A stretch of 64,000 nt of DNA from contig DATBBR010000046.1 in assembly GCA_036270875.1 (NCBI GenBank), forward strand, positions 9,925-73,924, in the 5' to 3' direction. The position numbers and the translations under genes were made by a program. This document shows positions 1-64,000 of the stretch, in pieces. Each line of letters begins with the position of its first letter. Within the stretch, counting starts at the first letter, position 1. This DNA is from Acidimicrobiales bacterium. Its GTDB lineage: Bacteria; Actinomycetota; Acidimicrobiia; Acidimicrobiales; AC-9. The notes below the pieces were generated by a model. The model had not been told where the DNA came from, ran no database searches, and saw nothing but the letters and a program-made list of their open reading frames with translations.

Positions 1-2768
1 CCTACGACCACCGCATCATCCAGGGGGCCGAGTCGGGGACGTACCTGTCGAGGATCCACCAGCTGCTCCTCGGCGAGGACGGCTTCTACCATGACGTGTT
101 CCGGTCGATGGGCGTGCCCTACGAGCCCGTCGAGTGGCGGCCCGACGTCAACCCTGTCGATCAGGAGCGCGGCCATCTCGTCAAGCAGATGCACGTGCAG
201 ACCCTTATCAACATGTACCGGGTCAGGGGCCACTTGATCGCCGACCTCGATCCGCTGGAGGCCCGTCCGCCGAGGATGCACGCGGAGCTCGATCCCGCGA
301 CCTACGGCCTGACCCTGTGGGACCTCGACCGCGAGTTCCTCACCGACGGTCTGGCCGGGCGGGACATGCTCACGCTGGGCGAGACCCTCGGCATTCTGCG
401 CGACGCCTACTGCCGGACCGCCGGCGTCGAGTACATGCACATCCAGGAGCCCGACCAGAAGCGTTGGATCCAGGACCACGTCGAGGGCGTCCCGACCAGG
501 CTCAGCCAGGACGAGCAGCGTCACCTCCTCGGCCGGCTGAACGCCGCCGAGGCGTTCGAGCGCTTCCTGCACAGCAAGTACATCGGCCAGAAGCGGTTCG
601 GTCTCGAAGGAGCCGAGTCGGCCATACCGCTGTTGGACGCGGTACTCGACGAGGCGGCCAAGGCGGGGGTGACCGAGGCCTTCATGGGCATGGCCCACCG
701 GGGCCGTCTCAACGTGCTGGCCAACATCGTGGGCAAGTCCTACGGAGAGATCTTCCGCGAGTTCGAAGGCGACATCGACCCGGAGTCGGTGCAGGGATCC
801 GGCGACGTCAAGTACCACAGGGGCGCCTCCGGAAAGTTCGTCGGTCTCTCGGGCGCCGAGCTGCCCGTCACCCTGGCGTCGAATCCCTCCCACCTCGAGG
901 CCGTGGACCCGGTCGTCGAAGGGATGGCGCGGGCCCGCCAGGACCTGTCGGACGAGCCGGCCACGTTTCCCGTGCTGTCGCTCCTGGTCCACGGGGACGC
1001 CGCCTTCGCCGGACAGGGCGTGGTGGCCGAGACCCTCAACCTGTCCAATCTGCGCGGCTACCGGACCGGCGGGACCGTCCACCTGGTGATCAACAACCAG
1101 CTGGGCTTCACGACCGCACCCGAGGCCGGGCGCTCGAGCCTCTACGCCACCGACGTGGCCAAGATGGTCCAGGCGCCGATCTTCCACGTGAACGGCGACG
1201 ACCCCGAGGCCTGCGTGCGGGTGGGGAGGCTGGCCTTCGCGTTCCGCCAGGAGTTCCGCAAGGACGTCGTCATCGACATGGTTTGCTACCGGCGGTTCGG
1301 CCACAACGAAGGAGACGAGCCGAGCTACACCCAGCCCCAGATGTACGAGCGGATCGAGAGCAAGCGGTCCGTGCGCAAGCTCTACACCGAGGCCCTGGTG
1401 AAGCGGGGAGACATCACCCTGGAGGACGCCGAGCGCGCCCTGGACGACTTCTCGGCCCGCCTCGAGGCCGCTCTCGACCAGACGCGCTCGTCAGCCCCAC
1501 CGCGGCCCACCACGCTGCCCGAGGTGAAGGCGCCCCCGGCCCCGGTGGCGCCGATCGGTACGGCCGTGGAGCGGGCCGTGCTCGATCGCATCGCCGACCG
1601 GTTGCACCACCCGCCCGAGGGCCTCAGCGTCCATCCCAAGCTCGCCCGCCAGTTGGAGTCCAGGGCGAGCGTCTACGCCGGGGGAGAGGTGGACTGGTCG
1701 CTGGCCGAGGCCCTGGCCTTCGGGTCGATGCTGTTGGAGGGCACCGACGTCCGCCTCACCGGTCAGGACACCCGGCGGGGGACCTTCAGCCAGCGCCACG
1801 CCGTGCTCGTCGATTACCACAGCGGCACCGAGTACCTGCCGCTCGTCGCCCTGGCCGCCGAGGGTGGAAACGGTAGCCGGGGCCGCTTCTTCGTCTACGA
1901 CTCATCGCTGTCGGAGTACGCCGCCCTCGGCTTCGAGTACGGCTACTCGGTGGTCCACGGCGACGCCCTGGTCGCCTGGGAAGCACAGTTCGGCGACTTC
2001 ATCAACGAAGCCCAGGTCGTGGTGGACGAGTTCATCATGGCGGCCCAGGACAAGTGGGGCCAGAGCTCGTCGCTGGTGCTGCTGCTTCCACACGGCTACG
2101 AGGGACAGGGTCCCGATCACTCCTCGGCGCGGATGGAGCGCTTCCTGACTTTGGCGGCCGAGGACAACTCCTGTCTCGTGAACCTCACGACCGCAGGCCA
2201 GTACTTCCACCTGCTGCGGTCCCAGGTGCACCGCGAGATGCGCCGGCCGCTGGTGATCTTCACGCCCAAGTCGTTGCTGCGGTCGAAGGCGGCCCGCACG
2301 GCGATCGAGGACCTGACCGACGGACACTTCCGGGCCGTGCTCGACGACCCCGCGACCGGAGAGGCCGGCGCCCGCGTGGATCCCGGCACGGTCGAGCGGG
2401 TCGTGCTCTGCACCGGCAAGGTCGCCTACGACGCCATGGCCGCCCGAGACGCCCGGCTCGAGCAGGGCGAGGCGCCGGTCAGCGCGGTGGTCCGGGTGGA
2501 GCAGCTGTACCCGTGGCCCGAGGACGGTATCGCCACGTTGCTGGCCCGCTACGAGAAAGCCAGCGAGGTGGTGTGGCTCCAGGAGGAGCCGGAGAACATG
2601 GGCGCCTGGGCCTTCGTGCACGGACGGCTCCACCGCCTGCTTCGCAACGACTTCACGCTCCGCCACGTGAGCCGGATCGAGGCGGGGAGCCCGGCCACCG
2701 GCAGCACGGCCATGCACCAGCTGGAGGCGAAGGACCTGCTGGCCCGCGCCCTGCAGCCGTTCGACTGA
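1..2768 (+). CDS. kgd: 2-oxoglutarate dehydrogenase/decarboxylase E1, Kgd-type with fused E2-like acyltransferase segment (5' end cut by window edge)
   Basis: Frame is open from nt 3. YDHRIIQGAESGTYLSRIHQLLLGEDGFY is the E2 catalytic DHRxxxGA-type motif. It continues into E1 motifs INMYRVRGHLIADLDPL, HGDAAFAGQGVV and GHNEGDEPSYTQP. Stop TGA 2766-2768. Confidence 0.95.
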   Translation, partial: YDHRIIQGAESGTYLSRIHQLLLGEDGFYHDVFRSMGVPYEPVEWRPDVNPVDQERGHLVKQMHVQTLINMYRVRGHLIADLDPLEARPPRMHAELDPATYGLTLWDLDREFLTDGLAGRDMLTLGETLGILRDAYCRTAGVEYMHIQEPDQKRWIQDHVEGVPTRLSQDEQRHLLGRLNAAEAFERFLHSKYIGQKRFGLEGAESAIPLLDAVLDEAAKAGVTEAFMGMAHRGRLNVLANIVGKSYGEIFREFEGDIDPESVQGSGDVKYHRGASGKFVGLSGAELPVTLASNPSHLEAVDPVVEGMARARQDLSDEPATFPVLSLLVHGDAAFAGQGVVAETLNLSNLRGYRTGGTVHLVINNQLGFTTAPEAGRSSLYATDVAKMVQAPIFHVNGDDPEACVRVGRLAFAFRQEFRKDVVIDMVCYRRFGHNEGDEPSYTQPQMYERIESKRSVRKLYTEALVKRGDITLEDAERALDDFSARLEAALDQTRSSAPPRPTTLPEVKAPPAPVAPIGTAVERAVLDRIADRLHHPPEGLSVHPKLARQLESRASVYAGGEVDWSLAEALAFGSMLLEGTDVRLTGQDTRRGTFSQRHAVLVDYHSGTEYLPLVALAAEGGNGSRGRFFVYDSSLSEYAALGFEYGYSVVHGDALVAWEAQFGDFINEAQVVVDEFIMAAQDKWGQSSSLVLLLPHGYEGQGPDHSSARMERFLTLAAEDNSCLVNLTTAGQYFHLLRSQVHREMRRPLVIFTPKSLLRSKAARTAIEDLTDGHFRAVLDDPATGEAGARVDPGTVERVVLCTGKVAYDAMAARDARLEQGEAPVSAVVRVEQLYPWPEDGIATLLARYEKASEVVWLQEEPENMGAWAFVHGRLHRLLRNDFTLRHVSRIEAGSPATGSTAMHQLEAKDLLARALQPFD

Positions 2769-2772
2769 GCGG

Positions 2773-3393
2773 TTACCCGAGCGCGAACCCCACGACCGTT
2801 TCGAGCTCGGCGATGGCGCGAGCGGGGTCGTCCACCTTGATCGTCGTCATGCCGAGGGCCCGGGCCGACTTCAGGTTGACACCGAGATCATCGAGGAACA
2901 CGGACTCACTGGGCGCCACGCCGAGCTCGGCGCAGGCCAGCTCGTAGAAGCGAGGGTCGGGCTTGCGAACACCGATCCGACTCGACTCGACGATCACGTC
3001 GAACAGCTCGCGGATCTCGGTCATCGCCGGATCGCCGTCCGGAAGGGTGAAGTTGTTCGTGAGCGCCGCGGTCCGCAGCCGTTCCTGGCAGCGGCGCACG
3101 GCGGTCACCATCGCCGGGCGGATCTCACCGGCCAGGAGTCGCATCACGGCGGCGGCGTCGAGCTGGTGACCAGCGCTGCGGGCCTCGGCCTCGAAGAGCC
3201 GGCAGAACTCCTCGAAGCTCACGGCGTTGCGCTCGAGGCGGGCCCAGGCGTTGTCGTCGGAGTTGGTCGCGTTCAGCGAGCGGATGAAGCCGTCCGGCAG
3301 CCCGTGGGCCCGCTCGTAGTCGGTGAAGGCCTCGAACGGGCTGGTCAGGATCACCCCGCCGAGGTCGAACAGGACGGCCTTCAGCTCGGTCAT
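2773..3393 (-). CDS. HAD-superfamily hydrolase (IA-like phosphatase)
   Basis: Start taken at internal ATG 3393 (MTELKAVLFDLGGVIL, HAD motif I). Later motifs are SSRIGVRKPDPRFY and FLDDLGVNL. The 119 upstream codons of the 325-aa ORF are Arg/Pro-rich and non-homologous. Confidence 0.85.
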   Translation of the reverse strand: MTELKAVLFDLGGVILTSPFEAFTDYERAHGLPDGFIRSLNATNSDDNAWARLERNAVSFEEFCRLFEAEARSAGHQLDAAAVMRLLAGEIRPAMVTAVRRCQERLRTAALTNNFTLPDGDPAMTEIRELFDVIVESSRIGVRKPDPRFYELACAELGVAPSESVFLDDLGVNLKSARALGMTTIKVDDPARAIAELETVVGFALG

Positions 3394-3497
3394 TCGCCCA
3401 ATCGTAGGGAGGCGGCCAGGCCCGGAAGGGCCCCTGGCCCCGCTCGCTCCCAGCCCGATCGCCCACAGGGTCGCCGCCGGATGGTTGACTACAGGAA

Positions 3498-5078
3498 ATG
3501 GCATATCGGCGCGTCGTTGTGGACGGGTCCAACATCGCCACCGAGGGTCGCTCCGTTCCGAGCCTGGCCCAGCTTGACGAGGCGGTCCGGGAGTTTCAGC
3601 GCGAGTTCCCGGACGCCGAGGTGACCGTGGTGGTCGACGCCTCGTTCGGGCACCGGATCGACGAGTCGGAGCGCCCGGCGTTCGACGAGGCCGAGGCGCA
3701 CGGCGAGATCGTGTCTCCTCCCGCTGGCGCCATCGGCAGGGGCGACGCATTCCTCCTCCGCATCGCCGAGAAGACCGGCGCGACCGTGCTGTCCAATGAC
3801 TCGTTCCAGGAGTTCCACGGCGAGCACGACTGGCTGTTCTCCCAGTCGCGCCTGGTCGGAGGCAAGCCGGTGCCCAGCGTGGGCTGGATCTTCACCGCTC
3901 GCACACCGGTCAGGGGTCCGCGCAGTCGAGTGGCGACACAGGACGCCAAGCGCACCCGGGTGCGGGTCGGCTCCAAGGAGGCGTCGAAGCCGATGCCGGT
4001 GCCCGCAGTGCCGCCGCCCGGCAGAGGCCGGCGGGACGGAGGGCCGAAGGAGCCCGAGGACGGCGCCGGGGCGGTCAGGGACGCCACGCCTCCCGCCGAC
4101 CCAAAGGTTCGCCAGGCCATCGCCGCCGCCACCGAGGAGGTCGTGTCGCCCCAGACATCCTCGGGCGGTCGTCGTCGCCGGCGAGGATCCGGGCCCCCAC
4201 CCCAGGCGGTCAACGATCCTCTGACGTTCATCAGGTTCATCGCCGAGCACCCCCTGGGCCAGCTGGTCGAGGGCGAGGTGGAGAGCTTCACGTCGCACGG
4301 CGCCTTCGTGCGGGTCCAGAATGCGCAGGCCTACGTGCCGGTCTCCGGTCTCGGCGACCCGCCTCCCCGCAGCGCCCGGCGGGCCCTGCGGCGGGGGGAG
4401 CGCCGTCCCTTCGTGCTCCAGGCCCTGGACCCGCAGCGGCGGGGGGTGGAGCTGGCGCTGCCGGAGTTCGCCCACGTGGCCGGGTCGCCCAGCGAGGAGA
4501 CGGTCGAGGCCGAGATCTCGGAGGCGACGGGCACCGACGAGGTGGTCCCCGACGCCGAGCGGGGCGCAGCGCGCAAACGGGTCCAGAAGGCGACGGCCCC
4601 AGAGAAGGCGTCCGAGAAGGCGAAGGACGGGAAGGGCAGGCGGCGAGCCGGGAAGGGCGATGGCCCGGCCCAACAGGCCAAGGCGGCGACGACCAAGAAG
4701 GCCAAGGCTGGTGCGGCCAAGAAGGCGAAGGCTGGTGCGGCCAAGAAGGCCAAGGCCGCACCGGCGAAGGCGGCGGCCAAGACGGCGGCCAAGGCCGGGA
4801 AGACCACGAAGCCATCCAAGGCGACCAAAGCCCCGGTGACCAAGTCCCCGGTCACCAAGTCCCCGGCCTCCAAGTCCCCGGTCGCCAAGACACAGGTGAC
4901 CAAGACCCGTGTGAGCAAGGCCCCCGCGACCAAGGCCAAGGCGACCAAGAAGACGGCGGAGAAGGCGACGAAGAAGGCGACGAAGGACGCGTCGGCGGGA
5001 GCGACGGCCGGAGCCGAGGCCAAGGCCCCGGTCAGGACCGCGACGGCCAGGGCGTCCGAGGGCCGGGCCAAGAAGTAG
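3498..5078 (+). CDS. NYN (Zc3h12a-like) ribonuclease domain + S1 RNA-binding domain + Lys/Ala/Pro-rich histone-H1-like C-terminal tail
   Basis: RRVVVDGSNIA, VVVDASFGH and GATVLSNDSFQEF match the Zc3h12a-type NYN signature. GQLVEGEVESFTSHGAFVRV is S1/OB-like. The last ~150 aa are AKKAKAGAAKKAKAGAAKKAKAAPAKAAAK plus PVTKS-type pentapeptide repeats. Confidence 0.8.
   Translation: MAYRRVVVDGSNIATEGRSVPSLAQLDEAVREFQREFPDAEVTVVVDASFGHRIDESERPAFDEAEAHGEIVSPPAGAIGRGDAFLLRIAEKTGATVLSNDSFQEFHGEHDWLFSQSRLVGGKPVPSVGWIFTARTPVRGPRSRVATQDAKRTRVRVGSKEASKPMPVPAVPPPGRGRRDGGPKEPEDGAGAVRDATPPADPKVRQAIAAATEEVVSPQTSSGGRRRRRGSGPPPQAVNDPLTFIRFIAEHPLGQLVEGEVESFTSHGAFVRVQNAQAYVPVSGLGDPPPRSARRALRRGERRPFVLQALDPQRRGVELALPEFAHVAGSPSEETVEAEISEATGTDEVVPDAERGAARKRVQKATAPEKASEKAKDGKGRRRAGKGDGPAQQAKAATTKKAKAGAAKKAKAGAAKKAKAAPAKAAAKTAAKAGKTTKPSKATKAPVTKSPVTKSPASKSPVAKTQVTKTRVSKAPATKAKATKKTAEKATKKATKDASAGATAGAEAKAPVRTATARASEGRAKK
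4695..4766 (+). repeat. In-frame 24-nt tandem repeat (about 3 units, KKAKAGAA) in the basic tail
   Basis: aagaaggccaaggctggtgcggcc / aagaaggcgaaggctggtgcggcc / aagaaggccaaggccgcaccggcg, read directly. Confidence 0.9.
4833..4952 (+). repeat. In-frame 15-nt tandem repeat (8 degenerating units, P-V/A-T/S-K-S/T pentapeptides)
   Basis: ccggtgaccaagtcc, ccggtcaccaagtcc, ccggcctccaagtcc, ccggtcgccaagaca, caggtgaccaagacc, cgtgtgagcaaggcc, cccgcgaccaaggcc, aaggcgaccaagaag. Confidence 0.9.
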
Positions 5079-5125
5079 CGGAGGCCGGAGATCTTCGGCT
5101 CAACACGCCGTGCCGATGCGACAAG

Positions 5126-5932
5126 ATGGCACCGATGCGGATAGCCACCTGGAACGTCAACTCGCTGAATGCCCGGCTGCCCAGGGTCGAGGAGTGGATC
5201 GCGTACGCCCAGCCGGACGTGCTGTGCATGCAGGAGACCAAGGTGGCGGACGCCACCTTCCCGGCGATGGCATTCGCCACCCTCGGGTACGAGGCGGTCC
5301 ACAACGGCACCGGCCGATGGAACGGGGTGGCCATCGCCAGCCGGGTCGGCATCAAAGATGTGTCGGCCGGCTTCTCCGACGAGGGCGGGAGCAAGGCTGC
5401 CGAGGGGCGCTTCGTCAGCGCCATCTGCGGCGACGTGAGGGTGTCGAGCGTCTATGTCCCGAACGGGCGGAGCGTCGGGAGTGAGCACTACCAGGCCAAG
5501 CTGGACTGGCTGGCCGAGCTGCGTGCCTATCTGATGCGGACCTGCGATCCGATGGCACCGATGGCCGTCTGCGGCGACTTCAACGTCGCTCCCGAGGACC
5601 GCGATGTCTGGGACCCGTCGCGCTTCGAAGGCGCCACCCACGTCAGCGCGCCCGAACGAACGGCGCTCGCTCAGCTGGAGGAATGGGGCCTGGTTGACGC
5701 CTTTCGTCAGCGATATGACGAACCTGGCCTGTTCTCGTGGTGGGACTACCGGGCGGGTGACTTCCATCAGCATCGTGGGATGCGCATCGACCTGATCCTT
5801 GTCACCAGACCGCTGGTCGGGCGGGTCGGATTCGCCCTGATCGACCGCTTCGCCCGCAAGGGCAAGCTGCCGTCCGACCACGCGCCCGTCCTCGTCGACT
5901 TCGACCTCGAGGGAGCAGCGCTCACTCCCTGA
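5126..5932 (+). CDS. xthA: Exodeoxyribonuclease III (AP endonuclease)
   Basis: MRIATWNVNSLNARL, DVLCMQETK, WDYR, SDHAPV. The start could be ATG 5126 or ATG 5135. Confidence 0.93.
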   Translation: MAPMRIATWNVNSLNARLPRVEEWIAYAQPDVLCMQETKVADATFPAMAFATLGYEAVHNGTGRWNGVAIASRVGIKDVSAGFSDEGGSKAAEGRFVSAICGDVRVSSVYVPNGRSVGSEHYQAKLDWLAELRAYLMRTCDPMAPMAVCGDFNVAPEDRDVWDPSRFEGATHVSAPERTALAQLEEWGLVDAFRQRYDEPGLFSWWDYRAGDFHQHRGMRIDLILVTRPLVGRVGFALIDRFARKGKLPSDHAPVLVDFDLEGAALTP

Positions 5933-5983
5933 GCTTCGAACGCGACGGAGATCGAGTCGGCACCGCCTCCGACCAGCCCGACG

Positions 5984-6280
5984 TCAGATCAGCTGGGTGC
6001 GGAGCTTCGTCAGTCCCGATCCGAGGCTGGCCCGCAGATCGGCGCGGGACAACCCAGTGTCAGCGTGAAGCTGCTTCATTGACCTGATCTCGTCACCGCC
6101 GACCCCGAAGCGGGCACCGATCAGGAGCCGCTCGAGTGGTTCGAGCTCGTCGAGGACCCGGTCAGGGAGAGAACGCACGGAGACGAGGTCCTCATCGATG
6201 ACGGCGGTGGGATCCACGAGCCCGCCGTCGTCGTCCGGGTAGGGCCATCCGTCCTCGCTCGGCCACATGAACGAACCCAT
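5984..6280 (-). CDS. Small acidic protein with sigma-70 region-4-like HTH, downstream of the helicase gene
   Basis: ATG 6280 is preceded by a GAAAGGGG Shine-Dalgarno. The C-terminal half (LEPLERLLIGARFGVGGDEIRSMKQLHADTGLSRADLRASLGSGLTKLR) resembles a region-4 HTH. It lies on the same strand, 57 nt downstream of the helicase stop. Confidence 0.55.
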   Translation of the reverse strand: MGSFMWPSEDGWPYPDDDGGLVDPTAVIDEDLVSVRSLPDRVLDELEPLERLLIGARFGVGGDEIRSMKQLHADTGLSRADLRASLGSGLTKLRTQLI

Positions 6281-6337
6281 GCCCCTTTCTCGCGCCGTTG
6301 GCACCTGCCGTCAACCCTGCGGGCGCGGGGCACGGCC

Positions 6338-8443
6338 TTACGCCGACCGCCGATGTTGGGACACCAGGTCGAGCAGTGCCTCGCCGTACCGGGCCGCCTT
6401 CACGGGTCCCAAGCCGGGCAGGGCGAGGAGCTCGTTGTGCGACGCCGGTAGGGCGCTGGCGACGGCGGCCAGCGTCGTGTCATGGCAGATCACGTAGGCG
6501 GGTACTCCCGAGAGCCGGGCGGCGGAAGACCGCCAGGCACGGAGAGCGGCGATCATGGCGGGATCGGCGGCCTCCACCATGGCGGCGCCCGGGGTTCGAG
6601 GTCGGGTGCGTCGTCCGCCGGCCGCCTGCTGGCGGCTGAGCCGGGAGCGCTCGGCCTGGATGAGCCGGAGCGGATCCATCCCCTCCGGGGCCTGGGCGAG
6701 CGCCCGGCGGGCCAGGTCGACCGCCTCGAGGTACGGGGAGCGGGTCCTCGCCGCGGTGCGTGTCCCGAACGTTCGCCGCTCGGCCCACGAGCAGTGCAGC
6801 TCCCGCTCGGCCCGGGTCAGGGCCACGTACAGGAGGCGGCGTTCCTCCGCCTCGGCCGCCGGTGTGGCGGCGTGCCCGATGGGCACCAGGCCGCGCTCCA
6901 GCCCGGCGAGGAACACCACGGGCCACTCCAGTCCCTTGGCCCGATGGAACGTGGTCAGCTCGACGGCGTCGGCCCCGGCGTCGGCTCCTTCGCTGCGCAC
7001 GGTCGCTGCCAACCAGGCCGAGAACCCCTCGGCCGATGCCGCCTGGTCCACCGCCTCATACTCGTGGCCCAGTCGGACCAGGCCCTCCAGGTGCGACCGA
7101 CGATCCGCGACCTCGTGGCCGCCTCCGGGGCCGGCTGCCGCCTCTTCGCCCACGGCACGGTCGAGGTCGGCGACCCGACCCTCGAGGTCAGCCAGGCGGG
7201 CGGCGAACGGCATCCCGGCCGGCGCCCTTCGCAGCTCGCCCAGGGCGTCTTTGACCTCGGACCGATCCAGGAACGCTTCGCCGCCGGACACCCGGTAGGG
7301 GACGCGGGCCGAGCGGAGGGCCTCTTCGAGCAGCACCAGCTGGGCATTGGTCCGGGTCAGGACGGCCAGGTGGGCCCAGGGCATGCCCGGTCGGCGGGCC
7401 TTGCGCAGCCTGCTGGCGATCATGCGGGCCTCGGACACATCGGTGTCGGAGGCCGTGACCGTCGGCACCGGCCCGTCGGCCTGGGTCGCCCGGAGCATGT
7501 CCGTGGGTGCGGTCCGGCCCTGGGCCAGCACCGCCGCCGCCACCGTCAGGACCTGGGGGGACGATCGGTAGTTGTGGTCGAGGCGCACGACACCGGCGGT
7601 CGGGTAGCGGTGGGAGAAGCGGCCCAGCAGCGACGGGTCGGCCCCGTTCCACGAATAGATGGCCTGGTTGGGGTCGCCGACCACGCACAGGTCGAGACGG
7701 TCGCCCATCCAGCCCTGTAGAAGCCGGAACTGGGCCGGGTTGACGTCCTGGAACTCATCGACGAACAGATGGCGGAAGCGCCACCGCTGGGCGGCGGCGA
7801 AGCCCGGGTCCTGCTCGAGGTCGTTGATGCACGCCACCAGCAGGTCATCGAAGTCGACCAGCCCCTGGCGGACCTTCTCCTGCTCGTAGCTGCTGTAGAT
7901 GGCGGCCATCTCGTGCGCTGGCACCGGTGGCCGCCGGCCCGCGGCCACGAGTGCCTCCGGGTAGCCGTCGGGGGGGACCATCCTGGCCTTGGCCCACTCG
8001 ATCTCCGCGGCCAGGTCGGCCAGGGACGAGCCAGCCTTGGCCGGGCCGGCGGCGCTCCGCCCACCGTCGCGGCGCGCCGCCAGGCGGGCGAGCAACCGCA
8101 CCTTGCGATCGAGCAGGGCCGGCGGGCGCGTGCCCAGGTCGGCCCACCGTTGGCGCAGCTGGCCGTAGGCGATGCCGTGGAAGGTCCCGGCCGTCACCTG
8201 CTGGCGTACCCCGAGGGCCCGGAGGCGGGACCGCAGCTCGCCGGCCGCTTTGCGGGTGAAGGTCAAGGCGAGGACGTGGCGGGCATCGGCGGTGTCCTGC
8301 TCGATCCGCCAGGCGACGCGCCGGGTGAGGACGCGAGTCTTTCCCGACCCCGCTCCGGCCAGCACGCAGAGGGGGGCAGCATCGGACGTCACCGCGCGGC
8401 GCTGCCCGTCGTTGAGGTCTTGCAACAGCGCGGTGTCACCCAT
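6338..8443 (-). CDS. UvrD/PcrA-family ATP-dependent DNA helicase with C-terminal HRDC domain (UvrD2-like)
   Basis: AGAGSGKTRVLTRR (Walker A), DEFQDVNP, NYRSS. The C-terminal HRDC-like segment is LRAWRSSAARLSGVPAYVICHDTTLAAVA...LPGLGPVKAARYG. Start is ATG 8443 with a GGGAGG SD; the upstream 62 codons are junk. Confidence 0.9.
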   Translation of the reverse strand: MGDTALLQDLNDGQRRAVTSDAAPLCVLAGAGSGKTRVLTRRVAWRIEQDTADARHVLALTFTRKAAGELRSRLRALGVRQQVTAGTFHGIAYGQLRQRWADLGTRPPALLDRKVRLLARLAARRDGGRSAAGPAKAGSSLADLAAEIEWAKARMVPPDGYPEALVAAGRRPPVPAHEMAAIYSSYEQEKVRQGLVDFDDLLVACINDLEQDPGFAAAQRWRFRHLFVDEFQDVNPAQFRLLQGWMGDRLDLCVVGDPNQAIYSWNGADPSLLGRFSHRYPTAGVVRLDHNYRSSPQVLTVAAAVLAQGRTAPTDMLRATQADGPVPTVTASDTDVSEARMIASRLRKARRPGMPWAHLAVLTRTNAQLVLLEEALRSARVPYRVSGGEAFLDRSEVKDALGELRRAPAGMPFAARLADLEGRVADLDRAVGEEAAAGPGGGHEVADRRSHLEGLVRLGHEYEAVDQAASAEGFSAWLAATVRSEGADAGADAVELTTFHRAKGLEWPVVFLAGLERGLVPIGHAATPAAEAEERRLLYVALTRAERELHCSWAERRTFGTRTAARTRSPYLEAVDLARRALAQAPEGMDPLRLIQAERSRLSRQQAAGGRRTRPRTPGAAMVEAADPAMIAALRAWRSSAARLSGVPAYVICHDTTLAAVASALPASHNELLALPGLGPVKAARYGEALLDLVSQHRRSA

Positions 8444-8512
8444 GCCTCCCGACCGTATCGACGGGGTGTGACAACGCGGTGGATGCTCGCCGACGGACGG
8501 AGCCCGGAACGA

Positions 8513-8567
8513 GATCGGCCCCAAGTAGCCGTGGGGCCTTCGCCCCCCGGACTCCTCGGGGCCGATC
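8513..8567. other. Nested inverted repeat: 10-bp perfect outer stem enclosing an inner GGGGC/GCCCC hairpin
   Basis: gatcggcccc (8513-8522) pairs with ggggccgatc (8558-8567). The inner hairpin is ggggccttcgcccc. Confidence 0.7.
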
Positions 8568-8621
8568 CTCAGGCCACGCCCCTGAACCGTCGGTCGCCTG
8601 CCAGCGACTGTCCGGCCCCGG

Positions 8622-8643
8622 CCGAGCACCTGTCGGTGCTCGG
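8622..8643. other. Perfect 9-bp stem / 4-nt loop hairpin, with no U-tract on either strand
   Basis: ccgagcacc-tgtc-ggtgctcgg, read directly. Function unknown. Confidence 0.7.
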
Positions 8644-8936
8644 ACCAAGCGACAACCCTGACGCAACCTTCGTCGGCTCACCAACCACATCGGGCGGGGA
8701 CCTGTGGCCCATCCTGACCCCGGCGGCCGGCTCCACCTGCTCCGGTTGCGCTGGCCGCATTCTGCACCCGCGTGCCGGGCGCGTCAAGGGCCCGACGGTA
8801 TGGAAGGGCCGGTCGGGCGAGAGCGGATATCGTCGTGGTGCAGGTTGGCCGCGGGCGCAAGCCGACCGCCCGCCGACCGCCCGCTCACGTCGATGTCTGT
8901 TGCGCAACCCGCCCACTCGCTCGTCCCCGCCTGGCC

Positions 8937-9767
8937 ATGCTGAAGTCCTTCGACGGCGGCCGGCTCTTCGGCGCGTCCTATGGTGGCGACGGGACGCCGT
9001 GGCTGCTTGCCCTGCACGGGTGGGCGCGCACGCACCAGGACTGGCGCGCCGTGCTCGGGGCGCGAGACGCGGGAACGGTGCCGCAGGGGAGCTCTCCGGC
9101 GACCCGACCCTCGCGGATCGGTGACCCGTCGGTCGACGAGTCGGGAGGACTGGACGCGATGGCCTCGGTGGCCCTGGACCTTCCGGGGTTCGGGGCGACG
9201 CCACCGCCGCCCGAGGCCTGGGGATCGGCCGAGTACGCGGCCGCCGTCGCGCCCGTTCTCGCGGAGCTGGAGGTGCCCACGGTGGTCGTGGGCCACTCGT
9301 TCGGTGGCCGGGTCGCGGTCCACCTGGCCGCCGCCCAGCCGGGCCTCGTGAAGGCGCTGGTGCTGACCGGTGTGCCGCTCGTGCGCCAGGCTGCAGGAAG
9401 CCGTCGCCCACCTCTGCGGTACCGGGTCGGTCGAGCGCTGTACGGGCGGGGGCTCGTCGGCGAGGACCGGATGGAGACGCTGCGCCAGCGCTACGGCTCG
9501 CCCGACTACCGGGCCGCCACCGGCGTCATGCGCCAGGTCCTCGTCCGGACGGTGAACGAGACCTACGACGACCAGCTGCGCGCCTTGCGCTGCCCGGTCG
9601 AGCTCGTGTGGGGCGACGACGACACCGAGGTTCCCGTCTCGGTCGCCGAGACGGCGGCGAGGCTACTGGCCCGCCCAAACCTGACCGTGTGTCGCGGCGC
9701 AGGCCATCTCGTCCCGCTCACCGCCCCCGACGCGCTCCGTCAGGTCATCGAGCGCCACCGGCCATGA
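8937..9767 (+). CDS. Alpha/beta-fold hydrolase
   Basis: Start at ATG 8937 (MLKSFDGGRLFG). LALHGW, nucleophile elbow GHSFGGRVA, C-terminal GAGHLVPL. A Pro/Ser/Gly-rich insertion precedes LDLPGFG. The stop overlaps the next start (ATGA). Confidence 0.85.
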   Translation: MLKSFDGGRLFGASYGGDGTPWLLALHGWARTHQDWRAVLGARDAGTVPQGSSPATRPSRIGDPSVDESGGLDAMASVALDLPGFGATPPPPEAWGSAEYAAAVAPVLAELEVPTVVVGHSFGGRVAVHLAAAQPGLVKALVLTGVPLVRQAAGSRRPPLRYRVGRALYGRGLVGEDRMETLRQRYGSPDYRAATGVMRQVLVRTVNETYDDQLRALRCPVELVWGDDDTEVPVSVAETAARLLARPNLTVCRGAGHLVPLTAPDALRQVIERHRP

Positions 9768-11500
9768 GTGCCCTCGACATCGCCGTCGTCGCCAGCGCGG
9801 TGGCCGGCTCGGCACTGGCTGGTCTCCGTTGGCTCCGGGTCGCGCAGCGGGAGCACTACCTGGCCGGTTCGGTCACCCGGTTCGCCCTCCGCTGGTGGTG
9901 GGGGGCGGTCAGCTTCAACCGATTGCTCGCGATGGTGGCGGTCCTGGGCTTCCTCGTCACCCTCTCGTTCGCTCCGGCCGGGTTCGCCCCCGCGGCCGTC
10001 GTGGCCCTTGGGCCGGTGGGCCTCTCGCTGCGTGGGCGCACCGCCAAGCTGGTGTGGACCAGGCGCCTCCGGACACTCGCCGTGGTGTGGGCCGCGCTCC
10101 AGGCTGTCGTGGTGGTGGCCGGACTGGCGGGAGGAGTCGGCCCCGTGGTGGCGGTCGCCGGCGCCCTGCTCGTGCCGCCGCTGGTCGACGCCGCCTGTGC
10201 CCTGACCGCCCCGTTCGAGCGCCGCTTGGCCGATCGCTTCGTCGGCGAGGCGACCACCAAGCTGCGCCGGCTGGCACCGATCGTCGTCGGGATCACCGGC
10301 TCCTACGGCAAGACCTCGACCAAGGGGTACGTGGGCTACCTTCTCGCCTCGACCCGAGCTGTCGTCGTCAGCCCCGCGAGCTACAACAACCGGGCCGGGC
10401 TGGCCCGCACGGTCAACGAGCATCTGGCTCCGGGAACGGAGGTCCTGGTCGCCGAGATGGGCACCTACGGCCCCGGAGAGATCGCCGAGCTCACCTCGTG
10501 GTTGAGCCCTCGCGTCGGGGTGATCACGGCCATCGGACCCGTGCACCTGGAGCGCTTCGGGTCCGAGAACCGCATCGTCGAGGCCAAGGCGGAGATCCTC
10601 GATCGAGCGGAGACAGCGGTGCTCAACGTCGACGACGCTCGTCTGCGGGCCCTCGCCGACCAGGCTGCGGCCGCGGGCAGACGGGTGTGGCGGTGCTCGG
10701 GGACAGACCGCGACGCCGACGTGTGCGCGCTCGTCGACGGCGCCGCGCTGGAGGTTCATCGCAAGGGCACCCTGATGGCCCGGGTGGACGTCGCCGACGC
10801 CCGCCCGACCAACGTGGCGTGCGCCGTGGCCGTGGCGCTCGAGCTGGGCGTGGCGGAGGCGGAGGTGGCGCGGCTGCTGCCCGGGCTGCCCGTAACGCCC
10901 AACCGCCTGAACGTGGCGGTCGGCTCCACGGGCGTCACCGTCGTCGACGACACCTACAACTCCAACCCGGCGGGCTGTCGCGTGGCCCTGGACGTCATGG
11001 GCCGCCACGGGCGCGACGGCCACCGGCGAGTGGTCGTCACCCCCGGGATGGTCGAGCTGGGAGACCGCCAGCACCCCGAGAACAGCGCCTTCGCCGCTGC
11101 GGCGAGAGCAGTCGCCACCGACCTGGTCATCGTCGGCTTCACCAACCGCAAGGCGCTGCTCGAGGGGGCCGGCGAAGACAACGTCAGGATCAGCGGGTGG
11201 CGGGCCGGAGCGGGTGGGTACACCATCGCGCCCGACGACGACGAGGAAGACGAGGACGAAGCGGACGGGGAGAGCCGGCCCGGCGCGACAGACCCTCGCG
11301 GCGCCGAGACCGAAGGCGCCGAGACCGAAGGCGCCAAGGCTTCCGGCGCCAAGACGGACGGCGACGGGGTCCCCGCCGAGCACCCCGCCCAGGAGGTCCT
11401 GGTAGGAAGCCGCGACGAGGCAGTGAGCTGGGTGAAGGCCCACCTGGGCGAGGGCGACGTCGTGCTCTACGAGAACGACCTGCCCGACCACTTCGCATGA
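9764..11500 (+). CDS. MurF-family (UDP-MurNAc-tripeptide--D-Ala-D-Ala ligase-like) Mur ligase with an N-terminal multi-helix membrane domain replacing the usual N-domain
   Basis: ATGA overlap with the upstream stop. The first ~175 aa are hydrophobic helices, followed by ITGSYGKTSTKG, SYNNRAGLARTV, AEMGTYGPGEI, DDTYNSNPAG and GMVELGD. An acidic repeat insertion sits near the C-terminus. Confidence 0.85.
   Translation: MSALDIAVVASAVAGSALAGLRWLRVAQREHYLAGSVTRFALRWWWGAVSFNRLLAMVAVLGFLVTLSFAPAGFAPAAVVALGPVGLSLRGRTAKLVWTRRLRTLAVVWAALQAVVVVAGLAGGVGPVVAVAGALLVPPLVDAACALTAPFERRLADRFVGEATTKLRRLAPIVVGITGSYGKTSTKGYVGYLLASTRAVVVSPASYNNRAGLARTVNEHLAPGTEVLVAEMGTYGPGEIAELTSWLSPRVGVITAIGPVHLERFGSENRIVEAKAEILDRAETAVLNVDDARLRALADQAAAAGRRVWRCSGTDRDADVCALVDGAALEVHRKGTLMARVDVADARPTNVACAVAVALELGVAEAEVARLLPGLPVTPNRLNVAVGSTGVTVVDDTYNSNPAGCRVALDVMGRHGRDGHRRVVVTPGMVELGDRQHPENSAFAAAARAVATDLVIVGFTNRKALLEGAGEDNVRISGWRAGAGGYTIAPDDDEEDEDEADGESRPGATDPRGAETEGAETEGAKASGAKTDGDGVPAEHPAQEVLVGSRDEAVSWVKAHLGEGDVVLYENDLPDHFA
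11300..11359 (+). repeat. In-frame 15-nt tandem repeat (GAETE, GAETE, GAKAS, GAKTD) inside the acidic insertion of the MurF-like protein
   Basis: ggcgccgagaccgaa x2, then ggcgccaaggcttcc and ggcgccaagacggac. Confidence 0.9.
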
Positions 11501-11564
11501 TCTCCTCGGGCTCCGATCCGGGGGCTAGTTTCCAGGGAGGGCCCCAAGTACCGGAGAGTGACCC

Positions 11565-12674
11565 GTGAGCGACACCGCAGTCATCTTTGGCGGGCCGTCC
11601 CCCGAGCACGACGTGAGTGTGTTGACCGGGCTCCAGGTGACGCGAGCGCTGAACACGACCGGGTCCGAGCGGATCAGGGCGCTGTACTGGACGAAGTCGG
11701 GAGACTGGTTCGAGGTGGCGCCCGATCTCGAGGGCGAGGCCTTCGTCGACGGCGTGCCGCCCGGCTCGACCCCCCTCCGACTGGAGGCCGACGCCGGGGG
11801 CGGGTTCCAGGCCAGGGCCGCTCTCACGGGCCGGCCCCGACCGCTCGATATCTCCGCCGCCCTTATTTGCTGCCACGGTGGTCCCGGTGAGGACGGGACG
11901 CTCCAGTCGGCGCTCGATCTCGCAGGCGTCCGCTACACCGGCCCCACCGCAGCTGGGGCGGCGCTCGGCATGGACAAGCTGGCGTTTGCGGGTCTGGCCA
12001 TCGCCGCGGGGCTCCCGACCCTGCCGCGGATCCTGCTCACTGACGCCGCCCGCCCCGACTTCCCCGGCCCCTACATCGTCAAGCCCCGGTTCGGCGGGTC
12101 GTCCATCGGCATCGAGGTGGTCGAGGACCTGGCCACGGCCACGGCCCGCCTGCTGAACAACGCCCACCTCCGGCGGGGGGCGGTGGCCGAGCCCTATCGG
12201 CCCGACCTGTTCGACCTCAACGTCTCGGTGCGGAGCTGGCCCGAGGTCAAGCTCTCCGCCATCGAGCGCCCGATCCGTTCACAATCGTCCTCCGACATCC
12301 TCAGCTACGCCGACAAGTACGTGGGCGGCGCGGGCATGGCCAGCGCACCCCGTGAGCTGCCCGCCGAGCTGGACAGCGGCCTCGAGTCGCGACTCACCGA
12401 GGCTGCCCACCTGGTGGCCCGGCTGGTCGACCTTCGCGGCGTGGCGCGCATCGACTTCCTCTCCGATGGCAAGGATCTGTTCGTCAACGAGGTCAACACG
12501 GTTCCGGGCTCGATGGCCAAGTATCTGTGGGTGGCGCCTCCGGTGTCCTTCACCACGCTGCTGGCGGACATGCTGGCGGAGGCGATGGCCCGGCCGTCGG
12601 TGCAGCACCTGGCCGTCGGGGCCGACGGCGCCGTCCTGCGCTCGGCGGGGAGCATCGCCAGCAAGCTGACCTGA
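11565..12674 (+). CDS. ddl: D-alanine--D-alanine ligase (ATP-grasp)
   Basis: GTG start. VIFGGPSPEHDVSVLTG, HGGPGEDGTLQSALDLAGVRYTG, IVKPRFGGSSIGI, ARIDFL...FVNEVNTVPGS. Confidence 0.88.
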   Translation: MSDTAVIFGGPSPEHDVSVLTGLQVTRALNTTGSERIRALYWTKSGDWFEVAPDLEGEAFVDGVPPGSTPLRLEADAGGGFQARAALTGRPRPLDISAALICCHGGPGEDGTLQSALDLAGVRYTGPTAAGAALGMDKLAFAGLAIAAGLPTLPRILLTDAARPDFPGPYIVKPRFGGSSIGIEVVEDLATATARLLNNAHLRRGAVAEPYRPDLFDLNVSVRSWPEVKLSAIERPIRSQSSSDILSYADKYVGGAGMASAPRELPAELDSGLESRLTEAAHLVARLVDLRGVARIDFLSDGKDLFVNEVNTVPGSMAKYLWVAPPVSFTTLLADMLAEAMARPSVQHLAVGADGAVLRSAGSIASKLT

Positions 12675-12689
12675 CTCGGCTCGAAGGCC

Positions 12690-13364
12690 GTGACTCACGC
12701 TGCCGTGGGAGCGACCAGGTGGGTCGATACCCTTTTCCTGGTGCCGATCCCTCGAAAGCTGCTGAACGAGGGCGAGCAGGTCGTCGTCGACCTCCGCCCG
12801 CATTGGTCATTCCTCATCGGGCCGGTGCTGGGGGCGATCGGTGTCATTGTCGTGGCCGTGGCGATCCTGGTGGCGTTCCCGTCGGCCCCGGGAGTCGTCA
12901 TCGTCGCCGTGCTGCTCTTCCTTGCCGGCGCCATGGTCTGGCTCGCCGGCCGGTATGCCCGGTGGGCCAGCACCAGCTTCGTGCTGACCAACAGCCGCGT
13001 GGTGTACCGGACCGGCGTCCTCATCCGCCACGGACGCGAGATCCCGCTGGAGCGGCTGAACGACATCACGGTCCACCAGTCGATCCTGGAGCGCCTCGTG
13101 GGCTCGGGTCGGCTCTATGTCGAGTCGGCGGGACGGATGGGGGAGGAGGCGTTCATCGGCGTGCCCCACTGCCTGGCGGTGCAGAAGGCCATCCACCAGC
13201 AGCTGGAGCAGTCGCGGCGCCGGTGGGCCGAGCAGTCGGTCGGCCGGGTGCCCCTCACCGTCCCCGAGCAGCTCGAGAAGCTCGACAATCTGTGTCGCCG
13301 CGGTGTGATCACGAGGGCCGAGTTCGACGCCGAGAAAGCCCGGCTCCTCGACCACCTACGCTGA
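12690..13364 (+). CDS. Membrane protein with bacterial PH (bPH_2/YdbS-like) domain and C-terminal SHOCT domain
   Basis: LLNEGEQVVVDLRPHW, then two TM helices, then VLTNSRVVYRTG. The C-terminal LEKLDNLCRRGVITRAEFDAEKARLL is the SHOCT signature. An alternative GTG start lies at 12741. Confidence 0.75.
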   Translation: MTHAAVGATRWVDTLFLVPIPRKLLNEGEQVVVDLRPHWSFLIGPVLGAIGVIVVAVAILVAFPSAPGVVIVAVLLFLAGAMVWLAGRYARWASTSFVLTNSRVVYRTGVLIRHGREIPLERLNDITVHQSILERLVGSGRLYVESAGRMGEEAFIGVPHCLAVQKAIHQQLEQSRRRWAEQSVGRVPLTVPEQLEKLDNLCRRGVITRAEFDAEKARLLDHLR

Positions 13365-13390
13365 ACGACAGGTCCCGCCGGTGCCAGCTG

Positions 13391-14428
13391 CTAAGCGTCG
13401 ACGACCTCTACCGACGCTCCCGCCGAGGCCCGCAGGACCCATCCCCGGCGGTTGTCGGGAACGACGGCGCCCGGCTCGGTGAGCGCCACCACGCAGCCAC
13501 CGAAGCCCGCACCCGTCATCCGGGCACCGAGCACGCCCGGCGTGCCCAGCAGCTCGTCCACCAGGGCATCGAGCGACGGCGTGGAGACCTCGAAGTCCGC
13601 GGCGAGGCTGCGGTGGCTGGCGGTCATCTCCGCGCCGGCCGATGCCAGATCGCCCGCGGCGATGGCCTGCGCTGCCGCCCGGACCCGGGCGTTCTCGGTG
13701 ACGACATGGCGGGCCCGGCGTCGGAGGACTGGATCGCGGATCGAGCCGACCTCGGCGGCCGTCGCCTCGCGCAGCGCTCCGACGACGGCCTCGGCGGCTT
13801 CGCACTCTGCCCGACGGGCGGCATAGGCGGAGCCGGCCAGGCCTCGAGCCCGCCCTGAGTGCACGGCCACGACCTCGACCTCGTCCGGCAGGGCGACCGG
13901 CGAGACGACGAGCGATGCACAGTCGAGCAGCAGGGCGTGGCCGCGGCGACCGCACGCCGACGCGAGCGGGTCCATCACGCCGCACGGCACCCCTGCCGCC
14001 ACCCGCTCGGCCCGCTGGCACGCCTGCGCCAGCTGCACCGGCGTGCCCTCGAAGCCGAGGGCCAGGGCGACGGCCACCTCCAGGGCGGCGCTCGACGCCA
14101 GCCCGGCGCCGATCGGAAGGTTCGAGCTGACGGTGCCGATGCCGCCGGCCGGTGGCGTCGCCGTCTCGACCACGCCGGCGACGTAGCGGGCCCAGCGCGG
14201 TGCGTCGTCGCCAACGCTGGCGAGGGGCTGGGCCCGGTCGACGGTGGCCCGTCCGGGCTGGTCGCCGGAGACCAGCTCCACCCGGTCCAAGGTCTCGTCC
14301 CGCTCGAGCGCCACGTCGACGCCCAGGTCGATCGCCATGGGGAGGGCCAATCCGCCCGTGTAGTCGGTGTGGTCGCCGATGAGGTTGACCCGCCCTGGGG
14401 CGTGGGCCCGGACCCGGCAAGGGCTCAT
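13391..14428 (-). CDS. galK: Galactokinase (GHMP kinase)
   Basis: Start at ATG 14428. PGRVNLIGDHTDYTGG and PIGAGLASSAALEVA. Confidence 0.9.
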   Translation of the reverse strand: MSPCRVRAHAPGRVNLIGDHTDYTGGLALPMAIDLGVDVALERDETLDRVELVSGDQPGRATVDRAQPLASVGDDAPRWARYVAGVVETATPPAGGIGTVSSNLPIGAGLASSAALEVAVALALGFEGTPVQLAQACQRAERVAAGVPCGVMDPLASACGRRGHALLLDCASLVVSPVALPDEVEVVAVHSGRARGLAGSAYAARRAECEAAEAVVGALREATAAEVGSIRDPVLRRRARHVVTENARVRAAAQAIAAGDLASAGAEMTASHRSLAADFEVSTPSLDALVDELLGTPGVLGARMTGAGFGGCVVALTEPGAVVPDNRRGWVLRASAGASVEVVDA

Positions 14429-14466
14429 CTGAGAAGAGCTTCGCACGGCGCCGTAGCCTGAGCGCG

Positions 14467-15252
14467 ATGGCCGGGGCGAGCTCGCGATGGGCCGAAGCAC
14501 TGCACGGCTGGGCCATCCCACACGAGATCCTGGCCAGTGCACCGGAGTCGCCGTGGGGCTTCCCCCCTGAGCTGTTCGCGGCTCCCGAGGCGCCGGCGGC
14601 GACGCCGTCGAGGAATCGAGCACTGGAGGCCCTCCCCACGGGCGGATCCGTTCTGGACGTCGGTGTGGGCGCCGGAGCGGCCAGCCTGGGCCTGGTCCCT
14701 CCGGCGGCCCGGCTCGTCGGGGTGGATGAGAGCGCCGACATGTTGGCCCGCTTCGCCGCCGCCGCCGCCGGCCTGGGGGTTGCCGTGCGCACCGTCCCCG
14801 CCCCGTGGCCCGAGGCTGCCGGCGAGGCGGGACGGGCCGACGTCGTCGTGTGCCATCACGTCCTGTACAACGTGGCTGAGCTCGTCCCCTTCGTCCGCGC
14901 CCTCACCTCGGCCGCCCGCCGGCGTGTCGTCGTCGAGCTCACGGCCCAGCATCCCCAGTCCGCGCTGAGTCCCCTGTGGCTGCATTTTCACGGGCTCGAG
15001 CGGCCCACTGGACCGAATGCCGGCGACGCGGTGTCCGTGCTCGAGGAGATCGGGATCGAGCCCGAGGTCGAGCGCTTCACCGGGCCCGCGCGACTGGCCG
15101 AAGTGGACCGAGGCGACCTCGTTGCCTTCGCCCGCCGCCGCCTGTGCCTGCCGGCCGAGCGCGACCCCGAGGTGGAGTCGCTGCTTCCGGTCAACGCCAC
15201 CCTCCCGGGAAGGGAGCTGGTCTGCGTGTGGTGGTCTCCGCCCCGCGCTTGA
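14467..15252 (+). CDS. Class I SAM-dependent methyltransferase
   Basis: VLDVGVGAGAASL glycine-rich SAM motif, followed by VGVDESADML and VVVCHHVLYNV. Confidence 0.75.
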   Translation: MAGASSRWAEALHGWAIPHEILASAPESPWGFPPELFAAPEAPAATPSRNRALEALPTGGSVLDVGVGAGAASLGLVPPAARLVGVDESADMLARFAAAAAGLGVAVRTVPAPWPEAAGEAGRADVVVCHHVLYNVAELVPFVRALTSAARRRVVVELTAQHPQSALSPLWLHFHGLERPTGPNAGDAVSVLEEIGIEPEVERFTGPARLAEVDRGDLVAFARRRLCLPAERDPEVESLLPVNATLPGRELVCVWWSPPRA

Positions 15253-15283
15253 CCGACTGGTCAAGACGAGACAGCATCCGGGC

Positions 15284-16162
15284 ATGGCCATCGCGCGCGC
15301 CAATGGCATCGACATCGAGTACGAGACCTTCGGTGATCCAACCGACCCGGTCATGCTGCTCATCATGGGCCTCGGGGGTCAGCTCATCGCCTGGGACGCC
15401 GACTTTTGCAACCGGCTGGCCGCTCACGGGTTCCGCGTCATCCGCTTCGACAACCGCGACGTCGGCCTCAGCACGAAGATCGAGGCGGGTCCCGTGCCCG
15501 ACATCATGGCGGTCATACAAGGAGATCGGTCGTCGGTCTCCTACTCCCTCGAGGACATGGCCGCCGATGCCACCGGTCTCCTGGATGCCCTCGGCGTCGA
15601 GAAGGCGCACATAGTCGGCGTATCGATGGGGGGGATGATCGCTCAGGTGGTGGCGATCGATCATCCCGACCGAGTCCTCAGCCTGGCGTCGATCATGTCG
15701 ACAACGGGCGATCCGAGCGTCGGCGCTCCGACGCCCGAGGCCATGGCGGTGCTGATGAGGCCACCGCCGCAGGAGCGCGACGACGTCATCGCGGGCGAAG
15801 TCGAGACGCACAAGGCGATCGGGTCACCCGGGTTCCCCGTCGACGAGGAGCGGACGCGCCGGCGGGCCGCGGCCGCCTACGATCGCAGCTTCTACCCCCA
15901 GGGTGTGGCCCGTCAGGTGGCAGCGGTCGTGGCGGCCAGCGATCGCACCGAGGGGCTGTCCCACATTGACGTGCCGACGGTCGTGATCCATGGGACCGCC
16001 GACCCGCTGGTCACGCCGAGCGGCGGTGAAGCCACCGCCAAGGCCGTTCCCGGGGCCGAGCTGATCATGGTCGAGGGAATGGGCCACGAGCTTCCACCCG
16101 GTGCGTGGGAGACCGTCGTCGAGGCCGTCGTGCGCAACGCCGCCAAGGCCGGGTCCAGATGA
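15284..16162 (+). CDS. Alpha/beta-fold hydrolase
   Basis: Start at ATG 15284 ([18 protein letters not shown]). LIMGLGGQ, nucleophile elbow [17 protein letters not shown]. The stop overlaps the next start (ATGA). Confidence 0.88.
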
Positions 16163-17304
16163 GCGGGCCACTCGAGGGCGTGCGCGTCGTCGAGATCGCC
16201 GGCATCGGCCCCGGACCGTTCGCGGCCATGATGCTGGCGGACATGGGTGCCGACGTCGTACGCGTCGATCGGGCCCAGAAGGTGGCGGGCGGCGACCCCG
16301 CGCACCCTCCGATCGACCTTCTGGGTCGGGGGCGACGCTCGGTAGGGATCGACCTCAAGCATCCCGAGGGCGCGGGGGTGGTGCTCAGGCTGGTGGAGCA
16401 CGCGGACGTTCTGATCGAAGGGTTTCGTCCGGGAGTGATGGAGCGGCTCGGGATCGGACCCGATGAGTGCATGGCCCGCAACCCGCGCCTCGTCTACGGC
16501 CGCATGACCGGCTGGGGCCAGGAGGGACCGTACGCCGACGCCGCCGGCCACGACATCAACTACATCGCCCTGGCCGGAGCCCTCGATCCGGTCGGACGAG
16601 CGGGCGAAGCACCCGTACCGCCCCTGAACCTGGTTGGTGACTTCGGAGGCGGGGGCATGTTCATGGCCTACGGGGTGGTGTGCGCGCTGCTGGAGGCCGG
16701 TCGCTCCGGTCAGGGCCAGGTGGTCGACGCGGCGATGGTCGACGGCGCCGCCGTGCTCACGACGTTCATCCACAGCCTGCGAGCCATCGGACTCTGGGTG
16801 GACGAGCGGGGAACGAACCTCCTCGACACCGGCGCGCATTTCTACGACGTGTACGAGACGGCCGACCATCGCTACGTCTCGGTGGGGTCCATCGAGCCGC
16901 AGTTCTACGCTGAGCTGCTGCGCCTCTCGGGCCTGGAGGGCGAGGAGCTCCCGGCGCAGATGGACCGCAGCCAGTGGCCGGCCCTGAAGGAGCGGGTGGC
17001 CGACGTGTTCCGCACCAAGACGCGTGACGAATGGTGTGGCCTCATGGAGGGGACCGATGTGTGCTTCGCCCCGGTGCTGTCCATGGGCGAGGCGCCAGCG
17101 CATCCGCACAACCGCCTGCGGGAGACGTTCGTGGAGGTCGCGGGGGTGCCCCAGCCGGCTCCCGCGCCCCGGTTCGGTCGGACGCCGGGAGCCATCGGTC
17201 GTCCGCCGCCGCACGCCGGCCAGCACACCGAGGACACCCTGGCGGACTGGGGGTTCACCGCGGGCGAGCGGGAGAAGCTCCGCCAGGCCGGGGCCATCGC
17301 CTGA
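16159..17304 (+). CDS. Family III CoA-transferase (CaiB/BaiF; alpha-methylacyl-CoA racemase-like)
   Basis: [49 protein letters not shown]. Confidence 0.9.
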
Positions 17305-17313
17305 GGGGTCATT

Positions 17314-18423
17314 GTGGACGACTCCTGGACCCACACCGGGTACGCGCAGCGCATCCACTTCGGGGCCGGGAGCCTGGACGAACTGGCGAACGTGGTCAGG
17401 GAGACCGGTGCCCGGCGGGTGATGCTGGTGACGACCGAGGGGCGGGCCGACTCCGACGCCGGCCGACGTGTGGTCAGTCTGCTCGGAAGGCAGCTCGTCT
17501 CCACCTTCGCCGGGGTGACCTCCCACGTGCCTACCGCCGCTGTCGAAGCGGCGGTGCGCCAGGCCCAGGCCGACGGCGTCGACGGTCTGGTGTCGTTCGG
17601 AGGCGGCTCGTGCGCTGACCTGGGCAAGGCGGTGTGCTTCTTCGTGGAGCAGCAGGCGGGAACGCCCGGCATGTCGCCTCTGGACCGTCCCGCTCTGTCG
17701 CACGTGGCCGTGCCGACGGCGTACTCGGGCGCCGAGCTGACCCCGTTCTTCGGCATGACCGACCCCGCCGCCCGGCGCAAGAGCGGAGCCGGGGGTCCCA
17801 CCGTGGCGCCGGTGGCCGTTGTGTATGACCCGCTTGTGACCCTGGACACGCCGCCCCGGGTCAGCGCCGAGACAGGAATGAACGCGCTCGCTCACGGTGT
17901 CGAGGCGGCGTACGCGACCCGTCGGACGCCGGAGGCCGAGGCCGTGGCGCTGGCGTGTGTCCAGCGGGTGGCAGCATGGCTGCCCGGCGTCGTGGACGAT
18001 CCCGACGATCTCTCTGCTCGGACGGCCATGCTCGTCGGCGCTGCTCTGGGGGGTCGGGCGCTGCAGAACGCCAGCATGGGCGTGCACCACGGGCTGGCGC
18101 AGCTGCTGGGCGGCCGCACTGGGATCGCCCACGGCCTGGCGAACGCCATCATGTTGGCGCACGTCCTGCGCTTCAACGCGGAGGCGGCGCCCGTGGAGGT
18201 GGCGCGGATCGGCGCCGCCCTGGGCGACCCCGACGACCCCGCCGGCGCCTGCGACCGGCTGCGCAGGCGTCTCGGGCTGCCGGGCCGCCTCTCCGAGTGT
18301 GGGGTGACCAAGGAGGATCTCGACGCCGTCGCCCGCATGTCCGAGGGCAACGTCAGCGTGGGGTTCAACCCCCGCCCGGTGAGCGAGGAGGGCGCTCGCC
18401 AGATCCTCGCTGAGGCGTGGTGA
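17314..18423 (+). CDS. Iron-containing alcohol dehydrogenase family (maleylacetate reductase-like)
   Basis: GTG start. IHFGAGSLDEL, VSFGGGSCADLGKA, MGVHHGLAQLLGG. Confidence 0.8.
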   Translation: MDDSWTHTGYAQRIHFGAGSLDELANVVRETGARRVMLVTTEGRADSDAGRRVVSLLGRQLVSTFAGVTSHVPTAAVEAAVRQAQADGVDGLVSFGGGSCADLGKAVCFFVEQQAGTPGMSPLDRPALSHVAVPTAYSGAELTPFFGMTDPAARRKSGAGGPTVAPVAVVYDPLVTLDTPPRVSAETGMNALAHGVEAAYATRRTPEAEAVALACVQRVAAWLPGVVDDPDDLSARTAMLVGAALGGRALQNASMGVHHGLAQLLGGRTGIAHGLANAIMLAHVLRFNAEAAPVEVARIGAALGDPDDPAGACDRLRRRLGLPGRLSECGVTKEDLDAVARMSEGNVSVGFNPRPVSEEGARQILAEAW

Positions 18424-18466
18424 CAGCGGGGTAGGATCGGTTCCACCCGGCGTAGGAGGGCGCGTC

Positions 18467-19288
18467 ATGAAGCGGATGCTGTCGGTCGATGATCTGGCTC
18501 GCGACGAGCGGTTCGAGCGGATCCAGATCGAGGACGTCGTCTTCGACGCCAGGCGGTCGGGCAGCGATCGCCGCAACGTCCTCGATCACCGGGACACGGA
18601 GTCGCCCGACGCCGCCCGGGCGCTGATGCACGGCATCTTCGTGGGAGAGATCCAGGCCCTCGAGGGAGCGGGACGGACGTGCTACGACTTCGACACGGGG
18701 GCCGGCCGCGACGAGGTCCCGTTCGCCATGAAGCTGGACATGGCCCGCCAATGCTGGGACGAGGCTCGTCACGTGGAGATCTCGGTGAAGCTGACCGAGC
18801 ACATGGGCACCGGGATCGGGGAGTTCTCCGAGCAGACCATGCTGTTCCAGGCGGCCTGCAACTCGGACCCCGTGCTCAGGCTCACCGGGGTCAACCGGGC
18901 GCTCGAAGGTCTCGCCATCGACGTGTTCAACACCATGCGGGACTACGGGGACAGCGTGTCGGACCCGGTTCTCTACTTCTGCGAGGACTGGATGCTCGCC
19001 GACGAGGTGACCCACGTGAAGATGGGCTCGGACTGGCTGCGACGGCTGACGGCCACCGACAAGGACCGGCAGGCCCAGGCGCTGGAGTTCCAGCGCACCG
19101 TGGACAAGCTCTTCAGCTTCGGTGGGCTGCGCGGCGAGGGCGAGGACAACCCGGTGCACCTGGCCCGGAAGTTCAGGTCCATGGCCGGGTTCAGCGATGA
19201 CGAGATCGTCGAGCTGGTCGACATCGCCGCCCAGGCCCAAGCCGAGGCCGAGGCCAACTCGGCCGCAGCTGCGGCGCCCGCCGGCTAG
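18467..19288 (+). CDS. Ferritin-like superfamily protein (DUF455-like)
   Basis: GTAGGAGGG SD upstream of the ATG. CWDEARHVEISVKL and LADEVTHVKMG are paired ExxH-type motifs. Confidence 0.7.
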   Translation: MKRMLSVDDLARDERFERIQIEDVVFDARRSGSDRRNVLDHRDTESPDAARALMHGIFVGEIQALEGAGRTCYDFDTGAGRDEVPFAMKLDMARQCWDEARHVEISVKLTEHMGTGIGEFSEQTMLFQAACNSDPVLRLTGVNRALEGLAIDVFNTMRDYGDSVSDPVLYFCEDWMLADEVTHVKMGSDWLRRLTATDKDRQAQALEFQRTVDKLFSFGGLRGEGEDNPVHLARKFRSMAGFSDDEIVELVDIAAQAQAEAEANSAAAAAPAG

Positions 19289-19551
19289 AGGTTGACCACC
19301 GGGCAGGTGAGGGTGCGGGTGATGCCCTCGATGAGCTGGACCCGGCTCACGACCATCTTGCCCAGATCGTCGACCGAGCCGGCCTCGGCGCGCACGATCA
19401 CGTCGTAGGGACCAGTGACATCCTCGGCCGACACCACGCCCTGGATCTTGGAGACCTCCGCTGCGACCTGAGCGGCCTTGCCGACCTCCGTCTGGATGAG
19501 CACGTAAGCAATTACGGACACCGGCTCCTCCTCGCCTCGCAGAGCCCGCAT
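19285..19551 (-). CDS. Stand-alone Lrp/AsnC-type ligand-binding (ACT-like) domain protein
   Basis: VIAYVLIQTEVGKAAQVAAEVSKIQGVVSAEDVTGPYDVIVRAEA...TLTCPVV. The start is ATG 19551, or more likely GTG 19521 behind GAGGAGGAG. Confidence 0.8.
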   Translation of the reverse strand: MRALRGEEEPVSVIAYVLIQTEVGKAAQVAAEVSKIQGVVSAEDVTGPYDVIVRAEAGSVDDLGKMVVSRVQLIEGITRTLTCPVVNL

Positions 19552-19613
19552 CGTAGTGCCAGCTCCTCGACGCAGTCTGGGCAATGGGCGGGCGCGCCTG
19601 GTAGTCAGTCCGT

Positions 19614-21503
19614 ATGGTCGAGCTGATCCCGAGAGACGTGCTGTTCGGCAACCCGGAGCGGGTGAGCCCGAGGGTGTCGCCCGACGGTAGCCGGCTGGCC
19701 TGGCTGGCGCCGGTCGATGGCGTGCTGAACGTCTGGGTGGCCAGCCTGGCGATGGCCGGTCCGGGAGACCGGCCCCTCGAGATGCCCGGCCCGGAAGGCC
19801 CACCCCTCGACATCGAAGGCGCCAACCCGGTGACCGACGATCGCGATCGTGGCATCCGCAGCTTTCTCTGGGCCCACGACGGCGTCCATCTCCTGTACCT
19901 CCAGGACCGTGGCGGGGACGAGAACTGGCGCCTCTACGACGTGGACCTGGAGACGATGGCCCGCCGCGATCTGACGCCGTTCGAGGATGTGCAGGCCCAG
20001 ATCCTGGCGGTCGACAAGCGTTTCCCGACCGAGGTCCTGGTCGGGCTCAACCGGGACACGGCGGAGCTCCACGACGTGTACCACCTCGACCTGGTGAGCG
20101 GCGACCTCGTCAAGGTCGTCGACAACCCGGGACTGATCGGCTGGTTGGCCGACGCCGACATGGTGGTGCGGGCGGCGCTTGCCCCCGAGGCCGACGGTGG
20201 CTTCGTCGTCATGGTGCGCGACGCTGAGGCGGCTGAGTGGCGCCCGTTCCAACGCGTCCCGGCCGAGGACGCCCTGTCGAGCGGGACGGTGGCCTTCAGC
20301 CGCGATGGTGCGAGCCTCCTCGCTGTCAGCTCGATCGGCGCCAACACCGGGCGTCTGGTCCGCGCCGATCTCGGCACCGGAGCCACCGAGGTGATCGCCG
20401 AGGACCCAGTCAACGACGTCACCGACGTGCGGCTCCATCCCGACACCCGCCAGGTCCAGATCGTGACCTTCGCCCGCGAGCGGGCCGACTTTCTCGTGCT
20501 CGATCCCGACGTCGAGGATGACCTCGCCGCCATCCGGTCGCTGCATCCCGGTGACCCGGTGCTCGAGGGACACGATGACGCCGATCTCACCTGGCTGGTG
20601 GGCTTCACCAACGACACCGGACCCATCCCGTATTTCGCCTACGACCGGCGCACGAAAGAGGCCCGCCTCCTCTTCGAGCACCGGCCGAGCCTGCGACGCT
20701 ACGAGTTGGCGGCCATGGAGCCGTTCTCGTATGAAGCTCGCGACGGTTTGGCGATCCACGGCTACCTGACCTTTCCCGTGGGGGAACCCCGGGCGCGACT
20801 GCCGACCGTGCTTGTCGTCCACGGCGGCCCTTGGGCCCGCGACGAGTGGGGCTTCCAGCCCGAGACCCAGTGGCTGGCCAATCGCGGCTATCTGTGCGTG
20901 CAGGTCAATTTCCGGGGCTCGACGGGCTATGGCAAGGCGTTCGTGAACGCCGGCGACCGTGAGTGGGGCGCGAAGATGCACGACGACCTCGTCGACGCGG
21001 TGGCCAGTGTCGTCGACCGGGGCCTGGCCGACCCCGCCCGGGTCGCTATCTACGGCGGCTCCTATGGGGGCTACGCCGCCCTGGTGGGCGCGGCGTTCAC
21101 GCCCGAGCTGTTCCGGGCCGCCATCGACGTCGTCGGGCCGTCCAACCTGGAGACGCTGATCCGGTCGATCCCGCCCTACTGGGCCCCGTTGATCGCCCAG
21201 TTCCACACCCGGGTGGGCAACCCCGACACCGAGTCCGAGTTCCTCTGGTCACGCTCTCCGCTGTCGAGGGTCAAGGACATCAAGGTGCCCCTGCTCATTG
21301 CCCAGGGGGCGAACGATCCTCGCGTCAAGCAGGCAGAGTCCGAGCAGATCGTCGCCGCCCTGACCGAGGCCGGCATCGACCACGAGTACCTCCTCTTCCC
21401 CGACGAGGGCCACGGCTTCGCCAAGCCCGAGAACCGGTTGCGCTTCTACGCCGCCGCCGAGCGCTTCCTCGCCCGCCACCTCGGGGGTCGGGCCGAGGAC
21501 TGA
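19614..21503 (+). CDS. S9 prolyl-oligopeptidase-family serine peptidase
   Basis: N-terminal beta-propeller-like region. Catalytic GGSYGGYAAL (Ser) and FPDEGHGF (His). Confidence 0.92.
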   Translation: MVELIPRDVLFGNPERVSPRVSPDGSRLAWLAPVDGVLNVWVASLAMAGPGDRPLEMPGPEGPPLDIEGANPVTDDRDRGIRSFLWAHDGVHLLYLQDRGGDENWRLYDVDLETMARRDLTPFEDVQAQILAVDKRFPTEVLVGLNRDTAELHDVYHLDLVSGDLVKVVDNPGLIGWLADADMVVRAALAPEADGGFVVMVRDAEAAEWRPFQRVPAEDALSSGTVAFSRDGASLLAVSSIGANTGRLVRADLGTGATEVIAEDPVNDVTDVRLHPDTRQVQIVTFARERADFLVLDPDVEDDLAAIRSLHPGDPVLEGHDDADLTWLVGFTNDTGPIPYFAYDRRTKEARLLFEHRPSLRRYELAAMEPFSYEARDGLAIHGYLTFPVGEPRARLPTVLVVHGGPWARDEWGFQPETQWLANRGYLCVQVNFRGSTGYGKAFVNAGDREWGAKMHDDLVDAVASVVDRGLADPARVAIYGGSYGGYAALVGAAFTPELFRAAIDVVGPSNLETLIRSIPPYWAPLIAQFHTRVGNPDTESEFLWSRSPLSRVKDIKVPLLIAQGANDPRVKQAESEQIVAALTEAGIDHEYLLFPDEGHGFAKPENRLRFYAAAERFLARHLGGRAED

Positions 21504-21551
21504 TCTCCGTTCGGGGCAGGGGAGCTTCATCGCAGGTCGAATCCGTTAAGG

Positions 21552-21887
21552 GTGCCCTCCCGGACGACCTCTCCAGGTCCGCGGCGCGCCCGACCGCTGC
21601 CGCCGCCCCCGCCGGCGCCCGGCCCGGGCGCGGGGCTGGTGGCGAGGGCCGACGCCGCCTGGGCCGTCGTCCGCGTGCCGGTCCGACGCGCAGTCAAGAC
21701 CCTGGACGGCGTCGCCGTGGTGGCCTGGGCGCTCCTGGCGGTAATGCTGCTGGCCCTCACGGTCGGCCCCGCGGTCGGCGCCTTCGATGTCAGGCAGGTG
21801 ACACGGGGTACCCCCGCCGTCCATCCCGTGCCCGCCCAGGCACCGCACTGGCAGCCGCCACCGAAGTCGGCTCCGTCGGCTCCGTAG
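21552..21887 (+). CDS. Hypothetical small membrane protein (Pro-rich termini, one TM helix)
   Basis: GTG start. High G/C at third positions in this frame. TM segment GVAVVAWALLAVMLLALTVGPAVGAF. No recognisable family. Confidence 0.35.
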   Translation: MPSRTTSPGPRRARPLPPPPPAPGPGAGLVARADAAWAVVRVPVRRAVKTLDGVAVVAWALLAVMLLALTVGPAVGAFDVRQVTRGTPAVHPVPAQAPHWQPPPKSAPSAP

Positions 21888-21910
21888 GCTCCGTCGGCTT
21901 CGTACGGGTC
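21866..21910. repeat. 9-nt tandem repeat (about 5 units) between convergent genes
   Basis: gtcggctcc, gtcggctcc, gtaggctcc, gtcggcttc, gtacgggtc. The TAG stop of ORF 21552-21887 lies in unit 3. Confidence 0.85.
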
Positions 21911-21926
21911 GGGGTCCGGCCCCCGA

Positions 21927-23720
21927 TCAGCGGTCGAGGCGCCTTTCGAGGCGGTCGAGCTCGTCGGTCAGCTCGCCGGGCAGGTGGTCGCCGAGTCGGG
22001 CGAAATGGTCACGGATCAGCGGCACCTCGCGACGCCACTCCTCGGGATCCACATGGAGGAGCAGCTCCATGTCGGCCGGAGACACGTCGAGACCCTCGAC
22101 GTCGATGGCGTCCTTGGCCGGGACGTTGCCGACCGGCGTCTCCTCCGCCTCGCCGCGCCCGCTGACGCGCTCGAAGACCCACTCGAGGACCCGGCTGTTC
22201 TCGCCGAACCCGGGCCACAGCCACCGGCCGTCGGCGTCTTTGCGGAACCAGTTGACGTAAAAGAGCTTCGGCAGCTTGGCGGCGTCGGTCGCCTTGCCGA
22301 TGTCGAGCCAGTGGCCCAGGTAGTCGGCCATGTTGTAGCCGCAGAAGGGCAGCATGGCGAAGGGATCCCGCCGGAGGTTCCCCACCTTGCCGGCGGCGGC
22401 GGCGGTGGTCTCCGACGCCATGATCGAGCCCAGGAAGACGCCGTGCTGCCAGTCGAAGGCCTCGAAGATGAGCGGCACGACCGATGCCCTCCGGCCGCCG
22501 AAAAGGATGGCCGAGATCGGCACTCCCGCCGGGTCCTCCCATTCAGGGGCGATCGCCGGATCCTGGCTCGCGGGAGCGGTGAAACGGGCGTTGGGGTGGG
22601 CGGCCGGGGTCGAGGAGGACGGGGTCCAGCTCTCCCCTCGCCAGTCGGTGAGGTGGGCGGGGGTCTCCTCGGTCATGCCTTCCCACCACACGTCTCCGTC
22701 GTCGGTAAGCGCCGTGTTGGTGAAGATGCAGTTGCCGTCCAGGGTGAGCATGGCGTTGGGGTTGGTCTTCATGCTCGTGCCCGGAGCCACTCCGAAGAAG
22801 CCCGCTTCGGGGTTGATGGCGTACAGCCGTCCGTCGTCGCCGAACTTCATCCAGCAGATGTCGTCGCCGATGGTCTCGACCTTCCAGCCCGGCAGGGTCG
22901 GGACCAGCATGGCCAGGTTGGTCTTGCCACAGGCGGACGGGAAGGCGCCGGTCACATAGCGGGTCTCACCCCGGGGCGAGGTGAGCTTGAGGATCAGCAT
23001 GTGCTCGGCCAGCCAGCCGTCGTCTCGGGCCATCACCGAGGCGATGCGCAGGGCGAAGCACTTCTTGCCCAGCAGGGCGTTGCCGCCGTAGCCGGATCCG
23101 TAGGACCAGATCTCCCTGGTCTCGGGGAAGTGGACGATGTACTTGTTCTCGGCATTGCAGGGCCAGGCCACGTCGGGCCGGCCAGCCTCCAGGGGCGCAC
23201 CCACCGAGTGCAGGCAGGGCACGAACTCTCCGTCGGGCCCGAGCTGGTCGAGGACGGCCGAGCCCATGCGGGTCATGATCCGCATGCTCGCGGCGACGTA
23301 GGGCGAGTCCGTCAGCTGCACGCCGATATGGGCGATCGGCGAGCCGAGCGGGCCCATCGAGAAGGGCACCACGTACATCGTGCGACCCCGCATCGAGTGC
23401 CGGAGCAGGCCCGTCAGCTCGGCCCGCATCTCGTCGGGGTCCCGCCAGTTGTTGGTCGGCCCGGCGTCCACCTCCCGCCGCGAGCAGACGAAGGTACGGT
23501 CTTCGACCCTGGCCACGTCGGCGGGGTCGGAGTGGGCCCAGTAGCTGTTCGGCCGCTTGGCGTCGGAGAGCCGGGTGAAGGTCCCGCTGTCGACCAGCAT
23601 CCGGGCCAGCCGGTCGTACTCCGCCGCCGAGCCGTCACACCATACGACCTGGTCGGGCGTGGTGAGGGAAGCGACCTGGTCGACCCACTGCCGCAGCCTC
23701 TGGTTCGTCGTCGGACCCAT
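21927..23720 (-). CDS. pckG: Phosphoenolpyruvate carboxykinase (GTP)
   Basis: Start at ATG 23720 ([13 protein letters not shown]). [13 protein letters not shown] and [21 protein letters not shown]. Confidence 0.95.
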
Positions 23721-23750
23721 CGCCAAGCGCCTCGTTTTCGTCGAGCGCGC

Positions 23751-23764
23751 CGTTGCGCGCAACG
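23751..23764. promoter_or_regulatory. Perfect 14-bp palindrome in the pckG/thiL divergent spacer (candidate operator)
   Basis: cgttgcgcgcaacg equals its own reverse complement. It lies 31 nt upstream of the pckG ATG. Confidence 0.4.
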
Positions 23765-23848
23765 AATGGACGGAGACGATGGTAGGTCAGGGTCGGGAAC
23801 TGCCCCAATTCAGCCGCCCGCGGCGGCCACGCCCTACGCTCGGCCTAC

Positions 23849-24769
23849 GTGGGCGCCGGACAGCGTGGGGAGCGGGCGGCCATCGAGCGGATCCGCTCGC
23901 GGCTCCCCGGCCCTCCCGAAGGCGAGACCTGGATCGGCGATGACGCCGCCGTGGTGGCGCCACCGCCTGAGAGCCTGCTGCTCGCCACCGATCTCGTGGT
24001 GGCGGGAGTCCACGCGGACCTCGATCTGGTGGGAATCGACGACATGGGATGGAAGGCCATGGCGGCCAATGTGAGCGACCTGGCCGCCATGGCCGGTCGG
24101 CCGCAGCACGCGCTCGTGGCCGTGGCCGGTCCGGCTGCGACCGACCTTGACGGACTGTTCGACGGGCTGGCCGAGGCGGCGCGCCACTACCGGTGCCCGG
24201 TAGTCGGAGGGGACCTGGCCAACGCCGACATCCTCGTGGTGTCGGTGGCCGTCACGGGGACGAGTGGGGGGAGGCCCGCGGTGCGACGAGATGGGGCGCA
24301 GCCGGGCGACGCCCTGTTCGTGACCGGTCCGCTGGGGGCGTCGGCCGCGGGGCTCGAGCTACTCCGGTCGGGACGAGATCAGGTAGCTCCCGAGCTCGCC
24401 GCGGCCCACCGCCGGCCCCGGGCGCGTGTCGAGGAGGGGCAGGCAGCACGGGCGGGCGGCGCAACGGCCATGATCGACGTGTCCGACGGCCTCGCCCTCG
24501 ACCTCGACCGGGTCGCCGTGGCGGCGGGTGTGGGGCTCTCCATCACCGAGGTGCCGATAGCCGAAGGGGCCACGATGGAGCAGGCGCTCGGCGGAGGCGA
24601 GGACTACGAGCTGGCGTTCAGCGCACCGGACCCCGATGTCGTGGCCGCCGCGTTCCGGTCGGCGCGGCTGCGACCACCGGTTCGCATCGGAAGCTGCACG
24701 GCCGATCTCGAGGAGCGGCGGCTCGACGGTCGTCGGCTCGAGCCCACCGGCTGGCTGCACGACTGGTAA
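23849..24769 (+). CDS. thiL: Thiamine-monophosphate kinase
   Basis: GTG start. GERAAIERI, DLVVAGVHADLDL, WKAMAANVSDLAAMAG, IDVSDGL. Confidence 0.9.
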   Translation: MGAGQRGERAAIERIRSRLPGPPEGETWIGDDAAVVAPPPESLLLATDLVVAGVHADLDLVGIDDMGWKAMAANVSDLAAMAGRPQHALVAVAGPAATDLDGLFDGLAEAARHYRCPVVGGDLANADILVVSVAVTGTSGGRPAVRRDGAQPGDALFVTGPLGASAAGLELLRSGRDQVAPELAAAHRRPRARVEEGQAARAGGATAMIDVSDGLALDLDRVAVAAGVGLSITEVPIAEGATMEQALGGGEDYELAFSAPDPDVVAAAFRSARLRPPVRIGSCTADLEERRLDGRRLEPTGWLHDW

Positions 24770-24776
24770 CGAAGAG

Positions 24777-24971
24777 CTACCGGGGAACCTTCTCGACCTT
24801 GCCGGCCCGGATGCAGGAGGTGCAGACGTGGATGCGGCGCGGGCTCCCGTCAACGAGCGCCCTGACTCGCTGGATGTTGGGGTTCCACCTGCGCTTGGTG
24901 CGCCGGTGGGAGTGGCTGATGCTCATTCCGAAGGAGGGGTGCTTGCCGCACACCTCGCATACCGCTGCCAC
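24777..24971 (-). CDS. rpmB: 50S ribosomal protein L28
   Basis: GTG start. AAVCEVCGKHPSFGMSISHSHRRTKRRWNPNIQRVR. Confidence 0.95.
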   Translation of the reverse strand: MAAVCEVCGKHPSFGMSISHSHRRTKRRWNPNIQRVRALVDGSPRRIHVCTSCIRAGKVEKVPR

Positions 24972-25074
24972 GAGACGAGCCTCTCGGTCCGGGGACGATG
25001 CCTCACTGTGCGTCCCAATCGGGTACCCGACGGGGGAACGCTGGGAGGCGACGACGGAAGGTTAGCATCCGACC

Positions 25075-26790
25075 ATGGACGCGCTGGACCGGCTGGCTGC
25101 CGGTGACCTCATGGCGGCGATGCTGGCCTACCGAGACGGCCTTCGTGCGCACCAGGAGGTCATCAACCGTCTGAACGTGTACCCGGTCCCCGACGGCGAC
25201 ACCGGCACCAACATGGCCCTCACCCTGGAGGCGGTCGCGACCGAGCTCGAGTCACTCGGCGAGTCCGGTCACGAGATGACCTCGGTTTGCAAGGCCGTGG
25301 CCCACGGCTCGCTCATGGGCGCGCGGGGCAACTCGGGCGTGATCCTGTCCCAGATCCTCCGGGGAGCGTCCGACGTGTTCCGCGACCTGGAGTCGGCCAC
25401 GGCATCAGACGTAGCCACCGCCCTGGTCGACGCGGCGACCGCAGCCGAGGGGGCGGTGATGCGACCGGTCCAGGGAACCATCCTCACGGTCGCCACCGAC
25501 GCCGCGTCAGCCGCCCGGGCCAAGGCCGACGCCGGCGGCGAGCTCGTCGACGTGCTCGACGCGGCGCGGGTGGCCGCCACCGAGTCGGTCGCGCGCACGC
25601 CCGAGCTGTTGCCGGTGCTCAAGCAGGCGGGCGTGGTCGACGCCGGGGGCGTCGGGTTCGTGCTTCTACTGGACGCCTTCCTGCAAGTGGCGACCGGCCG
25701 CCCCATGCCCGAGCCCGAGTATGCGACATCGGAGCCCCTGCGGACGGCGCCGAGCGTCGCCGGCGCGACTGCGCGCCCGGAGGGAACGGCTCGCGCCCAC
25801 GCCTCCGGGGCGGGCGAGCCCCAGAGCGCTGAGGACGTCGGGGACCTCCGCTACGAGGTCATGTACCTGCTCGAGGCGCCCGACGCCTCGATCCCGGCCT
25901 TCAAGGACGTCTGGGCCGGCGTCGGAGACTCGATCGTCGTGGTCGGCGGGGAGGGGATGTGGAACTGCCACATCCACACCGACGACATCGGCGCCGCGGT
26001 CGAAGCCGGCATCGACGCCGGCCGGCCCCGCAACATTCGCGTGACCGACCTCATGGACCAGGTCGAGGAGGAGCGGTGGGTGCGGGATGCAGCGGCAGGC
26101 GCGCCCCCCGACGAGGAGTCGCCGTGGCCCGTGCCAGCCACGGCGGTGGTCGCGGTCGCGACCGGCACCGGCATTCGCCGGATCTTCCGGTCGCTCGGGG
26201 TCCACCAGATGGTGGCTGGGGGGCAGTCGATGAACCCGTCGACGGCGCAGATCCTCGAGGCCGTGGAAGCGGCTCCGGCGAACGACGTCGTGGTGCTCCC
26301 GAACAACGGCAACATCGTTCCCGTGGCCGAGCAGGTCGACGCCCTGACCGACAAGCGCGTGCGGGTCGTGAAGACATTCGGCGTCGCCGAGGGCTTCGCC
26401 GCCCTGCTCGAGTACGACCCCGAGGCCGGAGTCGACAACAACGCCAGCGTCATGTCCTCGGCCGCGCAGCGTGTCATCGCCGGCGAGGTCACCAGGGCCG
26501 TTCGGGCCAGCAACAGCCCGGCCGGTCCCGTCGCCGAGGGCGAGTGGATGGGCCTGTCCAAGCGCGGCGTCGAAGTCGTGCAGCCGACTCTCGCCGAAGC
26601 CACCACGGCGCTGCTCGAGAAGCTGCTCACCGACGAGCACGAGATCGTGACGCTCATCGAGGGCGAGGGCTCCAGTCCGGCCGACACCCGTCGCATCACG
26701 GAGTGGCTGAGTGAGCACCGCCCCGACATCGACGTCGAGATCCACCACGGCGAGCAGCCCCTCTATCCGTACCTGTTGAGCATCGACTGA
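25075..26790 (+). CDS. DAK2 domain fusion protein (YloV family)
   Basis: INRLNVYPVPDGDTGTNM, with a DegV/DhaL-like C-terminal half. Conserved position between rpmB and recG. Confidence 0.9.
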   Translation: MDALDRLAAGDLMAAMLAYRDGLRAHQEVINRLNVYPVPDGDTGTNMALTLEAVATELESLGESGHEMTSVCKAVAHGSLMGARGNSGVILSQILRGASDVFRDLESATASDVATALVDAATAAEGAVMRPVQGTILTVATDAASAARAKADAGGELVDVLDAARVAATESVARTPELLPVLKQAGVVDAGGVGFVLLLDAFLQVATGRPMPEPEYATSEPLRTAPSVAGATARPEGTARAHASGAGEPQSAEDVGDLRYEVMYLLEAPDASIPAFKDVWAGVGDSIVVVGGEGMWNCHIHTDDIGAAVEAGIDAGRPRNIRVTDLMDQVEEERWVRDAAAGAPPDEESPWPVPATAVVAVATGTGIRRIFRSLGVHQMVAGGQSMNPSTAQILEAVEAAPANDVVVLPNNGNIVPVAEQVDALTDKRVRVVKTFGVAEGFAALLEYDPEAGVDNNASVMSSAAQRVIAGEVTRAVRASNSPAGPVAEGEWMGLSKRGVEVVQPTLAEATTALLEKLLTDEHEIVTLIEGEGSSPADTRRITEWLSEHRPDIDVEIHHGEQPLYPYLLSID

Positions 26791-28949
26791 TGGAGGGGCG
26801 GGACGCGAGTGGGCGCCTGCAGCTGCGCGCACTTGCCGATCGCCCGGTGACCGACCTGTCGGGTGTCGGGCCCACCAAGGCCAAGGCTCTGGAGGAGATG
26901 GGCATCACCACTGTCCTCGACCTCGTCACCCATTACCCGCGCCGGTACATCGACCGCACCCAGCAGGTTGCGGTCAAGGACCTGAAGGTGGGGGAGGAGG
27001 CCATGGTCCTCGCCCACGTGAAGCGGGTGAGCACGCGGCGGACGCGCCAGGGAAGAGCGCTCGTCGAGATCGACGTGTTCGACGGCACCGCCTACCTGCG
27101 GTGCACCTTCTTCAACCAGGGTTGGCGGGCCAAGCAGCTGGTGACCGGCCGGCAGGCGGTCTTCTTCGGGAAGCTCGACCTGTTCCGGGGTCGGCGCCAG
27201 ATGACCAACCCGGTCGTCGACCTGATCGGCGACCGCACCGGACGCATCGTGCCCGTCTACCCCCAGTCCGACAAGGCCGGCCTCTCCACATGGGAGCTGG
27301 CCGACTGGATCGAGAGCGCCCTGCGGCGGGCCGGCGAGCTCGCCGACCCCCTGCCCGAGCGCTGGCAGGACGAGCTCGGGATGGTCGGTCGGACCAAGGC
27401 CATGAACCAGATCCACGCGCCCGACTCCATGCCAGCCAAGGATGCGGGCCGGCGTCGCCTCGCCTTCGACGAGCTGGCCCGCCTCCAGGTGGCCCTGGTC
27501 ATGCGCAAGCGGAAGCTGGAGCAGCAGGCCGTCGGCATCAGCCACACGATCAAGCCCGAGCCCGGGAAGGCGTCGTTGCTCGAGGAGTTCCAGCGCCGCC
27601 TGCCGTTCTCGCTCACCGGGGCCCAGGAGCGGGCCATCGCCGCCATCGAGGGCGATTTGGCCAAGGCCCATCCGATGCACCGTCTGTTGCAGGGAGATGT
27701 GGGCGCCGGCAAGACAGTGGTCGCCCTGGCCGCCCTGCTCGTCGCCGTCCAGGGCGGCCACCAGGGCGCCCTCATGGCGCCCACCGAGGTGCTCGCCGAG
27801 CAGCACCACGCCGGGGTCCGGTGGCTCCTCCGCCAGGTCGTCATGCCTGACGAGTCGACCCTCACCCAGGACCGCCCGGTCCGCGTGGAGCTGCTCACCA
27901 ATCGCACCACGCCCACCGAGCGCGCCCGGCTGCACGACGGCCTTCGTGCGGGGACGGTCGACATCCTCGTGGGCACCCATGCCCTGCTGACCGAGGAGGT
28001 GGCCTTCTCCTCGCTCGGGGTCGTGGTGGTCGATGAGCAACACCGGTTCGGGGTTGAGCAGCGGGACATCCTGCGGGGCAAGGGCAGGTACTCGGGCGGC
28101 GCCGACCCCGACGTGCTGGTGATGACGGCCACCCCGATACCCCGGACGGCCGCCATGACGATGTACGGGGACCTTGACGTGACGGTGCTCGACGAGCTGC
28201 CCCCGGGACGGACGCCCGTCAAGACCACCTGGGCGAGGGGACCGCTGGAGGTGGAGAGCGCCTGGGACACGGTGCGCAGGGAGGTGGCGGCCGGGAGGCA
28301 GGCCTACGTCGTGTGCCCTCTCGTCGAGGAGTCAGAGCGGGTCCAGGCCCGCTCGGCAACCCAGGAGCGAGAACGGCTCGCTCGGGAAGACCTGCCGGGC
28401 CTGCAGCTCGGGCTCCTTCACGGCCAGATGCCGGCCCGCGAGAAGGAGTCGGTCATGGCCGACTTCAGGGACGGCAAGCTCGACGTCCTCGTGGCCACCA
28501 CGGTCATCGAGGTCGGCGTGGACGTCCCCACCGCCACGGTGATGGTGATCGAGGACGCGGACCGCTTCGGGATGGCCCAGCTCCATCAGCTTCGGGGCCG
28601 GGTGGGCCGGGGAAAGGACGCTTCCTGGTGCTACCTGCTCGGCGAGGGCTCCTCGCCCGAGGGTGAGAAGCGGCTGGAGGCCCTCCAGGAGTCGACCGAC
28701 GGCTTCCACCTCGCCGAGGTGGACCTGGACCTTCGGGGAGAGGGAACCGTCCTGGGCACCCGTCAGAAGGGACGCAGCGATCTCAAGCTGGCGTCGCTCC
28801 GACGGGACAGGGAGCTGGTGGCGCAGGCCCGTCAGATGGCGTTCGACATCGTCGACGCGGACCCGATGCTCGGCGCCCACGACCTGCTCGCCGACGAGGT
28901 CCGCCTGATGATCGACGAGGATGAGGCCGAGTTCCTCTTCAAGAGCTGA
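26790..28949 (+). CDS. recG: ATP-dependent DNA helicase RecG
   Basis: 1-nt overlap with the upstream stop. GDVGAGKTVVA, DEQHRFGV, TATPIPRT, QLHQLRGRVGRG. Confidence 0.95.
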   Translation: MEGRDASGRLQLRALADRPVTDLSGVGPTKAKALEEMGITTVLDLVTHYPRRYIDRTQQVAVKDLKVGEEAMVLAHVKRVSTRRTRQGRALVEIDVFDGTAYLRCTFFNQGWRAKQLVTGRQAVFFGKLDLFRGRRQMTNPVVDLIGDRTGRIVPVYPQSDKAGLSTWELADWIESALRRAGELADPLPERWQDELGMVGRTKAMNQIHAPDSMPAKDAGRRRLAFDELARLQVALVMRKRKLEQQAVGISHTIKPEPGKASLLEEFQRRLPFSLTGAQERAIAAIEGDLAKAHPMHRLLQGDVGAGKTVVALAALLVAVQGGHQGALMAPTEVLAEQHHAGVRWLLRQVVMPDESTLTQDRPVRVELLTNRTTPTERARLHDGLRAGTVDILVGTHALLTEEVAFSSLGVVVVDEQHRFGVEQRDILRGKGRYSGGADPDVLVMTATPIPRTAAMTMYGDLDVTVLDELPPGRTPVKTTWARGPLEVESAWDTVRREVAAGRQAYVVCPLVEESERVQARSATQERERLAREDLPGLQLGLLHGQMPAREKESVMADFRDGKLDVLVATTVIEVGVDVPTATVMVIEDADRFGMAQLHQLRGRVGRGKDASWCYLLGEGSSPEGEKRLEALQESTDGFHLAEVDLDLRGEGTVLGTRQKGRSDLKLASLRRDRELVAQARQMAFDIVDADPMLGAHDLLADEVRLMIDEDEAEFLFKS

Positions 28950-29000
28950 CCGGAGACCCCAAACCCCCGAGAACCGCGGGTCGCAGGTAATCTCGAAGGC

Positions 29001-29582
29001 ATGCGAGTGGTTGGTGGGGTCGCAGGAGGCCGCCGCCTACGGGCTCCCGCCGGCCGCTCCGTCCGGCCCACCGGCGACCGAGTCCGGGAGGCGGTCTTCA
29101 ACGTGTTGACCAGCCTCGGGGCCGTGGAGGGGGCAACGGTGGTCGACCTGTTCGCGGGCACCGGCGCGCTCGGCATCGAAGCGCTTTCGCGGGGCGCGGC
29201 GCACGTGACGTTCGTCGACCGGGATCCGGCCGCCGCCGCGACCATCCGCGACAACCTGGCCGCGGTCGGGCTGGCCGACGCCTCGTGGGACGTGGTGCGG
29301 TCCGACGCGCTGGCGTGGCTGGAGCACGGCCGGTCCGGGAAATCGGCCCGAGCGGGCGGCGACTCTGCGTTCGACCTCGCTCTGTGCGACCCGCCGTACG
29401 ACTTCGCGGCTTGGGATCGGCTCCTGCGGGGACTGTCCGCCGACCTGGCCGTGCTGGAGTCCTCGGTGCCGCTCGAGCCCCCGCCGGGCTGGGTGGTGCG
29501 GACTACCAAGCGCTACGGCGGTACGGTGGTGACCCTGGTCCAGCCGCTGCCGCATCAGGTCGCTCGGAAAGGTGCCTCGTGA
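29001..29582 (+). CDS. rsmD: 16S rRNA (guanine966-N2)-methyltransferase
   Basis: RPTGDRVREAVFN, DLFAGTGALGIEALSRGA, CDPPY. Confidence 0.92.
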   Translation: MRVVGGVAGGRRLRAPAGRSVRPTGDRVREAVFNVLTSLGAVEGATVVDLFAGTGALGIEALSRGAAHVTFVDRDPAAAATIRDNLAAVGLADASWDVVRSDALAWLEHGRSGKSARAGGDSAFDLALCDPPYDFAAWDRLLRGLSADLAVLESSVPLEPPPGWVVRTTKRYGGTVVTLVQPLPHQVARKGAS

Positions 29583-30058
29583 GGATCGCCCTGTTCCCCG
29601 GATCGTTCGACCCCTTCCACAACGGCCATCTCGAGGTCGTCGAGAGTGCCTGCCGGCTCTTCGACGAGGTGATCGTGGCCGTGCTCCGCAACCCTCAGAA
29701 GGGCGAGCCCCTGTTCAGCCTCGAGGAGCGCGCGGAGATGCTGGAGGAGTCGACCACGCACCTGCCGCGGGTGCGGGTCGTGGGGATGTCGACGCTGGTG
29801 GTCAACGTGGCCAAGGAGGTCGGGGCGACGGCCATCGTGAAGGGTCTGCGGGCCGTGACCGACTTCGAGAACGAGATGCAGATGGCCCAGATGAACCAGC
29901 AGCTGTCGGGGATCGACACCCTGTTCATCCCCACGGCGTCGACTCACTCGTTCATCGCCTCGAGGCTCCTGCGCGAGGTGGCGCGCTTCGGCGGCGACGT
30001 CAGCGGCCTCGTGCCCGCCCCCGTCGCCAAACGGCTCCAGGAGAGGTTCGGGCCGTGA
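29579..30058 (+). CDS. coaD: Phosphopantetheine adenylyltransferase
   Basis: GTGA overlap with the rsmD stop. IALFPGSFDPFHNGHLEVV. The 257-aa track ORF extends spuriously upstream. Confidence 0.93.
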   Translation: MRIALFPGSFDPFHNGHLEVVESACRLFDEVIVAVLRNPQKGEPLFSLEERAEMLEESTTHLPRVRVVGMSTLVVNVAKEVGATAIVKGLRAVTDFENEMQMAQMNQQLSGIDTLFIPTASTHSFIASRLLREVARFGGDVSGLVPAPVAKRLQERFGP

Positions 30059-30645
30059 GCCTGTTCGAGCCGGCCGACGGGCATGGCACCGAGGAGCTTC
30101 TTCGTTCAGCGATCGAGACGGTCCGCCGGGCCAAGTCGATGCCGCTGTCCGCCAACGCCCTCGTCGGCCGGGACGAGTTGGTGCAGGTGTTGGAAGAGGC
30201 GCTCAGGCAGCTTCCCGACGAGCTTCGTCACGCCCGTTGGATGCTCCGAGAGCGCGACGATTTCCTCAGCAAGACCCAACGCGAGGCCGAGGAGATCCTC
30301 GAGGCCTCGCGGGTGCAGGCTGAAGGCATGGTGCAGCGCGGCGAGATCGTCCGTCAGGCGCAGCATGCCGCCCAGCGCGTCCTCGACCGGGCCCACGACG
30401 AGTCCCGACGGCTGCGCCGGGAGGCCGAGGAGTACTGCGACCGCAAGCTGGCCACCTTCGAGGACCTGCTCGAACGGACGGCCAAGACCGTGCACTCGGG
30501 CCGGCGCAAGCTCCAGGAGACGCCGGCGCTGAACGTCGGTGGAGGCCTCGCCAGCTTCGACTCGGGGGCGGTCAAGCCCGGCGACGCCGCTGGCAACGGA
30601 CTCGACGCCAACGGGGGAGAGTTCTTCGACCAGGACCGAGGCTAG
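30055..30645 (+). CDS. Coiled-coil DivIVA-related protein (SepIVA-like, by position and sequence style)
   Basis: GTGA overlap with the coaD stop. Helical Arg/Glu-rich sequence (RAKSMPLSANALVGRDELVQVLEE...). It sits between coaD and yceD, as I recall for mycobacterial SepIVA. Confidence 0.6.
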   Translation: MSLFEPADGHGTEELLRSAIETVRRAKSMPLSANALVGRDELVQVLEEALRQLPDELRHARWMLRERDDFLSKTQREAEEILEASRVQAEGMVQRGEIVRQAQHAAQRVLDRAHDESRRLRREAEEYCDRKLATFEDLLERTAKTVHSGRRKLQETPALNVGGGLASFDSGAVKPGDAAGNGLDANGGEFFDQDRG

Positions 30646-30663
30646 GGACAGGGGGCGAGGACG

Positions 30664-31182
30664 ATGGCGCAGCATCCCTTCGTCGTCAATGTGGCGACCC
30701 TTCGGCGCCAGCCTGGCGCCAGCCGGCGGGAGCGGCGTGAAGGGCCGATCCCGGAGCTGGGGATCACGGGCAGCTCGGTGCCCGAGGGGGCGCCGGTGGT
30801 CGTGGAGGTGCTGCTCGAGTCGGTGCACGGCGGGATCATGGCGACGGGCTCCGTGTCTGCTCCGTGGACCGGCGAGTGCCGTCGCTGCCTGGCCGTGGCC
30901 CGCGGCGAGCTCCGGAGCGCCGTCCGGGAGCTGTTCGAGCCCAGTGGAGACCCCGAGCAGACCTACCCGCTCCGTGGCGACCAGCTCGACCTGGAGCCGC
31001 TGGCGCGCGACGCTGTGCTGTTGGACCTGCCCCAGGTTCCCCTCTGCATCGAGGAGTGCCTCGGGTTGTGCCCGGTCTGCGGCATCAACCGCAACGAGGC
31101 GAGCTGCTCGTGCCAGACCGAGACGGTCGACCCTCGGTGGGCACCGCTCGACGCCCTGCGAGGCGGTGAGCTTCGCCGCTGA
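30664..31182 (+). CDS. yceD: YceD/DUF177 family protein
   Basis: ECRRCL...LLDLPQVPLCIEECLGLCPVCGINRN. Immediately upstream of rpmF, as is usual. Confidence 0.9.
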   Translation: MAQHPFVVNVATLRRQPGASRRERREGPIPELGITGSSVPEGAPVVVEVLLESVHGGIMATGSVSAPWTGECRRCLAVARGELRSAVRELFEPSGDPEQTYPLRGDQLDLEPLARDAVLLDLPQVPLCIEECLGLCPVCGINRNEASCSCQTETVDPRWAPLDALRGGELRR

Positions 31183-31227
31183 GCGGGGTAGGTCCGGACA
31201 GCACACGCCAGACGAGAGCGAGAGAAG

Positions 31228-31407
31228 ATGGCCGTCCCCAAGAAGAAGACCTCGAAGGCCAAGACCCGGAGCCGTCGGGCCTCGAGCTGGGTCCTCCGGA
31301 CCCCGCCGCGCAGCGTGTGCCCACAGTGCGGTCGGGCGAAGCTGCCCCACGTGGTGTGCCCCAACTGCGGCTGGTACGGGGGCCGACAGGCCGTCGACGT
31401 CGACTGA
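31228..31407 (+). CDS. rpmF: 50S ribosomal protein L32 (not in the supplied ORF track; 59 aa)
   Basis: Hand translation gives MAVPKKKTSKAKTRSRRASSWVLRTPPRSVCPQCGRAKLPHVVCPNCGWYGGRQAVDVD. GAGAGAAG precedes the ATG. Confidence 0.93.
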   Translation: MAVPKKKTSKAKTRSRRASSWVLRTPPRSVCPQCGRAKLPHVVCPNCGWYGGRQAVDVD

Positions 31408-31450
31408 CGGGCACGTGACCAGCTCCGCTTCCGAGGCCTCCCCCGCCCCC

Positions 31451-32473
31451 ATGGCCGAGCCCGCGCCCGCGGGCCGGAGGGCCGCGGGCCGAAAGCCCGC
31501 GAGCTTTGCCGTCGCCGTCGACGCCATGGGCGGCGACCGCGGCCCCAGGGAGATCGTCGCCGGTGCCCGTCAGGCGGTCGACGAGCTCGACGTCCCCGTG
31601 CTGCTGGTGGGCCGGCCCGAGGAGCTTGGCGACACGGCGGGCCTGGAGGTCGTGCCGGCGAGCCAGGTGATCGGGATGCACGAGGACCCTGGACAAGGGG
31701 TCCGGCGCAAGAAGGACGCCTCCCTCGTCCGGGCGGCCGAGGCCGTGCGGGACGGCCGGGCGGCGGCAATGGTCAGCGCCGGCAACACGGGCGCCGCCAT
31801 GGCCGGCGCCCTGCTGCGCATGGGCCGGCTTCCAGGAGTCGCCCGGCCCGCCATCGCCACTCCGCTGCCCGTGCCCGGGTCCACCCACACGGTGCTGCTG
31901 GACGCCGGCGCCAACCCCGAGTGCACCCCCGAGTGGCTGGTGCAGTTCGCCAAGATGGGGTCGCTGTTCGCTCGACAGCGCTACGACCTGGCCGAGCCAC
32001 GCGTTGGGCTGCTGTCCAACGGGGAGGAGGAGAGCAAGGGCACGGCCCTGGTCAAGCGCACCCACGCCCTGCTCTCGGAGGGGGTGGGCGTCCGCTTCGT
32101 CGGAAACGTGGAGGCCCGCGAGCTGCTGAGTGACGCCGCCGACGTGGTGGTGACCGACGGCTTCACGGGCAACATCGCCCTCAAGGCGCTCGAGGGCGGC
32201 ATGAGGTTCTTCGTGAGCGCCCTCACTGGGGTCATGACCGCCAACGAGGAGACCAAAGCGGCGGCCAAGGTGCTGATGCCCGGCCTGGCTCCGCTCATGG
32301 AGGAGATGGACCCAGAGTCCACCGGCGGGGCCATGCTCCTCGGCGTGGACGGGGTCTGCATCATCAGCCACGGGTCCTCGTCAGCCCGGGCGGTGGTGAA
32401 CGCCGTGCGGGTGGCCCACGACATGGTGTCCCGGGGCCTGGTCGACGAACTGCGGCGAGCCGTCGCGCCCTGA
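31451..32473 (+). CDS. plsX: Phosphate acyltransferase PlsX
   Basis: FAVAVDAMGGDRGP, SAGNTGA, VVTDGFTGNIALK. The start is ATG 31451 or GTG 31415. The 644-aa track ORF is an upstream read-through artefact. Confidence 0.9.
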   Translation: MAEPAPAGRRAAGRKPASFAVAVDAMGGDRGPREIVAGARQAVDELDVPVLLVGRPEELGDTAGLEVVPASQVIGMHEDPGQGVRRKKDASLVRAAEAVRDGRAAAMVSAGNTGAAMAGALLRMGRLPGVARPAIATPLPVPGSTHTVLLDAGANPECTPEWLVQFAKMGSLFARQRYDLAEPRVGLLSNGEEESKGTALVKRTHALLSEGVGVRFVGNVEARELLSDAADVVVTDGFTGNIALKALEGGMRFFVSALTGVMTANEETKAAAKVLMPGLAPLMEEMDPESTGGAMLLGVDGVCIISHGSSSARAVVNAVRVAHDMVSRGLVDELRRAVAP

Positions 32474-32623
32474 AGGCCGGCCCAGGCGGCCGGGGCCGAT
32501 GACAACAGGCCCGGCCCCGGAGGCCCGGCCCGGGGGAAACAGCCCGGTCTCGGGCGTCATCGAGGCCGCGACGTGCGCCCGATACCGGTACGATCCGGAC
32601 GTCGACTGACCCCAGGAGCAGCA

Positions 32624-32920
32624 GTGCCCGCTGAGACCCATGTCGAGAAAGGCCCGTTCGACCGTCGCCAGGTCTTCGAGATGATCCGCGACCAGCTCGC
32701 CGACATCCTGGAGATCGATCCCGCCTCCGTCAGCGAGGGGGCCTCGTTCTCCGAGGACCTCAACGCCGACTCGCTCGCCCTCATCGAGCTGGTCGAGGGC
32801 CTGGAGGAGGAGCTGGGGGAGCGGACGGTCGGGTTCCGGGTCGAGGACGAGGACCTCGAGGACCTCAAGACCGTCCGAGACGCCGTCGACTACGTAGTCG
32901 CCAAGCTCGAGGCCACCTGA
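32624..32920 (+). CDS. acpP: Acyl carrier protein
   Basis: GTG 32624 sits 6 nt after AGGAG. LNADSLALIELV carries the DSL phosphopantetheine-Ser motif. Confidence 0.9.
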   Translation: MPAETHVEKGPFDRRQVFEMIRDQLADILEIDPASVSEGASFSEDLNADSLALIELVEGLEEELGERTVGFRVEDEDLEDLKTVRDAVDYVVAKLEAT

Positions 32921-32921
32921 G

Positions 32922-33698
32922 CTGCGCGAGCCGCCGGGACTGCGTCGTGTCGAGCTGGATGCACTGGCGCGACGGCTGGGACAGGAGCCGGGAGAGGTCG
33001 AGCTGCTCCAGCAGGCCATGGCCCACCGGTCGTGGTGCGCGGAAACCACGGGTGAGGCCTCGAACGAGCGCCTGGAGTTCCTAGGGGACTCGGTGCTGGG
33101 CCTCCTCGTCACCGACCACATCTTCCAGGCCTACCCGGACCTGCCCGAGGGGGAGCTAGCAAAGGTCCGGGCCTCGGTCGTCAACGCCGAGGTGCTGGCC
33201 GACCTGGCCGCGTCCCTCGACCTGGGGTCGGGTCTACTGCTCGGCAAGGGAGAGGACGCCTCGGGAGGACGCGAGAAGCCGTCCATCCTCGCCGACGCCT
33301 TCGAGGCCGTCATCGGCGCCATCTACCTCGAGCTCGGCCTGGACAGGACCGGTGAGCTGGTCATGCAGCTGCTCGGCGAGCGCATCAGGGAGGCGGCCGC
33401 CGGTCCTGGCGGCCAGGACTACAAGACGCGCCTCCAGGAGTTGGCCGCCCGACAGGCCGAGACCCTGCCCCGCTACGCGGTCGAGGAACAGGGTCCCGAC
33501 CACGCCAAGCGCTTCCGGGCCAGCGTGCACGTCGGCGGTCGGCTGCTCGGGCGCGGCGAGGGCCGATCCAAGAAGCAGGCCGAGCAGGCCGCGGCCCGGA
33601 TGGCGTGGGCCGATCTGTCCGGCACACCACGCCCGCCACCAGATGCGGCCGAGCTGCCATCGGTCGGGTCGGGTGGGCGGCGCGACGAGCGTGCCTGA
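32922..33698 (+). CDS. rnc: Ribonuclease III (5' end probably at a CTG codon; first ATG is 33018)
   Basis: NERLEFLGDSVLG, plus a dsRBD at the C-terminus. The conserved N-terminal LDALARRLGQEPGEVELLQQAMAHRSW lies upstream of the first ATG, in a stop-free stretch with no ATG/GTG/TTG. Confidence 0.88.
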   Translation: MREPPGLRRVELDALARRLGQEPGEVELLQQAMAHRSWCAETTGEASNERLEFLGDSVLGLLVTDHIFQAYPDLPEGELAKVRASVVNAEVLADLAASLDLGSGLLLGKGEDASGGREKPSILADAFEAVIGAIYLELGLDRTGELVMQLLGERIREAAAGPGGQDYKTRLQELAARQAETLPRYAVEEQGPDHAKRFRASVHVGGRLLGRGEGRSKKQAEQAAARMAWADLSGTPRPPPDAAELPSVGSGGRRDERA

Positions 33699-34530
33699 GC
33701 TCCCAGAGGTCGAGACCATCCGCCGTGATCTCGACGGCGCGGTGGTCGGCAAGCGAATCAAGTCGGTACAGGTGAAGGGTCGACGCTCGATCCGCAGGCA
33801 TCGGGGCCCGGCCGAGTTCAGGGGCAGGCTCGAGGGCCAGAAGATCACCGGCGTCAGACGACGGGGCAAGTACCTCCTGCTGTGCCTGGACGACGGCGAC
33901 GTGCTCGTCGTCCACCTGGGGATGAGCGGCCAGCTGCTCCGGCCCAGCAGCGCCCGGGAGGTGGCCGCCCGTCACACCCACGTCTCCATCACCTTCACGA
34001 AGGGCGGCGAGCTTCGCTTCGTGGATCCCAGGACTTTCGGCGAGATGTTCGTCGCCGCCGAGCCCGTCGTCGCCCAGGAGGTGCCCGAGCTCGGTCACTT
34101 GGGCTTCGATCCCCTGCACGATGTGATGAGCTGGGTGCAGTTCGGAGACCTGCTGCGCGCTCGCAAGACCAAGCTGAAGCCGCTCCTGATGGATCAGCGG
34201 TTCGTGGCCGGCATCGGCAACATCTACTCCGACGAGATCCTGTTCTCCGCCGGCCTCCGCCACGACCGTGGCTCGGAGACGCTGTCGTCTGAGGAGATTC
34301 GTCGGCTGTATCGGGCGATGGTCGAGGTGCTCTCCGACGCCGTGCGACACCGCGGCTCCTCGCTCGCGGACCAGCAGTACCGGGACCTGTTCGGCAGGCC
34401 GGGCGACTTCCAAAGCCATCATCAGGTGTACGACCGGGAGGGCCAGTCATGCCCGCGCTGCCATCGCCGCATCACGAGGATCAGGCTGGGGGGGCGTTCG
34501 TCGTTCCTGTGCGAAGGGTGCCAGGTCTGA
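33691..34530 (+). CDS. mutM: Formamidopyrimidine-DNA glycosylase
   Basis: GTG start overlapping the rnc end. PELPEVETIRRDL. C-terminal zinc finger CPRCHRRITRIRLGGRSSFLCEGCQ. Confidence 0.93.
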   Translation: MPELPEVETIRRDLDGAVVGKRIKSVQVKGRRSIRRHRGPAEFRGRLEGQKITGVRRRGKYLLLCLDDGDVLVVHLGMSGQLLRPSSAREVAARHTHVSITFTKGGELRFVDPRTFGEMFVAAEPVVAQEVPELGHLGFDPLHDVMSWVQFGDLLRARKTKLKPLLMDQRFVAGIGNIYSDEILFSAGLRHDRGSETLSSEEIRRLYRAMVEVLSDAVRHRGSSLADQQYRDLFGRPGDFQSHHQVYDREGQSCPRCHRRITRIRLGGRSSFLCEGCQV

Positions 34531-34608
34531 GGCGGGCGAAGTCGATGACCGCCCTGGTCGGCGGGGATACCCGAAGCAGGCCAGACACCCCGGTAACGTG
34601 ATCGCGCT

Positions 34609-37600
34609 GTGTTCTTGAAGGCGCTCACGCTCAAGGGCTTCAAGTCCTTCGCCGAGTCGACGACGCTCGAGCTCGAGCCCGGGGTCACCGTCGTCGTGGG
34701 TCCCAACGGCAGCGGCAAGTCGAACGTCGTCGACGCCGTGGCGTGGGTGCTCGGGGCCCAGGGGCCGAGGACCGTCCGCTCGGCCCGGATGGACGACGTC
34801 ATCTTCGCCGGATCGGCGAAGCGCCCGGCGCTGGGACGGGCCGAGGTCTCCCTCACGATCGACAACAGCTCGGGTCTCCTCCCAGTCGAGTCGTCGGAGA
34901 TCACCCTGAGCCGCACCCTGTTCCGTTCCGGCGACAGCGAGTACGCCATCAACGGCGTCCCGTGCCGGCTCCTCGACGTCCAGGAGCTCCTGTCCGACTC
35001 CGGCGTGGGCCGCCAGCAGCACGTCATCGTGAGCCAGGGCCAGCTCGACGCCGTGCTGAACGCCCGCCCCGAGGACCGGCGCCTGATCGTCGAAGAGGCC
35101 GCCGGGGTGCTCAAGTACCGCCGGCGGCGGGAGCGCGCCGAACGCCGCCTGGAGGCCACGGAGGGGAACCTCGAGCGGCTCCAGGACCTGCTCGGCGAGG
35201 TGCGCCGCCAGATCCGCCCCCTCGAGCGACAGGCCGAGGCCGCCCGCCGCCACAGCGGCCTGGCGGACGAGCTCCTCGCCGTCCGGCTGTACCTCGCCGG
35301 TCGGGAGCTCTCCAACCTCGACGCCCGTCTGACCGCATCCCTCGAGACCCGGACCGAGCTCGACAGGGAGCAGGACGGGCTCAAGGCCAGCCTGGCGACG
35401 CTCGACACCTCGGTGGTCGCGGCCGAGAGCGCGCTGACGTCGGGCCGAGGTGACGACCTGGCGGACCATCTCCGCCGGGTGGAGAGCCTGCGGGAGCGCG
35501 CGCTGGGGATGTCTGCCGTCCTCGTCGAGCGTCGCCGATCGATCGCCAGTGCGGCGAGCGCCCTGGCGGACCAGGACGTGGTGGCCGCTCTCGAGGCCGA
35601 AGCCGCCCGCCTCCGGTCCGAGCTCGACCAGACCGAGACGTCGGCCCGGGAGCTCGAGCCTTCGGGCGAGGAGCTGGCCGCCGCCGAGCTGGCGCTCGCC
35701 GGCGAACGAGCCGACCTCGAAGAGACCCTCGGCGACACCATGGGCCTGGTCTCCCGGGACGGGGCGGCGGCCGATGCCCGCGGTCAGCTTCGGACCATCC
35801 GCCACGGGCTCGACCGCGACCGGACGGAGCAGGGCCGGCTCGAGTCCCGCCTGGCTGCCATCGGGCACCGGTCTCACGGCCTGGAGGCCGATCGAGGCCG
35901 GCTCGGAGCCGAGATCGAGGCCGCCCGGAGAGCGGCGCCGTCGCTGGTCGCGGCGGCCGAGGACGCCGCCAAGCGGCGGGCGTCCGCCGAGTCCGAAGCC
36001 GAGCGGGCAGAGGCTGGTCTGCGCCGCGCCGACCAGGATCACCACTCGTGGCAGGCGCGGGCCGAGGCCTTGGCCCTTGCCCTTCATGAGGCGCGGGCCC
36101 GAGCAGGCGCCGAGCGCCTCTCGGAGGTCCCGGGGGTCGTGGGCACGCTGCTGGAGCTGGTGGCGGTGGACCCCGGGTGGGAGCGCGCGTTCGAGGCGGC
36201 GGCGGGCGAGGCGGTGGCCGCCGTGGTCATGGCCGGCCCCGGCGAGGCGCGTGCCGCCCTGGCCCATCTGCGCCGAGCAGGGAAGCCGGGTGCCGTGCTG
36301 GCCCCCGGCGCTGGGGGCTACCGACGCGTCGGCGACCCCACCGATCTCGCGGAGGTCGATCTGGTCCGGGCCCACGTCCGCTCCGCCGTCAACGGGGTCG
36401 AGCACCTTCTGGACGTCCTTCTGGCCGGCGCCGTCGTGGCGCCCGGGGGTTGGGAAGCGGCGGTGGACCTGGCGCTGCGCCGACCCGAGCTGATCGTGGT
36501 CACGGCCGAGGGCGACCGGTTCGGTGCGTCCGGGTGGCGGATCGGTGGTGGCGGGCCGACCGCCACGGGCGCCGCGCTCGACGAGGCACGGGCGCAAGCG
36601 GCGACGTTCGCCCGAGCGGTCACCGACGCCACCGAGGAGCTGCAGGCCGCTCGGGCCGAGTTGGCCGCGGCTCGGACCGCCGAGGCGGAGCTGGCCCGAG
36701 AGGTCGAGCGAGCCGACGCCCGGTCCGCGGGCACCAGCGAGGCGCTCACCCGGGTCGAGTCCGAGCTCGGGGTGCTCGCCCAGGATGCCCACCACGCCCG
36801 GGACCACGAGCAGGAGCTGACCCGGCGTATCGAGCACGACACGTCCCTGGCTGCCTCGCTCGAGCAGCGCCTGCCGTCGCTCGAGGCGGACGAGGCAGAG
36901 GTCGCCCAGCGAGTGGCCGTGGCACGGGAGGCCAAGGCACAGATGGACGAGCGAGTCGCTGCCGTGGCCCAGCTCCGTACCGGCCTCGAGGTGCGGACGG
37001 CGAGCCTCGACGAACGGCGCTCCCTCCTCGCCGGACGGCTGGGCGACATCGAGCAGCGGCTCGAGCGCGACCGGACGGAAGCGGACCAGGCGTCGGACCG
37101 CCGCCGGCAGATGGAGGCGGCCGCCATCGCCATCGATCGGCTGAGCGCAATGGTGGCGGGGCACGTGGCCACGCTCGAAGACCAGGCCGCGACCCTCGAT
37201 GAGCAGCGTCGCCAGATGGCCGCCGCCCTACACGACCGAGCCGCCCGTCTCGACCGCCTCCGGGGCGAGCGTCAGCAGGCCGAGCGTCGCCTGGCTGAGA
37301 TCCGGGAGCGGGCCCAGCGGGCGGAGATCGAGGACGCCGAGATCCGGCTCCGGCAGGAGGCGGCCGTCGAGTCCGTGCGCCGAGAGCTCGATCACGAGCC
37401 GGAGGCCGCCAAGGCCGCACCCCGCCCCGAGCCGGCCAGCGGGGTCACCATCGCCCAGCGAGGCAGGGAGCTCGAGCGTGAGCTGCGGCTGATGGGCCCG
37501 GTCAACCCGCTGGCCATCGAGGAGCTCACCTCGCTGCGCGAGCGCCACGAGTTCCTCGAGTCCCAGCTGGAGGATGTTCGGGGGGCCCGGCGGGATCTGG

Positions 37601-38094
37601 CCAAGGTCATCCGGGCCATCGACGGCGAGATCGTCCAGGTCTTCGCGGCCGCCTTCGCCGACGTGTCGAAGCACTTCTCCGCCTTGTTCTCGACCCTCTT
37701 CTCGGGCGGCGTGGGCGGGCTGCGCCTCACCGACCCCGACAACCTCCTGGAGACTGGCATCGAGGTCGAGGCCAAGCCGGCGGGCAAGAACGTGAAGAAG
37801 CTGTCGCTCCTCTCGGGCGGCGAGCGTTCCCTGGTGGCCATCGCCTTCCTGTTCTCGGTGTTCCGCAGCCGTCCGTCACCCTTCTATCTGCTCGACGAGG
37901 TCGAGGCCGCCCTCGACGATGTGAACCTCCGGCGCTTCCTCGACCTGATCGACGAGTTCCGCGACGAGGCGCAGCTCATAGTCGTGACCCACCAGAAGCG
38001 GACGATGGAAGCGGCCGACTGGCTGTACGGGGTCACGCTCCAGCCCGGCGGGTCCTCCAAGATCGTGAGCGAACGGGTCAGGGCCTCGGCCTAG
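34609..38094 (+). CDS. smc: Chromosome segregation protein SMC
   Basis: GTG start. GPNGSGKSNVVDA, long coiled coils, hinge region, LSGGERSLVAIAFLF, LDEVEAALD. Confidence 0.96.
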   Translation: MFLKALTLKGFKSFAESTTLELEPGVTVVVGPNGSGKSNVVDAVAWVLGAQGPRTVRSARMDDVIFAGSAKRPALGRAEVSLTIDNSSGLLPVESSEITLSRTLFRSGDSEYAINGVPCRLLDVQELLSDSGVGRQQHVIVSQGQLDAVLNARPEDRRLIVEEAAGVLKYRRRRERAERRLEATEGNLERLQDLLGEVRRQIRPLERQAEAARRHSGLADELLAVRLYLAGRELSNLDARLTASLETRTELDREQDGLKASLATLDTSVVAAESALTSGRGDDLADHLRRVESLRERALGMSAVLVERRRSIASAASALADQDVVAALEAEAARLRSELDQTETSARELEPSGEELAAAELALAGERADLEETLGDTMGLVSRDGAAADARGQLRTIRHGLDRDRTEQGRLESRLAAIGHRSHGLEADRGRLGAEIEAARRAAPSLVAAAEDAAKRRASAESEAERAEAGLRRADQDHHSWQARAEALALALHEARARAGAERLSEVPGVVGTLLELVAVDPGWERAFEAAAGEAVAAVVMAGPGEARAALAHLRRAGKPGAVLAPGAGGYRRVGDPTDLAEVDLVRAHVRSAVNGVEHLLDVLLAGAVVAPGGWEAAVDLALRRPELIVVTAEGDRFGASGWRIGGGGPTATGAALDEARAQAATFARAVTDATEELQAARAELAAARTAEAELAREVERADARSAGTSEALTRVESELGVLAQDAHHARDHEQELTRRIEHDTSLAASLEQRLPSLEADEAEVAQRVAVAREAKAQMDERVAAVAQLRTGLEVRTASLDERRSLLAGRLGDIEQRLERDRTEADQASDRRRQMEAAAIAIDRLSAMVAGHVATLEDQAATLDEQRRQMAAALHDRAARLDRLRGERQQAERRLAEIRERAQRAEIEDAEIRLRQEAAVESVRRELDHEPEAAKAAPRPEPASGVTIAQRGRELERELRLMGPVNPLAIEELTSLRERHEFLESQLEDVRGARRDLAKVIRAIDGEIVQVFAAAFADVSKHFSALFSTLFSGGVGGLRLTDPDNLLETGIEVEAKPAGKNVKKLSLLSGGERSLVAIAFLFSVFRSRPSPFYLLDEVEAALDDVNLRRFLDLIDEFRDEAQLIVVTHQKRTMEAADWLYGVTLQPGGSSKIVSERVRASA

Positions 38095-38134
38095 GGGTCA
38101 AGCGAGCGGGGGCGGGCGGTAGGCTCTCGAAGCC

Positions 38135-39256
38135 ATGACGATCTTGGTGATCGTGGCCGTCCTCGGGTTCCTCCTGCTCGTGTCGTTGGGTCTCGTGGCC
38201 GGCGTCACCCTGAGGCGACGCGGCGCGGGCGTCGAGCTCGAGCCTCCGCCGCGGCCGCCGGCGGAGGGCGCCGTGCCCTCGACGGAGGTCGCCGAGCCCG
38301 AGGTCGTCGAGGCGCCGGCCGAGGCCGAAGAGGTGCTCGGTCCTCCCGAGGTCGCCGCCCCGCCGCCGCTGCGCGAGCGGCTGGGCAAGGCCCGCAGTCT
38401 CCTGGCTGCCCGCGTCGGCTCGGTGCTCGCCCGCTCCGGCATCGACGAGGGGACATGGGAGGAGCTGGAGGAGGCGCTGATCCTGGCCGACGTCGGGGTG
38501 TCGACCACCACCTCACTGCTCGACGGGCTCCGCACGCGGGTCAAGGCCGGCGAGATCGCGGGCCCCGACGCGCTGCTCGAGGCGCTGAAGTCGGACCTCA
38601 AGGCAATCGTCGGACGAGGGGACCGGGAGCTCCATCAGGAGCCGGGGCAGACGAACCTCTGGCTGTTCGTCGGTGTGAACGGCGTAGGGAAGACGACCAC
38701 GATCGGCAAGGTGGGCATGCGTGAAGCGGCCGAGGGGCGGTCGGTGGTGATGGCGGCGGGCGACACGTTCAGGGCCGCCGCCACCGAGCAGCTGGCCCTG
38801 TGGGCGGTGCGCGTCGAGGCCGACCTGGTGAGGGGGTCGGAGGGGGGCGACCCCGGCTCGGTGCTGTTCGACGCCGTCCAACGGGCGGTAGCCCGGAGGG
38901 CCGATCTGGTGCTGGTCGACACCGCCGGGCGTCTGCACACCAAGGTCAATCTCATGGAGGAGCTCAAGAAGGTGCGGCGGGTGGCGGAGCGGTCTCCGGC
39001 CCACCTGGGCGAGGTGCTCCTGGTCCTCGACGCCACGACGGGACAGAACGGTCTGGTCCAGGCCCGCCAGTTCTCCGAGGCGGTCGGCGTCACCGGTGTG
39101 GTCCTGACCAAGCTCGACGGCACCGCCAAGGGCGGCATCGCCGTGGCCGTGGTCGCGGACCTCGGGCTGCCCATCAAGCTCGTGGGGCTCGGTGAGTCCC
39201 CTGCCGATCTCGTCCCCCTCGACCCCGACGAGTTCGTCGAGGCGCTGTTCGCCTGA
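38135..39256 (+). CDS. ftsY: Signal recognition particle receptor FtsY
   Basis: N-terminal TM helix. GVNGVGKTTTIGK, DTAGRLH, TKLDGTAKGG. Confidence 0.95.
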   Translation: MTILVIVAVLGFLLLVSLGLVAGVTLRRRGAGVELEPPPRPPAEGAVPSTEVAEPEVVEAPAEAEEVLGPPEVAAPPPLRERLGKARSLLAARVGSVLARSGIDEGTWEELEEALILADVGVSTTTSLLDGLRTRVKAGEIAGPDALLEALKSDLKAIVGRGDRELHQEPGQTNLWLFVGVNGVGKTTTIGKVGMREAAEGRSVVMAAGDTFRAAATEQLALWAVRVEADLVRGSEGGDPGSVLFDAVQRAVARRADLVLVDTAGRLHTKVNLMEELKKVRRVAERSPAHLGEVLLVLDATTGQNGLVQARQFSEAVGVTGVVLTKLDGTAKGGIAVAVVADLGLPIKLVGLGESPADLVPLDPDEFVEALFA

Positions 39257-39302
39257 GGAGCAGGCATGGAGCCCGCTGGCCGTTCCGGTAGCCTGGCTCG
39301 AG

Positions 39303-40664
39303 ATGTTCGAGTCTCTCTCTGATCGCTTCGAAGGTATTTTCACCCGTCTGCGGGGCCGCGGCCGCCTGGGCGAGGCCGAGGTCGACCAGGCCCTCGGCGA
39401 GATCCGGCTGGCCCTCCTCGAGGCGGACGTCAATCTCGCCGTCGTCCGGGGATTCGTCGCCCGGGTCCGGGAGCGCTGCGTCGGGGCCGAGCTGTCCAAG
39501 AGCCTCTCGCCGGCGCAGCAGGTCATCAAGATCGTCAACGAGGAGCTCGTGGGCATTCTCGGGGGCGAGCCCCTGCGCATCACCTACGCCTCCAAGCCTC
39601 CGACGGTCGTGCTCCTGGCCGGTCTCCAAGGCTCCGGGAAGACAACAGGCGCAGCCAAGCTGGCCCGGTGGTTCAAGCAGCAGGGTCGCCAGCCGCTCCT
39701 GGTCGGGGCCGACCTCCAGCGGCCCGCCGCCGTGGAGCAGCTCCGGGTGCTCGGGAGCCAGGCCGGGGTGACCGTGTTCAGCGAGCCGACCGACCCGGTC
39801 ACCGTGGCCCGGCGGGCGCTGGACGAAGCCCAGCGGCGGGGTCGCGATGTGGTCATCGTCGACACGGCGGGGCGCCTCACGATCGACGAGGCCCTGATGG
39901 ACGAGGTCCGCACGGTCTCCGACGTGCTCCATCCCAATTACACGTTCCTGGTCATCGACGCCATGACCGGCCAGGACGCCGTGGCCACCGCCGAGGCGTT
40001 CCACGCCACGCTGGAGCTGGACGGCGTGGTGCTCTCCAAGCTCGACGGCGACGCCCGTGGTGGCGCCGCCCTCTCGGTGAAGGAGGTCGTCGGCCGACCC
40101 ATCGCCTTCGCCTCGACGGGTGAGAAGCTCGCCGACTTCGACACTTTCTATCCCGATCGCATGGCGAGCCGGATCCTCGGCATGGGCGACATGCTGACAC
40201 TCATCGAGACGGCGGAGCAGCACTACGACGAGGAAACCGCCACCCGGGCTGCGGCGCGGCTCCAGGAGGGACAGTTCACCCTCGAGGACTTCCTCGAGCA
40301 GATGCAGCAGATCAAGAAGATGGGTCCCCTCACGGGTATCCTCGGCATGCTCCCCGGGCTGCCGAAGGACATCAAGAACGCCCCCATCGATGACGGGCAG
40401 CTGGCCCATGTCGAGGCCATCATCCGCTCCATGACGCCGGGCGAGCGAAGGGACCCGGCCATCGTCAACGGGTCGAGACGGCAGCGCATCGCCAACGGCA
40501 GTGGCTCGACCACCGCCGAGGTGAACGCGCTGCTCAAGCAGTTCAAGGAGATGCAGCGCATGATGAAGGGCATCGGAGGCGGGAAGGCCTCCGGCAAGCC
40601 GGGGAAGAAGGGCAAGCGGGGCCGTGTCACGCCGTCGCTAGCCGACCTCAGCTCGCTTCGCTAG
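39303..40664 (+). CDS. ffh: Signal recognition particle protein Ffh
   Basis: Start at ATG 39303 ([13 protein letters not shown]). [19 protein letters not shown], Met-rich M domain. Confidence 0.95.
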
Positions 40665-40725
40665 CGAGCTCGGACAAACCAACGGCCGGCCCGGAAGGCA
40701 GGCCCAGAAAGGCAAGGATCGATTC

Positions 40726-40995
40726 GTGGCAGTGAAGCTTCGCCTCATGAGGATGGGCAAGAAGAAGCAGCCCACCTACCGCGTCGTGGCCGCTGACAGC
40801 AGCTCCCCCAGGGACGGCCGCTTTATCGAGATCGTGGGCACCTATGCACCCAGGTCCGATCCATCCGTGGTCAAGATCGACTCAGCCAAGGCCGTCAAGT
40901 GGCTGTCACGGGGGGCCAAGCCGACCGAGCGGGTCGAGAAGCTGTTGCGCGTCTCCGGGGCCTGGGACGAGTTCACCGCCGCAGCATCGAAGTGA
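40726..40995 (+). CDS. rpsP: 30S ribosomal protein S16
   Basis: GTG start. [34 protein letters not shown]. Confidence 0.95.
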
Positions 40996-41000
40996 GCGAC

Positions 41001-41318
41001 ATGTCGGACGCGGAGGTCGGCCTCTCGGCTGACGGCGAGGTCGACGAAGTCGATGACATGGCGGGGAACCGGGCCCTCGGTGCGATCCCCCGAGCCGTGC
41101 TCGAGCACATCGCCCGCTCCATCGTCGATGACCCCGACGCCGTGGTGGTCGAGGTCGAGGAGGCCCGCCAGGGGGTGAACCTGCGTCTGCACGTCGCCCC
41201 GGACGACATGGGCAGGATCATCGGACGGCGGGGTCGTGTCGCGCAGGCCATCCGCGCTCTGGTGAGGGCGGCCGGGGCCAACGAGGGGACCGAGGCCAGC
41301 GTCGACATTGTCGACTGA
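41001..41318 (+). CDS. KH-domain RNA-binding protein (YlqC-like)
   Basis: DDMGRIIGRRGRVAQAIRALV is the KH GxxG motif. Conserved slot between rpsP and rimM. An alternative GTG start lies at 40992. Confidence 0.85.
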   Translation: MSDAEVGLSADGEVDEVDDMAGNRALGAIPRAVLEHIARSIVDDPDAVVVEVEEARQGVNLRLHVAPDDMGRIIGRRGRVAQAIRALVRAAGANEGTEASVDIVD

Positions 41319-41823
41319 CCGGCCGACGCCAGCCGCGGGCGACCCGGGAGGCCGGCCCGGTAGCCCAGCGACGCTCGAGGTCGGCAGGGTGGTTCGGCCG
41401 CACGGGCTGCGGGGCGAGGTCATCGTGCGCTTGGTGACGGATCGCACCGAGCGACTGGCGAGCGGCGCCGTGCTCTCGTCGACCGCCGGCAACCTCGAGG
41501 TCGTACGGTCGGTCTGCAACGGCGGTCGCTGGATCGTCTCCTTCTCCGGGGTGGGCGATCGGGACGGAGCCGAGGCCCTTCGAGACGTGGTGCTCCGGGC
41601 TGAGCCGATCGTCGATCCCGATGCTCTCTGGGTCCACGAGCTGCACGGATCGGAGGTCCTCGACGTGAACGGGCGCCACTTGGGGGAGATCACCGCCATC
41701 GAGGCCAACCCCGCCAGCGACCTGCTCGTGCTCGACGGGGGTGGTCTCATCCCCCTCCGCTTCGTGGTGGAGCACGGACCGGGCAGAGTGGTGGTCGAGG
41801 TCCCCGACGGGCTCCTGGAGTGA
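41308..41823 (+). CDS. rimM: 16S rRNA processing protein RimM
   Basis: TTG start. LEVGRVVRPHGLRGEVIV, PRC-barrel C-terminus. Confidence 0.88.
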   Translation: MSTDRPTPAAGDPGGRPGSPATLEVGRVVRPHGLRGEVIVRLVTDRTERLASGAVLSSTAGNLEVVRSVCNGGRWIVSFSGVGDRDGAEALRDVVLRAEPIVDPDALWVHELHGSEVLDVNGRHLGEITAIEANPASDLLVLDGGGLIPLRFVVEHGPGRVVVEVPDGLLE

Positions 41824-41830
41824 TGTCGTC

Positions 41831-42631
41831 GTGCGGGTCGACATCTTCACCATCTTTCCGGGGCTCCTCGAGGCCGTCGGCAGCGAGAGCCTGGTCGGGC
41901 GGGCTCGCCAGTGTGGCCTGCTGGACCTGAGGATCCACGACCTGCGCTCGGCGGCGACCGATCCGCGACGGTCGGTGGACGACACCCCCTTCGGCGGCGG
42001 GGCGGGGATGGTGCTCGCGCCAGGGCCGGTCTTCGGGGCGGTCGAGGTAGCTCGACCGCCCCGGCCGCTGTTCCTGCTCGGACCTGCTGGACGTCCGCTC
42101 GACCAGGCCCTGGTGCAGGAGCTGGCCGCTCTGGGCACGGCCCCTGGCGGTGGCTTCTCACTGTTGTGCGGGCGCTACGAGGGCGTCGACGAGCGGGTGG
42201 CGGAGCATCTCGTCGACGACGAGCTGTCGATCGGTGACTATGTGCTGGCCGGCGGGGAGGCGGCAGCCTTCGTCGTCATCGAGGCGGTGGCCCGGCTGGT
42301 GCCGGGGGTCATGGGGAACGCGGCATCGGCGACCGAGGAGAGCTTCGCCGACGGGCTCCTCGAGTACCCGCAGTACACCAGGCCGGCCGACTTCCGCGGG
42401 TGGGTCGTGCCTGAGGCGCTGCGCTCGGGCGACCACGCCCGCATCGCCCGGTGGCGTCGGGCTCAGGCGCTCGTCCGCACCATCGCCCGGCGTCCCGACC
42501 TCCTCGAGGCTCGCGGCGGGTTGAGCGACGAGGAGATGCGGCTCCTCGCCGAGCATGGGTATCCTGCAGTGTCCCCCCGGTCTCCTGAGGAGCCTTCGCG
42601 CCATGAACCCCACCGACCTGGTCGATCGTGA
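41831..42631 (+). CDS. trmD: tRNA (guanine37-N1)-methyltransferase
   Basis: GTG start. [50 protein letters not shown]. The 3' end overlaps rplS by 29 nt. Confidence 0.92.
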
Positions 42632-42992
42632 CAGCCTCCGTGACGACATCCCGGCGTTCGCGCCCGGAGACACGGTCCGGGTCCACGTGCGTGTGGTGGA
42701 GGGGAACCGGCAGAGGGTCCAGGTGTTCCAGGGGGCCGTCATCCGCCGCCAGGGCTCGGGGGTCCGGGAGACCTTCACTGTCCGCAAGGTCAGCTTCGGC
42801 GTGGGCGTCGAGCGCACGTTCCCGGTGCATTCCCCGATCATCGCCAAGATCGAGCCCATCATCCAGGGCGACGTCCGCCGGGCGAAGCTGTACTACCTCC
42901 GGGGTCGGGTCGGGAAGGCGGCCAAGATCAAGGAGAAGCGGCAGCTTTCCCCGGCCACCCCGGCCGGCAAGAAGGGCAGGTCCGCCACCTAG
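42603..42992 (+). CDS. rplS: 50S ribosomal protein L19
   Basis: Start at ATG 42603. [50 protein letters not shown]. Confidence 0.95.
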
Positions 42993-43021
42993 ACGCCCGG
43001 TCGGCCGAGCTCGCCGACCTG

Positions 43022-43267
43022 TTGGACGCCCAGCTGGCCCGCTACACCACCCGCCATAGCTGCCACCAGAACGCGCTCGCGGCCGATCCCCAACGCGTCT
43101 TCAGACCTCAACCGTCCAGCAGCGGTGTCTTCGCGGACTGGCTTGGGGTGGTCCTGAGCCCACCTCCTCCTGGTGGCGTCGACTGGGACGAGGTGGCGGC
43201 GATCGTAGAAGAGACGTTCAGGATGGTCGCCCCCCGCCGATTGCTCGCGGAACTCGACGACCACTGA
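43022..43267 (+). pseudogene. Possible truncated YjbR/MmcQ-like remnant, or a short intact ORF
   Basis: TTG start. Only the C-terminal segment (WLGVVLSPPPPGGVDWDEVAAIVEETFRMVAPRRL) resembles the YjbR-family C-terminus. The N-terminal part has no recognisable match. Confidence 0.3.
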
Positions 43268-43428
43268 GGGCTGTCTCGAGAACCCCAAACCCAGGCCGAT
43301 CGATCAAGCCTGGCGCTCGCTCGCGGTGACCTGGATCAGGAGGCCGTGGAAGTTGCTTCTGCCCTGTCACATCAGCGGGGTGGTAGCCGTCAATAGAACG
43401 ACAGACCCACGTCGCGGAAGGAGCGGCC

Positions 43429-44109
43429 ATGACCTCCATCGAATCCGTCACCCTCGAGGTGCCCGACCTCACGGCCGCCACGGCCTTCTACTCCGCCGCC
43501 TTCGGGTTGGGCACTCAGGTGCGCCTGCGGGCCTCGGAGGCACCGGCGACCGGTTTTCCTGGGTTCACGCTGTCGCTTGTGGTGTCGCAGCCAGCCACCG
43601 CCAAAGACCTCATCGGCACCGCCCTGAACGCCGGTGCCACGCCGCTGAAGCCGGCCGCGAAGTCGTTGTGGGGCTACGGCGGCGTCGTCCGAGCGCCGGA
43701 CGGGACGATCTGGAAGGTCGCGACGTCGTCGAAGAAGGACAGCGGCCCGGCGACCAGGCAGATCGACGAGATCGTGCTCCTGCTGGGCGTCGCGGACGTG
43801 GCCGCGAGCAAACGGTTCTACGTCGACCGCGGCCTCGCGGTGGCGAAGAGCTATTTCAGCAGGTACGTCCAGTTCGCCGCGACATCGGGCGCCATCACTC
43901 TGGCGCTGTACAAGCGAGGAGCCCTCGCCAAGGACGCCGGCGTCTCCCCTGACGGCTCCGGATCGCACCGGATCGTGATTGGCAGCGATGCGGGGCCCTT
44001 CACCGACCCGGACGGGTTCGCGTGGGAGGCCGCATCGGGCTCAGCGGGAGGCGGAGCCAGGGCTCAGGACGGTCGCGCTCGCGTCCACAAGACCGCAGAA
44101 ACGACCTAG
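43429..44109 (+). CDS. VOC/glyoxalase-family protein (two tandem VOC-like modules)
   Basis: GGAAGGAG SD. VTLEVPDLTAATAFYSAAFGL and LLLGVADVAASKRFYVDRGL are repeated module starts. Confidence 0.75.
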   Translation: MTSIESVTLEVPDLTAATAFYSAAFGLGTQVRLRASEAPATGFPGFTLSLVVSQPATAKDLIGTALNAGATPLKPAAKSLWGYGGVVRAPDGTIWKVATSSKKDSGPATRQIDEIVLLLGVADVAASKRFYVDRGLAVAKSYFSRYVQFAATSGAITLALYKRGALAKDAGVSPDGSGSHRIVIGSDAGPFTDPDGFAWEAASGSAGGGARAQDGRARVHKTAETT

Positions 44110-44299
44110 CGCCGCTCCCGGCGCCGTTCGCCAGCGACGCAGAATCACACCGATGTAGCTCGACGACCCGGTCGTGACGCCTCCTCCCTCGTTCGGGGTC
44201 GTCACACCGTGCTGAAAGGCTTCTCGGGGCATCCCGTTAGAGTCACGGGGCATCGATTCGCCCCCCTGATGTCGTCGCCCTCGTGGAGATTATGGAGAG

Positions 44300-44539
44300 A
44301 TGGGTGTCTTGTCGAGGAGAAGCCGGTCCTTCGCTGACTGGAGCGACCAGCGTGTGGGGCCCCTGGGTCCCGGGCACCTCGCGGGCCTGCGGCGGGGCAG
44401 GGGCCCCCGGGGCGGCGCAGCCGCCAGCACCAGCGGGGGCTGGGGGACCGGGTGCGGCGGCTGGAGGGGCGCAGCGGGGCACCGGCGTCCTACAGTTGGC
44501 CTTCCAGGGGACAACGCTCCAGCGAGGCCTGAGACATGA
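44300..44539 (+). CDS. Hypothetical Gly/Arg/Trp-rich small ORF abutting DUF2469 (TGA immediately followed by ATG)
   Basis: Best G/C third-position bias of the three frames here. GGAGA lies 10 nt upstream. No family recognised and the sequence is low-complexity, so it may be non-coding. Confidence 0.25.
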   Translation: MGVLSRRSRSFADWSDQRVGPLGPGHLAGLRRGRGPRGGAAASTSGGWGTGCGGWRGAAGHRRPTVGLPGDNAPARPET

Positions 44540-44836
44540 ATGATGAGCGCTGAGGACCTCGAGCGTTACGAGGCCGAAATCGAGCTGGCTCTCTATCAGG
44601 AGTACCGAGCGGTGCTCCCGATGTTCCGCTATGTCGTCGAGACCGACCGACGGTTCTACCTGGCCAACCACGTGAGCATGGAGGCCAAGGGGGAGGCGGG
44701 GCATCCCCACTTCGAGATCCAGCTGAATGATGCCTGGGTGTGGGACATGTACCGGCCCGCCCGATTCGTCTCCTCCGTCCGGGTCGTCACGTTCAAGGAC
44801 GTCAACGTGGAGGAGCTCCCCGAGAAGGAGCTCTAG
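44540..44836 (+). CDS. DUF2469 family protein (actinobacterial conserved)
   Basis: MSAEDLERYEAEIELALYQEYRAVLPMFRYVVETDRRFYLAN. Confidence 0.9.
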   Translation: MMSAEDLERYEAEIELALYQEYRAVLPMFRYVVETDRRFYLANHVSMEAKGEAGHPHFEIQLNDAWVWDMYRPARFVSSVRVVTFKDVNVEELPEKEL

Positions 44837-44838
44837 CC

Positions 44839-45189
44839 GTGGAACGGGTCGCTCGGCGCCAGGAGCTCGCCGCCTACGGCGAGGAGAGGGTGGCCGAGTG
44901 GTACCGGGCATCCGGATTCGATGTCGTGGCCCGCAACTGGCGCTGTCCCCAGGGCGAGCTGGACCTCGTGCTGGGCCACGGCGACCTGATCGTCGTGTGC
45001 GAGGTCAAGACCCGGTCCTCGACCGTCTTCGGGGCGCCCGTCGAGGCGGTGACGCGGGCCAAGCAGGCCCGCCTGCGGCGGGCTGCGGCCCGGTGGCTCG
45101 AGGAGGGGTCCTACCACGCCGGGCTGGTGCGGTTCGACGTGGCGTCGGTGCTGGGAGGCGTCGTCGAGGTGGTCGAGGGGGCGTTCTGA
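44839..45189 (+). CDS. yraN: YraN-family (UPF0102) endonuclease
   Basis: GTG start 2 nt after the DUF2469 stop. GEERVAEWYRASGFDVVARNWRCPQGELDLVL...VVCEVKTR. Confidence 0.88.
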   Translation: MERVARRQELAAYGEERVAEWYRASGFDVVARNWRCPQGELDLVLGHGDLIVVCEVKTRSSTVFGAPVEAVTRAKQARLRRAAARWLEEGSYHAGLVRFDVASVLGGVVEVVEGAF

Positions 45190-45218
45190 GCCCACCACTG
45201 CATCCAGCCTCGGTCGCG

Positions 45219-46307
45219 GTGGCCTCAGGTAGGGGAGAGGCGGTCGCGGGGGCGCCCGTCAACGTGGCCGTGCCGCTGTCTTCGACCTACCGGGCGGACG
45301 GTCCGCTCTCCTACGGAAGGGAGGGCAACGCCGTCTGGGACGCCCTGGAGGAGGTGCTGGGCTCCCTGGAGGGCGGCCAGGCGCTGGTGTTCGCGTCCGG
45401 GTTGGCGGCGATCGCCGCTGTCCTCGAGACCCTGCCCGTCGGTGCACTGGTCGTGGCGCCACAGGACGCCTACCTGGGCACGCGGGGACTGCTGGCCGAG
45501 TTGGCGGGGCGCGGCCGGCTCCTCGTCCGGCTCGTCGACATCACCGACACCTCGGCCACGCTCGCCGCCATCGACGGCGCCGAGCTGCTGTGGTGCGAGT
45601 CCCCGACCAATCCCATGATGGCGATCGCAGACCTCGCCGCCCTGTGCGAGGGGGCCCGGGCGGTCGCCGTCCCGGTGGTGGTCGACAACACCTTCGCCAC
45701 GCCCCTGCTCCAGCGCCCCCTCGAGCTGGGCGCCGACGTCGTCGTGCACAGCGTCACCAAGTTCCTGGCCGGTCACTCCGACGTGGTGATGGGGGCGACC
45801 ATCACCGGTGACCAGGACCGCTGGGGCGAGGCGCTCCGCCGGCGGCGGAGCCTGCACGGCGCCGTACCCGGGCCGGTCGAGGCGTTCCTCGCCCTCCGCG
45901 GGGTGCGTACTCTCGACGTCCGCCTCGAGCGGGCCCAGGCCAACGCCGCCGAGCTGGCCCGTCGCCTGGCCGCCCATCCCGGGGTCTCCGTCGTGCGCTA
46001 CCCGGGGCTCGCCGACCACCCTGGCCACGAGCTGGCCTCCCGGCAGATGGACGGCTTCGGCGCCATGCTGTCGTTCGAGGTGCACGGCGGCGCCCCGATC
46101 GCCGACGCCCTGTGCGACGCGGTGCGCCTTTGTGTGCACGCCACGAGCCTGGGTGGGGTGGAGACGCTGCTGGAGCGGCGCCAGCGCTGGGAGGGCGAGG
46201 AGGCGACGCCGGCCGGCCTGGTCCGGGTCAGCGTCGGCATCGAGCACGTAGAGGACCTGTGGGCCGACCTCGATGCCGCCCTCGGGGTCGCTGCCTCGGC
46301 GCGGTAG
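45219..46307 (+). CDS. Cys/Met-metabolism PLP-dependent enzyme (cystathionine gamma-synthase/lyase family)
   Basis: PLSSTY, ESPTNP, VVDNTFATP. HSVTKFLAGHSDV carries the PLP lysine. The start is uncertain: GTG 45219 is the first canonical start compatible with the homology. Confidence 0.85.
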   Translation: MASGRGEAVAGAPVNVAVPLSSTYRADGPLSYGREGNAVWDALEEVLGSLEGGQALVFASGLAAIAAVLETLPVGALVVAPQDAYLGTRGLLAELAGRGRLLVRLVDITDTSATLAAIDGAELLWCESPTNPMMAIADLAALCEGARAVAVPVVVDNTFATPLLQRPLELGADVVVHSVTKFLAGHSDVVMGATITGDQDRWGEALRRRRSLHGAVPGPVEAFLALRGVRTLDVRLERAQANAAELARRLAAHPGVSVVRYPGLADHPGHELASRQMDGFGAMLSFEVHGGAPIADALCDAVRLCVHATSLGGVETLLERRQRWEGEEATPAGLVRVSVGIEHVEDLWADLDAALGVAASAR

Positions 46308-46355
46308 GTAGGCGGCGGAGGACCGTCGGTGGTCCGGTGATTATCGTGCGGGCCC

Positions 46356-47126
46356 ATGGAGACTCTCCGAGTAGAGCGCGCCGACGGGGTCGTGACCGTG
46401 ACCATGGACCGGCCAGACCGCAAGAACGCCATCAACGAGACGATGTGGATCGAGCTGTGGGAGACGTTTCAGGCCGTCGCCCGGAGCACCGAGGACCGTG
46501 TGCTGATAGTCACCGGCGCCGGGGGTGCATTCTGCTCCGGCCAGGACCTGAGCGGGGTGTCCGACGGTGGGGGTGACCACGGCCTGGTGCGCATGCGCCG
46601 CGTCGGTGACGTGGCCCTGGCGTTGCATCGGGTGCCGAAACCCACGATCGCCAAAGTCGCCGGGATCGCCGCCGGAGCGGGCTGCAACCTCGCCCTGGGC
46701 TGCGACCTGATCGTGGCATCGGAGGACGCTCGCTTCTCAGAGATCTTCTCCCGGCGCGGCCTCTCGGTCGACTTCGGGGGATCGTGGGTGCTGCCCCGGC
46801 TGATCGGGCTCCACCGGGCCAAGGAGCTCGCCTTCTTCGCCGAGATCGTTTCTGCCAAGGAGGCGGCTGACATCGGGTTGGTCAACCGGGTGGTGCCGGC
46901 AGCCGACCTCGACGGGTTCGTCGACGATTGGGCCCGCACCCTGGCCAAGGGACCGCCACTGGCGCTCTCGATGACCAAGACGATGCTCAACAACGGGGCC
47001 ACCTCGATGGAGCAGGCCGTTGAGGACGAGGCCCGCTGCCAGGCGTTGAACTTCTCTACCGCCGACACTGTCGAGGCCGTGCAGGCCTTCAGCCAGAAGC
47101 GCGACCCCAAGTTCCGAGGGTTCTGA
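46356..47126 (+). CDS. Enoyl-CoA hydratase/isomerase family protein
   Basis: VTMDRPDRKNAI, VTGAGGAFCSGQDL, IAAGAGCNLALGCD. Confidence 0.9.
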   Translation: METLRVERADGVVTVTMDRPDRKNAINETMWIELWETFQAVARSTEDRVLIVTGAGGAFCSGQDLSGVSDGGGDHGLVRMRRVGDVALALHRVPKPTIAKVAGIAAGAGCNLALGCDLIVASEDARFSEIFSRRGLSVDFGGSWVLPRLIGLHRAKELAFFAEIVSAKEAADIGLVNRVVPAADLDGFVDDWARTLAKGPPLALSMTKTMLNNGATSMEQAVEDEARCQALNFSTADTVEAVQAFSQKRDPKFRGF

Positions 47127-47138
47127 CCGGCGAGCCGC

Positions 47139-47450
47139 TCAGCCGCGGAAGATGGCCTCGAGCCAGGTACGCCGACCGCAGGCGGGGCAGGGAAGCAGCC
47201 GGGAGTACCGGCGGCCCGGGATCCAGAGCCAGAACGGAAAATGACGACGGATGTAGTCGGCGTACGTCACCCGCGTGTGGACTCCGCAGGAGGAGCACAC
47301 GAGGACCATGGTCCCCGGCCGTGGGGCAGGCGCCGAGAACAGGGCGCGCCGGCCCGATGCCTCGGGCGCCCCGTGCTCTCGTTCGTCGGCGCGCACGCCG
47401 GGAGCCCAGAAGAGTGCTCGCCGGCCCAGAGGATCGGAACTGCTCGTCAT
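47139..47450 (-). CDS. Small zinc-ribbon protein with duplicated N-terminal GRRALF motif, co-transcribed with the ParA-like ATPase
   Basis: The ATG lies 1 nt after the parA-like stop. GRRALFWAP and GRRALFSAP repeats. CSSC...CPAC cysteine pairs flank the hydrophobic FPFWLWIP. Confidence 0.6.
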   Translation of the reverse strand: MTSSSDPLGRRALFWAPGVRADEREHGAPEASGRRALFSAPAPRPGTMVLVCSSCGVHTRVTYADYIRRHFPFWLWIPGRRYSRLLPCPACGRRTWLEAIFRG

Positions 47451-47451
47451 C

Positions 47452-48231
47452 TCAGCTCCCCACCGTCTCCTGCCCGTTCAGGTCCGCGTGGAGGGTCCTG
47501 GCGAGGGCGCGGTACGCCTCTGCGCCCGGCGAGCCGGGGGCGTGGCGGAGGATCGAGCGTCCACGAGCCGGCGCCTCTGCGAAGCGGATGGACTTGCCGA
47601 CCGGAGGATCGAGGACGGGCAGCGCATAGCGGTCGCGCACGTCGCCGAGGATCTGTCGGGAATGGCGGGTCCTCGGGTCGAGCATCGTCGCGATGATCCC
47701 TCGCACGGCGAGATCGGAGTTGGCGAAGGCCCGGACGTCCTCGATGGTGTCGAGGAGCTGGGCCACGCCGCGATGGCTCAGGGCCTCGCACTGCAGCGGG
47801 ACGAGAACCTCGTCGGCGACCGTGAGCCCGTTGATGGTGAGCACGCCCAGTGATGGTGGGCAGTCCACGAGCACGGTGTCGTAGCTGCCTCGCAGCGGCT
47901 CCAGCGCCCTGGCCAGGGCGTGCTCGCGCCCGGTGCGGGTGAGGAGCAGCACTTCGGAGCCGGCCAGGTCGATCGTGGCCGGCACCACGTCTAGCGCCTC
48001 GACGGATTGCAGCACCTCCTTCACCGGCACCCGGCGCACGAAGACGTCGTGCACGGACCGAGGAAGGCTGTCAGGGTCGAGTCCCACTGAGTACGTCAGG
48101 CAGGCCTGGGGATCCAGGTCGACGAGCAGCACACGTTCGCCCAGCTCGCTGAGCGCAACCCCGAGCGCGTGCACCGTCGTCGTCTTGGCGACCCCGCCCT
48201 TCTGGTTCGCCACCGCCATGACGCGAGCCAT
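47452..48231 (-). CDS. ParA/Soj/MinD-family ATPase (orphan; no parB seen)
   Basis: Deviant Walker A NQKGGVAKTTT, plus LLVDLDPQA and VLVDCPPSLG. Confidence 0.9.
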   Translation of the reverse strand: MARVMAVANQKGGVAKTTTVHALGVALSELGERVLLVDLDPQACLTYSVGLDPDSLPRSVHDVFVRRVPVKEVLQSVEALDVVPATIDLAGSEVLLLTRTGREHALARALEPLRGSYDTVLVDCPPSLGVLTINGLTVADEVLVPLQCEALSHRGVAQLLDTIEDVRAFANSDLAVRGIIATMLDPRTRHSRQILGDVRDRYALPVLDPPVGKSIRFAEAPARGRSILRHAPGSPGAEAYRALARTLHADLNGQETVGS

Positions 48232-48315
48232 CGCCGGAGTCTACGGCGGTCGCCGACCCCATTGACGGAAAGTTGGAGAAATTTTCGTTGAGATCGCCGT
48301 CAGTGAGATGTCGGC
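48232..48315. promoter_or_regulatory. Lower-GC divergent spacer with TGACGG/CCGTCA inverted repeat and duplicated TGAGAT
   Basis: ttgacgg (48262-48268) and ccgtcag (48297-48303). TGAGAT at 48289-48294 and 48304-48309. An aaatttt stretch is unusual for this DNA. Confidence 0.35.
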
Positions 48316-49914
48316 ATGACGTTCACCGCTCTGCACCACCCCGTCGCTACGATCACCGCTGGTGGGCCCACGAGCGGAACGCAGCGAGCGAGGGTGACAC
48401 CGGCGCCCGCCAAGGTGACCCCGCTCTGCCTCGAGGCCGCCGAGCGGGCGTGCCCCCGGTGGCTGGCCTGCGAGATCGACGAGCGACCAGGGACGCGGAC
48501 GGCGTTCAATCGATGGCGCATCCGCAACGCCCTCGTGGCCAGGGCCACGGCCGCTCATCGCCAGCTGCGGGCGCCCCGGCCCGAGGACTTCGGTCCTCCG
48601 TCGAACCTGCTCCCGGAGGAGGCAGCCATCTTCGTGGAGGCCGGCGCCGGCTACGTTCGTCATTTCGGTGGCCGGGACGTCCGGGCTGTCGCCCACGGGC
48701 CCAGCAGGCCCGACTACTGGCCGAAGCGGAACCTCACCGTTGGAGGCGCCATCGATCTCGCGGTCGAGGACGCGGACGGCGACCTGGAGCTCCGCCAGCT
48801 CGAGCTGTGGGGTGGCCCCGTGTGCGCCGACCCCACGAGGAGCGCCAAGGTGCTCTGCGCCGTGCTCCGCCTCGCCAGGCGGGCGTCGGGCGGGGGTCTG
48901 CGGGTGCGACACGTCGACCTGTTGGGTGCCGATGCCGACGAGTGGGAGATCGACTGGGCTAGGGACCTGCAGGGCCTCGGGGCTCTGCTGGATGAGCGCG
49001 TGGCGGTCGTTCGGGAGCGGGCGCGCTCGCCGTCGCCGGAGATCGGCCAGGGCTGTGGCATGTGCCGGCACGCCGAAGACTGCCCGGCCCATCGCAACGC
49101 AGGTACGCCCGTCCCGCCGACCGATGTCGACGATCACCAGGGAGAGGATCTCATCGGCGACATCGTGCGCCTGAGCCCCACGGCGGTGGAGAACTGGTAC
49201 CGGTGTCGCCGGGCCTTTCGGGCCCGCCATCTTCTGTCGCTGCCCGGCACCGATCCGGGCCCGGGCGGGGCCAACGAGGGACTGCTCGTCCATCGACTGT
49301 TGCACCGACTCCACCGCGAAGGCCGCTGTGGCGATGCGCTCCGGATGTCTGACCTGGCCGAGAGCCATGCCGGCGCCGACGGCCTCGACGCCTCGAGGAC
49401 CTTGGGATTTCTCGATCGCCATGCCCGCCGGTGTCCCCGGGGAGCCATCTCCGTCGGGCACGAGCGAGAGCTCGCCCGGGGCTGGTTCGGCGCGCGGCCG
49501 GTGCTCATGGTGACGGGGACCATCGATGCCGTGTGGAGCCACGGCGGTCTGTTGGATGCCCGTGACTACAAGTGCGGCGTGCCGCAGGTGGCCACGTTGC
49601 GCGACAGCGCCGAGGCCCGGGTGCAGGCATGGCTGCTCGCGCCGCTCGCCGAGGAGCTCGGGCTCCAGCTTCGGCTGCGCCATGAGCACCTGTCGCCTCA
49701 GGCCGCCGACGATCCTGACCCCTTCGAGCCAGACGCCGAGGACCTGGAGGAGATCTCGGCCGAGCTCATCGGCCTCGGCGCCGCCGTCGGCGCCGAGCGG
49801 GAGTGGCGGGGCGTGAGCACCGAGCCGGTGTGCCGGACCTGCTCCTACCGTTCGGTCTGCCCGGACAACGCCTCACGCGCTGGCATACAGAGCTCGGGCC
49901 GAGAGGTGCTATGA
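48316..49914 (+). CDS. Tandem PD-(D/E)XK Cas4/AddB-like nuclease with two CX2CX5C iron-sulfur cysteine clusters (first copy degenerate)
   Basis: Second half: SPTAVENWYRCRRAF, GTIDAV, LLDARDYK, CRTCSYRSVC. First half: ACPRWL, GGAIDLAV, DLELRQLE (Lys missing), CGMCRHAEDC. Confidence 0.75.
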   Translation: MTFTALHHPVATITAGGPTSGTQRARVTPAPAKVTPLCLEAAERACPRWLACEIDERPGTRTAFNRWRIRNALVARATAAHRQLRAPRPEDFGPPSNLLPEEAAIFVEAGAGYVRHFGGRDVRAVAHGPSRPDYWPKRNLTVGGAIDLAVEDADGDLELRQLELWGGPVCADPTRSAKVLCAVLRLARRASGGGLRVRHVDLLGADADEWEIDWARDLQGLGALLDERVAVVRERARSPSPEIGQGCGMCRHAEDCPAHRNAGTPVPPTDVDDHQGEDLIGDIVRLSPTAVENWYRCRRAFRARHLLSLPGTDPGPGGANEGLLVHRLLHRLHREGRCGDALRMSDLAESHAGADGLDASRTLGFLDRHARRCPRGAISVGHERELARGWFGARPVLMVTGTIDAVWSHGGLLDARDYKCGVPQVATLRDSAEARVQAWLLAPLAEELGLQLRLRHEHLSPQAADDPDPFEPDAEDLEEISAELIGLGAAVGAEREWRGVSTEPVCRTCSYRSVCPDNASRAGIQSSGREVL

Positions 49915-49921
49915 AGGCGCC

Positions 49922-50329
49922 GTGACCAAAGAGGAGGCGCGCGAGTACGCCCGTCGCCTGGCCGGCCTGCGGGTGGCCATCGGAGCCACTGCCATCGTGG
50001 CCCCCCGGCTCGTGACCAGACCGTGGTTGGGTCGCGGCGTGGGACGTCCGACCGACAAGCTGCTGGCCCGGTCGCTCGGCAGCCGTGACATCGCCCTCGG
50101 CTTGGGAGCCATCCTGGCTATGGATCGCGGCGCGCCGTCCCGCGGCTGGCTGGAAGCAGGCGGCCTGGCGGACGCCGGGGACCTTCTGGGCACGCTGCTC
50201 GCGTTCCGCTCGCTGCCTCGGTTCGGCCGGTGGACGATGCTGCTCGCCACCACTGGAGCCGTCGCCGCGGCCGGTGTGCTGGCGCCGATGGTGGACCGAC
50301 AGGAGGATCGGCCCGGCGCTGTCGTTTGA
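49922..50329 (+). CDS. Small membrane protein (DUF4267-like), 7 nt downstream of the nuclease gene
   Basis: GTG start. LGSRDIALGLGAIL and three or four hydrophobic helices. Confidence 0.55.
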   Translation: MTKEEAREYARRLAGLRVAIGATAIVAPRLVTRPWLGRGVGRPTDKLLARSLGSRDIALGLGAILAMDRGAPSRGWLEAGGLADAGDLLGTLLAFRSLPRFGRWTMLLATTGAVAAAGVLAPMVDRQEDRPGAVV

Positions 50330-50342
50330 GAGCCCGAGCTGG

Positions 50343-51371
50343 TTATGAGATGGCGGGCGTGAGCGGGCGGGGCTGGAGCTCGATCCACGAAGGGCCGGGC
50401 TGGAGCGCGATTGTGGCGCCCGTCGAGTCGGTCAGCTTCATCGTGTCGGTGATGGTGTTGCGCGTCCACGTGCCGGTGATGACCTGTCCGTTGCGCAGGA
50501 CGGCAGCCGGGCCGGACCCCACCACGATCACGAGTGGGTCCTCGTTGCCTGCGGAGTCAAAAATCCCCGTCGGCCCGATGGCAGTCGACAGCACCACGAC
50601 ATCAGTGGCCGAGATACGCGATCCGTTGGAGAGCACGTCCGCCTTACCGTTCTGAGTTCGCAGGTACTTCTGGGTGGTCGGGTCCCAGGTCCAGGTGACG
50701 GTGGAGATGTTCGACATCGGGATGCGGGCGGTGACGCCGCTCGACCCCTTCGGCACGGCGGCGTTGTACGTGAAGATCGGCTTCGGCGGGCTCGTGCTCG
50801 CGCCCGCCTTCTCCCCAGCGGCGTAGAGATCGGTGGTCGAGGCGTACACCTGGAACGGCACCGGATGCCCCGGGAGCTGCTTGAAGGCCGAGATACCGGC
50901 GTCGAAGGACAGCAGGGTCGCGGTGGACTGCGCCTTGACCGGTGCGATCTCTCCGGCGGCCGCGCCCGAGTAGGCGAAGATGCCCCCGCCGAGCTGGCGC
51001 AGCAGTGCGGCGTCGACGGGCCGAGCCGATCGGATCGGGCCGACCAGTGTCGCGTCCTGGGACTGGTATGTGGCCAGCAGCCTCGTAAGCCCACCTTCGA
51101 CGAGAGCGTCGGTGACGATGTCGGCCTTGTCGAGACCCGACTGGGGTAGTCCAGGCGGTGAGTTGTCGACCTTGATCGACAGGGCGGGCCGCTGGTTCAC
51201 GCTTGGGACGACTAGACCAGTCAGGGGCGCGGTGGCGGGGCCGCTCGTCGTCGACTTGCCACCGCTCGAACAGCTGGCGGCGACGAGTGCGGCGGTCGAG
51301 AGGGCGACCCCGAGAGACAGCTTGGAGAGGCGTCGACGCCCGAGGACGGCCGTCCGTGAGGTGACAGGCAC
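50343..51371 (-). CDS. DUF3048-domain lipoprotein (YerB-like)
   Basis: GTG start. Signal peptide with lipobox LVAASC. PALSIKVDNSPPGLPQSGLDKADIVTDALVEGGLTRLLATYQS. Confidence 0.85.
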   Translation of the reverse strand: MPVTSRTAVLGRRRLSKLSLGVALSTAALVAASCSSGGKSTTSGPATAPLTGLVVPSVNQRPALSIKVDNSPPGLPQSGLDKADIVTDALVEGGLTRLLATYQSQDATLVGPIRSARPVDAALLRQLGGGIFAYSGAAAGEIAPVKAQSTATLLSFDAGISAFKQLPGHPVPFQVYASTTDLYAAGEKAGASTSPPKPIFTYNAAVPKGSSGVTARIPMSNISTVTWTWDPTTQKYLRTQNGKADVLSNGSRISATDVVVLSTAIGPTGIFDSAGNEDPLVIVVGSGPAAVLRNGQVITGTWTRNTITDTMKLTDSTGATIALQPGPSWIELQPRPLTPAIS

Positions 51372-51724
51372 GCCGACAGGTTAGAGGTTTGTGGGCACCC
51401 CTTGATGGACCATTGCTCAGTCGCGAACGGCGAGGGCGAGGCCGGCCTCGACCAGCCACATCCCGACTGTCCGCCTCCAACTGCCCGTTCGACGAGAGTG
51501 CAGACCCCACCGCGCCCGGCCGGCCCCTCGCCTCGGCGGGCAGGGGCGGCCGGGCGCTGGCGCCTTTCGCCAGGCCATCGGCTCTGGGGTCCAGTTGTGG
51601 AGCAGAAGGGGATGCATGTCGGCTCCGTCATCGGCGTGGTCGGTGCCTGCCGACACCGTCGCAGCCCTGGCCGCCGAGAGCCAGAGAGTTTCCGACGGTG
51701 CCACTGTGGGACCACAATCACCCC

Positions 51725-52981
51725 GTGTCGTCATGGCTCGAGCCCGCCCGCCGATTACCCGTGATTGGTCAACCAGACGTGTTGGTCGTGGGGGCCGGCT
51801 CCGCCGGCATCGCGGCCGCGTTAGCGGCGGCCCGCCGAGGCGCGGACACCTGGCTGCTGGAGCAGTCGGGCTTCCTCGGTGGCCTGGCGACCGTCGGGCT
51901 CATCAACCTGCTCCTGACCATGGATGACGGTGGCGGTACGGCTGTGGTGGCCGGACTGTGCCAGGAGTTCATCGACCGCATCGACGAGCGCGGAGCGGCG
52001 CGTCACCCGCCTGCGAGTGAATGGGACAGCGAGGACCCTTCGACAGTGGATCGGTGGCGCCGATGGGGGCTCATCTGGGGTGCTCCTCCGGAGGCGGTGC
52101 GGTACTCGGTGGCGTTCGACCCCGAGGTCTTCGTCGACGTCGCCCACGAGACGCTCGCGACGGCTGGCGTCCGGCTCCGTCTCCACAGCTCGTTCGCCAC
52201 GGTTGCCATGACCGACGCAGCCGTCGCAGCCGTCATCGTGGAGTCGAAGCGGGGTCGGGAGGCGATCTGCCCGCAGGTGGTGGTCGATGCCACTGGCGAC
52301 GCAGACGTGGTCGTCGCGGCCGGCGCCGACCACGAAAGGGTGAGCATCCCGCCGTACCTGTGGTTCCGGGTCGGCGGCGTGCCCGAGGCGGCGGTAGACG
52401 ACGCTGGTCGCACTTTGTTCCTCACCACCGGGAGGGGGCGCGTCCTGGTTCCCTGGGGACCTTCGACCCAGCGGGTCGATCCGTGTGATCCCGACGACAT
52501 GACGGCGGCCGAGGTGCGGTGCCGACTGGCGGCGCGAAGTGAGTTCGAGCGGCTCCGACGAGAGGTCCCGGGATTCGCGGACGCGTGGCTCGACGACTAC
52601 GCGCGCATGCTGGGCATCACCGAGAGTCGTCGGCTGGTCGGTGCCTACGTGCTCCGAAAGGAGGACGGGGACCTCCGCTTTCCGGACGCGATCGCCCAGA
52701 CGGGCCACTGGACGAGGCGACACGTGGTGTTCGACATCCCGTATCGCTGCCTCGTCACGCCGGCGGTGACCAACCTGCTTGTGGCGGGCCGATGCATCTC
52801 AACGACCCGCTACGTGCACCAGGCCACCAAGGAGATCCCGGCGGCGATGGCCACCGGGGAGGCCGCGGGCGCGGGAGCGGCACGGGCTGCCGCTGCCCGC
52901 GTCGCTGTCCAGCATGTCGACATCGCTGCCCTGCGTGCTGATCTTCGTTCGCAGGGTGCGTTCGTCGGCGGCCCCGACTGA
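51725..52981 (+). CDS. FAD-dependent oxidoreductase (FAD_oxidored-type Rossmann N-terminus)
   Basis: DVLVVGAGSAGIAAALAAARRGADTWLLEQSGFLGGLAT. The start is uncertain: GTG 51725, or GTG near 51760. The upstream 112 codons of the track ORF look non-coding. Confidence 0.8.
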   Translation: MSSWLEPARRLPVIGQPDVLVVGAGSAGIAAALAAARRGADTWLLEQSGFLGGLATVGLINLLLTMDDGGGTAVVAGLCQEFIDRIDERGAARHPPASEWDSEDPSTVDRWRRWGLIWGAPPEAVRYSVAFDPEVFVDVAHETLATAGVRLRLHSSFATVAMTDAAVAAVIVESKRGREAICPQVVVDATGDADVVVAAGADHERVSIPPYLWFRVGGVPEAAVDDAGRTLFLTTGRGRVLVPWGPSTQRVDPCDPDDMTAAEVRCRLAARSEFERLRREVPGFADAWLDDYARMLGITESRRLVGAYVLRKEDGDLRFPDAIAQTGHWTRRHVVFDIPYRCLVTPAVTNLLVAGRCISTTRYVHQATKEIPAAMATGEAAGAGAARAAAARVAVQHVDIAALRADLRSQGAFVGGPD

Positions 52982-53043
52982 CGTCGCCTCCTCGTCCCGC
53001 GGCTTTCGAAGGGACGTCCGTGCAAGTACCCAGTGTTCCACCT

Positions 53044-53102
53044 TACGTCGAAATGGATCGCTGGCGCCCGGTGCTTTCGACATAAGGTGGAACGCGGGCA
53101 CA
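53044..53102. other. Long imperfect inverted repeat (19-nt arms, 18/19 complementary, 21-nt loop) in a lower-GC spacer
   Basis: gttccaccttacgtcgaaa (53044-53062) against tttcgacataaggtggaac (53084-53102), with a single C/A mismatch. No flanking U-tract. Confidence 0.85.
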
Positions 53103-53257
53103 ATCGAGACGGTCGCTCTTCGGCGGCCGCGGGATGCCTCGCATCGCATCTGGGGGAGGTTGCTGTCACACCTCTCGCGTACGATGCCCACGGCGCCTCG
53201 AGTGGCCGGCGCCCACACCCAGGCCCTCCCAATGGATCGCATGACCAGGGAGTAGCC

Positions 53258-54775
53258 GTGATCGCCGCCATCCCATCCGCCACCCTCTTCGGTGTCGAGG
53301 GTCGGCCAGTCGCCGTGGAGGTACACGTCTCCAACGGCCTGCCCGGGTTCACCGTCGTCGGCCTGCCCGACGCCGCCTGCAGGGAGTCGCGAGACCGCGT
53401 GCGGGCGGCCCTGCTGTCGAGCGGGCTGCCTTGGCCGCTGCGGAGGGTGACGGTGAACCTCGCCCCCTCCGGGGTCCGCAAGGGTGGCGCGGGACTCGAC
53501 CTGCCGATCGCCATCGGTCTGCTCGTCGCCAGCGGTCAGCTACCGGCCGAGGCGGTGGAGAACTGCGGTTTCCTGGGGGAGCTCGGACTCGACGGCTCGC
53601 TGCGGCGGATCCCTGGAGTCGTCGCTCTCGTGGATGCGATGTGCGTCGGTGCGGTCGTCGTGCCGGCAGCCTGCGCCGACGAGGCGGCGCTGGTTGGCCG
53701 CCACGTCGTCCGAGGGATCAGCTCGCTGTCCCAGCTCGTCGACGCCCTGCGGGGGGTGGGCCCCTGGCCGAGCGTGTCCGTTCGTCCGAGGGTGGCAGCG
53801 ACGGGGTCCCAGGAGCCGGATCTCCGCGACGTGCGCGGCCAGCGCCTCGGCCGGCGGGCGCTTGAGGTGGCCGCGGCGGGAGGTCATCACGTGCTCTTCA
53901 TCGGCCCACCGGGGTCTGGGAAGACAATGCTCGCCAGCCGGCTCGCGCCCATTCTTCCCCCACTGGGATCGGCAGAGGCCCTCGAGACGACGCGCGTGCA
54001 CTCGACTGCAGGGCTCGCCCTGTCGGGCGACCTCGTCCGGCGCTCGCCGTTCCGGGCGCCGCACCATGGCGCCTCGGACGTGTCCGTCATCGGGGGTGGC
54101 ACGTCGTGGATGCGACCGGGGGAAATCAGCCTTGCCCACAACGGCGTCCTGTTCCTCGACGAGATGGGTGAGTTTGCCGGGACGGTTCTCGAGGCCCTGC
54201 GTCAACCGCTCGAGGAGGGCGTGGTGCGAGTCTGCCGGGCTCGGGCGAGCGTGACCTTCCCCGCTCGCTTCCTGCTCGTCGGGGCCATGAACCCCTGTCC
54301 GTGCGGAGAAGGGTCGATGCCGGGTGCCTGTCGCTGCTCGGAGGCGGCGCGGGCGAGGTATGCGCGTCGTCTCTCCGGACCAGTGCTGGACCGCTTCGAC
54401 CTGCGCGTCGCGCTGAGTCGTCCCGACGTCGGGGAGCTGCTGGGCGGACCGGCAGGGGAGAGCAGCGCGGCGGTGGCCGATCGCGTGGCCCAGGCCCGGG
54501 AGCTGGCCGGCGCACGCGGCGTGCGAGCCAATGCCGGGATTCCGGCGAACCGGCTGGACGAGGTTGCACCGCTCAGCAGTGAGGCCGAGGCGTTGCTGGA
54601 ACGCCGGCTGCGATCGGGCGCGCTGAGCGCACGAGGGCTGCACCGCGTCCGGCGCGTCGCCCGTACGCTCGCCGACCTCGACGGCGCCCCACCGGTCATC
54701 GGAGCGGGGCAAGTGGCCGCGGCCCTCGAGCTGCGGGTGGCCTTCACGGCGCTGGCACCGTCGCTGGCGTCATGA
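53258..54775 (+). CDS. comM: Mg-chelatase-like AAA+ protein ComM/YifB
   Basis: GTG behind AGGGAG. FTVVGLPDAACRESRDRV, GPPGSGKTMLA, LFLDEMGEF. Confidence 0.93.
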   Translation: MIAAIPSATLFGVEGRPVAVEVHVSNGLPGFTVVGLPDAACRESRDRVRAALLSSGLPWPLRRVTVNLAPSGVRKGGAGLDLPIAIGLLVASGQLPAEAVENCGFLGELGLDGSLRRIPGVVALVDAMCVGAVVVPAACADEAALVGRHVVRGISSLSQLVDALRGVGPWPSVSVRPRVAATGSQEPDLRDVRGQRLGRRALEVAAAGGHHVLFIGPPGSGKTMLASRLAPILPPLGSAEALETTRVHSTAGLALSGDLVRRSPFRAPHHGASDVSVIGGGTSWMRPGEISLAHNGVLFLDEMGEFAGTVLEALRQPLEEGVVRVCRARASVTFPARFLLVGAMNPCPCGEGSMPGACRCSEAARARYARRLSGPVLDRFDLRVALSRPDVGELLGGPAGESSAAVADRVAQARELAGARGVRANAGIPANRLDEVAPLSSEAEALLERRLRSGALSARGLHRVRRVARTLADLDGAPPVIGAGQVAAALELRVAFTALAPSLAS

Positions 54776-55911
54776 GCGGCGCTGTGTCAGCCAACGAGGC
54801 CACGGAGGTCGACAGGCTCGCAGCGGCCGCGCTGGCAGGGCTGCCGAAGATGAGCTTCGGTCGGCTTCGCGCCCTGCTCGCGGCCGCCCCAGCGGCAGCG
54901 GCCTGGGCTGGGGTGGCGGAGGATCGGGGCTTCGTGCCGCGCGCTCTCGGTGGGGATACCGCTGCGTTCGCTGGTGACTGGGCGAGCGCGGCGCGACGGG
55001 TCGACCTGGCCGCGATAGGCCGGGCCCATCAGGCCGCCGGCGTCGCGGTACACCTGCTCGGGGACGCCGACTATCCCTCGGTGCTGGCGGACGACCACGA
55101 GGCACCAGCCGTGCTGTTCTCGCGCGGCGACCTCGGCGCCCTCACAGGGCCCATCGTCGCCGTCGTGGGTACACGCTCAGCGACGCACTACGGCCAGGAC
55201 GTCGCCGCCGAGCTGTCGCGCGACCTGGCCCGGGCGGGCGTCGTCGTTGTCTCCGGCCTCGCCCTGGGTATCGACGCCGCTGCTCATCAAGGCGCGCTAG
55301 CCGCGACAGGCGCGCCGCCAGTGGGTGTGGTCGCGTCGGGCCTCGACGTCGTCTACCCCAGCCGCAACGCCCGGTTGTGGGACCAGGTGGCGACGAGGGG
55401 CACCTTGTTGTCCGAGTCCCCGCTCGGGACGACAGCTGCGGCCTGGCGCTTTCCGATGCGCAACCGGATCATCGCCGCCATCGCCCAGGTCGTCGTGGTC
55501 GTCGAGGGCCATCGCCGTAGTGGCGCGCTGCACACGGTCGAGGCCGCGATCGAGCGGGGGAGACTCGTGATGGCCGTCCCCGGCTCGGTGCGCAGTCCGG
55601 CCTCCGAGGGGACCAACGCTCTGCTGGCCGACGGATGTCAACCGGCTCGGGACGCCGACGACGTGTTGGTCGCGGTGGATCTGGAGCGGACCGGGCGCTC
55701 GACGACTCCGACTCCTCCACGGGGTGCCGAGCTCGGCGAAGACGAGAGAGCCACGTTGAACGCCCTCGACTGGCAGCCCACGGGGACCGACGAGGTCCTG
55801 CGGCGGACAGGGATGCCGCTGGGCGAGGTGGCGGTCATCCTCGACCGGCTGGAGGAGGCTGGTCTGGCCCGAGGAGGACCCGGCTGGTGGGAGCGACGTC
55901 GGCGTCGGTGA
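54772..55911 (+). CDS. dprA: DNA processing protein DprA/Smf
   Basis: ATGA overlap with the comM stop. VVSGLALGIDAAAHQGAL, C-terminal winged-helix-like tail. Confidence 0.92.
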   Translation: MSGAVSANEATEVDRLAAAALAGLPKMSFGRLRALLAAAPAAAAWAGVAEDRGFVPRALGGDTAAFAGDWASAARRVDLAAIGRAHQAAGVAVHLLGDADYPSVLADDHEAPAVLFSRGDLGALTGPIVAVVGTRSATHYGQDVAAELSRDLARAGVVVVSGLALGIDAAAHQGALAATGAPPVGVVASGLDVVYPSRNARLWDQVATRGTLLSESPLGTTAAAWRFPMRNRIIAAIAQVVVVVEGHRRSGALHTVEAAIERGRLVMAVPGSVRSPASEGTNALLADGCQPARDADDVLVAVDLERTGRSTTPTPPRGAELGEDERATLNALDWQPTGTDEVLRRTGMPLGEVAVILDRLEEAGLARGGPGWWERRRRR

Positions 55912-55939
55912 GCACGACCTACGGCAGAGAGCTTTCGAC

Positions 55940-57136
55940 TCAGCGGGACCCAGTGAGCACGAGGGCGCCGACGGCGGCGACCATCGACAGGGGCACGGCC
56001 ACAACGCCGAGGCGAGCTGCCTTGGCGAGTGACGGGCGCGCCCCGGCGGCTCGAGCCGCCCGTAGCCAGAGAATCCACGCCAGGGAGCCGGTCACGAAGA
56101 GGTTCGGTCCGATATCGAGCCCGACCAGCAGGGCGAATGGGTGGGGTGGCACCCGGGCGGCGAGCAGGGACGCCGCCGGCAGGTTGTTGACAAGGACTGA
56201 CGTCCCGGCGGCGACGAACGCCGTAGCCCACACATCGAGATGCGACAAGGCCATCGCCGGGCCCGACCAGGCCCGACCGAGGACACCGAGTGCGACCGCC
56301 ACCCCGAAGAGCCCGACGAGCACCGGGAGCCCTAGCGTGTCGAGTGTCGGCCCCAAGCGTTGCCTTCGCCCGACGCACCGAAGGGCGACGCCGACGAAGC
56401 CGACGAGGGCAACGGGAATGGCGGGGGACCTCAGGACCAGCACCAGCAGCGTGGCTGCCACAACCGCGGCAAGACCGATCCCGAGCACCGGCCGTTCCGG
56501 GCTCGTGAGCTCGCGGGCGGTCACCCGGAGCGACCGTCGCTCGAAGACGACGACGACGGCACCGGTCACTGCCAAGGCGGCGAGCCACGCCAGCCAGGTG
56601 TGGGCGAGGAACCTTCCCCCTGAAATGTGCAGGTGACCGAGGACGATGAGGTTCGTCAGGTTCGAGCCCGGCAAGAGGAGGGAGCCGGCATTGGCGAGCA
56701 GGAGACAGGCATAGACGAGGGGAGTTGCGTCGCTCTCCCCTCGGCTCCTGGCGGTGTAGACGAGGACAGGGGTCAGAAACACCACCGCCGTGTCGAGATT
56801 GAGGATCGCCGTCACGACGCCGACCACGACCGCCCCACCGACGAACAAGGCCAGGCCGCTTCGAGCGGTCCGGGCGAGCTGGTGGCCTGCGGCCGAGAAC
56901 AGGCCGTCGTCCTCCGCCACGCGACCGACGAGGAGAAGACCCGTGACGAGGACGAACGGCGACCAGTCCTGCGCTGCCGCCAACCTGGCGTCGAGAGGAT
57001 GAGTCGCGGCCGCGACCAGCGCGCCGGCGGCGCCCACCGCTGCCAACAGCCAGCCGAGCGGCAACCCGGGCCCAGCGTGGGGGTCCCGCTGCGGGGCCCT
57101 GTCCACCGAGCAAACGCTACACCTGGCTCTCGACAC
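55940..57136 (-). CDS. ArsB/NhaD-superfamily permease (anion/citrate transporter-like)
   Basis: LLLPGSNLTNLIV and more than 8 hydrophobic helices. The start is uncertain (GTG 57136 or GTG 57106). The upstream part of the 538-aa track ORF overlaps the divergent gene and is rejected. Confidence 0.8.
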   Translation of the reverse strand: MSRARCSVCSVDRAPQRDPHAGPGLPLGWLLAAVGAAGALVAAATHPLDARLAAAQDWSPFVLVTGLLLVGRVAEDDGLFSAAGHQLARTARSGLALFVGGAVVVGVVTAILNLDTAVVFLTPVLVYTARSRGESDATPLVYACLLLANAGSLLLPGSNLTNLIVLGHLHISGGRFLAHTWLAWLAALAVTGAVVVVFERRSLRVTARELTSPERPVLGIGLAAVVAATLLVLVLRSPAIPVALVGFVGVALRCVGRRQRLGPTLDTLGLPVLVGLFGVAVALGVLGRAWSGPAMALSHLDVWATAFVAAGTSVLVNNLPAASLLAARVPPHPFALLVGLDIGPNLFVTGSLAWILWLRAARAAGARPSLAKAARLGVVAVPLSMVAAVGALVLTGSR

Positions 57137-57232
57137 ATCAACGACGATTGCGCTGTGAGATGCGGTCGCCTTCGAAGAGTCGTACGGTCTGACCTGTCGA
57201 CACTGCCGACGGACCGGCGAGGGAGGAGCGCC

Positions 57233-60200
57233 ATGAGCGGTGTGCACGAGACGGCGAGTGGCGCGACGGCTGCCGCTGGTCAAGGGCGATTGGCTCAGCT
57301 CATCGCGGCTCGCGGAGGAAAGGCGGAGCCAGAGGCTCCGTTCGTGATCGAGCACCGGGAAGCGCTGATCTACATGCTCTGCGAGGCGGCGGAGCTCGAG
57401 CACGGCATCATGTGCCAGTACCTCTTCGCCGCCTTTTCCCTCAAGCAGAGCGAGGACGAGGGCCTGAGCGCGACGGAAGTCGACGCCGCCCGGCGCTGGC
57501 GGGGGGCCGTCGCCCACGTGGCCACCCAGGAGATGCTCCACCTCGCGCTCGTCCACAACCTGCTGTCAGCAGTGGGCGCCGCGCCGCACCTGGCCCGGCC
57601 CAACCTGCCGCAGCCCCTCGATCACTATCCCGCCGGCGTGCAGCTGGCCTTGCTGCCATTCGGGGAGCAGGCGCTCCGGCATTTCATGTTCCTCGAGCGC
57701 CCCGAGGGCATGGAGCTCGAGGACGCCGACGGCCTGAGGGCGATGGGCAGGGCGGAGCCGGTTCTGGAGGAGGGCGACATCGTGCCCAGGTTGCAGGACT
57801 TCGCCACCGTCGGTCACCTGTACCGGTCGATCGAGCAGGGCCTCGCCCATCTGGCGGACAAGTACGGCGAGGAGGGCCTGTTCGTGGGGCCCGCCGAGGC
57901 CCAGGCGACCACCGCGAGCTTCCGCTGGCCCGAGCTGGTCGCGGTGACCGACCTCGGCTCGGCCCAGCAGGCCGTCGACACCATCCTCGAGCAGGGCGAG
58001 GGCCCGAGGGGCGAGTGGCGAACTGCCCATTTCGGACAGTTCGTCGAGGTGCTCGACGAGTTCTTGCAGATGAAAGAGGCCAACCCGGGCTTCGACCCGG
58101 TCCGTCCCGTGATGGCGGCCAACTGCCGCCAGCCGGAGCGCCACGTCGCGGTGCCGCTCATCACCGACGTGCTGACCGCAAAGTGCACCGACCTGTTCAA
58201 CGTCGGCTACGAGATCCTGCTCCAGACCTTCGAGCGGTACTTCGCCCACACCGAGGAGACCGACGCGCAGCTGGCCACACTGGCCGATGCGACCCTGGCG
58301 CTGATGTTCCAGGTCATCAAGCCCCTAGGTGAGCTGATCACGACCCTTCCCGTGGGACCCGGCTTCGATGGCAAGACGGCGGGTCCCAGCTTCGAGCTGT
58401 TCTACGAGAGCGACTACCTGATGCCCCACCGCTCGGCGGCGTGGGCGCTGCTCGCCGAGCGCCTGGACGAGGCGGCCATGCTGTCTGGACAGATCGCCTC
58501 GGAGGCGGGCGGGCGGGTAGCCGACAGCCTGGCCCCGGTCGGTGCCGCCTTGTCGGACACGGCCCAATCGCTGAAGGACCACTTCTCGGACTGGGGCGCT
58601 CGTCCCCGAGCCACTCCGGACGTGGCGCCCGCAGCCGAAGCCGACGGCGACGGCGAACGCGAGGAGCTGGCGTCCTTGCGCGCCCGCGCCGATCAGTTGT
58701 CGCAGGCAGTCCGCGGTGCCGCCATCGGGGAGGTCCGGCGCGAGCTGGCGACGTTGTTCGACGGTGCCGTTCGGCTTACGAGAGCGGTCGTTGCCGGCGC
58801 TGACGACTTCGAGACCGGACAGGCGCGTGCGGTGGCCGCCCGACTGGTCGACAGCGTCCTGCGTCCGCTTGCAGACATCCTCGCCCCGGCGTCCGAGGGA
58901 GGGTCGGGGCGCGAAGAAGACCGCCCCGTCGCGGCCGAGGGCCCGGTGCGCGATCAAGCGTGGCAACTGGCCAAGGAGGCGACCCGGCTGTGCAGCCGTC
59001 TCAGCACGGATTCGGCGGCGAGGCGTGCCGTGCTCGAGGCGACCGCAGCGTTGCAAGATCTCGCCTGCCAGCTCGATCCGGATGAGGCTGACGCCCGGAC
59101 GGAAGAGCTGCGGAGCCTGCAGGCCCGCATGGCGCCCGGGATCGAGCCCGCACCCGACGGTCCGTACCTCGTGACCAACGCCGAGAGCCTGCGTAGCTGG
59201 CTCGGAGAGGCAATCCCATCCCGCCCGACGATGGCGCTGTGCCGGTGCGGCGGCTCGGCCATGAAGCCGTTCTGCGACGGCACCCACGCCACGAACGGGT
59301 TCACCGCAGCCAAGGATCCGAAGCGGGTCCCTGACCGCCGTGACACCTATGTGGGCCAGCAGGTGACGATCCTCGACAACCGGGGAACGTGCCAGCACGC
59401 GGGCCTGTGCAGCGACCGCCTGTCGACGGTCTTTCGGACCGACCAGGAGCCCTTCGTCGCACCCAGCGGGGGCCGCATGGACGAGATCATCCGGGCCGTC
59501 CGGGACTGTCCCTCGGGGGCGCTCAGCTACGCCATCGACGGCGGGGAGGCGCGCGACCGCGTCGACTGGGACAACCGCCGGGAGCCGTCCATCGAGGTCT
59601 CCAAGGACGGTCCCTACCGCATCACCGGCGGGATCGCCCTCGTGAGAGACGACGGCGCTGACGTGGCGCGCAACGCTGGGGCGTCGTACGAGCACTACGC
59701 CCTGTGCCGCTGCGGCCACTCACAGAACAAGCCGTTCTGCAGCGGCATGCACTGGTACGTGGACTTCCATGATCCCGCTTTCGACCCCGACCGCGAGCCG
59801 ACGATGTTCGAATGGTGCGGCGGCCTTCCTGCCCTCACCAGGATGACCCGGCTGTTCTACGAAAGGTATGTGCCCGAGGACGCGCTGCTGGCCCCACTGT
59901 TCGCCAACATGTCGGCCGACCACCCGCAACGGGTGGCCAAGTGGCTGGGCGAGGTGTTCGGCGGACCCCCGGCGTACAGCGAGGAATTCGGGGGCTACAC
60001 GCGGATGGTGCATCAGCACATCGGCAAGGGCCTCACCGAGGAGAAGCGCGCCCGCTGGGTCACGCTCATCCTCCGTTCGGCCGACGAGGCTGGGATGCCG
60101 AGAGATCCCGAGTTCCGCTCCGCCTTCGCCTCCTACATCGAGTGGGGATCGCGCCTCGCTCTCGAGAACTCCCAGGCTGGCGCCGAGCCTCCCGAGCACA

Positions 60201-60535
60201 TGCCCATGCCTCATTGGAGCTGGGGCACCGCCGGCCCTCCGGGCGGTAGGGTCTCAGCCGTGCCCTCTGCGGATGCCGGCGACGAGCCACCGGCGGCCTT
60301 GCCCACTTCCGACGAGACGGTGAGCTTCGCCAAGCACATCAAGCCGCTGTTTCGCGACCGCGACCGGCAATCGATGAAATTTGCCTTCGACCTCTGGTCC
60401 TTCGACGACGTGGGCGCGCGAGCTGACGACATCCTCGAGCGCCTGCGGAACGGGTCGATGCCGTGCGACCGAGCGTGGTCGGAGGAGAAGGTGCAGGTCT
60501 TCCAGCGCTGGATCGACTCGGGCAAGACTGCCTGA
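57233..60535 (+). CDS. 1100-aa multidomain metalloprotein: ferritin-like di-iron domain + helical linker + CDGSH + divergent-4Fe-4S-like + CDGSH-like + truncated haemoglobin + conserved C-terminal module
   Basis: GGGAGGAG SD 4 nt upstream of the ATG. AAELEH and TQEMLH (ExxH x2). CRCGGSAMKPFCDGTH (59240-59287). GTCQHAGLC...CPSGALSY. CRCGHSQNKPFCSGMH (59705-59752). Globin segment LTRMTRLFYERY...YTRMVHQHIGKG. Confidence 0.85.
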   Translation: MSGVHETASGATAAAGQGRLAQLIAARGGKAEPEAPFVIEHREALIYMLCEAAELEHGIMCQYLFAAFSLKQSEDEGLSATEVDAARRWRGAVAHVATQEMLHLALVHNLLSAVGAAPHLARPNLPQPLDHYPAGVQLALLPFGEQALRHFMFLERPEGMELEDADGLRAMGRAEPVLEEGDIVPRLQDFATVGHLYRSIEQGLAHLADKYGEEGLFVGPAEAQATTASFRWPELVAVTDLGSAQQAVDTILEQGEGPRGEWRTAHFGQFVEVLDEFLQMKEANPGFDPVRPVMAANCRQPERHVAVPLITDVLTAKCTDLFNVGYEILLQTFERYFAHTEETDAQLATLADATLALMFQVIKPLGELITTLPVGPGFDGKTAGPSFELFYESDYLMPHRSAAWALLAERLDEAAMLSGQIASEAGGRVADSLAPVGAALSDTAQSLKDHFSDWGARPRATPDVAPAAEADGDGEREELASLRARADQLSQAVRGAAIGEVRRELATLFDGAVRLTRAVVAGADDFETGQARAVAARLVDSVLRPLADILAPASEGGSGREEDRPVAAEGPVRDQAWQLAKEATRLCSRLSTDSAARRAVLEATAALQDLACQLDPDEADARTEELRSLQARMAPGIEPAPDGPYLVTNAESLRSWLGEAIPSRPTMALCRCGGSAMKPFCDGTHATNGFTAAKDPKRVPDRRDTYVGQQVTILDNRGTCQHAGLCSDRLSTVFRTDQEPFVAPSGGRMDEIIRAVRDCPSGALSYAIDGGEARDRVDWDNRREPSIEVSKDGPYRITGGIALVRDDGADVARNAGASYEHYALCRCGHSQNKPFCSGMHWYVDFHDPAFDPDREPTMFEWCGGLPALTRMTRLFYERYVPEDALLAPLFANMSADHPQRVAKWLGEVFGGPPAYSEEFGGYTRMVHQHIGKGLTEEKRARWVTLILRSADEAGMPRDPEFRSAFASYIEWGSRLALENSQAGAEPPEHMPMPHWSWGTAGPPGGRVSAVPSADAGDEPPAALPTSDETVSFAKHIKPLFRDRDRQSMKFAFDLWSFDDVGARADDILERLRNGSMPCDRAWSEEKVQVFQRWIDSGKTA

Positions 60536-60555
60536 CCCGGGGGAGGGGTCGCAGC

Positions 60556-61512
60556 TCACTGACCCGGGCGCGAGCCGAGCAGGGCGGTGCCGAAGTCGGT
60601 GCTGCCGTGGTCGTAGGCCCGATCGGGGTCGGCCCGGACTCTCGAGTCCTGAGCCTTGGCGTCGTCGCCGACGAGGATCCGCCAGCGTCCCGCCCGCACG
60701 CCGTCCAGGATGATCGTCGCCGCCTCGGCGGCGGTGAGTGGTGCGCTGTCACGGAAGCCCTCGACCATCATCTTGACGATCTGGCGCAGCTGGTCAGCCG
60801 AGATGTCGTCCGCCGGGAGGCCCCGCATGGCCATCTGGTCTCGCATCTGCTCGAGGTCGGCGTCGGGGATCTCCTCCGGCTCGGGGCTGCCGAGGATGCG
60901 CCGGGAGTTGACCACGATGTCGGTCCCGATGTGGCCGGGCATCACGACCGCGACCTTGACGTGTGGCGCGTGGATCCTGAGATCCTCGATCAGGGCCTCG
61001 GAGAACCCCTTCACCGCGAACTTGGCCGTGCTGTAGGCCGTGTGGGGGACGCCGGGACCGAGCGACGCCCAGAATCCGTTCACGCTGCTGGTGTTGACGA
61101 GGTAGCCGTCGTCGCTGGCGATCAACAGGGGCAGGAATGCTCGGGTGCAGTAGTAGACACCCCACCAGTCGATGGCGAAGGTCCGCTCCCAGGCCGCCCG
61201 CTCGTCGGCGATGAAGCTGCCGCCTCCTCCGATGCCGGCGTTGTTGAACACCAGGTTCACGTGGTCGGTTGCGTGCTGGCTCGTCACCTCGTCACGAAAG
61301 CTCTGGACGTCGGCCTCGACCGAGACGTCGCACACGTGCGTCGTGATCCGGCTCCCGGCTGGGGCGCGTCCGGCCGTCTCGCTCACACCGGCGGGGTCGA
61401 TGTCGCAGGTGGCGACCGCGCATCCCTCGGCTGCGAGCTGAAGCACCAGCTCCCGTCCCATGCCGGAGGCGCCTCCGGTGACAACGGCCAACTTCCCGGC
61501 AAACGAGTCCAC
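60556..61512 (-). CDS. Short-chain dehydrogenase/reductase (SDR)
   Basis: GTG 61512. KLAVVTGGASGMG, NNAG, YSTAKFAVKG (YxxxK). The upstream 233 codons of the track ORF are rejected. Confidence 0.9.
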   Translation of the reverse strand: MDSFAGKLAVVTGGASGMGRELVLQLAAEGCAVATCDIDPAGVSETAGRAPAGSRITTHVCDVSVEADVQSFRDEVTSQHATDHVNLVFNNAGIGGGGSFIADERAAWERTFAIDWWGVYYCTRAFLPLLIASDDGYLVNTSSVNGFWASLGPGVPHTAYSTAKFAVKGFSEALIEDLRIHAPHVKVAVVMPGHIGTDIVVNSRRILGSPEPEEIPDADLEQMRDQMAMRGLPADDISADQLRQIVKMMVEGFRDSAPLTAAEAATIILDGVRAGRWRILVGDDAKAQDSRVRADPDRAYDHGSTDFGTALLGSRPGQ

Positions 61513-61595
61513 GCTCGAGCTCCACGCCCTTCCGGGCCGGCCTTGGGGCCGGCGGTCCTGGGTGAGCCACCGTAGGCGGGCTCGACCCGGTCGGG

Positions 61596-63581
61596 CTAGT
61601 GGCAGAGGCCGCAGGGCGCGGCGAGCGACGCTGCCGGGGCCAGGGGCAGCTCGACGAAGGAGGCCGCCCTCGCGTTGCGCTGGACCTGGTACGCGCCCCC
61701 GACGAGATTGGCCAGCTGCGCCGGGGTGGGACCGAGGTGGGGGGTGTCCGACGTCGTGACCGTGACGCGGAGGCGGTGCCCGGGAGCGAGCACGGCGACG
61801 GTCGGGAAGACCTCGACGTCGAATCGCGTCACCGAGCCGGTCGTCACCGGCGTGGCGGAGGCCTGCGTGTACGGGTGGTACGGAAGGAGCGGCACGCCAC
61901 CGGATCCGTACCAGCTCTTCCCCGCGTCCACGGCCCGGAACGAGCCCAGCAGGGCTCCCGCCGTCAGGGGCGTGGAGGCGCCGCTCGGCGCCACGTCCTC
62001 CACGGTCGCCACCCACTCCGCGTCCTTCGTCGTCGAGGTGGCGTAGATGGTGGCGTCGATGGGGCCGCCCAGGACGGTCGGCGTGCCGAAGGCGCCGGTC
62101 GTGTAGGTGAGCGCGTTCGGCCCCGTCTGCAGCGCTCGGTCGTCGGTCGTGCAGGGGTCGCCCGGAAGGCCGGCTGAGGTGGTGGCCAGCGACAGCGCGC
62201 CCATGCTCCACTGCTCGGACTGGCGGTCGCAGGGGTTCGTGGCCCCCGTGAAGAGCACCGGGTCAGATCCGCTGCTCGCGGCCGGCCGGCCGGGCCGAAG
62301 GGTGCCGTCGTTGGTCGAGGGCGCCGACGACCCCGAGGGTCCGGCGGACAGGTAGTAGGTGGTCGGCCGGGCCTGGGGAAGCGGCCACGTGGCGGCGTCG
62401 GTCCAGCGGTTGGATCCCAGCTGGAAGAGATGGAGTGGCGTCCTGGTCTGGCCCATGCCCGTGGGCTCGCCCCGCAGCCAGGTGTCGAACCATTCGAGCT
62501 GGACGCGATGGAGGTCGACTCCCTGTCCGGCGGTCAGGTGGTACCAGGGACCCATCATGAGCTGGTAGCGGCCCGTCACGGGCTGGTCGGCTCGCATGGG
62601 GGCCCCGACAGGTCGGTGGGCCCAGGCGTTCTGGAGACCGGCATAGTTGAGCGGCTCGCCCCGCTGGAACAGGTCGTACCAGCCCCCCACGAGGAAGGCC
62701 GGGATGCCGTCGGAGACGATCTTGGAGAGCACGTCCGCCGGGTTGCGCGCCGCCCAGTAGGCGCCGTCGTAGGCCTGGTCTCCGCCGCTCTCGGTGTTCG
62801 CCAGGCTGGCGGCGTGGTACGTGGCCAGGCCCTGGGCGTGCTGGGCCTCGACGCTTGCCAGAGTGGCGCCGCTGCCGCTGTTGGGCGCGGCGGCGCTCTC
62901 CAAGGGCGGGTTGGCCATGTTGAGCGCCCCCGTCAGGCCCAGGTAGAGCCCGCCGAACTCGGTGTCGGGGATGCCGCCCTGGAGTGCGGTGTCCCGGTAG
63001 ATGTCGTCGGCGGAGATGACGGGGAACAGCGCCTTGACCGGTGAGCCAGGGCCGAGACGGGCGGCGGTGAGGAACTGGTTGATGCCCATGTAGGACTCGC
63101 CGAACAGGCCCACTGCACCGGTCGAATGGGGCAGGCGGGCCACCCAGCGGACCAGAGCGGCCCCGTCGCTGGCCTGGGCCGGGTCGAACAGGCCCCAGCT
63201 GCCGCCCGAGTCGCCGGTGCCCCGGACGTCGGCCACGACTTCGAGGTAGCCGCGCTGGACGAAGTACGAGTCGCCCAGGGCCTCCTTGCCGTAGGGGGTC
63301 TGGGTCAGGAGCACCGGGAACGGTCCCGGCGCGGCCTTGCCGGTCGCCGGATCGGTCGGGAAGTGGACGTCGACGCGAAGCACGGTGCCGTCGGCCATGG
63401 TGACCCCGACGTTGCTCGTGCTCCCGACGCCGTACGTCGCCGCTTCGGGCTGCCACGCGGGCGGCGCCGCGCCGGCAGCAGCCGACGCGGCACCCGGGAC
63501 GGCGGCTCCGGCAGCAACCACGATGGCGGCGACGGCGATGACGACCAGGCCCCGCCACCGCCGCACCTCGGTCCCCACCAC
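61596..63581 (-). CDS. Secreted CocE/NonD-family (S15 X-Pro dipeptidyl-peptidase-like) hydrolase
   Basis: GTG start. Signal peptide LVVIAVAAIVVAAGAAVPGAASA. LTQTPYGK, DVRGTGDSGG, GESYMGINQ. Confidence 0.9.
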   Translation of the reverse strand: MVGTEVRRWRGLVVIAVAAIVVAAGAAVPGAASAAAGAAPPAWQPEAATYGVGSTSNVGVTMADGTVLRVDVHFPTDPATGKAAPGPFPVLLTQTPYGKEALGDSYFVQRGYLEVVADVRGTGDSGGSWGLFDPAQASDGAALVRWVARLPHSTGAVGLFGESYMGINQFLTAARLGPGSPVKALFPVISADDIYRDTALQGGIPDTEFGGLYLGLTGALNMANPPLESAAAPNSGSGATLASVEAQHAQGLATYHAASLANTESGGDQAYDGAYWAARNPADVLSKIVSDGIPAFLVGGWYDLFQRGEPLNYAGLQNAWAHRPVGAPMRADQPVTGRYQLMMGPWYHLTAGQGVDLHRVQLEWFDTWLRGEPTGMGQTRTPLHLFQLGSNRWTDAATWPLPQARPTTYYLSAGPSGSSAPSTNDGTLRPGRPAASSGSDPVLFTGATNPCDRQSEQWSMGALSLATTSAGLPGDPCTTDDRALQTGPNALTYTTGAFGTPTVLGGPIDATIYATSTTKDAEWVATVEDVAPSGASTPLTAGALLGSFRAVDAGKSWYGSGGVPLLPYHPYTQASATPVTTGSVTRFDVEVFPTVAVLAPGHRLRVTVTTSDTPHLGPTPAQLANLVGGAYQVQRNARAASFVELPLAPAASLAAPCGLCH

Positions 63582-63657
63582 CAGAGGGTTCGCCCCGCGG
63601 GGCCGATATCCTGTCGATCGTGAGGTTCCCGGCCGAATAGTCGAACCGTCGAACAGC

Positions 63658-63682
63658 GCCGACCCCCGTCGGGGGCGTCGGC
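63658..63682 (+). other. GC hairpin in the leader of the ABC-F gene
   Basis: gccgaccccc-gtc-gggggcgtcggc (one bulged C), with gtttcttcc 9 nt downstream. Confidence 0.5.
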
Positions 63683-63721
63683 CGCGGCCCGTTTCTTCCT
63701 GATCGTCCGAGGAGCCCGACC

Positions 63722-64000
63722 ATGCTCACCGCTACCAACCTGCAGCTGCGCGTCGGGCCGCGCCTGCTCTTGGAGCCGGCGTCGTTCCACGTCGCCCCCG
63801 GCGACCGGGTGGGGCTGGTCGGACGCAACGGGTCCGGCAAGACGACCCTGGTGACAGCGCTGGCCGGCGAGACCGCGCCGGCCTCCGGCGACGTGGCGCG
63901 CTCGGGGGCGATCGGCTACCTGCCTCAGGATCCCCGGACCGGTGACCTCGATGTGTCCGCTCGCCAGCGGATCCTCTCGGCCCGGGGGCTCGACCACCTC
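63722..64000 (+). CDS. ABC-F family ATPase (N-terminal fragment, runs off window)
   Basis: GAGGAG SD. MLTATNLQLRVGPRLLLEPASFHVAPGDRVGLVGRNGSGKTTL (Walker A), YLPQDP. Confidence 0.88.
   Translation, partial: MLTATNLQLRVGPRLLLEPASFHVAPGDRVGLVGRNGSGKTTLVTALAGETAPASGDVARSGAIGYLPQDPRTGDLDVSARQRILSARGLDHL

Follow-up and report, generated by a model that had tools for sequence, protein, structure and literature searches.

Taken together, our Pfam, AF2/Foldseek and family profile comparisons support a three-part protein, real yet uncharacterized, in which a Zc3h12a-type NYN domain, an S1 domain and a histone-H1-like Lys/Ala tail share one ORF, as the original prediction for this DNA had proposed. 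With a probability of roughly 60%, we favor the reading that this protein is a housekeeping, metal-dependent (Mg2+) endoribonuclease of the Acidimicrobiia that is held on RNA or another polyanion by its S1 domain and tail. The gene lies at positions 3498..5078 on the + strand of the window, by which we mean the whole 64,000-nucleotide stretch of Acidimicrobiales DNA that was analyzed.

Protein layout and family distribution

The six-frame ORF list gives a complete and uninterrupted ORF of 526 aa plus stop with an ATG start, exactly as first described, and the order along the protein is NYN domain, basic linker, S1 domain, acidic linker and Lys/Ala tail. All of the motifs originally quoted were found (DGSN at aa 9-12, VVVDAS at 44-49, SNDSFQEF at 99-106 and SHGAFV at 266-271), and an Acidimicrobiales MAG protein in NCBI nr is 100% identical to the window protein. 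The AF2 model consists of two confident domains (NYN and S1) with a disordered linker between them. Several long ORFs in other frames overlap the region, as is usual at ~70% GC, and this layout might be read as an artefact of assembly or annotation in which two genes, one for a nuclease and one H1-like, were joined by a frameshift, a possibility that had been raised for the tail in particular. We reject this explanation as wholly improbable: one reading frame is kept throughout with a GC3 of 0.90 overall (0.84-0.94 per segment, 0.91 in the tail), and the identical continuous architecture recurs across hundreds of independent assemblies, so that the tail is part of this ORF and was not brought in by a frameshift. 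Moreover, in 190 of 214 family members the protein continues for 60 aa or more past the S1 domain.

The original prediction suggested an architecture search and knew of no characterized bacterial member with this layout. We likewise found in the literature neither a study of the NYN-S1-tail family nor a characterized member, and the search returned hundreds of homologues with the same layout; it is therefore without a characterized member but not rare, forming a large, automatically annotated family with 354 clusters at 50% identity (protein search, E<=1e-30) and relatives in at least 588 GTDB species (genome scan). Present automatic names are “S1 RNA-binding domain-containing protein” or “hypothetical”. 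The best 80 of these at least 588 relatives all come from Acidimicrobiia-type MAGs, and as far as seen among them the family is confined to the Acidimicrobiia, in which it is a conserved core chromosomal gene that is vertically inherited. There is one copy per locus, with no paralogue inside the window. Relatives were absent from phages, plasmids, IMG/VR viral contigs and PADLOC defense-system models, and on the phage, plasmid and IMG/VR searches we rejected a mobile-element origin. We found bacterial PF11977 proteins in one classification only, the survey of PIN-like nucleases by Matelska et al. (2017, PMC5499597), who counted 154 such sequences, set them apart in evolution from the eukaryotic group and listed their function as unknown; an S1 or OB fusion is not mentioned. 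The window protein belongs to this bacterial group, here with a defined three-part layout.

The NYN domain and its active site

The NYN/PIN-like nuclease domain of the Zc3h12a type covers aa 1-150 (3498..3947, + strand), and its assignment, for which an hmmscan had been proposed, is borne out by both sequence and fold. PF11977 (RNase_Zc3h12a) matches aa 3-112 with an E of 2.6e-10 and 40.7 bits, above the curated Pfam cut-off of 23, and a conserved extension of a β-hairpin and a helix (aa 112-150) belongs to the domain as well. The whole of aa 1-150 is modeled by AF2 with pLDDT > 90, and in Foldseek this model aligned to MCPIP1 (PDB ID 3v34) with a TM of 0.65, with ZC3H12C and PRORP1/2 also matched; the probability was 1.00 to 3v34, 5h9v and 7ndk, for which the TM normalized to the target was 0.62-0.67, and likewise to PRORP1/2, and the identity to the Regnase-type matches was 22-25%. 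Additional support comes from the family profile, which in the PDB matched only chains of the Zc3h12a family (ZC3H12A/B/C and KHNYN, E 2e-5 to 9e-4), the best being ZC3H12A at 2.2e-5 and KHNYN at 4.9e-5. A PDB search with the single sequence of the domain was topped by phosphotriesterase matches with an E of ~0.01, and because the family profile gave Zc3h12a-family chains only, these were discarded as chance. Neither PF05991 (NYN_YacP/Rae1) nor PF01936 (LabA-like NYN) gave a Pfam match even at E<=1; Rae1/YacP, the LabA-like NYN proteins and the CRISPR-associated NYN RNase are likewise bacterial NYN-type PIN-like nucleases, whereas the window domain differs from Rae1/YacP and LabA-like NYN in grouping with Zc3h12a/PRORP. 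By sequence and fold, then, the domain is a member of the Zc3h12a-type (PF11977) PIN-like nucleases, and it shares Pfam family and fold with Regnase-1/MCPIP1 (ZC3H12A), ZC3H12B-D, KHNYN and N4BP1. However, the entire 526-aa protein is free of Cys and the NYN domain is followed by a disordered basic linker, so the CCCH finger is missing and the domain is Zc3h12a-type without the protein being a Regnase orthologue.

Four + strand motifs make up the putative active site, and we placed their residues by profile mapping onto Regnase-1 and by an alignment of 23 diverse family members. In the DGSN motif (3522..3533), D9 corresponds to Regnase-1 D141 and N12 to N144; VVVDAS (3627..3644) carries the invariant D47 where strand β2 of the AF2 model reaches its C-terminal end, a position at which Regnase-1 has a Pro; GRGD (3735..3746) places G82 at D225 and D83 at D226; and in SNDSFQEF (3792..3815) S99 equals S242, D101 equals D244 and E105 equals D248. 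Across the 23 members, down to 41% identity, D9, N12, D47, D83, S99, N100, D101 and E105 are all invariant, which indicates selection on the active site. The catalytic aspartates had been named as the place where the original prediction might fail; D9, D47, D83 and D101 show no variation in the alignment. The spacing of these four Asp residues resembles what we take to be the classical NYN pattern. The acidic signature was predicted to have the Zc3h12a arrangement, and this is correct for D9, D83, D101 and E105 but not throughout, since the position of D225 is an invariant Gly (G82) in all 23 members and D47 is extra. In MCPIP1, D141, D225, D226 and D244 are each essential, the D225A mutant is inactive and D226 is a direct Mg2+ ligand (PMC3413151, from which we take the residue roles). 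Three of these four essential Asp residues are thus retained (D9, D83 and D101), as are N12 and E105. Considering the topology of the fold, in which D47 lies beside β1 at the end of β2, this residue may stand in for the absent D225.

Compared with Regnase-1, then, the window protein shares equivalents of D141, N144, D226, S242, D244 and D248 (the last as E105) and the general design of a small PIN-like nuclease joined to a separate RNA-binding module, although this module is an S1 OB fold rather than the CCCH zinc finger or KH domain of the eukaryotic relatives. It differs further in being bacterial, in its Gly for D225, in the extra invariant D47 and in its long polycationic disordered tail.

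The S1 domain, linkers and Lys/Ala tail

The central segment had been described as S1/OB-like, and we can now assign aa 241-325 (4218..4472, + strand) to an S1 domain like the repeats of ribosomal protein bS1 using Pfam, AF2, Foldseek and the family profile. PF00575 matches aa 251-320 with an E of 1.4e-5, and although the single-sequence score of 25.8 bits is barely over the Pfam cut-off of 22, the family profile matched E. coli bS1 in the PDB at 1.6e-32, M. tuberculosis RpsA at 3.6e-9 and the PNPase S1 domain at ~1e-4. In the predicted structure a helix at the N-terminus leads into an OB barrel of five antiparallel strands (256-265, 268-273, 276-281, 302-311 and 316-320; pLDDT ~97), for which Foldseek returned Mtb RpsA, bS1 and PNPase S1, with an rmsd of 1.3-1.8 Å to the C-terminal domain of M. 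tuberculosis RpsA (4nni/4nng/5ie8). Together with its preceding short helix the S1 domain aligns best with bS1 repeats 3-6 and this RpsA domain. In contrast to bS1/RpsA, however, the window protein has only one S1 domain, joined to a nuclease, and is not a ribosomal protein; the NCBIfam rpsA models scored it far under their cut-offs. Judging from its family membership, the domain would be expected to bind single-stranded RNA.

Two linkers flank the S1 domain. The first (aa 151-240, 3948..4217, + strand) is basic by composition with a net charge of +7, has no Pfam match and appears disordered by AF2 pLDDT, which falls below 50 at aa 175-199 and 212-231; a conserved motif, GSKEASKPMPVP, occupies nt 3969-4004, aa 202-212 form a short helix, and five Arg codons in a row (RRRRR) lie at nt 4170-4184. 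The second (aa 326-372, 4473..4613, + strand) is by composition acidic with a net charge of -4, and it bears the conserved motif SPSEETVEAEI, whose EETVEAEI part is encoded by nt 4494-4517, and a short predicted helix at aa 333-343.

The tail (aa 373-526, 4614..5075, + strand) was defined from composition, repeats and pLDDT, and its 154 residues are 24.7% K, 29.9% A and 12.3% T, with Pro also frequent, giving a pI of 11.2 and a net charge of +38. Its pLDDT of 32-43 and lack of secondary structure predict disorder. The underlying DNA is made of tandem repeats with periods of 24, 12 and 15, and the protein contains two AKAGAAKK octapeptides (4701-4748) and an array of (T/S)K(S/A)PV pentapeptides (4823-4949). 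The predicted H1-like Lys/Ala tail of ~150 aa holds for composition and length, but PF07382 (HC2) did not match the window tail at E<=10 and its sole Pfam match was Extensin_1, with 25 bits against a cut-off of 105. Many homologues do have precomputed PF07382 matches, and some are named ‘histone H1-like repetitive region-containing protein’ by NCBI; for the window tail, the H1/HC2 resemblance is compositional. A basic tail is found in 178 of 190 family members, and both its sequence and its length drift quickly, diverging much faster than the folded part. Similar Lys/Ala/Pro/Thr low-complexity repeats occur in HupB/HupS, in DdbA of Streptomyces, in AlgP of Pseudomonas and in chlamydial Hc2, with the difference that in such H1-like proteins the tail is partnered by a DNA-binding or regulatory fold (HU, DksA-like) and here by an RNase and an S1 domain. 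Lsr2, with which the tail had also been compared, is to our knowledge not a Lys/Ala-tail protein. Most characterized H1-like tails of bacteria bind DNA, as in HupB/HupS and DdbA, or are associated with granules of polyphosphate, as in AlgP, and the tail is therefore no specific argument for RNA.

Gene neighborhood and proposed function

As context only, the gene is preceded by sucA/kgd (2-oxoglutarate dehydrogenase E1; 96..2768, + strand; tblastn and related loci) and by a divergent HAD-family hydrolase gene (2773..3396, - strand; PF00702 and PF13419), and is followed on the same strand after 47 nt by a gene for an XthA-like exonuclease III/AP endonuclease (5126..5932, + strand; PF03372, E 3.7e-31). 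Among the best 80 of at least 588 related loci, searched by tblastn, sucA lies upstream on the same strand in 67, the HAD hydrolase is present at 29, xthA lies downstream in 53 and a UvrD/HRDC helicase is nearby at 28. Members at 41-44% identity retain the adjacency to sucA and have lost that to xthA, which therefore looks like inherited gene order, and a functional link to xthA is weakened by its absence in these most divergent members. A promoter and terminator scan around the gene gave no promoters and one terminator-like site, on the minus strand and within chance expectation; on the + strand around the gene no terminator-like site was found, and co-transcription with xthA is possible.

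Combining these observations, we suggest that the N-terminal NYN/PIN domain would be the catalytic unit, with Mg2+ held by its acidic cluster along the parallel sheet's C-terminal edge, and that the flexible Arg-rich linker of ~90 residues would tether it to the bS1-type S1 OB fold. The S1 domain would capture single-stranded RNA and in this would stand in for the CCCH finger or KH domain of eukaryotic Regnase-1, KHNYN and N4BP1, while the disordered ~150-residue tail (net +38) would bind polyanions of several kinds (RNA, ribosomes, nucleoid DNA or possibly polyphosphate) non-specifically and with high avidity and so would increase the local concentration of the enzyme at its substrates. Targeting to the nucleoid, ribosomes or condensates, as originally proposed, is plausible. 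We infer RNase activity, RNA over DNA as substrate, compensation for D225 by D47 and tethering by the tail; the characterized Zc3h12a-family domains are all endoribonucleases (PMC5499597, PMC3413151). A likeness in working, though not in descent, may be drawn to RNase E/G and RNase Y, in which a single chain likewise carries an endonuclease together with S1 and a long, basic and disordered stretch: the catalytic domain of the window protein is unrelated (NYN/PIN versus the DNase-I-like/RNase H-like core of RNase E), and searches of Pfam, PDB sequences and folds did not match it to RNase E/G. A bolder form of the proposal, in which the protein is a principal mRNA-decay or rRNA-processing endonuclease of the Acidimicrobiia, an RNase E/RNase Y analogue built on a Regnase-type domain with an ancestral four-Asp site, whose H1-like tail drives nucleoid or ribosome association or RNA-protein condensates, and which would be the first characterized bacterial counterpart of the Regnase/KHNYN domain, seems to us unlikely.

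Besides the low single-sequence S1 score and the binding partners of known H1-like tails, two observations run counter to the RNase reading, namely the invariant Gly at the D225 position and the frequent xthA and UvrD-like neighbors, which are DNA-repair genes, and each leads to an alternative. The Gly would fit a catalytically inactive RNA or nucleic-acid binder (a chaperone, or a nucleoid- or ribosome-associated factor) with the NYN fold as a binding module only, given that D225A abolishes MCPIP1 activity (PMC3413151) and that an S1 domain and a polycationic tail would by themselves make a strong nucleic-acid binder. However, seven polar or acidic active-site positions, including D83 as the equivalent of the Mg2+ ligand, are strictly invariant to ~41% identity, D47 is a further invariant Asp, placed beside β1 where β2 ends, and this pattern of conservation is typical of active rather than degenerate NYN domains, which makes loss of activity improbable in our view. 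The neighbors suggest instead a DNA-directed, nucleoid-bound nuclease acting in base-excision or flap repair with the XthA-like AP endonuclease, its OB fold binding single-stranded DNA and its tail the chromosome: xthA follows directly in 53/80 loci, in the window after a gap of only 47 nt and with no + strand terminator-like site found, a UvrD/HRDC helicase is near in 28/80, the PIN-like superfamily takes in FEN-type DNA nucleases (PMC5499597), and the H1-like tails of HupS and DdbA bind DNA. We give this only a small chance, since the domain groups with Zc3h12a/PRORP and not with FEN, in a group whose characterized members are all RNases, since the OB fold is specifically a bS1-type S1 domain, and since the adjacency to xthA is lost at 41-44% identity where that to sucA persists.

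Toxins of the VapC type and defense effectors are numerous among bacterial PIN-like nucleases (PMC5499597), and a CRISPR-associated NYN RNase has been reported, so that a PIN/NYN toxin or anti-phage effector also comes to mind. We rejected this reading as very improbable on the PADLOC, mobile-element and neighborhood evidence: there was no PADLOC match and no phage, plasmid or IMG/VR relative, no antitoxin-like partner lies among the neighbors (sucA, the HAD hydrolase and xthA), synteny is stable across at least 80 species, and the GC content and GC3 of the gene are like those of its neighboring genes.

Nearly all that is known of Zc3h12a-type nucleases concerns eukaryotic proteins of immunity and RNA surveillance (Regnase-1, KHNYN, N4BP1), and the family described here is a bacterial branch, found in a large, mostly uncultured actinobacterial class, in which the nuclease, the bS1-type S1 domain and the polycationic tail occur in a fixed arrangement. 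It may present an alternative active-site arrangement for the Regnase fold, with D47 in place of D225. Even if it proves ordinary, the family is clearly delimited and a candidate to be annotated; if an active RNase, it would be a new player in bacterial RNA metabolism and a simple system for studying the part that a charged disordered tail plays in bringing an RNase to its substrates.

Reading frame and domain composition

The NYN-S1 gene occupies 3498-5078 (+) as a single continuous frame of 526 aa, as had been proposed, beginning at the first possible ATG in the six-frame ORF list, and every motif quoted in the original prediction was found in its translation. An identical NCBI protein (P0001), titled "S1 RNA-binding domain-containing protein", comes from an Acidimicrobiales MAG. 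The window has a GC content of ~70%, and GC3 is 0.84-0.94 across all segments of the frame (0.91 in the tail), as in neighbouring sucA and xthA; long ORFs overlapping the gene in other frames were therefore set aside as ordinary high-GC artefacts. That the three-part layout is itself an annotation artefact we consider next to inconceivable.

Pfam assigned residues 3-112 to RNase_Zc3h12a (PF11977; 40.7 bits, cut-off 23), with no other NYN family listed even at E<=1, and residues 251-320 to S1 (PF00575; 25.8 bits, cut-off 22). An AlphaFold2 model of residues 1-330, based on 23 diverse members of the family, shows NYN (aa 1-150, pLDDT >90) and S1 (aa 241-325, pLDDT ~97) as confidently predicted domains with a disordered linker between them. 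When compared with the PDB using Foldseek, the NYN domain matched MCPIP1/Regnase-1 (3v34 and 5h9v; TM ~0.65, 23-25% identity), as well as ZC3H12C and the PRORP1/2 nuclease domains, and an NYN-only family profile found Zc3h12a-family chains exclusively in the PDB (ZC3H12A at 2.2e-5, KHNYN at 4.9e-5, then ZC3H12C and ZC3H12B). The S1 domain matched, at an rmsd of 1.3-1.8 A, the S1 domain at the C-terminus of RpsA from M. tuberculosis, and it also matched other S1 domains; its family profile found E. coli bS1 at 1.6e-32, across four to five of the repeats, and individual domains of RpsA at ~1e-9, with the short helix preceding the barrel aligning to the bS1 inter-repeat linkers. The domain calls made from sequence were thus borne out by all of these searches. 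Although the NYN domain belongs to PF11977, the protein as a whole is no Regnase orthologue: it lacks the CCCH finger of Regnase, contains no cysteine whatever, and has an altered catalytic pocket.

An altered Zc3h12a-type active site

Aligning the family profile with ZC3H12A (Regnase-1) places D9, N12, D83, S99, D101 and E105 at the positions of Regnase-1 D141, N144, D226, S242, D244 and D248, and G82 at that of D225, all seven being invariant among the 23 members at identities down to 41%. In MCPIP1, Mg2+ is bound directly by D226 and via water by D141, D225 and D244, and the Ala mutant of each of these four is inactive (PMC3413151). Since G82 occupies the D225 position, the family retains three of the four essential Asp residues and is missing one, so that its acidic signature differs at one essential position from the Zc3h12a arrangement originally described. 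We observe an additional invariant Asp, D47, within VVVDAS, where Regnase-1 has Pro; in the model it lies two residues past strand beta2 (40-45). In a PIN-type parallel sheet, strands beta1 and beta2 end side by side at their C-termini, and so, judging from fold topology, D47 would probably complete the metal site. Its spacing with the other three Asp residues (D9-D47-D83-D101) resembles the classical four-Asp NYN pattern.

Disordered segments and gene neighbourhood

The basic linker 1 (aa 151-240; net +7) is modelled with low confidence; within it lie a short helix, an RRRRR run and the conserved motif GSKEASxPMPVPKxPPP. Linker 2 (aa 326-372) is acidic with a conserved SPxEETVEAEI motif. The two motifs (3969-4022 and 4485-4517) persist in relatives down to ~58% identity in otherwise disordered linkers, and may be short linear interaction motifs. 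The tail (aa 373-526; 25% Lys, 30% Ala, 12% Thr; net charge +38) is predicted to be fully disordered (pLDDT 32-43), is encoded by tandem repeats with periods of 24, 12 and 15, and is the sole segment of Lys/Ala type across the 64-kb window. At 4823-4949 its (T/S)K(S/A)PV pentapeptides form an array of 8.5 copies with a 15-nt period, including three KSP units, which recalls the S/T-P-x-K type of motif in linker histones. Of 214 family members, 190 continue for 60 aa or more past S1, and in 178 of these 190 tails Lys+Arg make up 15% or more (family tail length: median 173 aa, maximum 452 aa). Relatives with 98% identity in the folded part show 64% identity and many indels in the tail, which keeps its composition but not its fast-drifting sequence. 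Many homologues match the Pfam HC2 model, and some are titled "histone H1-like repetitive region-containing protein" at NCBI; the tail of the window protein itself falls short of that model. The likeness to the tails of HupB/HupS, DdbA, AlgP and Hc2 is one of composition only.

Neighbours, with identities confirmed by Pfam, were counted in 80 loci, the best 80 of at least 588 GTDB relatives, many of them cut by contig ends. The sucA/kgd gene (96-2768 (+) in the window) lies upstream on the same strand in 67/80, a HAD hydrolase (2773-3396 (-)) between it and the NYN-S1 gene in 29/80, an xthA-like gene (5126-5932 (+)) downstream in 53/80 and a UvrD/HRDC helicase further downstream in 28/80. The adjacency of sucA/kgd is unusually persistent, and its functional rationale is not obvious. 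Three members at 41-44% identity still have sucA adjacent, with or without HAD, and no xthA downstream; in two of them (L082, 9507-11204; L083, 4994-6682) the place that xthA takes in the window is filled by a same-strand ATPase of ABC-F type (ABC_tran - ABC_tran_Xtn - ABC_tran) immediately downstream of the NYN-S1 gene. The ABC-F class includes ribosome-binding translation factors. Between xthA and the helicase, a 106-aa ORF at 5984-6304 (-) had no Pfam match at 1e-5 and was found by tblastn at the same place in 14/80 related loci; it is probably a genuine small gene that has been conserved. Further along are a Mur-ligase-like ORF (9608-11500 (+); Mur_ligase_M and Mur_ligase_C in Pfam), whose translation has an acidic low-complexity insert near the C-terminus (DDDEEDEDEADGE...ETEGAETEGAKASGAKTDGDG), and, just downstream of ddl, a bacterial PH domain (bPH_2) and SHOCT protein (12690-13364 (+)).

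Inheritance and proposed function

Proteins of this family are common, and automated pipelines have already annotated them. Of 8000 candidates in a word-indexed protein search, 6862 had E<=1e-3. An exhaustive search of 50%-identity representatives gave 1143 clusters when the limit was E<=1e-3, 793 when it was 1e-10 and 354 when it was 1e-30, and nearly all of the best 150 were full-length NYN+S1 matches of 310-770 aa. A relative was found in at least 588 GTDB species representatives, and every one of the best 80 is a MAG with the label Acidimicrobiia, Acidimicrobiales, Acidimicrobiaceae or generic Actinomycetota. The gene is single copy per locus, within the window no paralogue was found, and there were no matches among PADLOC models, GenBank phages, PLSDB plasmids or IMG/VR contigs; this is the pattern of a core gene inherited vertically and not of a toxin, defence gene or mobile element. 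Two contigs of one MAG bin (MHr1A1B1C__bin_13; L045 and L052) each carry a copy with the same neighbours, probably a strain mixture or redundant contigs and no true paralogue.

Full-text literature searches found no study of the NYN-S1 family, in agreement with the original remark that no characterised bacterial member with this three-part layout was known. The sole statement found on bacterial PF11977 proteins describes a group apart from the eukaryotic one, of unknown function, in a paper with no mention of an S1 fusion (Matelska et al. 2017, PMC5499597).

With this pattern of inheritance, a toxin or defence effector is very improbable. A DNA-repair nuclease partnering XthA would suit the xthA and UvrD genes often found nearby and the DNA binding known for H1-like tails elsewhere, but we think it unlikely, as the affinities of the two domains are with Zc3h12a/PRORP and bS1, and the xthA adjacency is lost in divergent members. 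Similarly, the missing D225 equivalent might suggest a non-catalytic nucleic-acid-binding protein, a doubtful reading given that the rest of the pocket, plus D47, is strictly invariant. The overall design (nuclease, S1 domain, basic disordered region) is like that of RNase E, although there is no catalytic homology. A speculative and rather improbable proposal is that the protein serves Acidimicrobiia as their global decay or processing enzyme, in the manner of RNase E/Y, and that its tail targets condensates or the nucleoid.

Taken together, the best-supported reading, to which we give a probability of roughly 0.6, is that the NYN-S1 protein is a housekeeping metal-dependent endoribonuclease, of the PIN/NYN type and with an accessory RNA-binding domain. 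The NYN domain would do the cutting, and S1, on its flexible basic tether, would capture single-stranded RNA much as the CCCH or KH modules do in Regnase-1, KHNYN and N4BP1. The polycationic tail would add non-specific avidity for polyanions, and may, as originally proposed, concentrate the protein at ribosomes, in the nucleoid or in RNA-rich condensates.

Follow-up and report, generated by a model that had tools for sequence, protein, structure and literature searches.

In the textbook pathway, Mur ligases are soluble, cytoplasmic enzymes and the pentapeptide is completed on UDP-MurNAc before MraY acts. Bacillus subtilis murF adjoins ddl outside the dcw cluster, with none between murE and mraY, and so provides a precedent for a murF-ddl pair away from dcw. 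The poly-gamma-glutamate synthetase CapB/PgsB is a membrane-associated amide ligase of the Mur fold that lacks the N-terminal domain 1 of canonical Mur ligases. To our knowledge, the characterised Mur-fold enzymes without that domain (MurT, CapB/PgsB, FolC and cyanophycin synthetase) use acceptors that are not UDP-linked. Where the N-terminal domain is present, it binds the UDP-MurNAc moiety of the Mur ligase substrate (PMC10214165). MurT, from the MurT/GatD lipid II isoglutaminyl synthase, has the Mur fold without this UDP-binding domain, acts on a lipid-linked precursor and is encoded next to its partner enzyme (PMC6085368). We found no published description of a membrane-embedded form of MurF.

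We analysed a locus within a 64-kb stretch of Acidimicrobiales DNA (hereafter, the window) that encodes such a protein. It is most likely an undescribed form of MurF, paired with a hydrolase, in which a five-helix membrane domain replaces the nucleotide-binding domain. We consider it probable that this membrane-embedded ligase is the housekeeping, and only, MurF of its lineage, encoded with Ddl outside a dcw cluster that lacks murF.

Organization of the locus

Four genes run head to tail, in the order hydrolase, MurF-like ligase, Ddl and bPH-SHOCT protein (Table 1). The ligase ATG (9764) overlaps the hydrolase TGA (9765-9767). A 64-nt gap separates the ligase stop (11500) from the ddl GTG (11565), which has GGAG on its 5' side, and 15 nt lie between the ddl stop (12674) and the bPH-SHOCT GTG (12690). 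The gene features, coordinates, ATGA overlap and gap lengths reported in a first-pass annotation of this DNA all hold. No second Mur ligase was found within the window.

Table 1 Features of the ligase locus, in window coordinates
Feature	Position	Strand	Remarks
Alpha/beta-fold serine hydrolase, 276 aa	8937..9767	+	Pfam Abhydrolase_6 (4.6e-17), Abhydrolase_1
ATGA stop/start overlap, hydrolase/ligase	9764..9767	+	Read from sequence; translational coupling
Membrane-embedded MurF-family ligase, 578 aa	9764..11500	+	
N-terminal five-helix membrane domain, ligase aa 1-175	9764..10288	+	In place of MurF domain 1
Central ATP-binding Mur ligase domain, aa 176-375	10289..10888	+	Pfam Mur_ligase_M
C-terminal Mur ligase domain, aa 376-578	10889..11497	+	Pfam Mur_ligase_C
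Acidic, repeat-like disordered insertion, ligase aa 479-541, within C-terminal domain	11198..11386	+	
D-Ala-D-Ala ligase family protein (Ddl), 369 aa	11565..12674	+	Presumed dipeptide supplier
bPH_2/SHOCT membrane protein, 224 aa	12690..13364	+	Pfam bPH_2 (4.5e-15), SHOCT (3e-8)

The ligase is a MurF relative with a membrane domain

By sequence and fold, the ligase is a relative of MurF. Pfam places Mur_ligase_M at residues 177-319 (1.8e-26) and Mur_ligase_C at residues 381-466 (4.2e-9), and among NCBIfam models TIGR01143 (murF) ranks first, with 190.6 bits where the cutoff is 288.6. For comparison, metagenomic dcw loci yield canonical MurFs with scores of 314-378 bits. Because the match spans profile positions 65-367 of 418, a counterpart of MurF domain 1 is missing. 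The closest PDB sequence match is the MurF 2am1 (E 8e-26), and the closest folds found by Foldseek are the MurFs 4qf5, 3zl8 and 4cvm. In PDB profile alignments, the central domain aligns with that of MurF, and the C-terminal domain aligns with the MurF C-domains of 3zl8, 2am1 and 4cvk.

The catalytic features of the family are retained. Across 56 orthologues (56% mean column identity), the P-loop G179-S-x-G-K183-T184, E231, H261, K275, R381 and D395-D-T-Y-N-x-N-P402 are invariant, with K275 at the position of the carbamylated lysine of Mur ligases. The MurF-specific motifs S-x-NN-x-x-GL, DDTYNxNP and GMVELG are also kept. At its C-terminal end, where canonical MurF has KGSR, the ligase carries the family motif YENDLPDHF, and L568, E570, N571, D575 and H576 are invariant in the same 56 proteins. 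The insertion in the C-terminal domain is lineage-specific, most orthologues being 495-540 aa long and without it, and AlphaFold2 assigns residues 479-538 a pLDDT below 50. Set beside the defining features of MurF, the ligase possesses the central domain with its P-loop, Glu, His and Lys, and the C-terminal domain with a DDxYNANP-type motif; it lacks the UDP-MurNAc-binding domain 1 and misses the curated score cutoff.

Hydropathy analysis located five membrane-spanning stretches in the N-terminal region, at about residues 4-21, 53-69, 73-88, 103-121 and 126-148. Loops rich in Lys and Arg (21-55, 88-106 and 140-176) indicate, by the positive-inside rule, that the N terminus faces out and that the ligase domains are cytoplasmic. 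AlphaFold2 models the region as a helical bundle with pLDDT above 90, and the domain modelled alone reaches a pLDDT of 92.5 and a pTM of 0.85. Residues 1-176 have no Pfam match even at E<=10, and Foldseek returned no PDB fold match for the domain with E<1. Among the 56 orthologues, the cytoplasmic loops hold the invariant residues R22, W23, R25, Q28, R29, E30, H31, Y32, F40, R43, W44, G83, P84, G86, G91, W98, T99 and R101, of which Q28, Y32, W44 and R101 are retained across phyla. Conserved positions of this domain are found where membrane and cytoplasm meet. Pfam, TIGR01143 coverage, hydropathy and AlphaFold2 agree with the first-pass proposal that the ligase is related to MurF and has exchanged domain 1 for a polytopic membrane domain, and the finding defines a new membrane domain. 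Annotation of such proteins has a systematic problem: they are called either 'Mur ligase family protein' or MurF, and the membrane domain goes unmentioned.

A conserved module of hydrolase, ligase and Ddl

The core of hydrolase, membrane-MurF and Ddl is widely conserved. Among 80 species-level loci, the hydrolase lies directly 5' of the ligase in 77, with a 4-nt overlap (ATGA, GTGA or TTGA) in 58 of the 77, and a Ddl follows within 500 nt 3' of the ligase in about 67; the tight coupling noted at first pass is therefore borne out. The hydrolase triad of Ser121 (GHSFGG), Asp229 and His257 is 99-100% conserved among 80 orthologues, which also share the family-specific motif G187, S188, D190, Y191, R199, E208 and Y210. 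The protein stays below the cutoff of every specific NCBIfam family, and among its best weak matches are EstV-type lipases and the acyltransferase OlsI. The finding also defines a new hydrolase family linked to cell-wall synthesis.

The Ddl matches Pfam Dala_Dala_lig_N and Dala_Dala_lig_C. It scores 162.7 bits against TIGR01205, missing the cutoff of 245.65, and the remaining Ddl and Van ligase models likewise score it below their cutoffs. Its motifs align with those of Mycobacterium tuberculosis Ddl 3lwb (EH, HGxxGEDG, KPxxGGSS, omega-loop K-Y, RxDF and NExNTxPG) and read GEDG, GGSS, DKY, RIDF and NEVNTVPG in the window. Identity to the Ddl of other modules is 42-62%, compared with 26-31% to M. 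tuberculosis DdlA, and the four actinomycetotal module Ddls compared have the C-terminal tail LRxAGxIAxKL in common. Downstream of Ddl the window carries thiL, recG, rnc, smc, ftsY and ffh, and a Pontimonas-like genome has the order gpsA-module-DUF3515-thiL; these flanking genes place the module Ddl in the ancestral ddlA neighbourhood of actinobacteria.

The bPH-SHOCT gene, which the first-pass annotation listed after Ddl, is a lineage-specific neighbour outside the conserved core. Only close Acidimicrobiales relatives have it next to ddl; in others it is elsewhere or absent. Here it is probably co-transcribed with the module.

Two lineages depart from the window's arrangement. The cultured Geodermatophilus sp. 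SYSU D00691 has the module away from the ddlA slot and beside a second Ddl-like gene, which is consistent with an accessory role there. In a lineage of sponge symbionts, the hydrolase and ligase occur with no ddl next to them.

The dcw clusters of relatives lack murF

Evidence for a missing murF comes from the dcw clusters of relatives, at five Acidimicrobiia loci. All five lack murF and have the order ftsI-murE-mraY-murD. One of them is on an 877,743-bp contig (ERZ12294693:scaffold_35_c1), whose cluster reads mraZ-rsmH-ftsL-ftsI-murE-mraY-murD-ftsW-murG-murC-murB-ftsQ-ftsZ; murE and mraY overlap, with no murF between them. Some 170 kb from this cluster, the contig also has UvrD / hydrolase / membrane-MurF / Ddl / bPH-SHOCT / GalK / hydrolase / CoA-transferase, an operon syntenic with that of the window. 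The murE-mraY junction recurs at four more loci (L182, L105, L210 and L211), and the MraZ of L182 clusters with 'MraZ [Acidimicrobiales bacterium]'. In the unbiased sample to which these belong, of 120 high-GC mraY loci, other lineages contribute at least 61 in which canonical murF lies directly 5' of mraY. We infer that a canonical murF is probably absent elsewhere in the genome as well.

A different arrangement in Candidatus Methylomirabilota points the same way. Here the dcw order is ftsI-murE-[hydrolase / membrane-MurF / Ddl]-mraY-murD, so that the trio occupies the murF slot. The hydrolase, 42% identical to that of the window, is likewise upstream of the ligase, and at one locus (L094) the two genes overlap by 4 nt (GTGA).

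Proposed function and competing explanations

The murE-mraY junction without murF in Acidimicrobiia, together with the trio in the murF slot of Methylomirabilota, makes the housekeeping MurF the most likely identity of the ligase. In the proposed scheme, Ddl would make D-Ala-D-Ala; the MurF-type central domain would activate the MurE-made MurNAc-tripeptide at its terminal carboxylate, at the expense of ATP; and the C-terminal domain would present the dipeptide, yielding the pentapeptide. The five-helix domain would sit at the position of the UDP-binding domain of canonical MurF, where its conserved, Arg/Trp/Tyr-rich cytoplasmic loops may keep the acceptor's carrier end at the inner membrane face. 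The translationally coupled serine hydrolase would be a catalytically competent, obligate partner. MurF activity itself is presumed from the retained domains and motifs.

The least secure step concerns the acceptor. A membrane-bound acceptor is plausible, and we lean slightly towards a lipid-linked one (undecaprenyl-PP-MurNAc-tripeptide, after MraY) over a UDP-linked one, given the loss of domain 1, the non-UDP acceptors of Mur-fold enzymes that lack it and the interface location of the conserved residues. Extending this, we tentatively suggest, as a scenario with somewhat less than even chances, that in Acidimicrobiia, Methylomirabilota and some other Actinomycetota MraY transfers MurNAc-tripeptide first, the integral-membrane MurF completes the pentapeptide on lipid I or lipid II-tripeptide, and the coupled hydrolase carries out a new required step.

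Several observations count against a housekeeping MurF. The ligase falls below the murF cutoff and lacks the UDP-MurNAc-binding domain of every characterised MurF; the Ddl is below all curated Ddl cutoffs; and both the Geodermatophilus placement and the sponge-symbiont loci fit less readily. We know of no need for a serine hydrolase in a housekeeping MurF, which leaves part of the chemistry unexplained. The first-pass annotation had taken the ligase for an additional, specialised enzyme alongside a canonical murF in dcw, for instance one that restores D-Ala-D-Ala on lipid-linked or trimmed stems, with the hydrolase as trimming partner, or one that makes a different polymer. A murF in dcw is the rule in model Actinomycetes, and an accessory role would suit the exchange of domain 1 for a membrane domain as well as the module of Geodermatophilus, the sole named cultured isolate among the 120 best matches to Actinomycetes-type members. 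We nevertheless regard it as unlikely, with murF missing from every Acidimicrobiia dcw cluster examined, one of them sharing a contig with the syntenic operon, the Methylomirabilota trio in the murF slot and the module Ddl at the housekeeping ddlA position. A genome without another murF, which that annotation had itself named as decisive against its proposal, appears to be what the relatives have.

Domain-1-less Mur-fold ligases make poly-gamma-glutamate, cyanophycin and folylpolyglutamate, and the ligase might similarly place D-Ala-D-Ala, or another product of the Ddl family, on a membrane carboxylate such as a fatty acid, lipid or uronic-acid glycolipid, with the hydrolase supplying or releasing the acyl substrate. 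The sub-cutoff scores of both ligase and Ddl and the weak lipase and acyltransferase matches of the hydrolase would accommodate such a non-peptidoglycan product, which we judge quite improbable: the MurF-specific central and C-terminal motifs are kept, the module stands between murE and mraY in Methylomirabilota, and a cell of the Acidimicrobiia, with no other murF in its dcw cluster, would have no means to complete the pentapeptide. That the protein is a MurF-derived, non-catalytic membrane scaffold or regulator has a very small chance of being right. Its low score and vanished substrate-binding domain could be read in that way, but the P-loop, Mg-binding Glu, His261, Lys275, Arg381 and DDxYNxNP are invariant in the 56 orthologues, and the hydrolase triad is invariant too.

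Comparison with known systems

Acidimicrobiia are abundant in soil, water and sponges. If the ligase is the housekeeping MurF, whole lineages, these and the methane-oxidising Methylomirabilota, appear to do without a soluble MurF. Because antibiotics target both MurF and Ddl, a MurF of different structure has practical interest. The finding also raises a directly testable question, namely whether the precursor that receives D-Ala-D-Ala is nucleotide-linked or lipid-linked.

Among Mur-fold enzymes without domain 1, MurT resembles the window ligase in this loss and in its adjoining partner gene. It differs in being soluble, in its DUF1727 C-terminal domain, in its glutaminase partner and in catalysing amidation rather than dipeptide addition. 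Similarity between the two is marginal (E 2e-4 as a PDB sequence match, 15 bits in NCBIfam) and there is no glutaminase gene in the locus; we therefore rejected a MurT-like, lipid II-modifying ligase. CapB/PgsB, which was not among the NCBIfam, PDB or Foldseek matches to the ligase, has a single anchor, works with PgsC and PgsA, polymerises its substrate and has no Ddl partner. The ddl-murF pair of Bacillus subtilis differs in its soluble, three-domain MurF, in having no hydrolase and in placing ddl before murF.

Canonical MurF (EC 6.3.2.10; TIGR01143; PDB 1GG4, 2AM1, 3ZL8, 4CVK and 4QDI) has the central and C-terminal domains and the catalytic motifs in common with the window ligase. Like canonical MurF, the ligase partners with Ddl, and its Methylomirabilota form sits in the murF slot of dcw. 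Unlike canonical MurF, it has a 175-aa five-helix domain and no domain 1, belongs to a family that ends in YENDLPDH(F/Y) instead of KGSR, and is accompanied by an obligate, translationally coupled alpha/beta hydrolase.

Layout and architecture of the membrane-MurF operon

The GC-rich (69-74%) window carries a head-to-tail run of four plus-strand genes. Reading the sequence reproduced exactly the spacing described in the first-pass annotation, with an ATGA overlap joining hydrolase and ligase and gaps of 64 and 15 nt further on. A promoter and terminator scan of positions 8400-13600 found nothing on the plus strand within the operon, and Rfam returned zero matches in the window. Two nearby genes are listed with the operon. 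One encodes a 526-aa protein with an N-terminal NYN/Zc3h12a-like RNase domain and no other recognisable domain, and its position is kept in relatives L001 and L002. The other, a SAM-methyltransferase gene between galK and a second hydrolase, is absent from the otherwise syntenic loci L001, L002 and L208.

Features of the operon and its surroundings in the window
Feature	Position	Strand	Basis
NYN/Zc3h12a-like RNase-domain protein	3498-5078		
Alpha/beta hydrolase	8937-9767	+	ORF and Pfam
Pro/Ser/Gly-rich insertion in hydrolase	9054-9170		
Mur ligase, 578 aa	9764-11500	+	ORF and Pfam
Acidic insertion in ligase	11198-11386		
Ddl-family ATP-grasp ligase	11565-12674	+	ORF and Pfam
bPH_2/SHOCT membrane protein	12690-13364	+	ORF and Pfam
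SAM-methyltransferase	14467-15252		

Pfam recognizes only Mur_ligase_M and Mur_ligase_C in the ligase. Its best curated model is murF TIGR01143 (190.6 bits versus a cutoff of 288.6), and its top PDB matches, by sequence and by fold, are MurF structures. Because the TIGR01143 match begins at profile position 65, MurF domain 1 is taken to be absent. Residues 1-175 instead hold five hydrophobic spans separated by K/R-rich loops, which predicts an N-out, C-in topology with cytoplasmic ligase domains. AlphaFold2 modelled the whole protein with a pLDDT of 85 and a pTM of 0.81, and the N-domain alone with a pLDDT of 92.5. The MurF-like ligase with a membrane domain described in the first-pass annotation is confirmed. 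The membrane domain matched no Pfam family, even at E<=10, and no PDB fold. In a normal Mur ligase, the N-domain binds the UDP-MurNAc part of the substrate (PMC10214165). Judged from sequence and predicted structure, a conserved polytopic membrane domain replaces this domain of MurF, an arrangement that is new.

The closest protein matches come from Acidimicrobiales MAGs. The family is very large and numbers 4,993 matches at 90% clustering and 1,266 clusters at 50% identity (E<=1e-30; 1.84 billion representatives searched with the full protein); the best 150 of the 1,266 clusters are all membrane-type, and the search is uninformative on canonical MurFs of the same lineages. Across 56 orthologues, all Mur catalytic motifs and the C-terminal motif YENDLPDH(F/Y) are invariant. 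So is a polar and aromatic set that the membrane domain carries in its cytoplasmic loops (R22 W23 R25 Q28 R29 E30 H31 Y32, F40 R43 W44, G83 P84 G86 G91, W98 T99 R101). An acidic, repeat-like insertion (DDDEEDEDEADGE...AETEGAETEGAKASGAKTDG) inside the C-terminal domain is predicted to be disordered (pLDDT <50) and is missing from most orthologues, which measure 495-540 aa.

Conservation of the hydrolase-ligase-Ddl module

Scanning one genome per species yielded at least 80 membrane-MurF loci. The 80 listed are mostly from Acidimicrobiia MAGs, with some labelled Frankiales, Modestobacter, Pontimonas, Gulosibacter, Propionibacteriaceae or Egibacteraceae, labels that are only as reliable as the depositors' binning. 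L021, L060 and L068 were deposited as Gammaproteobacteria or Acidobacteriota MAGs yet show Acidimicrobiia-like membrane-MurF synteny, and their names probably reflect mis-binning or mislabelling. Hydrolase, ligase and ddl mostly occur together among the listed matches: the hydrolase lies directly upstream of the ligase in 77 of 80 loci, and about 67 of 80 have a Ddl no more than 500 nt downstream. A 4-nt stop/start overlap joins hydrolase and ligase in 58 of these 77 loci, with a chance expectation of roughly 5%. The bPH-SHOCT gene and a UvrD helicase accompany the module in closer relatives only. Where ddl is displaced or absent, the inserts are unrelated genes (two-component system, NAD-salvage), none informative. 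For example, sponge-associated Acidimicrobiia (L024, L042 and L044, including Candidatus Spongiisocius) keep the overlapping hydrolase and membrane-MurF with no ddl after them, and carry NAD-salvage genes (nicotinate phosphoribosyltransferase-like, isochorismatase-like) downstream.

In 80 orthologues of the hydrolase, the triad Ser121 (GHSFGG), Asp229 and His257 is essentially invariant, as is a family-specific motif, GS-DY...R...E-Y. Such conservation sits beside a Pro/Ser/Gly-rich low-complexity insertion of ~30-40 aa between the HGW and DLPGFG motifs, which is unconserved in the 80 orthologues and in the Methylomirabilota homologue. An obligate serine hydrolase partner is the second new feature of membrane-MurF; as proposed in the first-pass annotation, it could possibly edit or trim the acceptor.

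Module Ddls from the window, L001, Geodermatophilus and a Pontimonas-like genome share 42-62% identity and a common C-terminal tail, with only 26-31% identity to M. tuberculosis DdlA. Residues of the catalytic site and omega-loop are retained as in D-Ala-D-Ala ligases; the window's Ddl, like its Mur ligase, scores below the curated family cutoff.

The membrane-MurF as the probable MurF of its lineage

Downstream of the module, the window carries thiL, recG, rnc, smc, ftsY, ffh, rimM, trmD and rplS, the classical actinobacterial ddlA neighbourhood, and in the Pontimonas-like genome the module sits exactly between gpsA and DUF3515-thiL. Because of these placements, the module Ddl appears to be the housekeeping enzyme. 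Bacillus offers a precedent for pairing murF with ddl at a site away from dcw.

No other Mur ligase was found in the 64-kb window. We sought dcw clusters in metagenome contigs using a high-GC back-translation of the MraY motif N-x-TDGLDGL, with no lineage-specific seed, and sorted 120 loci by the gene lying upstream of mraY. Most (at least 61 of 120) have a canonical murF there, and ten such MurFs scored 314-378 bits on TIGR01143; in a few, murE abuts mraY. Among the latter, L182 carries the complete series mraZ...ftsI-murE-mraY-murD-ftsW, and its MraZ falls in a 90% cluster named 'MraZ [Acidimicrobiales bacterium]'. Searching with the L182 MurE recovered P0549, a MurE encoded on the same 877,743-bp contig (ERZ12294693:scaffold_35_c1) as the membrane-MurF orthologue P0021. 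At 769-790 kb this contig carries mraZ-rsmH-ftsL-ftsI-murE-mraY-murD-ftsW-murG-murC-murB-ftsQ-ftsZ, in which murE and mraY overlap and murF is absent. At 590-604 kb it carries UvrD, hydrolase, membrane-MurF, Ddl, bPH-SHOCT, GalK, hydrolase and CoA-transferase, in the order seen in the window. The same murE-mraY junction occurs in Acidimicrobiia contigs L210 and L211 and in L105 (MraY 63% identical to the reference).

Direct murE-mraY junctions were also seen in L188, L129, L156 and L205, from other lineages that, judged by sequence character, look Firmicutes-like, Bacteroidota-like and others. Two loci considered as mraY without an upstream Mur ligase, L177 and L174, were dropped as mraY paralogues in other contexts. 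In L177 (67-4122), the second mraY-like gene (Glycos_transf_4), outside any dcw cluster, follows genes for an alpha/beta hydrolase and for a HEAT-repeat fusion of a MurG-like GT28 protein; these genes may form a separate lipid-linked glycan pathway.

A second phylum provided a different arrangement. Metagenomic loci L094 and L133 scored ~200 bits in a catalytic-domain comparison versus ~100 bits for canonical MurFs, and their products fall into clusters with proteins named Candidatus Methylomirabilota (MGD0263435, MGD0263437). Both loci encode a hydrolase of the same family (GHSFGG, GSRDYRAAG..R..LV..VNED), a membrane-type MurF terminating in LLYENRLPDTY and a Ddl, with a GTGA hydrolase/ligase overlap and with mraY and murD following at once. 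A longer contig reads mraZ-...-rsmH-ftsL-ftsI-murE-[hydrolase / membrane-MurF / Ddl]-mraY-murD-ftsW-murG-murC-murB-ftsQ-ftsA-ftsZ, an order that gives the trio the place of murF in a dcw cluster that is standard in other respects. The hydrolase is 42% identical to its counterpart in the window, the ligase 34-37% and the Ddl 30%, and N-domain residues Q28, Y32, W44 and R101 are kept across both phyla. In the dcw cluster of L209, also Candidatus Methylomirabilota, a STAS-domain gene and a 58-aa ORF (2476-2847) lie between mraZ and rsmH.

These gene orders are best explained if the membrane-MurF gene encodes the MurF that the lineage itself relies on, for which Ddl would provide the dipeptide. 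The first-pass annotation had instead implied an additional ligase beside a canonical MurF, and such an accessory paralogue was considered but dropped on recovery of the Acidimicrobiia and Methylomirabilota dcw clusters. The missing UDP domain and an apparently patchy presence in Actinomycetes speak for an accessory role, as does Geodermatophilus sp. SYSU D00691 (L083, 11556-13728), where the module lies outside the ddlA/thiL neighbourhood and is followed by a convergent, short second Ddl-like gene (326 aa; 26% identity to the module Ddl, 31% to Mtb DdlA). In this lineage the module may represent an additional copy. Against a general accessory role, none of the five Acidimicrobiia dcw clusters examined contains murF, including the one that shares a contig with a syntenic operon, and in Methylomirabilota the trio fills the murF slot. 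Together with the ddlA-type neighbourhood, these clusters make an accessory ligase unlikely. The dcw argument comes from syntenic relatives with 55-63% ligase identity to the window protein and covers dcw clusters on individual contigs, and a canonical second murF could still lie elsewhere in the genome.

Possible mechanism and relation to known Mur enzymes

We found no description of a membrane-fused MurF in the literature searched, including PMC11915815, PMC8698665, PMC10214165 and the Lipocone preprint. No fusion with a membrane domain appears in a survey devoted to fused Mur ligases (PMC10214165), and database entries for these proteins read 'MurF' or 'Mur ligase family protein'. For cell-wall specialists, the membrane-MurF module raises the question of whether the nucleotide precursor is always the site of pentapeptide completion, and points to an unrecognised hydrolase step.

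The acceptor might remain UDP-MurNAc-tripeptide, in which case the new domain would tether the enzyme close to MraY, with loops rich in Arg and aromatic residues standing in for the UDP pocket. Alternatively, MraY would transfer the tripeptide form and the pentapeptide would be completed by the enzyme at the lipid I or lipid II stage. We infer, leaning only slightly, that the lipid-linked route is the likelier of the two, because five helices, conserved interface residues and an invariant Asp142 within the membrane seem to go beyond simple anchoring, and because the new domain occupies the place expected for the carrier end of the substrate. The same slight lean draws on known Mur-fold enzymes: MurT acts on lipid II and, so far as is known, those characterised members that lack domain 1 take non-UDP acceptors.

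Follow-up and report, generated by a model that had tools for sequence, protein, structure and literature searches.

What kind of protein would join a ferritin-like domain, two CDGSH clusters, a further iron-sulfur segment and a truncated haemoglobin in one chain, and is such a chain real? This question was raised by a gene on the forward strand of a 64,000-nucleotide stretch of DNA from an Acidimicrobiales bacterium (the window; contig DATBBR010000046.1). The gene encodes a protein 1100 aa long, with a frame that is open from an ATG at 57233 to the TGA stop codon ending at 60535 (57233..60535, + strand) and that is uninterrupted, as a first-pass annotation had stated. Upstream of this ATG the frame continues open to a GTG at 56627. 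The closest orthologues begin at the identical methionine (MSGVHETA or MSGAQEAV) and the homologues are 1058-1128 aa long, so we assign the start to the ATG at 57233. It is preceded by a conserved 5' leader (57160..57232, + strand) containing a Shine-Dalgarno sequence, GGGAGGAG (57221-57228); the approximately 70 nt directly before the ATG are common to the window and the closest orthologues, L006 and L078. This leader matched no Rfam family, and a sigma-70-type consensus was not found in it.

The unusual length of the protein and a high-GC frame that stays open upstream of the ATG are all that speaks for an artefact in which separate genes were fused through a frameshift or an assembly error. 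We found more than 120 full-length colinear homologues with 55-87% identity in independent assemblies drawn from JGI, ENA, NCBI and Logan as well as in cultured Nocardia and Trebonia. The gene was also placed at 80 distinct genomic loci, isolates with complete genomes among them, and conservation is even across the domain borders. Thus, the long frame was not produced by a frameshift or by a faulty assembly, and an artefact, which we regard as practically inconceivable, is refuted by these homologues and loci. This is a single real gene.

A Pfam scan placed all of the domains named in the first-pass annotation in the order given there, with four families above their gathering scores: Ferritin-like (PF12902), zf-CDGSH (twice), Fer4_19 and Bac_globin. 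The motifs that it had quoted are all present, and nearly all of them are invariant across 121 aligned sequences; the motifs concerned are E54xxH57, E100xxH103, C670/C672/C681/H685, C825/C827/C836/H840 and F875-Y876. Pfam and NCBIfam scans detected no FAD/NAD(P)H (flavin or reductase) domain in the chain, and nothing that could serve as an output domain, such as a kinase, a cyclase or an HTH. With no FAD/NAD(P)H reductase fused to its globin, the protein falls outside the flavohaemoglobin-type NO dioxygenases.

The N-terminal ~430 aa are one domain made from two four-helix bundles. The first bundle (aa 27-300; 57311..58132, + strand) matches PF12902 over aa 50-273 (E 3e-40; 138.8 bits versus a cut-off of 22.3) and contains the candidate di-iron ligands E56, H57, E100, H103, E155, E256 and H266 and a candidate haem ligand, M101. 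The second bundle (aa 301-460; 58133..58612, + strand) is degenerate and is formed by AF2-predicted helices at 313-337, 344-369, 400-425 and 427-448, with pLDDT mostly above 90. Across 81 representative clusters of the PF12902 family with 34-73% identity, the invariant residues are E56, H57, Y63, E100, M101, H103, N109, E155, Y197, E256, H266, Y326 and M358, the last two in the second bundle, together with QGEG; the window protein has every one of them. Foldseek matched the domain to 3HL1, a solved PF12902 member, with E 6.5e-5 over 336 columns, and a profile match to the same protein gave E 1.3e-6. A test for internal duplication of the domain was not significant (E 0.54).

The ferritin-like four-helix region with two ExxH motifs that had been described from the sequence is therefore present, but its fold is different from that of a plain di-iron ferritin. 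The window protein has no match to Pfam Ferritin even at E<=1. E155, E256 and H266 lie outside the canonical ExxH positions, and they are candidates for the remaining E, E and H of an EEHEEH set by position rather than by alignment. What had been called a linker of about 230 aa is in part conserved structure: residues 274-460 belong to the second bundle, and only residues ~465-635 are an Ala/Arg/Glu-rich helical spacer.

Profile comparisons showed that the N-terminal domain and the C-terminal domain of StaD, RebD and VioB, the chromopyrrolic-acid (CPA; iminophenyl-pyruvate dimer) synthases, are homologues. A profile built from stand-alone family members matched, with E 2e-65, the last 400 aa of a StaD/RebD-type protein encoded in an indolocarbazole gene cluster, and the second bundle is included in this homology along its full length. 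Every invariant residue is kept in that match except H57, which is Leu there. The C-terminal ~400 aa of StaD, RebD and VioB are the same domain as aa 27-430 of the window protein and keep E56, E100-M101-x-H103, E155, E256, H266, Y326 and M358. These three are haem b-dependent oxidases and VioB shows catalase activity (PMC3640393, PMC10851217, PMC9705886). Unlike the window protein, they carry an extra N-terminal region of ~590-650 aa, are located in tryptophan-dimer gene clusters and have no iron-sulfur, globin or C-terminal module. The VioB/StaD/RebD equivalog model TIGR04492 scored 65.9 bits against a cut-off of 1250, with only model positions 587-938 matched. The window gene does not lie in a cluster that combines a tryptophan oxidase with tailoring enzymes; L093 contains a true cluster of this kind.

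More distantly, the domain is related to TmDFLP (9VIW), which the same profile matched with E 3e-8 in two colinear stretches covering both halves. The similarity is confined to helices A-B and A'-B', and the second stretch alone is non-significant (i-E 0.82). In this alignment E56, E100, M101, H103 and M358 correspond to E17, E47, M48, H50 and M198. TmDFLP is an encapsulin-associated, haem-binding double ferritin-like ferroxidase that forms no cage and has two 100% conserved Met residues as putative haem ligands (bioRxiv 10.1101/2025.09.13.676036). Both proteins have two four-helix bundles per chain, the first with a di-iron site (a candidate site here) and the second degenerate, and the E..(7)..Y and E-M-x-H spacings are identical. 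M101 and M358 are an invariant Met pair that aligns with the putative TmDFLP haem ligands, one Met per bundle, at what appear to be the haem-ligand positions of bacterioferritin. By contrast, the window protein has an insertion of ~80 aa in its bundle, its remaining ligands are at non-canonical positions, it has no encapsulin context, and it carries extra iron-sulfur and globin domains. We conclude that the N-terminal domain is a double bundle of the VioB/StaD type that probably binds haem in addition, and that the list of cofactors is probably longer than first proposed.

With 3864 clusters (50% identity, E<1e-3), the family of this domain is a large one, and its members occur alone or fused to a CDGSH-Fer4_19-CDGSH (CDC) block, to Fer4_19 plus two CDGSH, to a Rieske domain or to an N-terminal Fer4_19. 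Three unrelated iron-sulfur folds have thus become fused to the family independently, as one would expect of a domain that has to be supplied with single electrons. Because the family is repeatedly fused to different iron-sulfur modules, the iron-sulfur part is most likely the built-in ferredoxin of the N-terminal domain.

In the window protein the two parts are separated by the helical spacer (aa 465-635; 58625..59137, + strand), which has no Pfam match, a mean identity to homologues of 33% and an A+R+E+L+D content of 64%. Despite this weak conservation, AF2 modelled it as a confident bundle of six helices with high pLDDT. The spacer may keep the core and the iron-sulfur block too far apart within one chain, and if it does, electron transfer might need a dimer. 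CDC-fused relatives of ~660 aa have no spacer.

The iron-sulfur block begins with CDGSH domain 1 (aa 636-700; 59138..59332, + strand; ligands C670, C672, C681 and H685), a [2Fe-2S] domain. The two zf-CDGSH copies together gave E 6.5e-32. The three Cys of domain 1 are invariant, and position 685 is His in 61 of 121 sequences and Cys in the other 60. The next domain (aa 706-767; 59348..59533, + strand) is a Fer4_19/DUF1271 mono-cluster ferredoxin-like domain (E 4e-17; 62.4 bits versus a cut-off of 24), which corresponds to the segment first described as 4Fe-4S-like. It has only three Cys (C720, C726 and C759, followed by P760), all invariant in the 121 sequences, so the predicted cluster may be either 3Fe-4S or 4Fe-4S. 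An invariant H722 stands beside S/A723 (Ala here), which occupies the usual position of the second ligand. CDGSH [2Fe-2S] domain 2 (aa 785-845, best Pfam stretch 792-841; 59585..59767, + strand) has the variant motif CSGMH and the ligands C825, C827, C836 and H840; these residues, together with S837 and M839, show little or no variation in the 121 sequences, and phmmer matched the domain to the type-4 CISD 3TBM with E 1.6e-8.

Both CDGSH motifs carry a 3Cys-1His set and, at 670-685 and 825-840, they flank Fer4_19, an arrangement that defines subtype CDC of the type 7 CISDs. This subtype, CDGSH-DUF1271-CDGSH, has no assigned function (Lin et al. 2011, PMC3174974), and architectures with CDGSH and Ferritin-like domains were also recorded without a function (PMC5859297), in agreement with what the first-pass annotation had stated. 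The order of domains and the type-4-like CDGSH units are the same as in the published proteins. Those are free-standing, ~200 aa long and of unknown function, whereas here the block has an enzyme-type domain on one side and a globin on the other, domain 2 has the fixed variant CSGMH and the fourth ligand of domain 1 is Cys in half of the homologues.

The block is followed by a group II truncated haemoglobin (aa 855-982; 59795..60178, + strand) that matches Bac_globin over aa 857-954 (E 1.8e-9; 38.3 bits versus a cut-off of 21). Sequence searches of the PDB returned 2BMM, 5D1V and 1UX8, and Foldseek gave TM scores of 0.84-0.88 to these trHbO structures, as expected for a 2-on-2 fold. The Phe-Tyr pair at B9-B10 is F875-Y876, with Y876 kept in 118 of 121 sequences, and W942 at G8 is kept in all 121. 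The proximal His in RMVHQH is the second one, H929, which aligns with F8 of Thermobifida fusca trHbO and is kept in 111 of 121; H927 is Ser in most homologues. The domain shares its fold, Tyr B10, Trp G8, His F8 and Gly-Gly hinges with trHbO of T. fusca, Mycobacterium tuberculosis and Bacillus subtilis. The known proteins are single domains of ~130 aa without a dedicated reductase, whereas this one is covalently joined to an iron-sulfur chain. The predicted redox centres of the whole chain number six: a di-iron site, a bis-Met haem, two [2Fe-2S], one [3Fe/4Fe-4S] and a globin haem.

The C-terminal end of about 75 aa, to which no name could first be given, contains a recognizable helical module of ~70 aa (aa 1030-1097; 60320..60523, + strand; AF2 pLDDT 79-95), and indeed no Pfam model matches it. 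Its profile matched residues 660-743 of AsqI (PDB 5YY2) over the full length with E 3.2e-9, and the invariant L-F, D1044, M1048, D1053-L1054, M1076-P1077, W1082, F1090 and W1093 are the same L-F, D, M, D-L, M-P, W, F and W found there. AsqI is a haemocyanin-like cyclopenase (PDB 5YY2/5YY3; PMC6053404), unlike the window protein a fungal enzyme with a type-3-copper fold; that paper does not discuss residues 660-743. A Foldseek search started from the module's AF2 model did not retrieve AsqI. In P0123, P0197 and P0155, all of which have neither CDC nor globin, the module directly follows the N-terminal domain. The module therefore travels with that domain.

The function that we consider most likely, at about even odds, is that of a cytoplasmic, stand-alone, multi-cofactor oxidoreductase with intramolecular electron transfer that acts on O2, H2O2 or NO, with cofactor occupancy, electron direction and substrate all predicted. 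The predicted cluster and haem ligands are conserved in 121 homologues. The catalytic core would be the VioB/StaD-type "double ferritin" domain (aa ~27-460), in which the carboxylate/His site of the first bundle (E56, E100, H103, E155, E256 and H266, plus H57) could suit two irons, and M101 and M358 appear to be placed to sandwich haem b as in bacterioferritin. The CDGSH-Fer4_19-CDGSH block, with two [2Fe-2S] and one [3Fe-4S] or [4Fe-4S] cluster, would be a ferredoxin carrying single electrons to or from this core, and the globin, whose haem may bind O2, NO or H2O2, would form the opposite end of the wire. The globin appears to be an addition of the ~1100-aa lineage, and the small AsqI-type module to belong with the N-terminal domain; the globin may act as a catalytic end, as an O2 store or as a regulator. 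Electrons would travel inside the chain, with the globin haem at one end of their path and the bacterioferritin-like haem/di-iron site at the other. One of these ends would reduce the oxidant (O2, H2O2 or NO), and the other would oxidise a substrate (Fe2+ or a small molecule) or take electrons from a general cellular donor. Rubrerythrin and flavohaemoglobin, whose catalytic centres are a di-iron four-helix bundle and a globin haem, are functional analogies only: there too a catalytic metal centre is fused to its own electron-delivery domain, but there is no sequence relationship, and the window protein has neither a rubredoxin Cys4 site nor a FAD/NAD(P)H domain.

The nearest alternative, unlikely in our judgement, is an iron-handling protein that acts as a single-chain analogue of bacterioferritin and its ferredoxin Bfd. 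The N-terminal domain would oxidise Fe2+ as a ferroxidase or free bound iron, with electrons shuttled by the iron-sulfur wire and the haems and passed from the globin haem to O2. Homology to TmDFLP, a haem protein whose ferroxidase activity was demonstrated by experiment, is consistent with this, as are the E-M-x-H motif shared with bacterioferritin-type sites and the parallel between the fused [2Fe-2S] domains and bacterioferritin-associated ferredoxin (bioRxiv 10.1101/2025.09.13.676036). Yet only PF12902 and not Pfam Ferritin is matched, TmDFLP itself has no cage and there is no sign of a storage cavity here, the neighbours examined include no iron-uptake or iron-regulated genes, and by score the closest characterised relatives are the StaD/VioB oxidases rather than ferritins. 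That same relationship could suggest secondary metabolism, in which the domain, whose homology with the C-terminal part of CPA synthases is clear, would oxidatively couple a small molecule with the iron-sulfur and globin domains as helpers. This is quite improbable given the score far below the VioB cut-off, the missing VioB/StaD N-terminal region, the housekeeping genes that surround the gene with no biosynthetic cluster in any locus examined, and the wide distribution described below.

A sensor of O2, NO or redox state, as first suggested, is equally doubtful. In this view the protein would change its conformation when the globin binds a ligand or the CDGSH clusters are oxidised, and would thereby signal to another protein. 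Globin-coupled sensors are established, CDGSH clusters are redox- and pH-labile, and the C-terminal module could serve as a docking surface. However, an output domain is lacking, no partner gene is conserved across the 80 loci, the C-terminal module accompanies the N-terminal domain even without a globin, and the largest and best-conserved part is the enzyme-type domain. The replacement of the labile His of CDGSH domain 1 by Cys in half of the homologues suits a stable relay better. An internal electron-transfer path, also part of the first proposal, is the best reading and is strengthened by the independent fusion of the ferritin-like family to three iron-sulfur folds.

The gene is widespread among soil actinobacteria. 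Its architecture occurs in at least 80 species-representative genomes from several actinobacterial orders, and probably in a few hundred such genomes. It is thus common and its parts are already labelled by public annotation; no characterisation of the 1100-aa architecture was found in the literature searched. The gene's neighbourhood in the window comprises comM, dprA and genes for a permease, an SDR and an S15 peptidase. The divergent pairing with the ArsB/NhaD-type permease, which the first-pass annotation had pointed out, is incidental, as it is not conserved even in a syntenic orthologue with 82% identity. Even the most frequent neighbour is present at no more than 11 of the 80 loci, none is conserved around the shorter relatives and no conserved reductase gene was found near the locus. 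This absence of conserved neighbours fits a self-contained unit.

A more specific and rather improbable version of the internal electron-transfer path is a self-sufficient oxidase or NO dioxygenase with six redox centres, in which the bacterioferritin-like end would oxidise Fe2+ or a small substrate and the CDGSH wire would feed turnover at the globin. If this is true, a truncated haemoglobin would for the first time have a natural reductase partner, and both the type 7 CDGSH proteins and, beyond bisindole biosynthesis, the large PF12902 family would gain their first functions.

A + strand open reading frame in the window runs from ATG 57233 to TGA 60535 and encodes an 1100-aa protein that joins ferritin-like, iron-sulfur, and globin parts. 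The sequence GGGAGGAG is situated 5-12 nt 5' of this ATG. Upstream of it the same frame is free of stop codons back to GTG 56627; long stop-free upstream frames are frequent at ~70% GC. Because the start Met has the same position in the closest orthologues and homologues span 1058-1128 aa, we take ATG 57233 to be the start. A homologue search of 5.8 billion proteins gave 1354 matches, and the best 120 of these are all ~1060-1128 aa long (61-85% identity), nearly all with the same four Pfam domains. Their source labels are 'CDGSH-type Zn-finger protein/truncated hemoglobin YjbI/ferredoxin' or 'ferritin-like domain-containing protein'. Species-representative genomes contain at least 589 stretches coding for a relative, where a single gene may yield two stretches. 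The best 80 are distinct loci, nearly all full length, from Acidimicrobiales (83-87% identity), Solirubrobacterales, Pseudonocardiaceae, Streptosporangiaceae, Jatrophihabitantaceae, and one Dormibacterota MAG, and they include the isolates Nocardia concava, N. terrae, Nocardia spp., and Trebonia kvetii. The identity to the Acidimicrobiales loci makes this order the probable source of the window. Given the full-length homologues and the 80 loci, a frameshift or assembly join is practically excluded, and the single intact polypeptide described in the first-pass annotation is authentic. One MAG orthologue (L033 6001-7320) has an in-frame stop in the ferritin-like region, which may reflect a pseudogene or a sequencing error.

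The domains named from the sequence alone were all recovered by a Pfam scan, in which four families passed their gathering scores: Ferritin-like PF12902 (aa 50-273, E 3e-40), two copies of zf-CDGSH (E 6.5e-32), Fer4_19 (aa 706-767, E 4e-17), and Bac_globin (aa 857-954, E 1.8e-9). Every part is a known domain and the combination is already annotated by public pipelines. The combination is also abundant, and therefore the window gene is no unique oddity. In the literature searched we found no study of a CDGSH-globin or ferritin-like-CDGSH-globin (truncated haemoglobin) fusion; two surveys of CDGSH proteins list such architectures without further treatment (PMC3174974, PMC5859297).

We modeled the protein with AlphaFold2 using 119 sequences (mean pLDDT 80.5). 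Residues 40-455 form one confident all-helical domain, and six confident helices were predicted for aa 473-629, within the Ala/Arg/Glu-rich spacer, despite 33% conservation. The CDGSH and Fer4_19 parts had medium confidence, which fell to low values at the cluster loops, as would be expected of a model made without cofactors. The globin and the final 70 residues were confident. Foldseek searches of the PDB matched the model to 3HL1 (E 6.5e-5, 336 columns), a structural-genomics entry for the Caulobacter 'ferritin-like protein' CC_0557, and to many group II truncated haemoglobins (TM 0.84-0.88).

Ligand conservation was read from an alignment of 121 sequences. In the ferritin-like domain, E54, E56, and H57 (AELEH, helix A) and E100, M101, and H103 (EMLH, helix B) are nearly invariant. 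The three Cys of the first CDGSH motif (C670, C672, C681) show no variation, and its fourth ligand, residue 685 (codon 59285-59287), is His in 61 sequences, including the window protein, and Cys in the other 60. This split suggests that the first CDGSH cluster is a fixed electron relay. A His-to-Cys ligand change in mitoNEET has reportedly been engineered and studied, and the split at residue 685 is its natural counterpart. Fer4_19 has only three Cys (C720, C726, and C759, the last followed by P760); H722 is invariant and residue 723, the usual place of the second ligand, is Ser or Ala. This C-x2-X-x2-C...CP pattern would fit a 3Fe-4S cluster, or a 4Fe-4S cluster with a non-Cys ligand. The second CDGSH motif is fixed as the variant CSGMH with C825, C827, C836, and H840 invariant. 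In the globin, Y876 (B10) and W942 (G8) are conserved. The RMVHQH segment proposed from the sequence does contain the proximal His, but alignment to T. fusca trHbO places it at the second His, H929, and the first, H927, is mostly Ser in homologues.

We searched all 1.84 billion representative proteins with HMMER using aa 27-460, here called the N-domain. The search gave 3864 clusters at E<1e-3, of which 647 reached E<1e-30. Family members fall into three length classes of ~410-450 aa (the majority), ~650-800 aa, and ~1090-1250 aa. Among representatives scanned with Pfam, the N-domain occurs alone (P0131), followed by CDGSH-Fer4_19-CDGSH, the arrangement that we call the CDC block (P0139, P0159, P0168), with Fer4_19 and two CDGSH (P0158), with a Rieske [2Fe-2S] domain (P0132), and behind an N-terminal Fer4_19 (P0254). 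Since three unrelated FeS folds have been fused to it independently, the N-domain would be expected to work with one-electron carriers and the CDC block to be its ferredoxin; these fusions are the strongest evidence for such a pairing. Across 81 clusters (34-73% identity), strict conservation among polar residues is seen at E56, H57, Y63, W89, E100, M101, H103, N109, E155, Y197, E256, H266, Y326, and M358.

A profile of 46 stand-alone members matched two PDB entries, 9VIW (E 3e-8) and 3HL1 (E 1.3e-6). The former is TmDFLP, a 'double ferritin-like protein' with two four-helix bundles in one chain that forms a homodimer, binds haem sub-stoichiometrically, and has ferroxidase activity (bioRxiv 10.1101/2025.09.13.676036). 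Its bundle 1 has a di-iron site formed by E17, E47, H50, E92, E122, and H125, its bundle 2 has a degenerate site, and its 100%-conserved M48 and M198 are at the places of the bacterioferritin haem ligands (bioRxiv 10.1101/2025.09.13.676036; 9VIW SEQRES numbers are the paper's plus 10). In the profile alignment, E56 of the window protein falls on E17 and E100/M101/H103 on E47/M48/H50. M358 falls on M198, in a second aligned stretch that is weak on its own (i-E 0.82). The bundle-2 iron-ligand positions are occupied by G325, L357, and Q360 in the window protein. When the two halves of the N-domain were compared by hhalign as a test for internal duplication, the match was not significant (E 0.54), although the best alignment again pairs M101 with M358.

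The only NCBIfam match of the window protein was a partial one to VioB (aa 27-387 on model positions 587-938; 65.9 bits versus a cut-off of 1250). A tblastn search of plasmids identified a 1079-aa 'VioB' gene in Nocardiopsis flavescens (L093 5036-8275, on the 185-kb plasmid CP054934.1) that is flanked by genes for an FAD oxidase, an FAD monooxygenase, a P450, and a glycosyltransferase, a complete indolocarbazole-type set. Residues 653-1059 of this StaD-like protein cover the whole N-domain profile (E 2e-65). It retains E56, Y63, E100-M101-x-H103, N109, E155, Y197, E256, H266, Y326, and M358, whereas H57 alone is changed, to Leu. RebD and StaD are haem-dependent or haem-containing CPA synthases (PMC3640393, PMC10851217) and VioB is an enzyme with haem b that shows catalase activity (PMC9705886). 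The Met pair and the acidic and His residues of the StaD-like protein suggest where CPA synthases may bind haem. We infer a bacterioferritin-like double bundle for the N-domain, in which one di-metal site would be complete and a bis-Met haem site is predicted between the bundles, a reading that probably extends to the bisindole synthases.

The C-terminal segment that could not be named from the sequence (aa ~1030-1097) indeed has no Pfam model and no Foldseek match. It is a separate domain of ~70 aa (window 60320-60523), which we call the C-module. An HMM of the module showed that it immediately follows the N-domain in three shorter proteins lacking the spacer, CDC block, and globin: P0123 (554 aa, 68% identity in the N-domain), P0197 (500 aa), and P0155 (513 aa). 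This direct succession assigns the C-module to the N-domain; spacer, CDC block, and globin look as if they were inserted between the two. Conserved positions are L-F, D1044, M1048, D1053-L1054, M1076-P1077, W1082, F1090, and W1093; Cys1078 (MPCD) varies in distant C-modules. A profile that includes distant versions matched aa 660-743 of AsqI (PDB 5YY2/5YY3; E 3.2e-9), and a word-indexed search with this AsqI segment gave no match. The fungal cyclopenase AsqI is zinc-dependent and haemocyanin-like, and its description is silent on the terminal region 660-743 (PMC6053404). Speculatively, di-metal enzymes may use the C-module as an accessory cap. A resemblance of the C-module to a haem-less cytochrome c or PSCyt1 domain was not supported, with no Pfam match among 36+3 members at E<=10 and no Foldseek match. 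A putative stand-alone C-module gene, P0272, is in fact part of a fused gene, mis-called as a separate one. Among the candidates checked, the only one that looks genuine encodes 80 aa (L086 6001-6243) and is located 145 nt 3' of a gene (L086 4279-5856) for a secreted 525-aa protein that has no Pfam match and carries a C-terminal CMKCH motif of haem c type.

A leader of ~70 nt (window 57160-57232) is kept among the closest orthologues. It has no Rfam match to a riboswitch or known RNA, and no sigma-70 consensus promoter was found upstream of the gene. Two orthologue loci (L006 and L078) have an additional ~150 nt upstream with the palindromes TTGTCAAATGACAA and AACAACTGGTTGTT, which are not in the window, and a third (L008) carries GTCGATGACAA as four or five direct repeats immediately 5' of the ribosome-binding site. 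Orthologues from Streptosporangiaceae, Trebonia, and unclassified actinobacterial MAGs (L032, L034, L041, L053, L059-L061, L066, L070-L072, L076, L082) have in common a promoter-like block, GCAGCTCrATGTTCATCGAGGGCTCAATCCTAAC, mostly ~70-80 nt 5' of the start (40 nt in L070 and L071), that is absent from the window. Of 75 upstream regions, 15 contain the 8-mer TGTTCATC, which all of the coding controls lack. An operator common to all orthologues was rejected, as the motifs are clade-specific only.

Divergent from the fusion gene is a CitMHS/ArsB-type permease gene (55943-57115, − strand), with comM/yifB (Mg-chelatase-like) and dprA beyond it (within 53033-55911). Downstream are a convergent SDR gene and an S15 (CocE/NonD-type) peptidase gene (60556-63581). 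The MAG locus of an 82%-identical orthologue (P0005, locus L002) retains comM, dprA, SDR, and peptidase, but has a DUF4344 gene at the permease's place; further orthologues examined have unrelated neighbours. The divergent pairing with the permease noted in the first-pass annotation is therefore not conserved there or elsewhere, and a functional pairing was rejected. When all ORFs of the 80 loci were clustered, with alternative-frame ORFs inside the fusion gene set aside, no neighbour family occurred in more than 11 loci; recurrent ones included NERD, CysS, MFS, epimerase, and LysS. Stand-alone and CDC-fused relatives likewise had no conserved operon partner and lie among housekeeping genes.

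The protein thus has a conserved enzyme-type domain that bears the signatures of a di-metal site and a Met pair, an FeS block of three clusters whose kind has been joined to this domain repeatedly, and a group II globin in which the haem pocket residues are intact, and it lacks partner genes. We propose that the globin haem and the bacterioferritin-like haem/di-iron centre would exchange single electrons through the FeS block, and that one terminus would react with O2, H2O2, or NO. No characterised system known to us has a bacterioferritin/VioB-like centre wired via a CDGSH-Fer4_19-CDGSH chain to a truncated haemoglobin. We give this general mechanism an even chance. Neither a flavin nor an NAD(P)H domain is part of the chain; the electrons could come from a general ferredoxin system or from a substrate oxidised at one end.

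Of the characterised relatives, StaD/VioB are oxidases (with catalase activity reported for VioB) and TmDFLP is a ferroxidase. The ferroxidase points to a more specific version of the relay in iron handling, but the genomic context has no iron-related genes and we regard this version as unlikely. A VioB-like biosynthetic role would follow from kinship with the bisindole enzymes; the gene cluster context is absent, making this role quite improbable. We think just as little of a redox sensor, since an output domain is absent and the natural His-to-Cys change in the first CDGSH favors a stable relay.

The fusion joins three common, poorly understood families in one chain. We know of no function for prokaryotic CDGSH proteins and of no physiological reductase for group II truncated haemoglobins. 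To our knowledge, only the StaD/VioB branch of the PF12902 'ferritin-like' family, which has thousands of clusters, has been studied, and the family has no structure-based mechanism. Experiments are feasible because the fusion gene occurs in culturable Nocardia and Trebonia, and the protein is widespread among soil Actinomycetota. The fusion pattern leads to a directly testable proposal, in which the PF12902 domain forms a bacterioferritin-like di-iron/haem centre and a ferredoxin module feeds it. If true, this would also account for the haem in StaD, RebD, and VioB.
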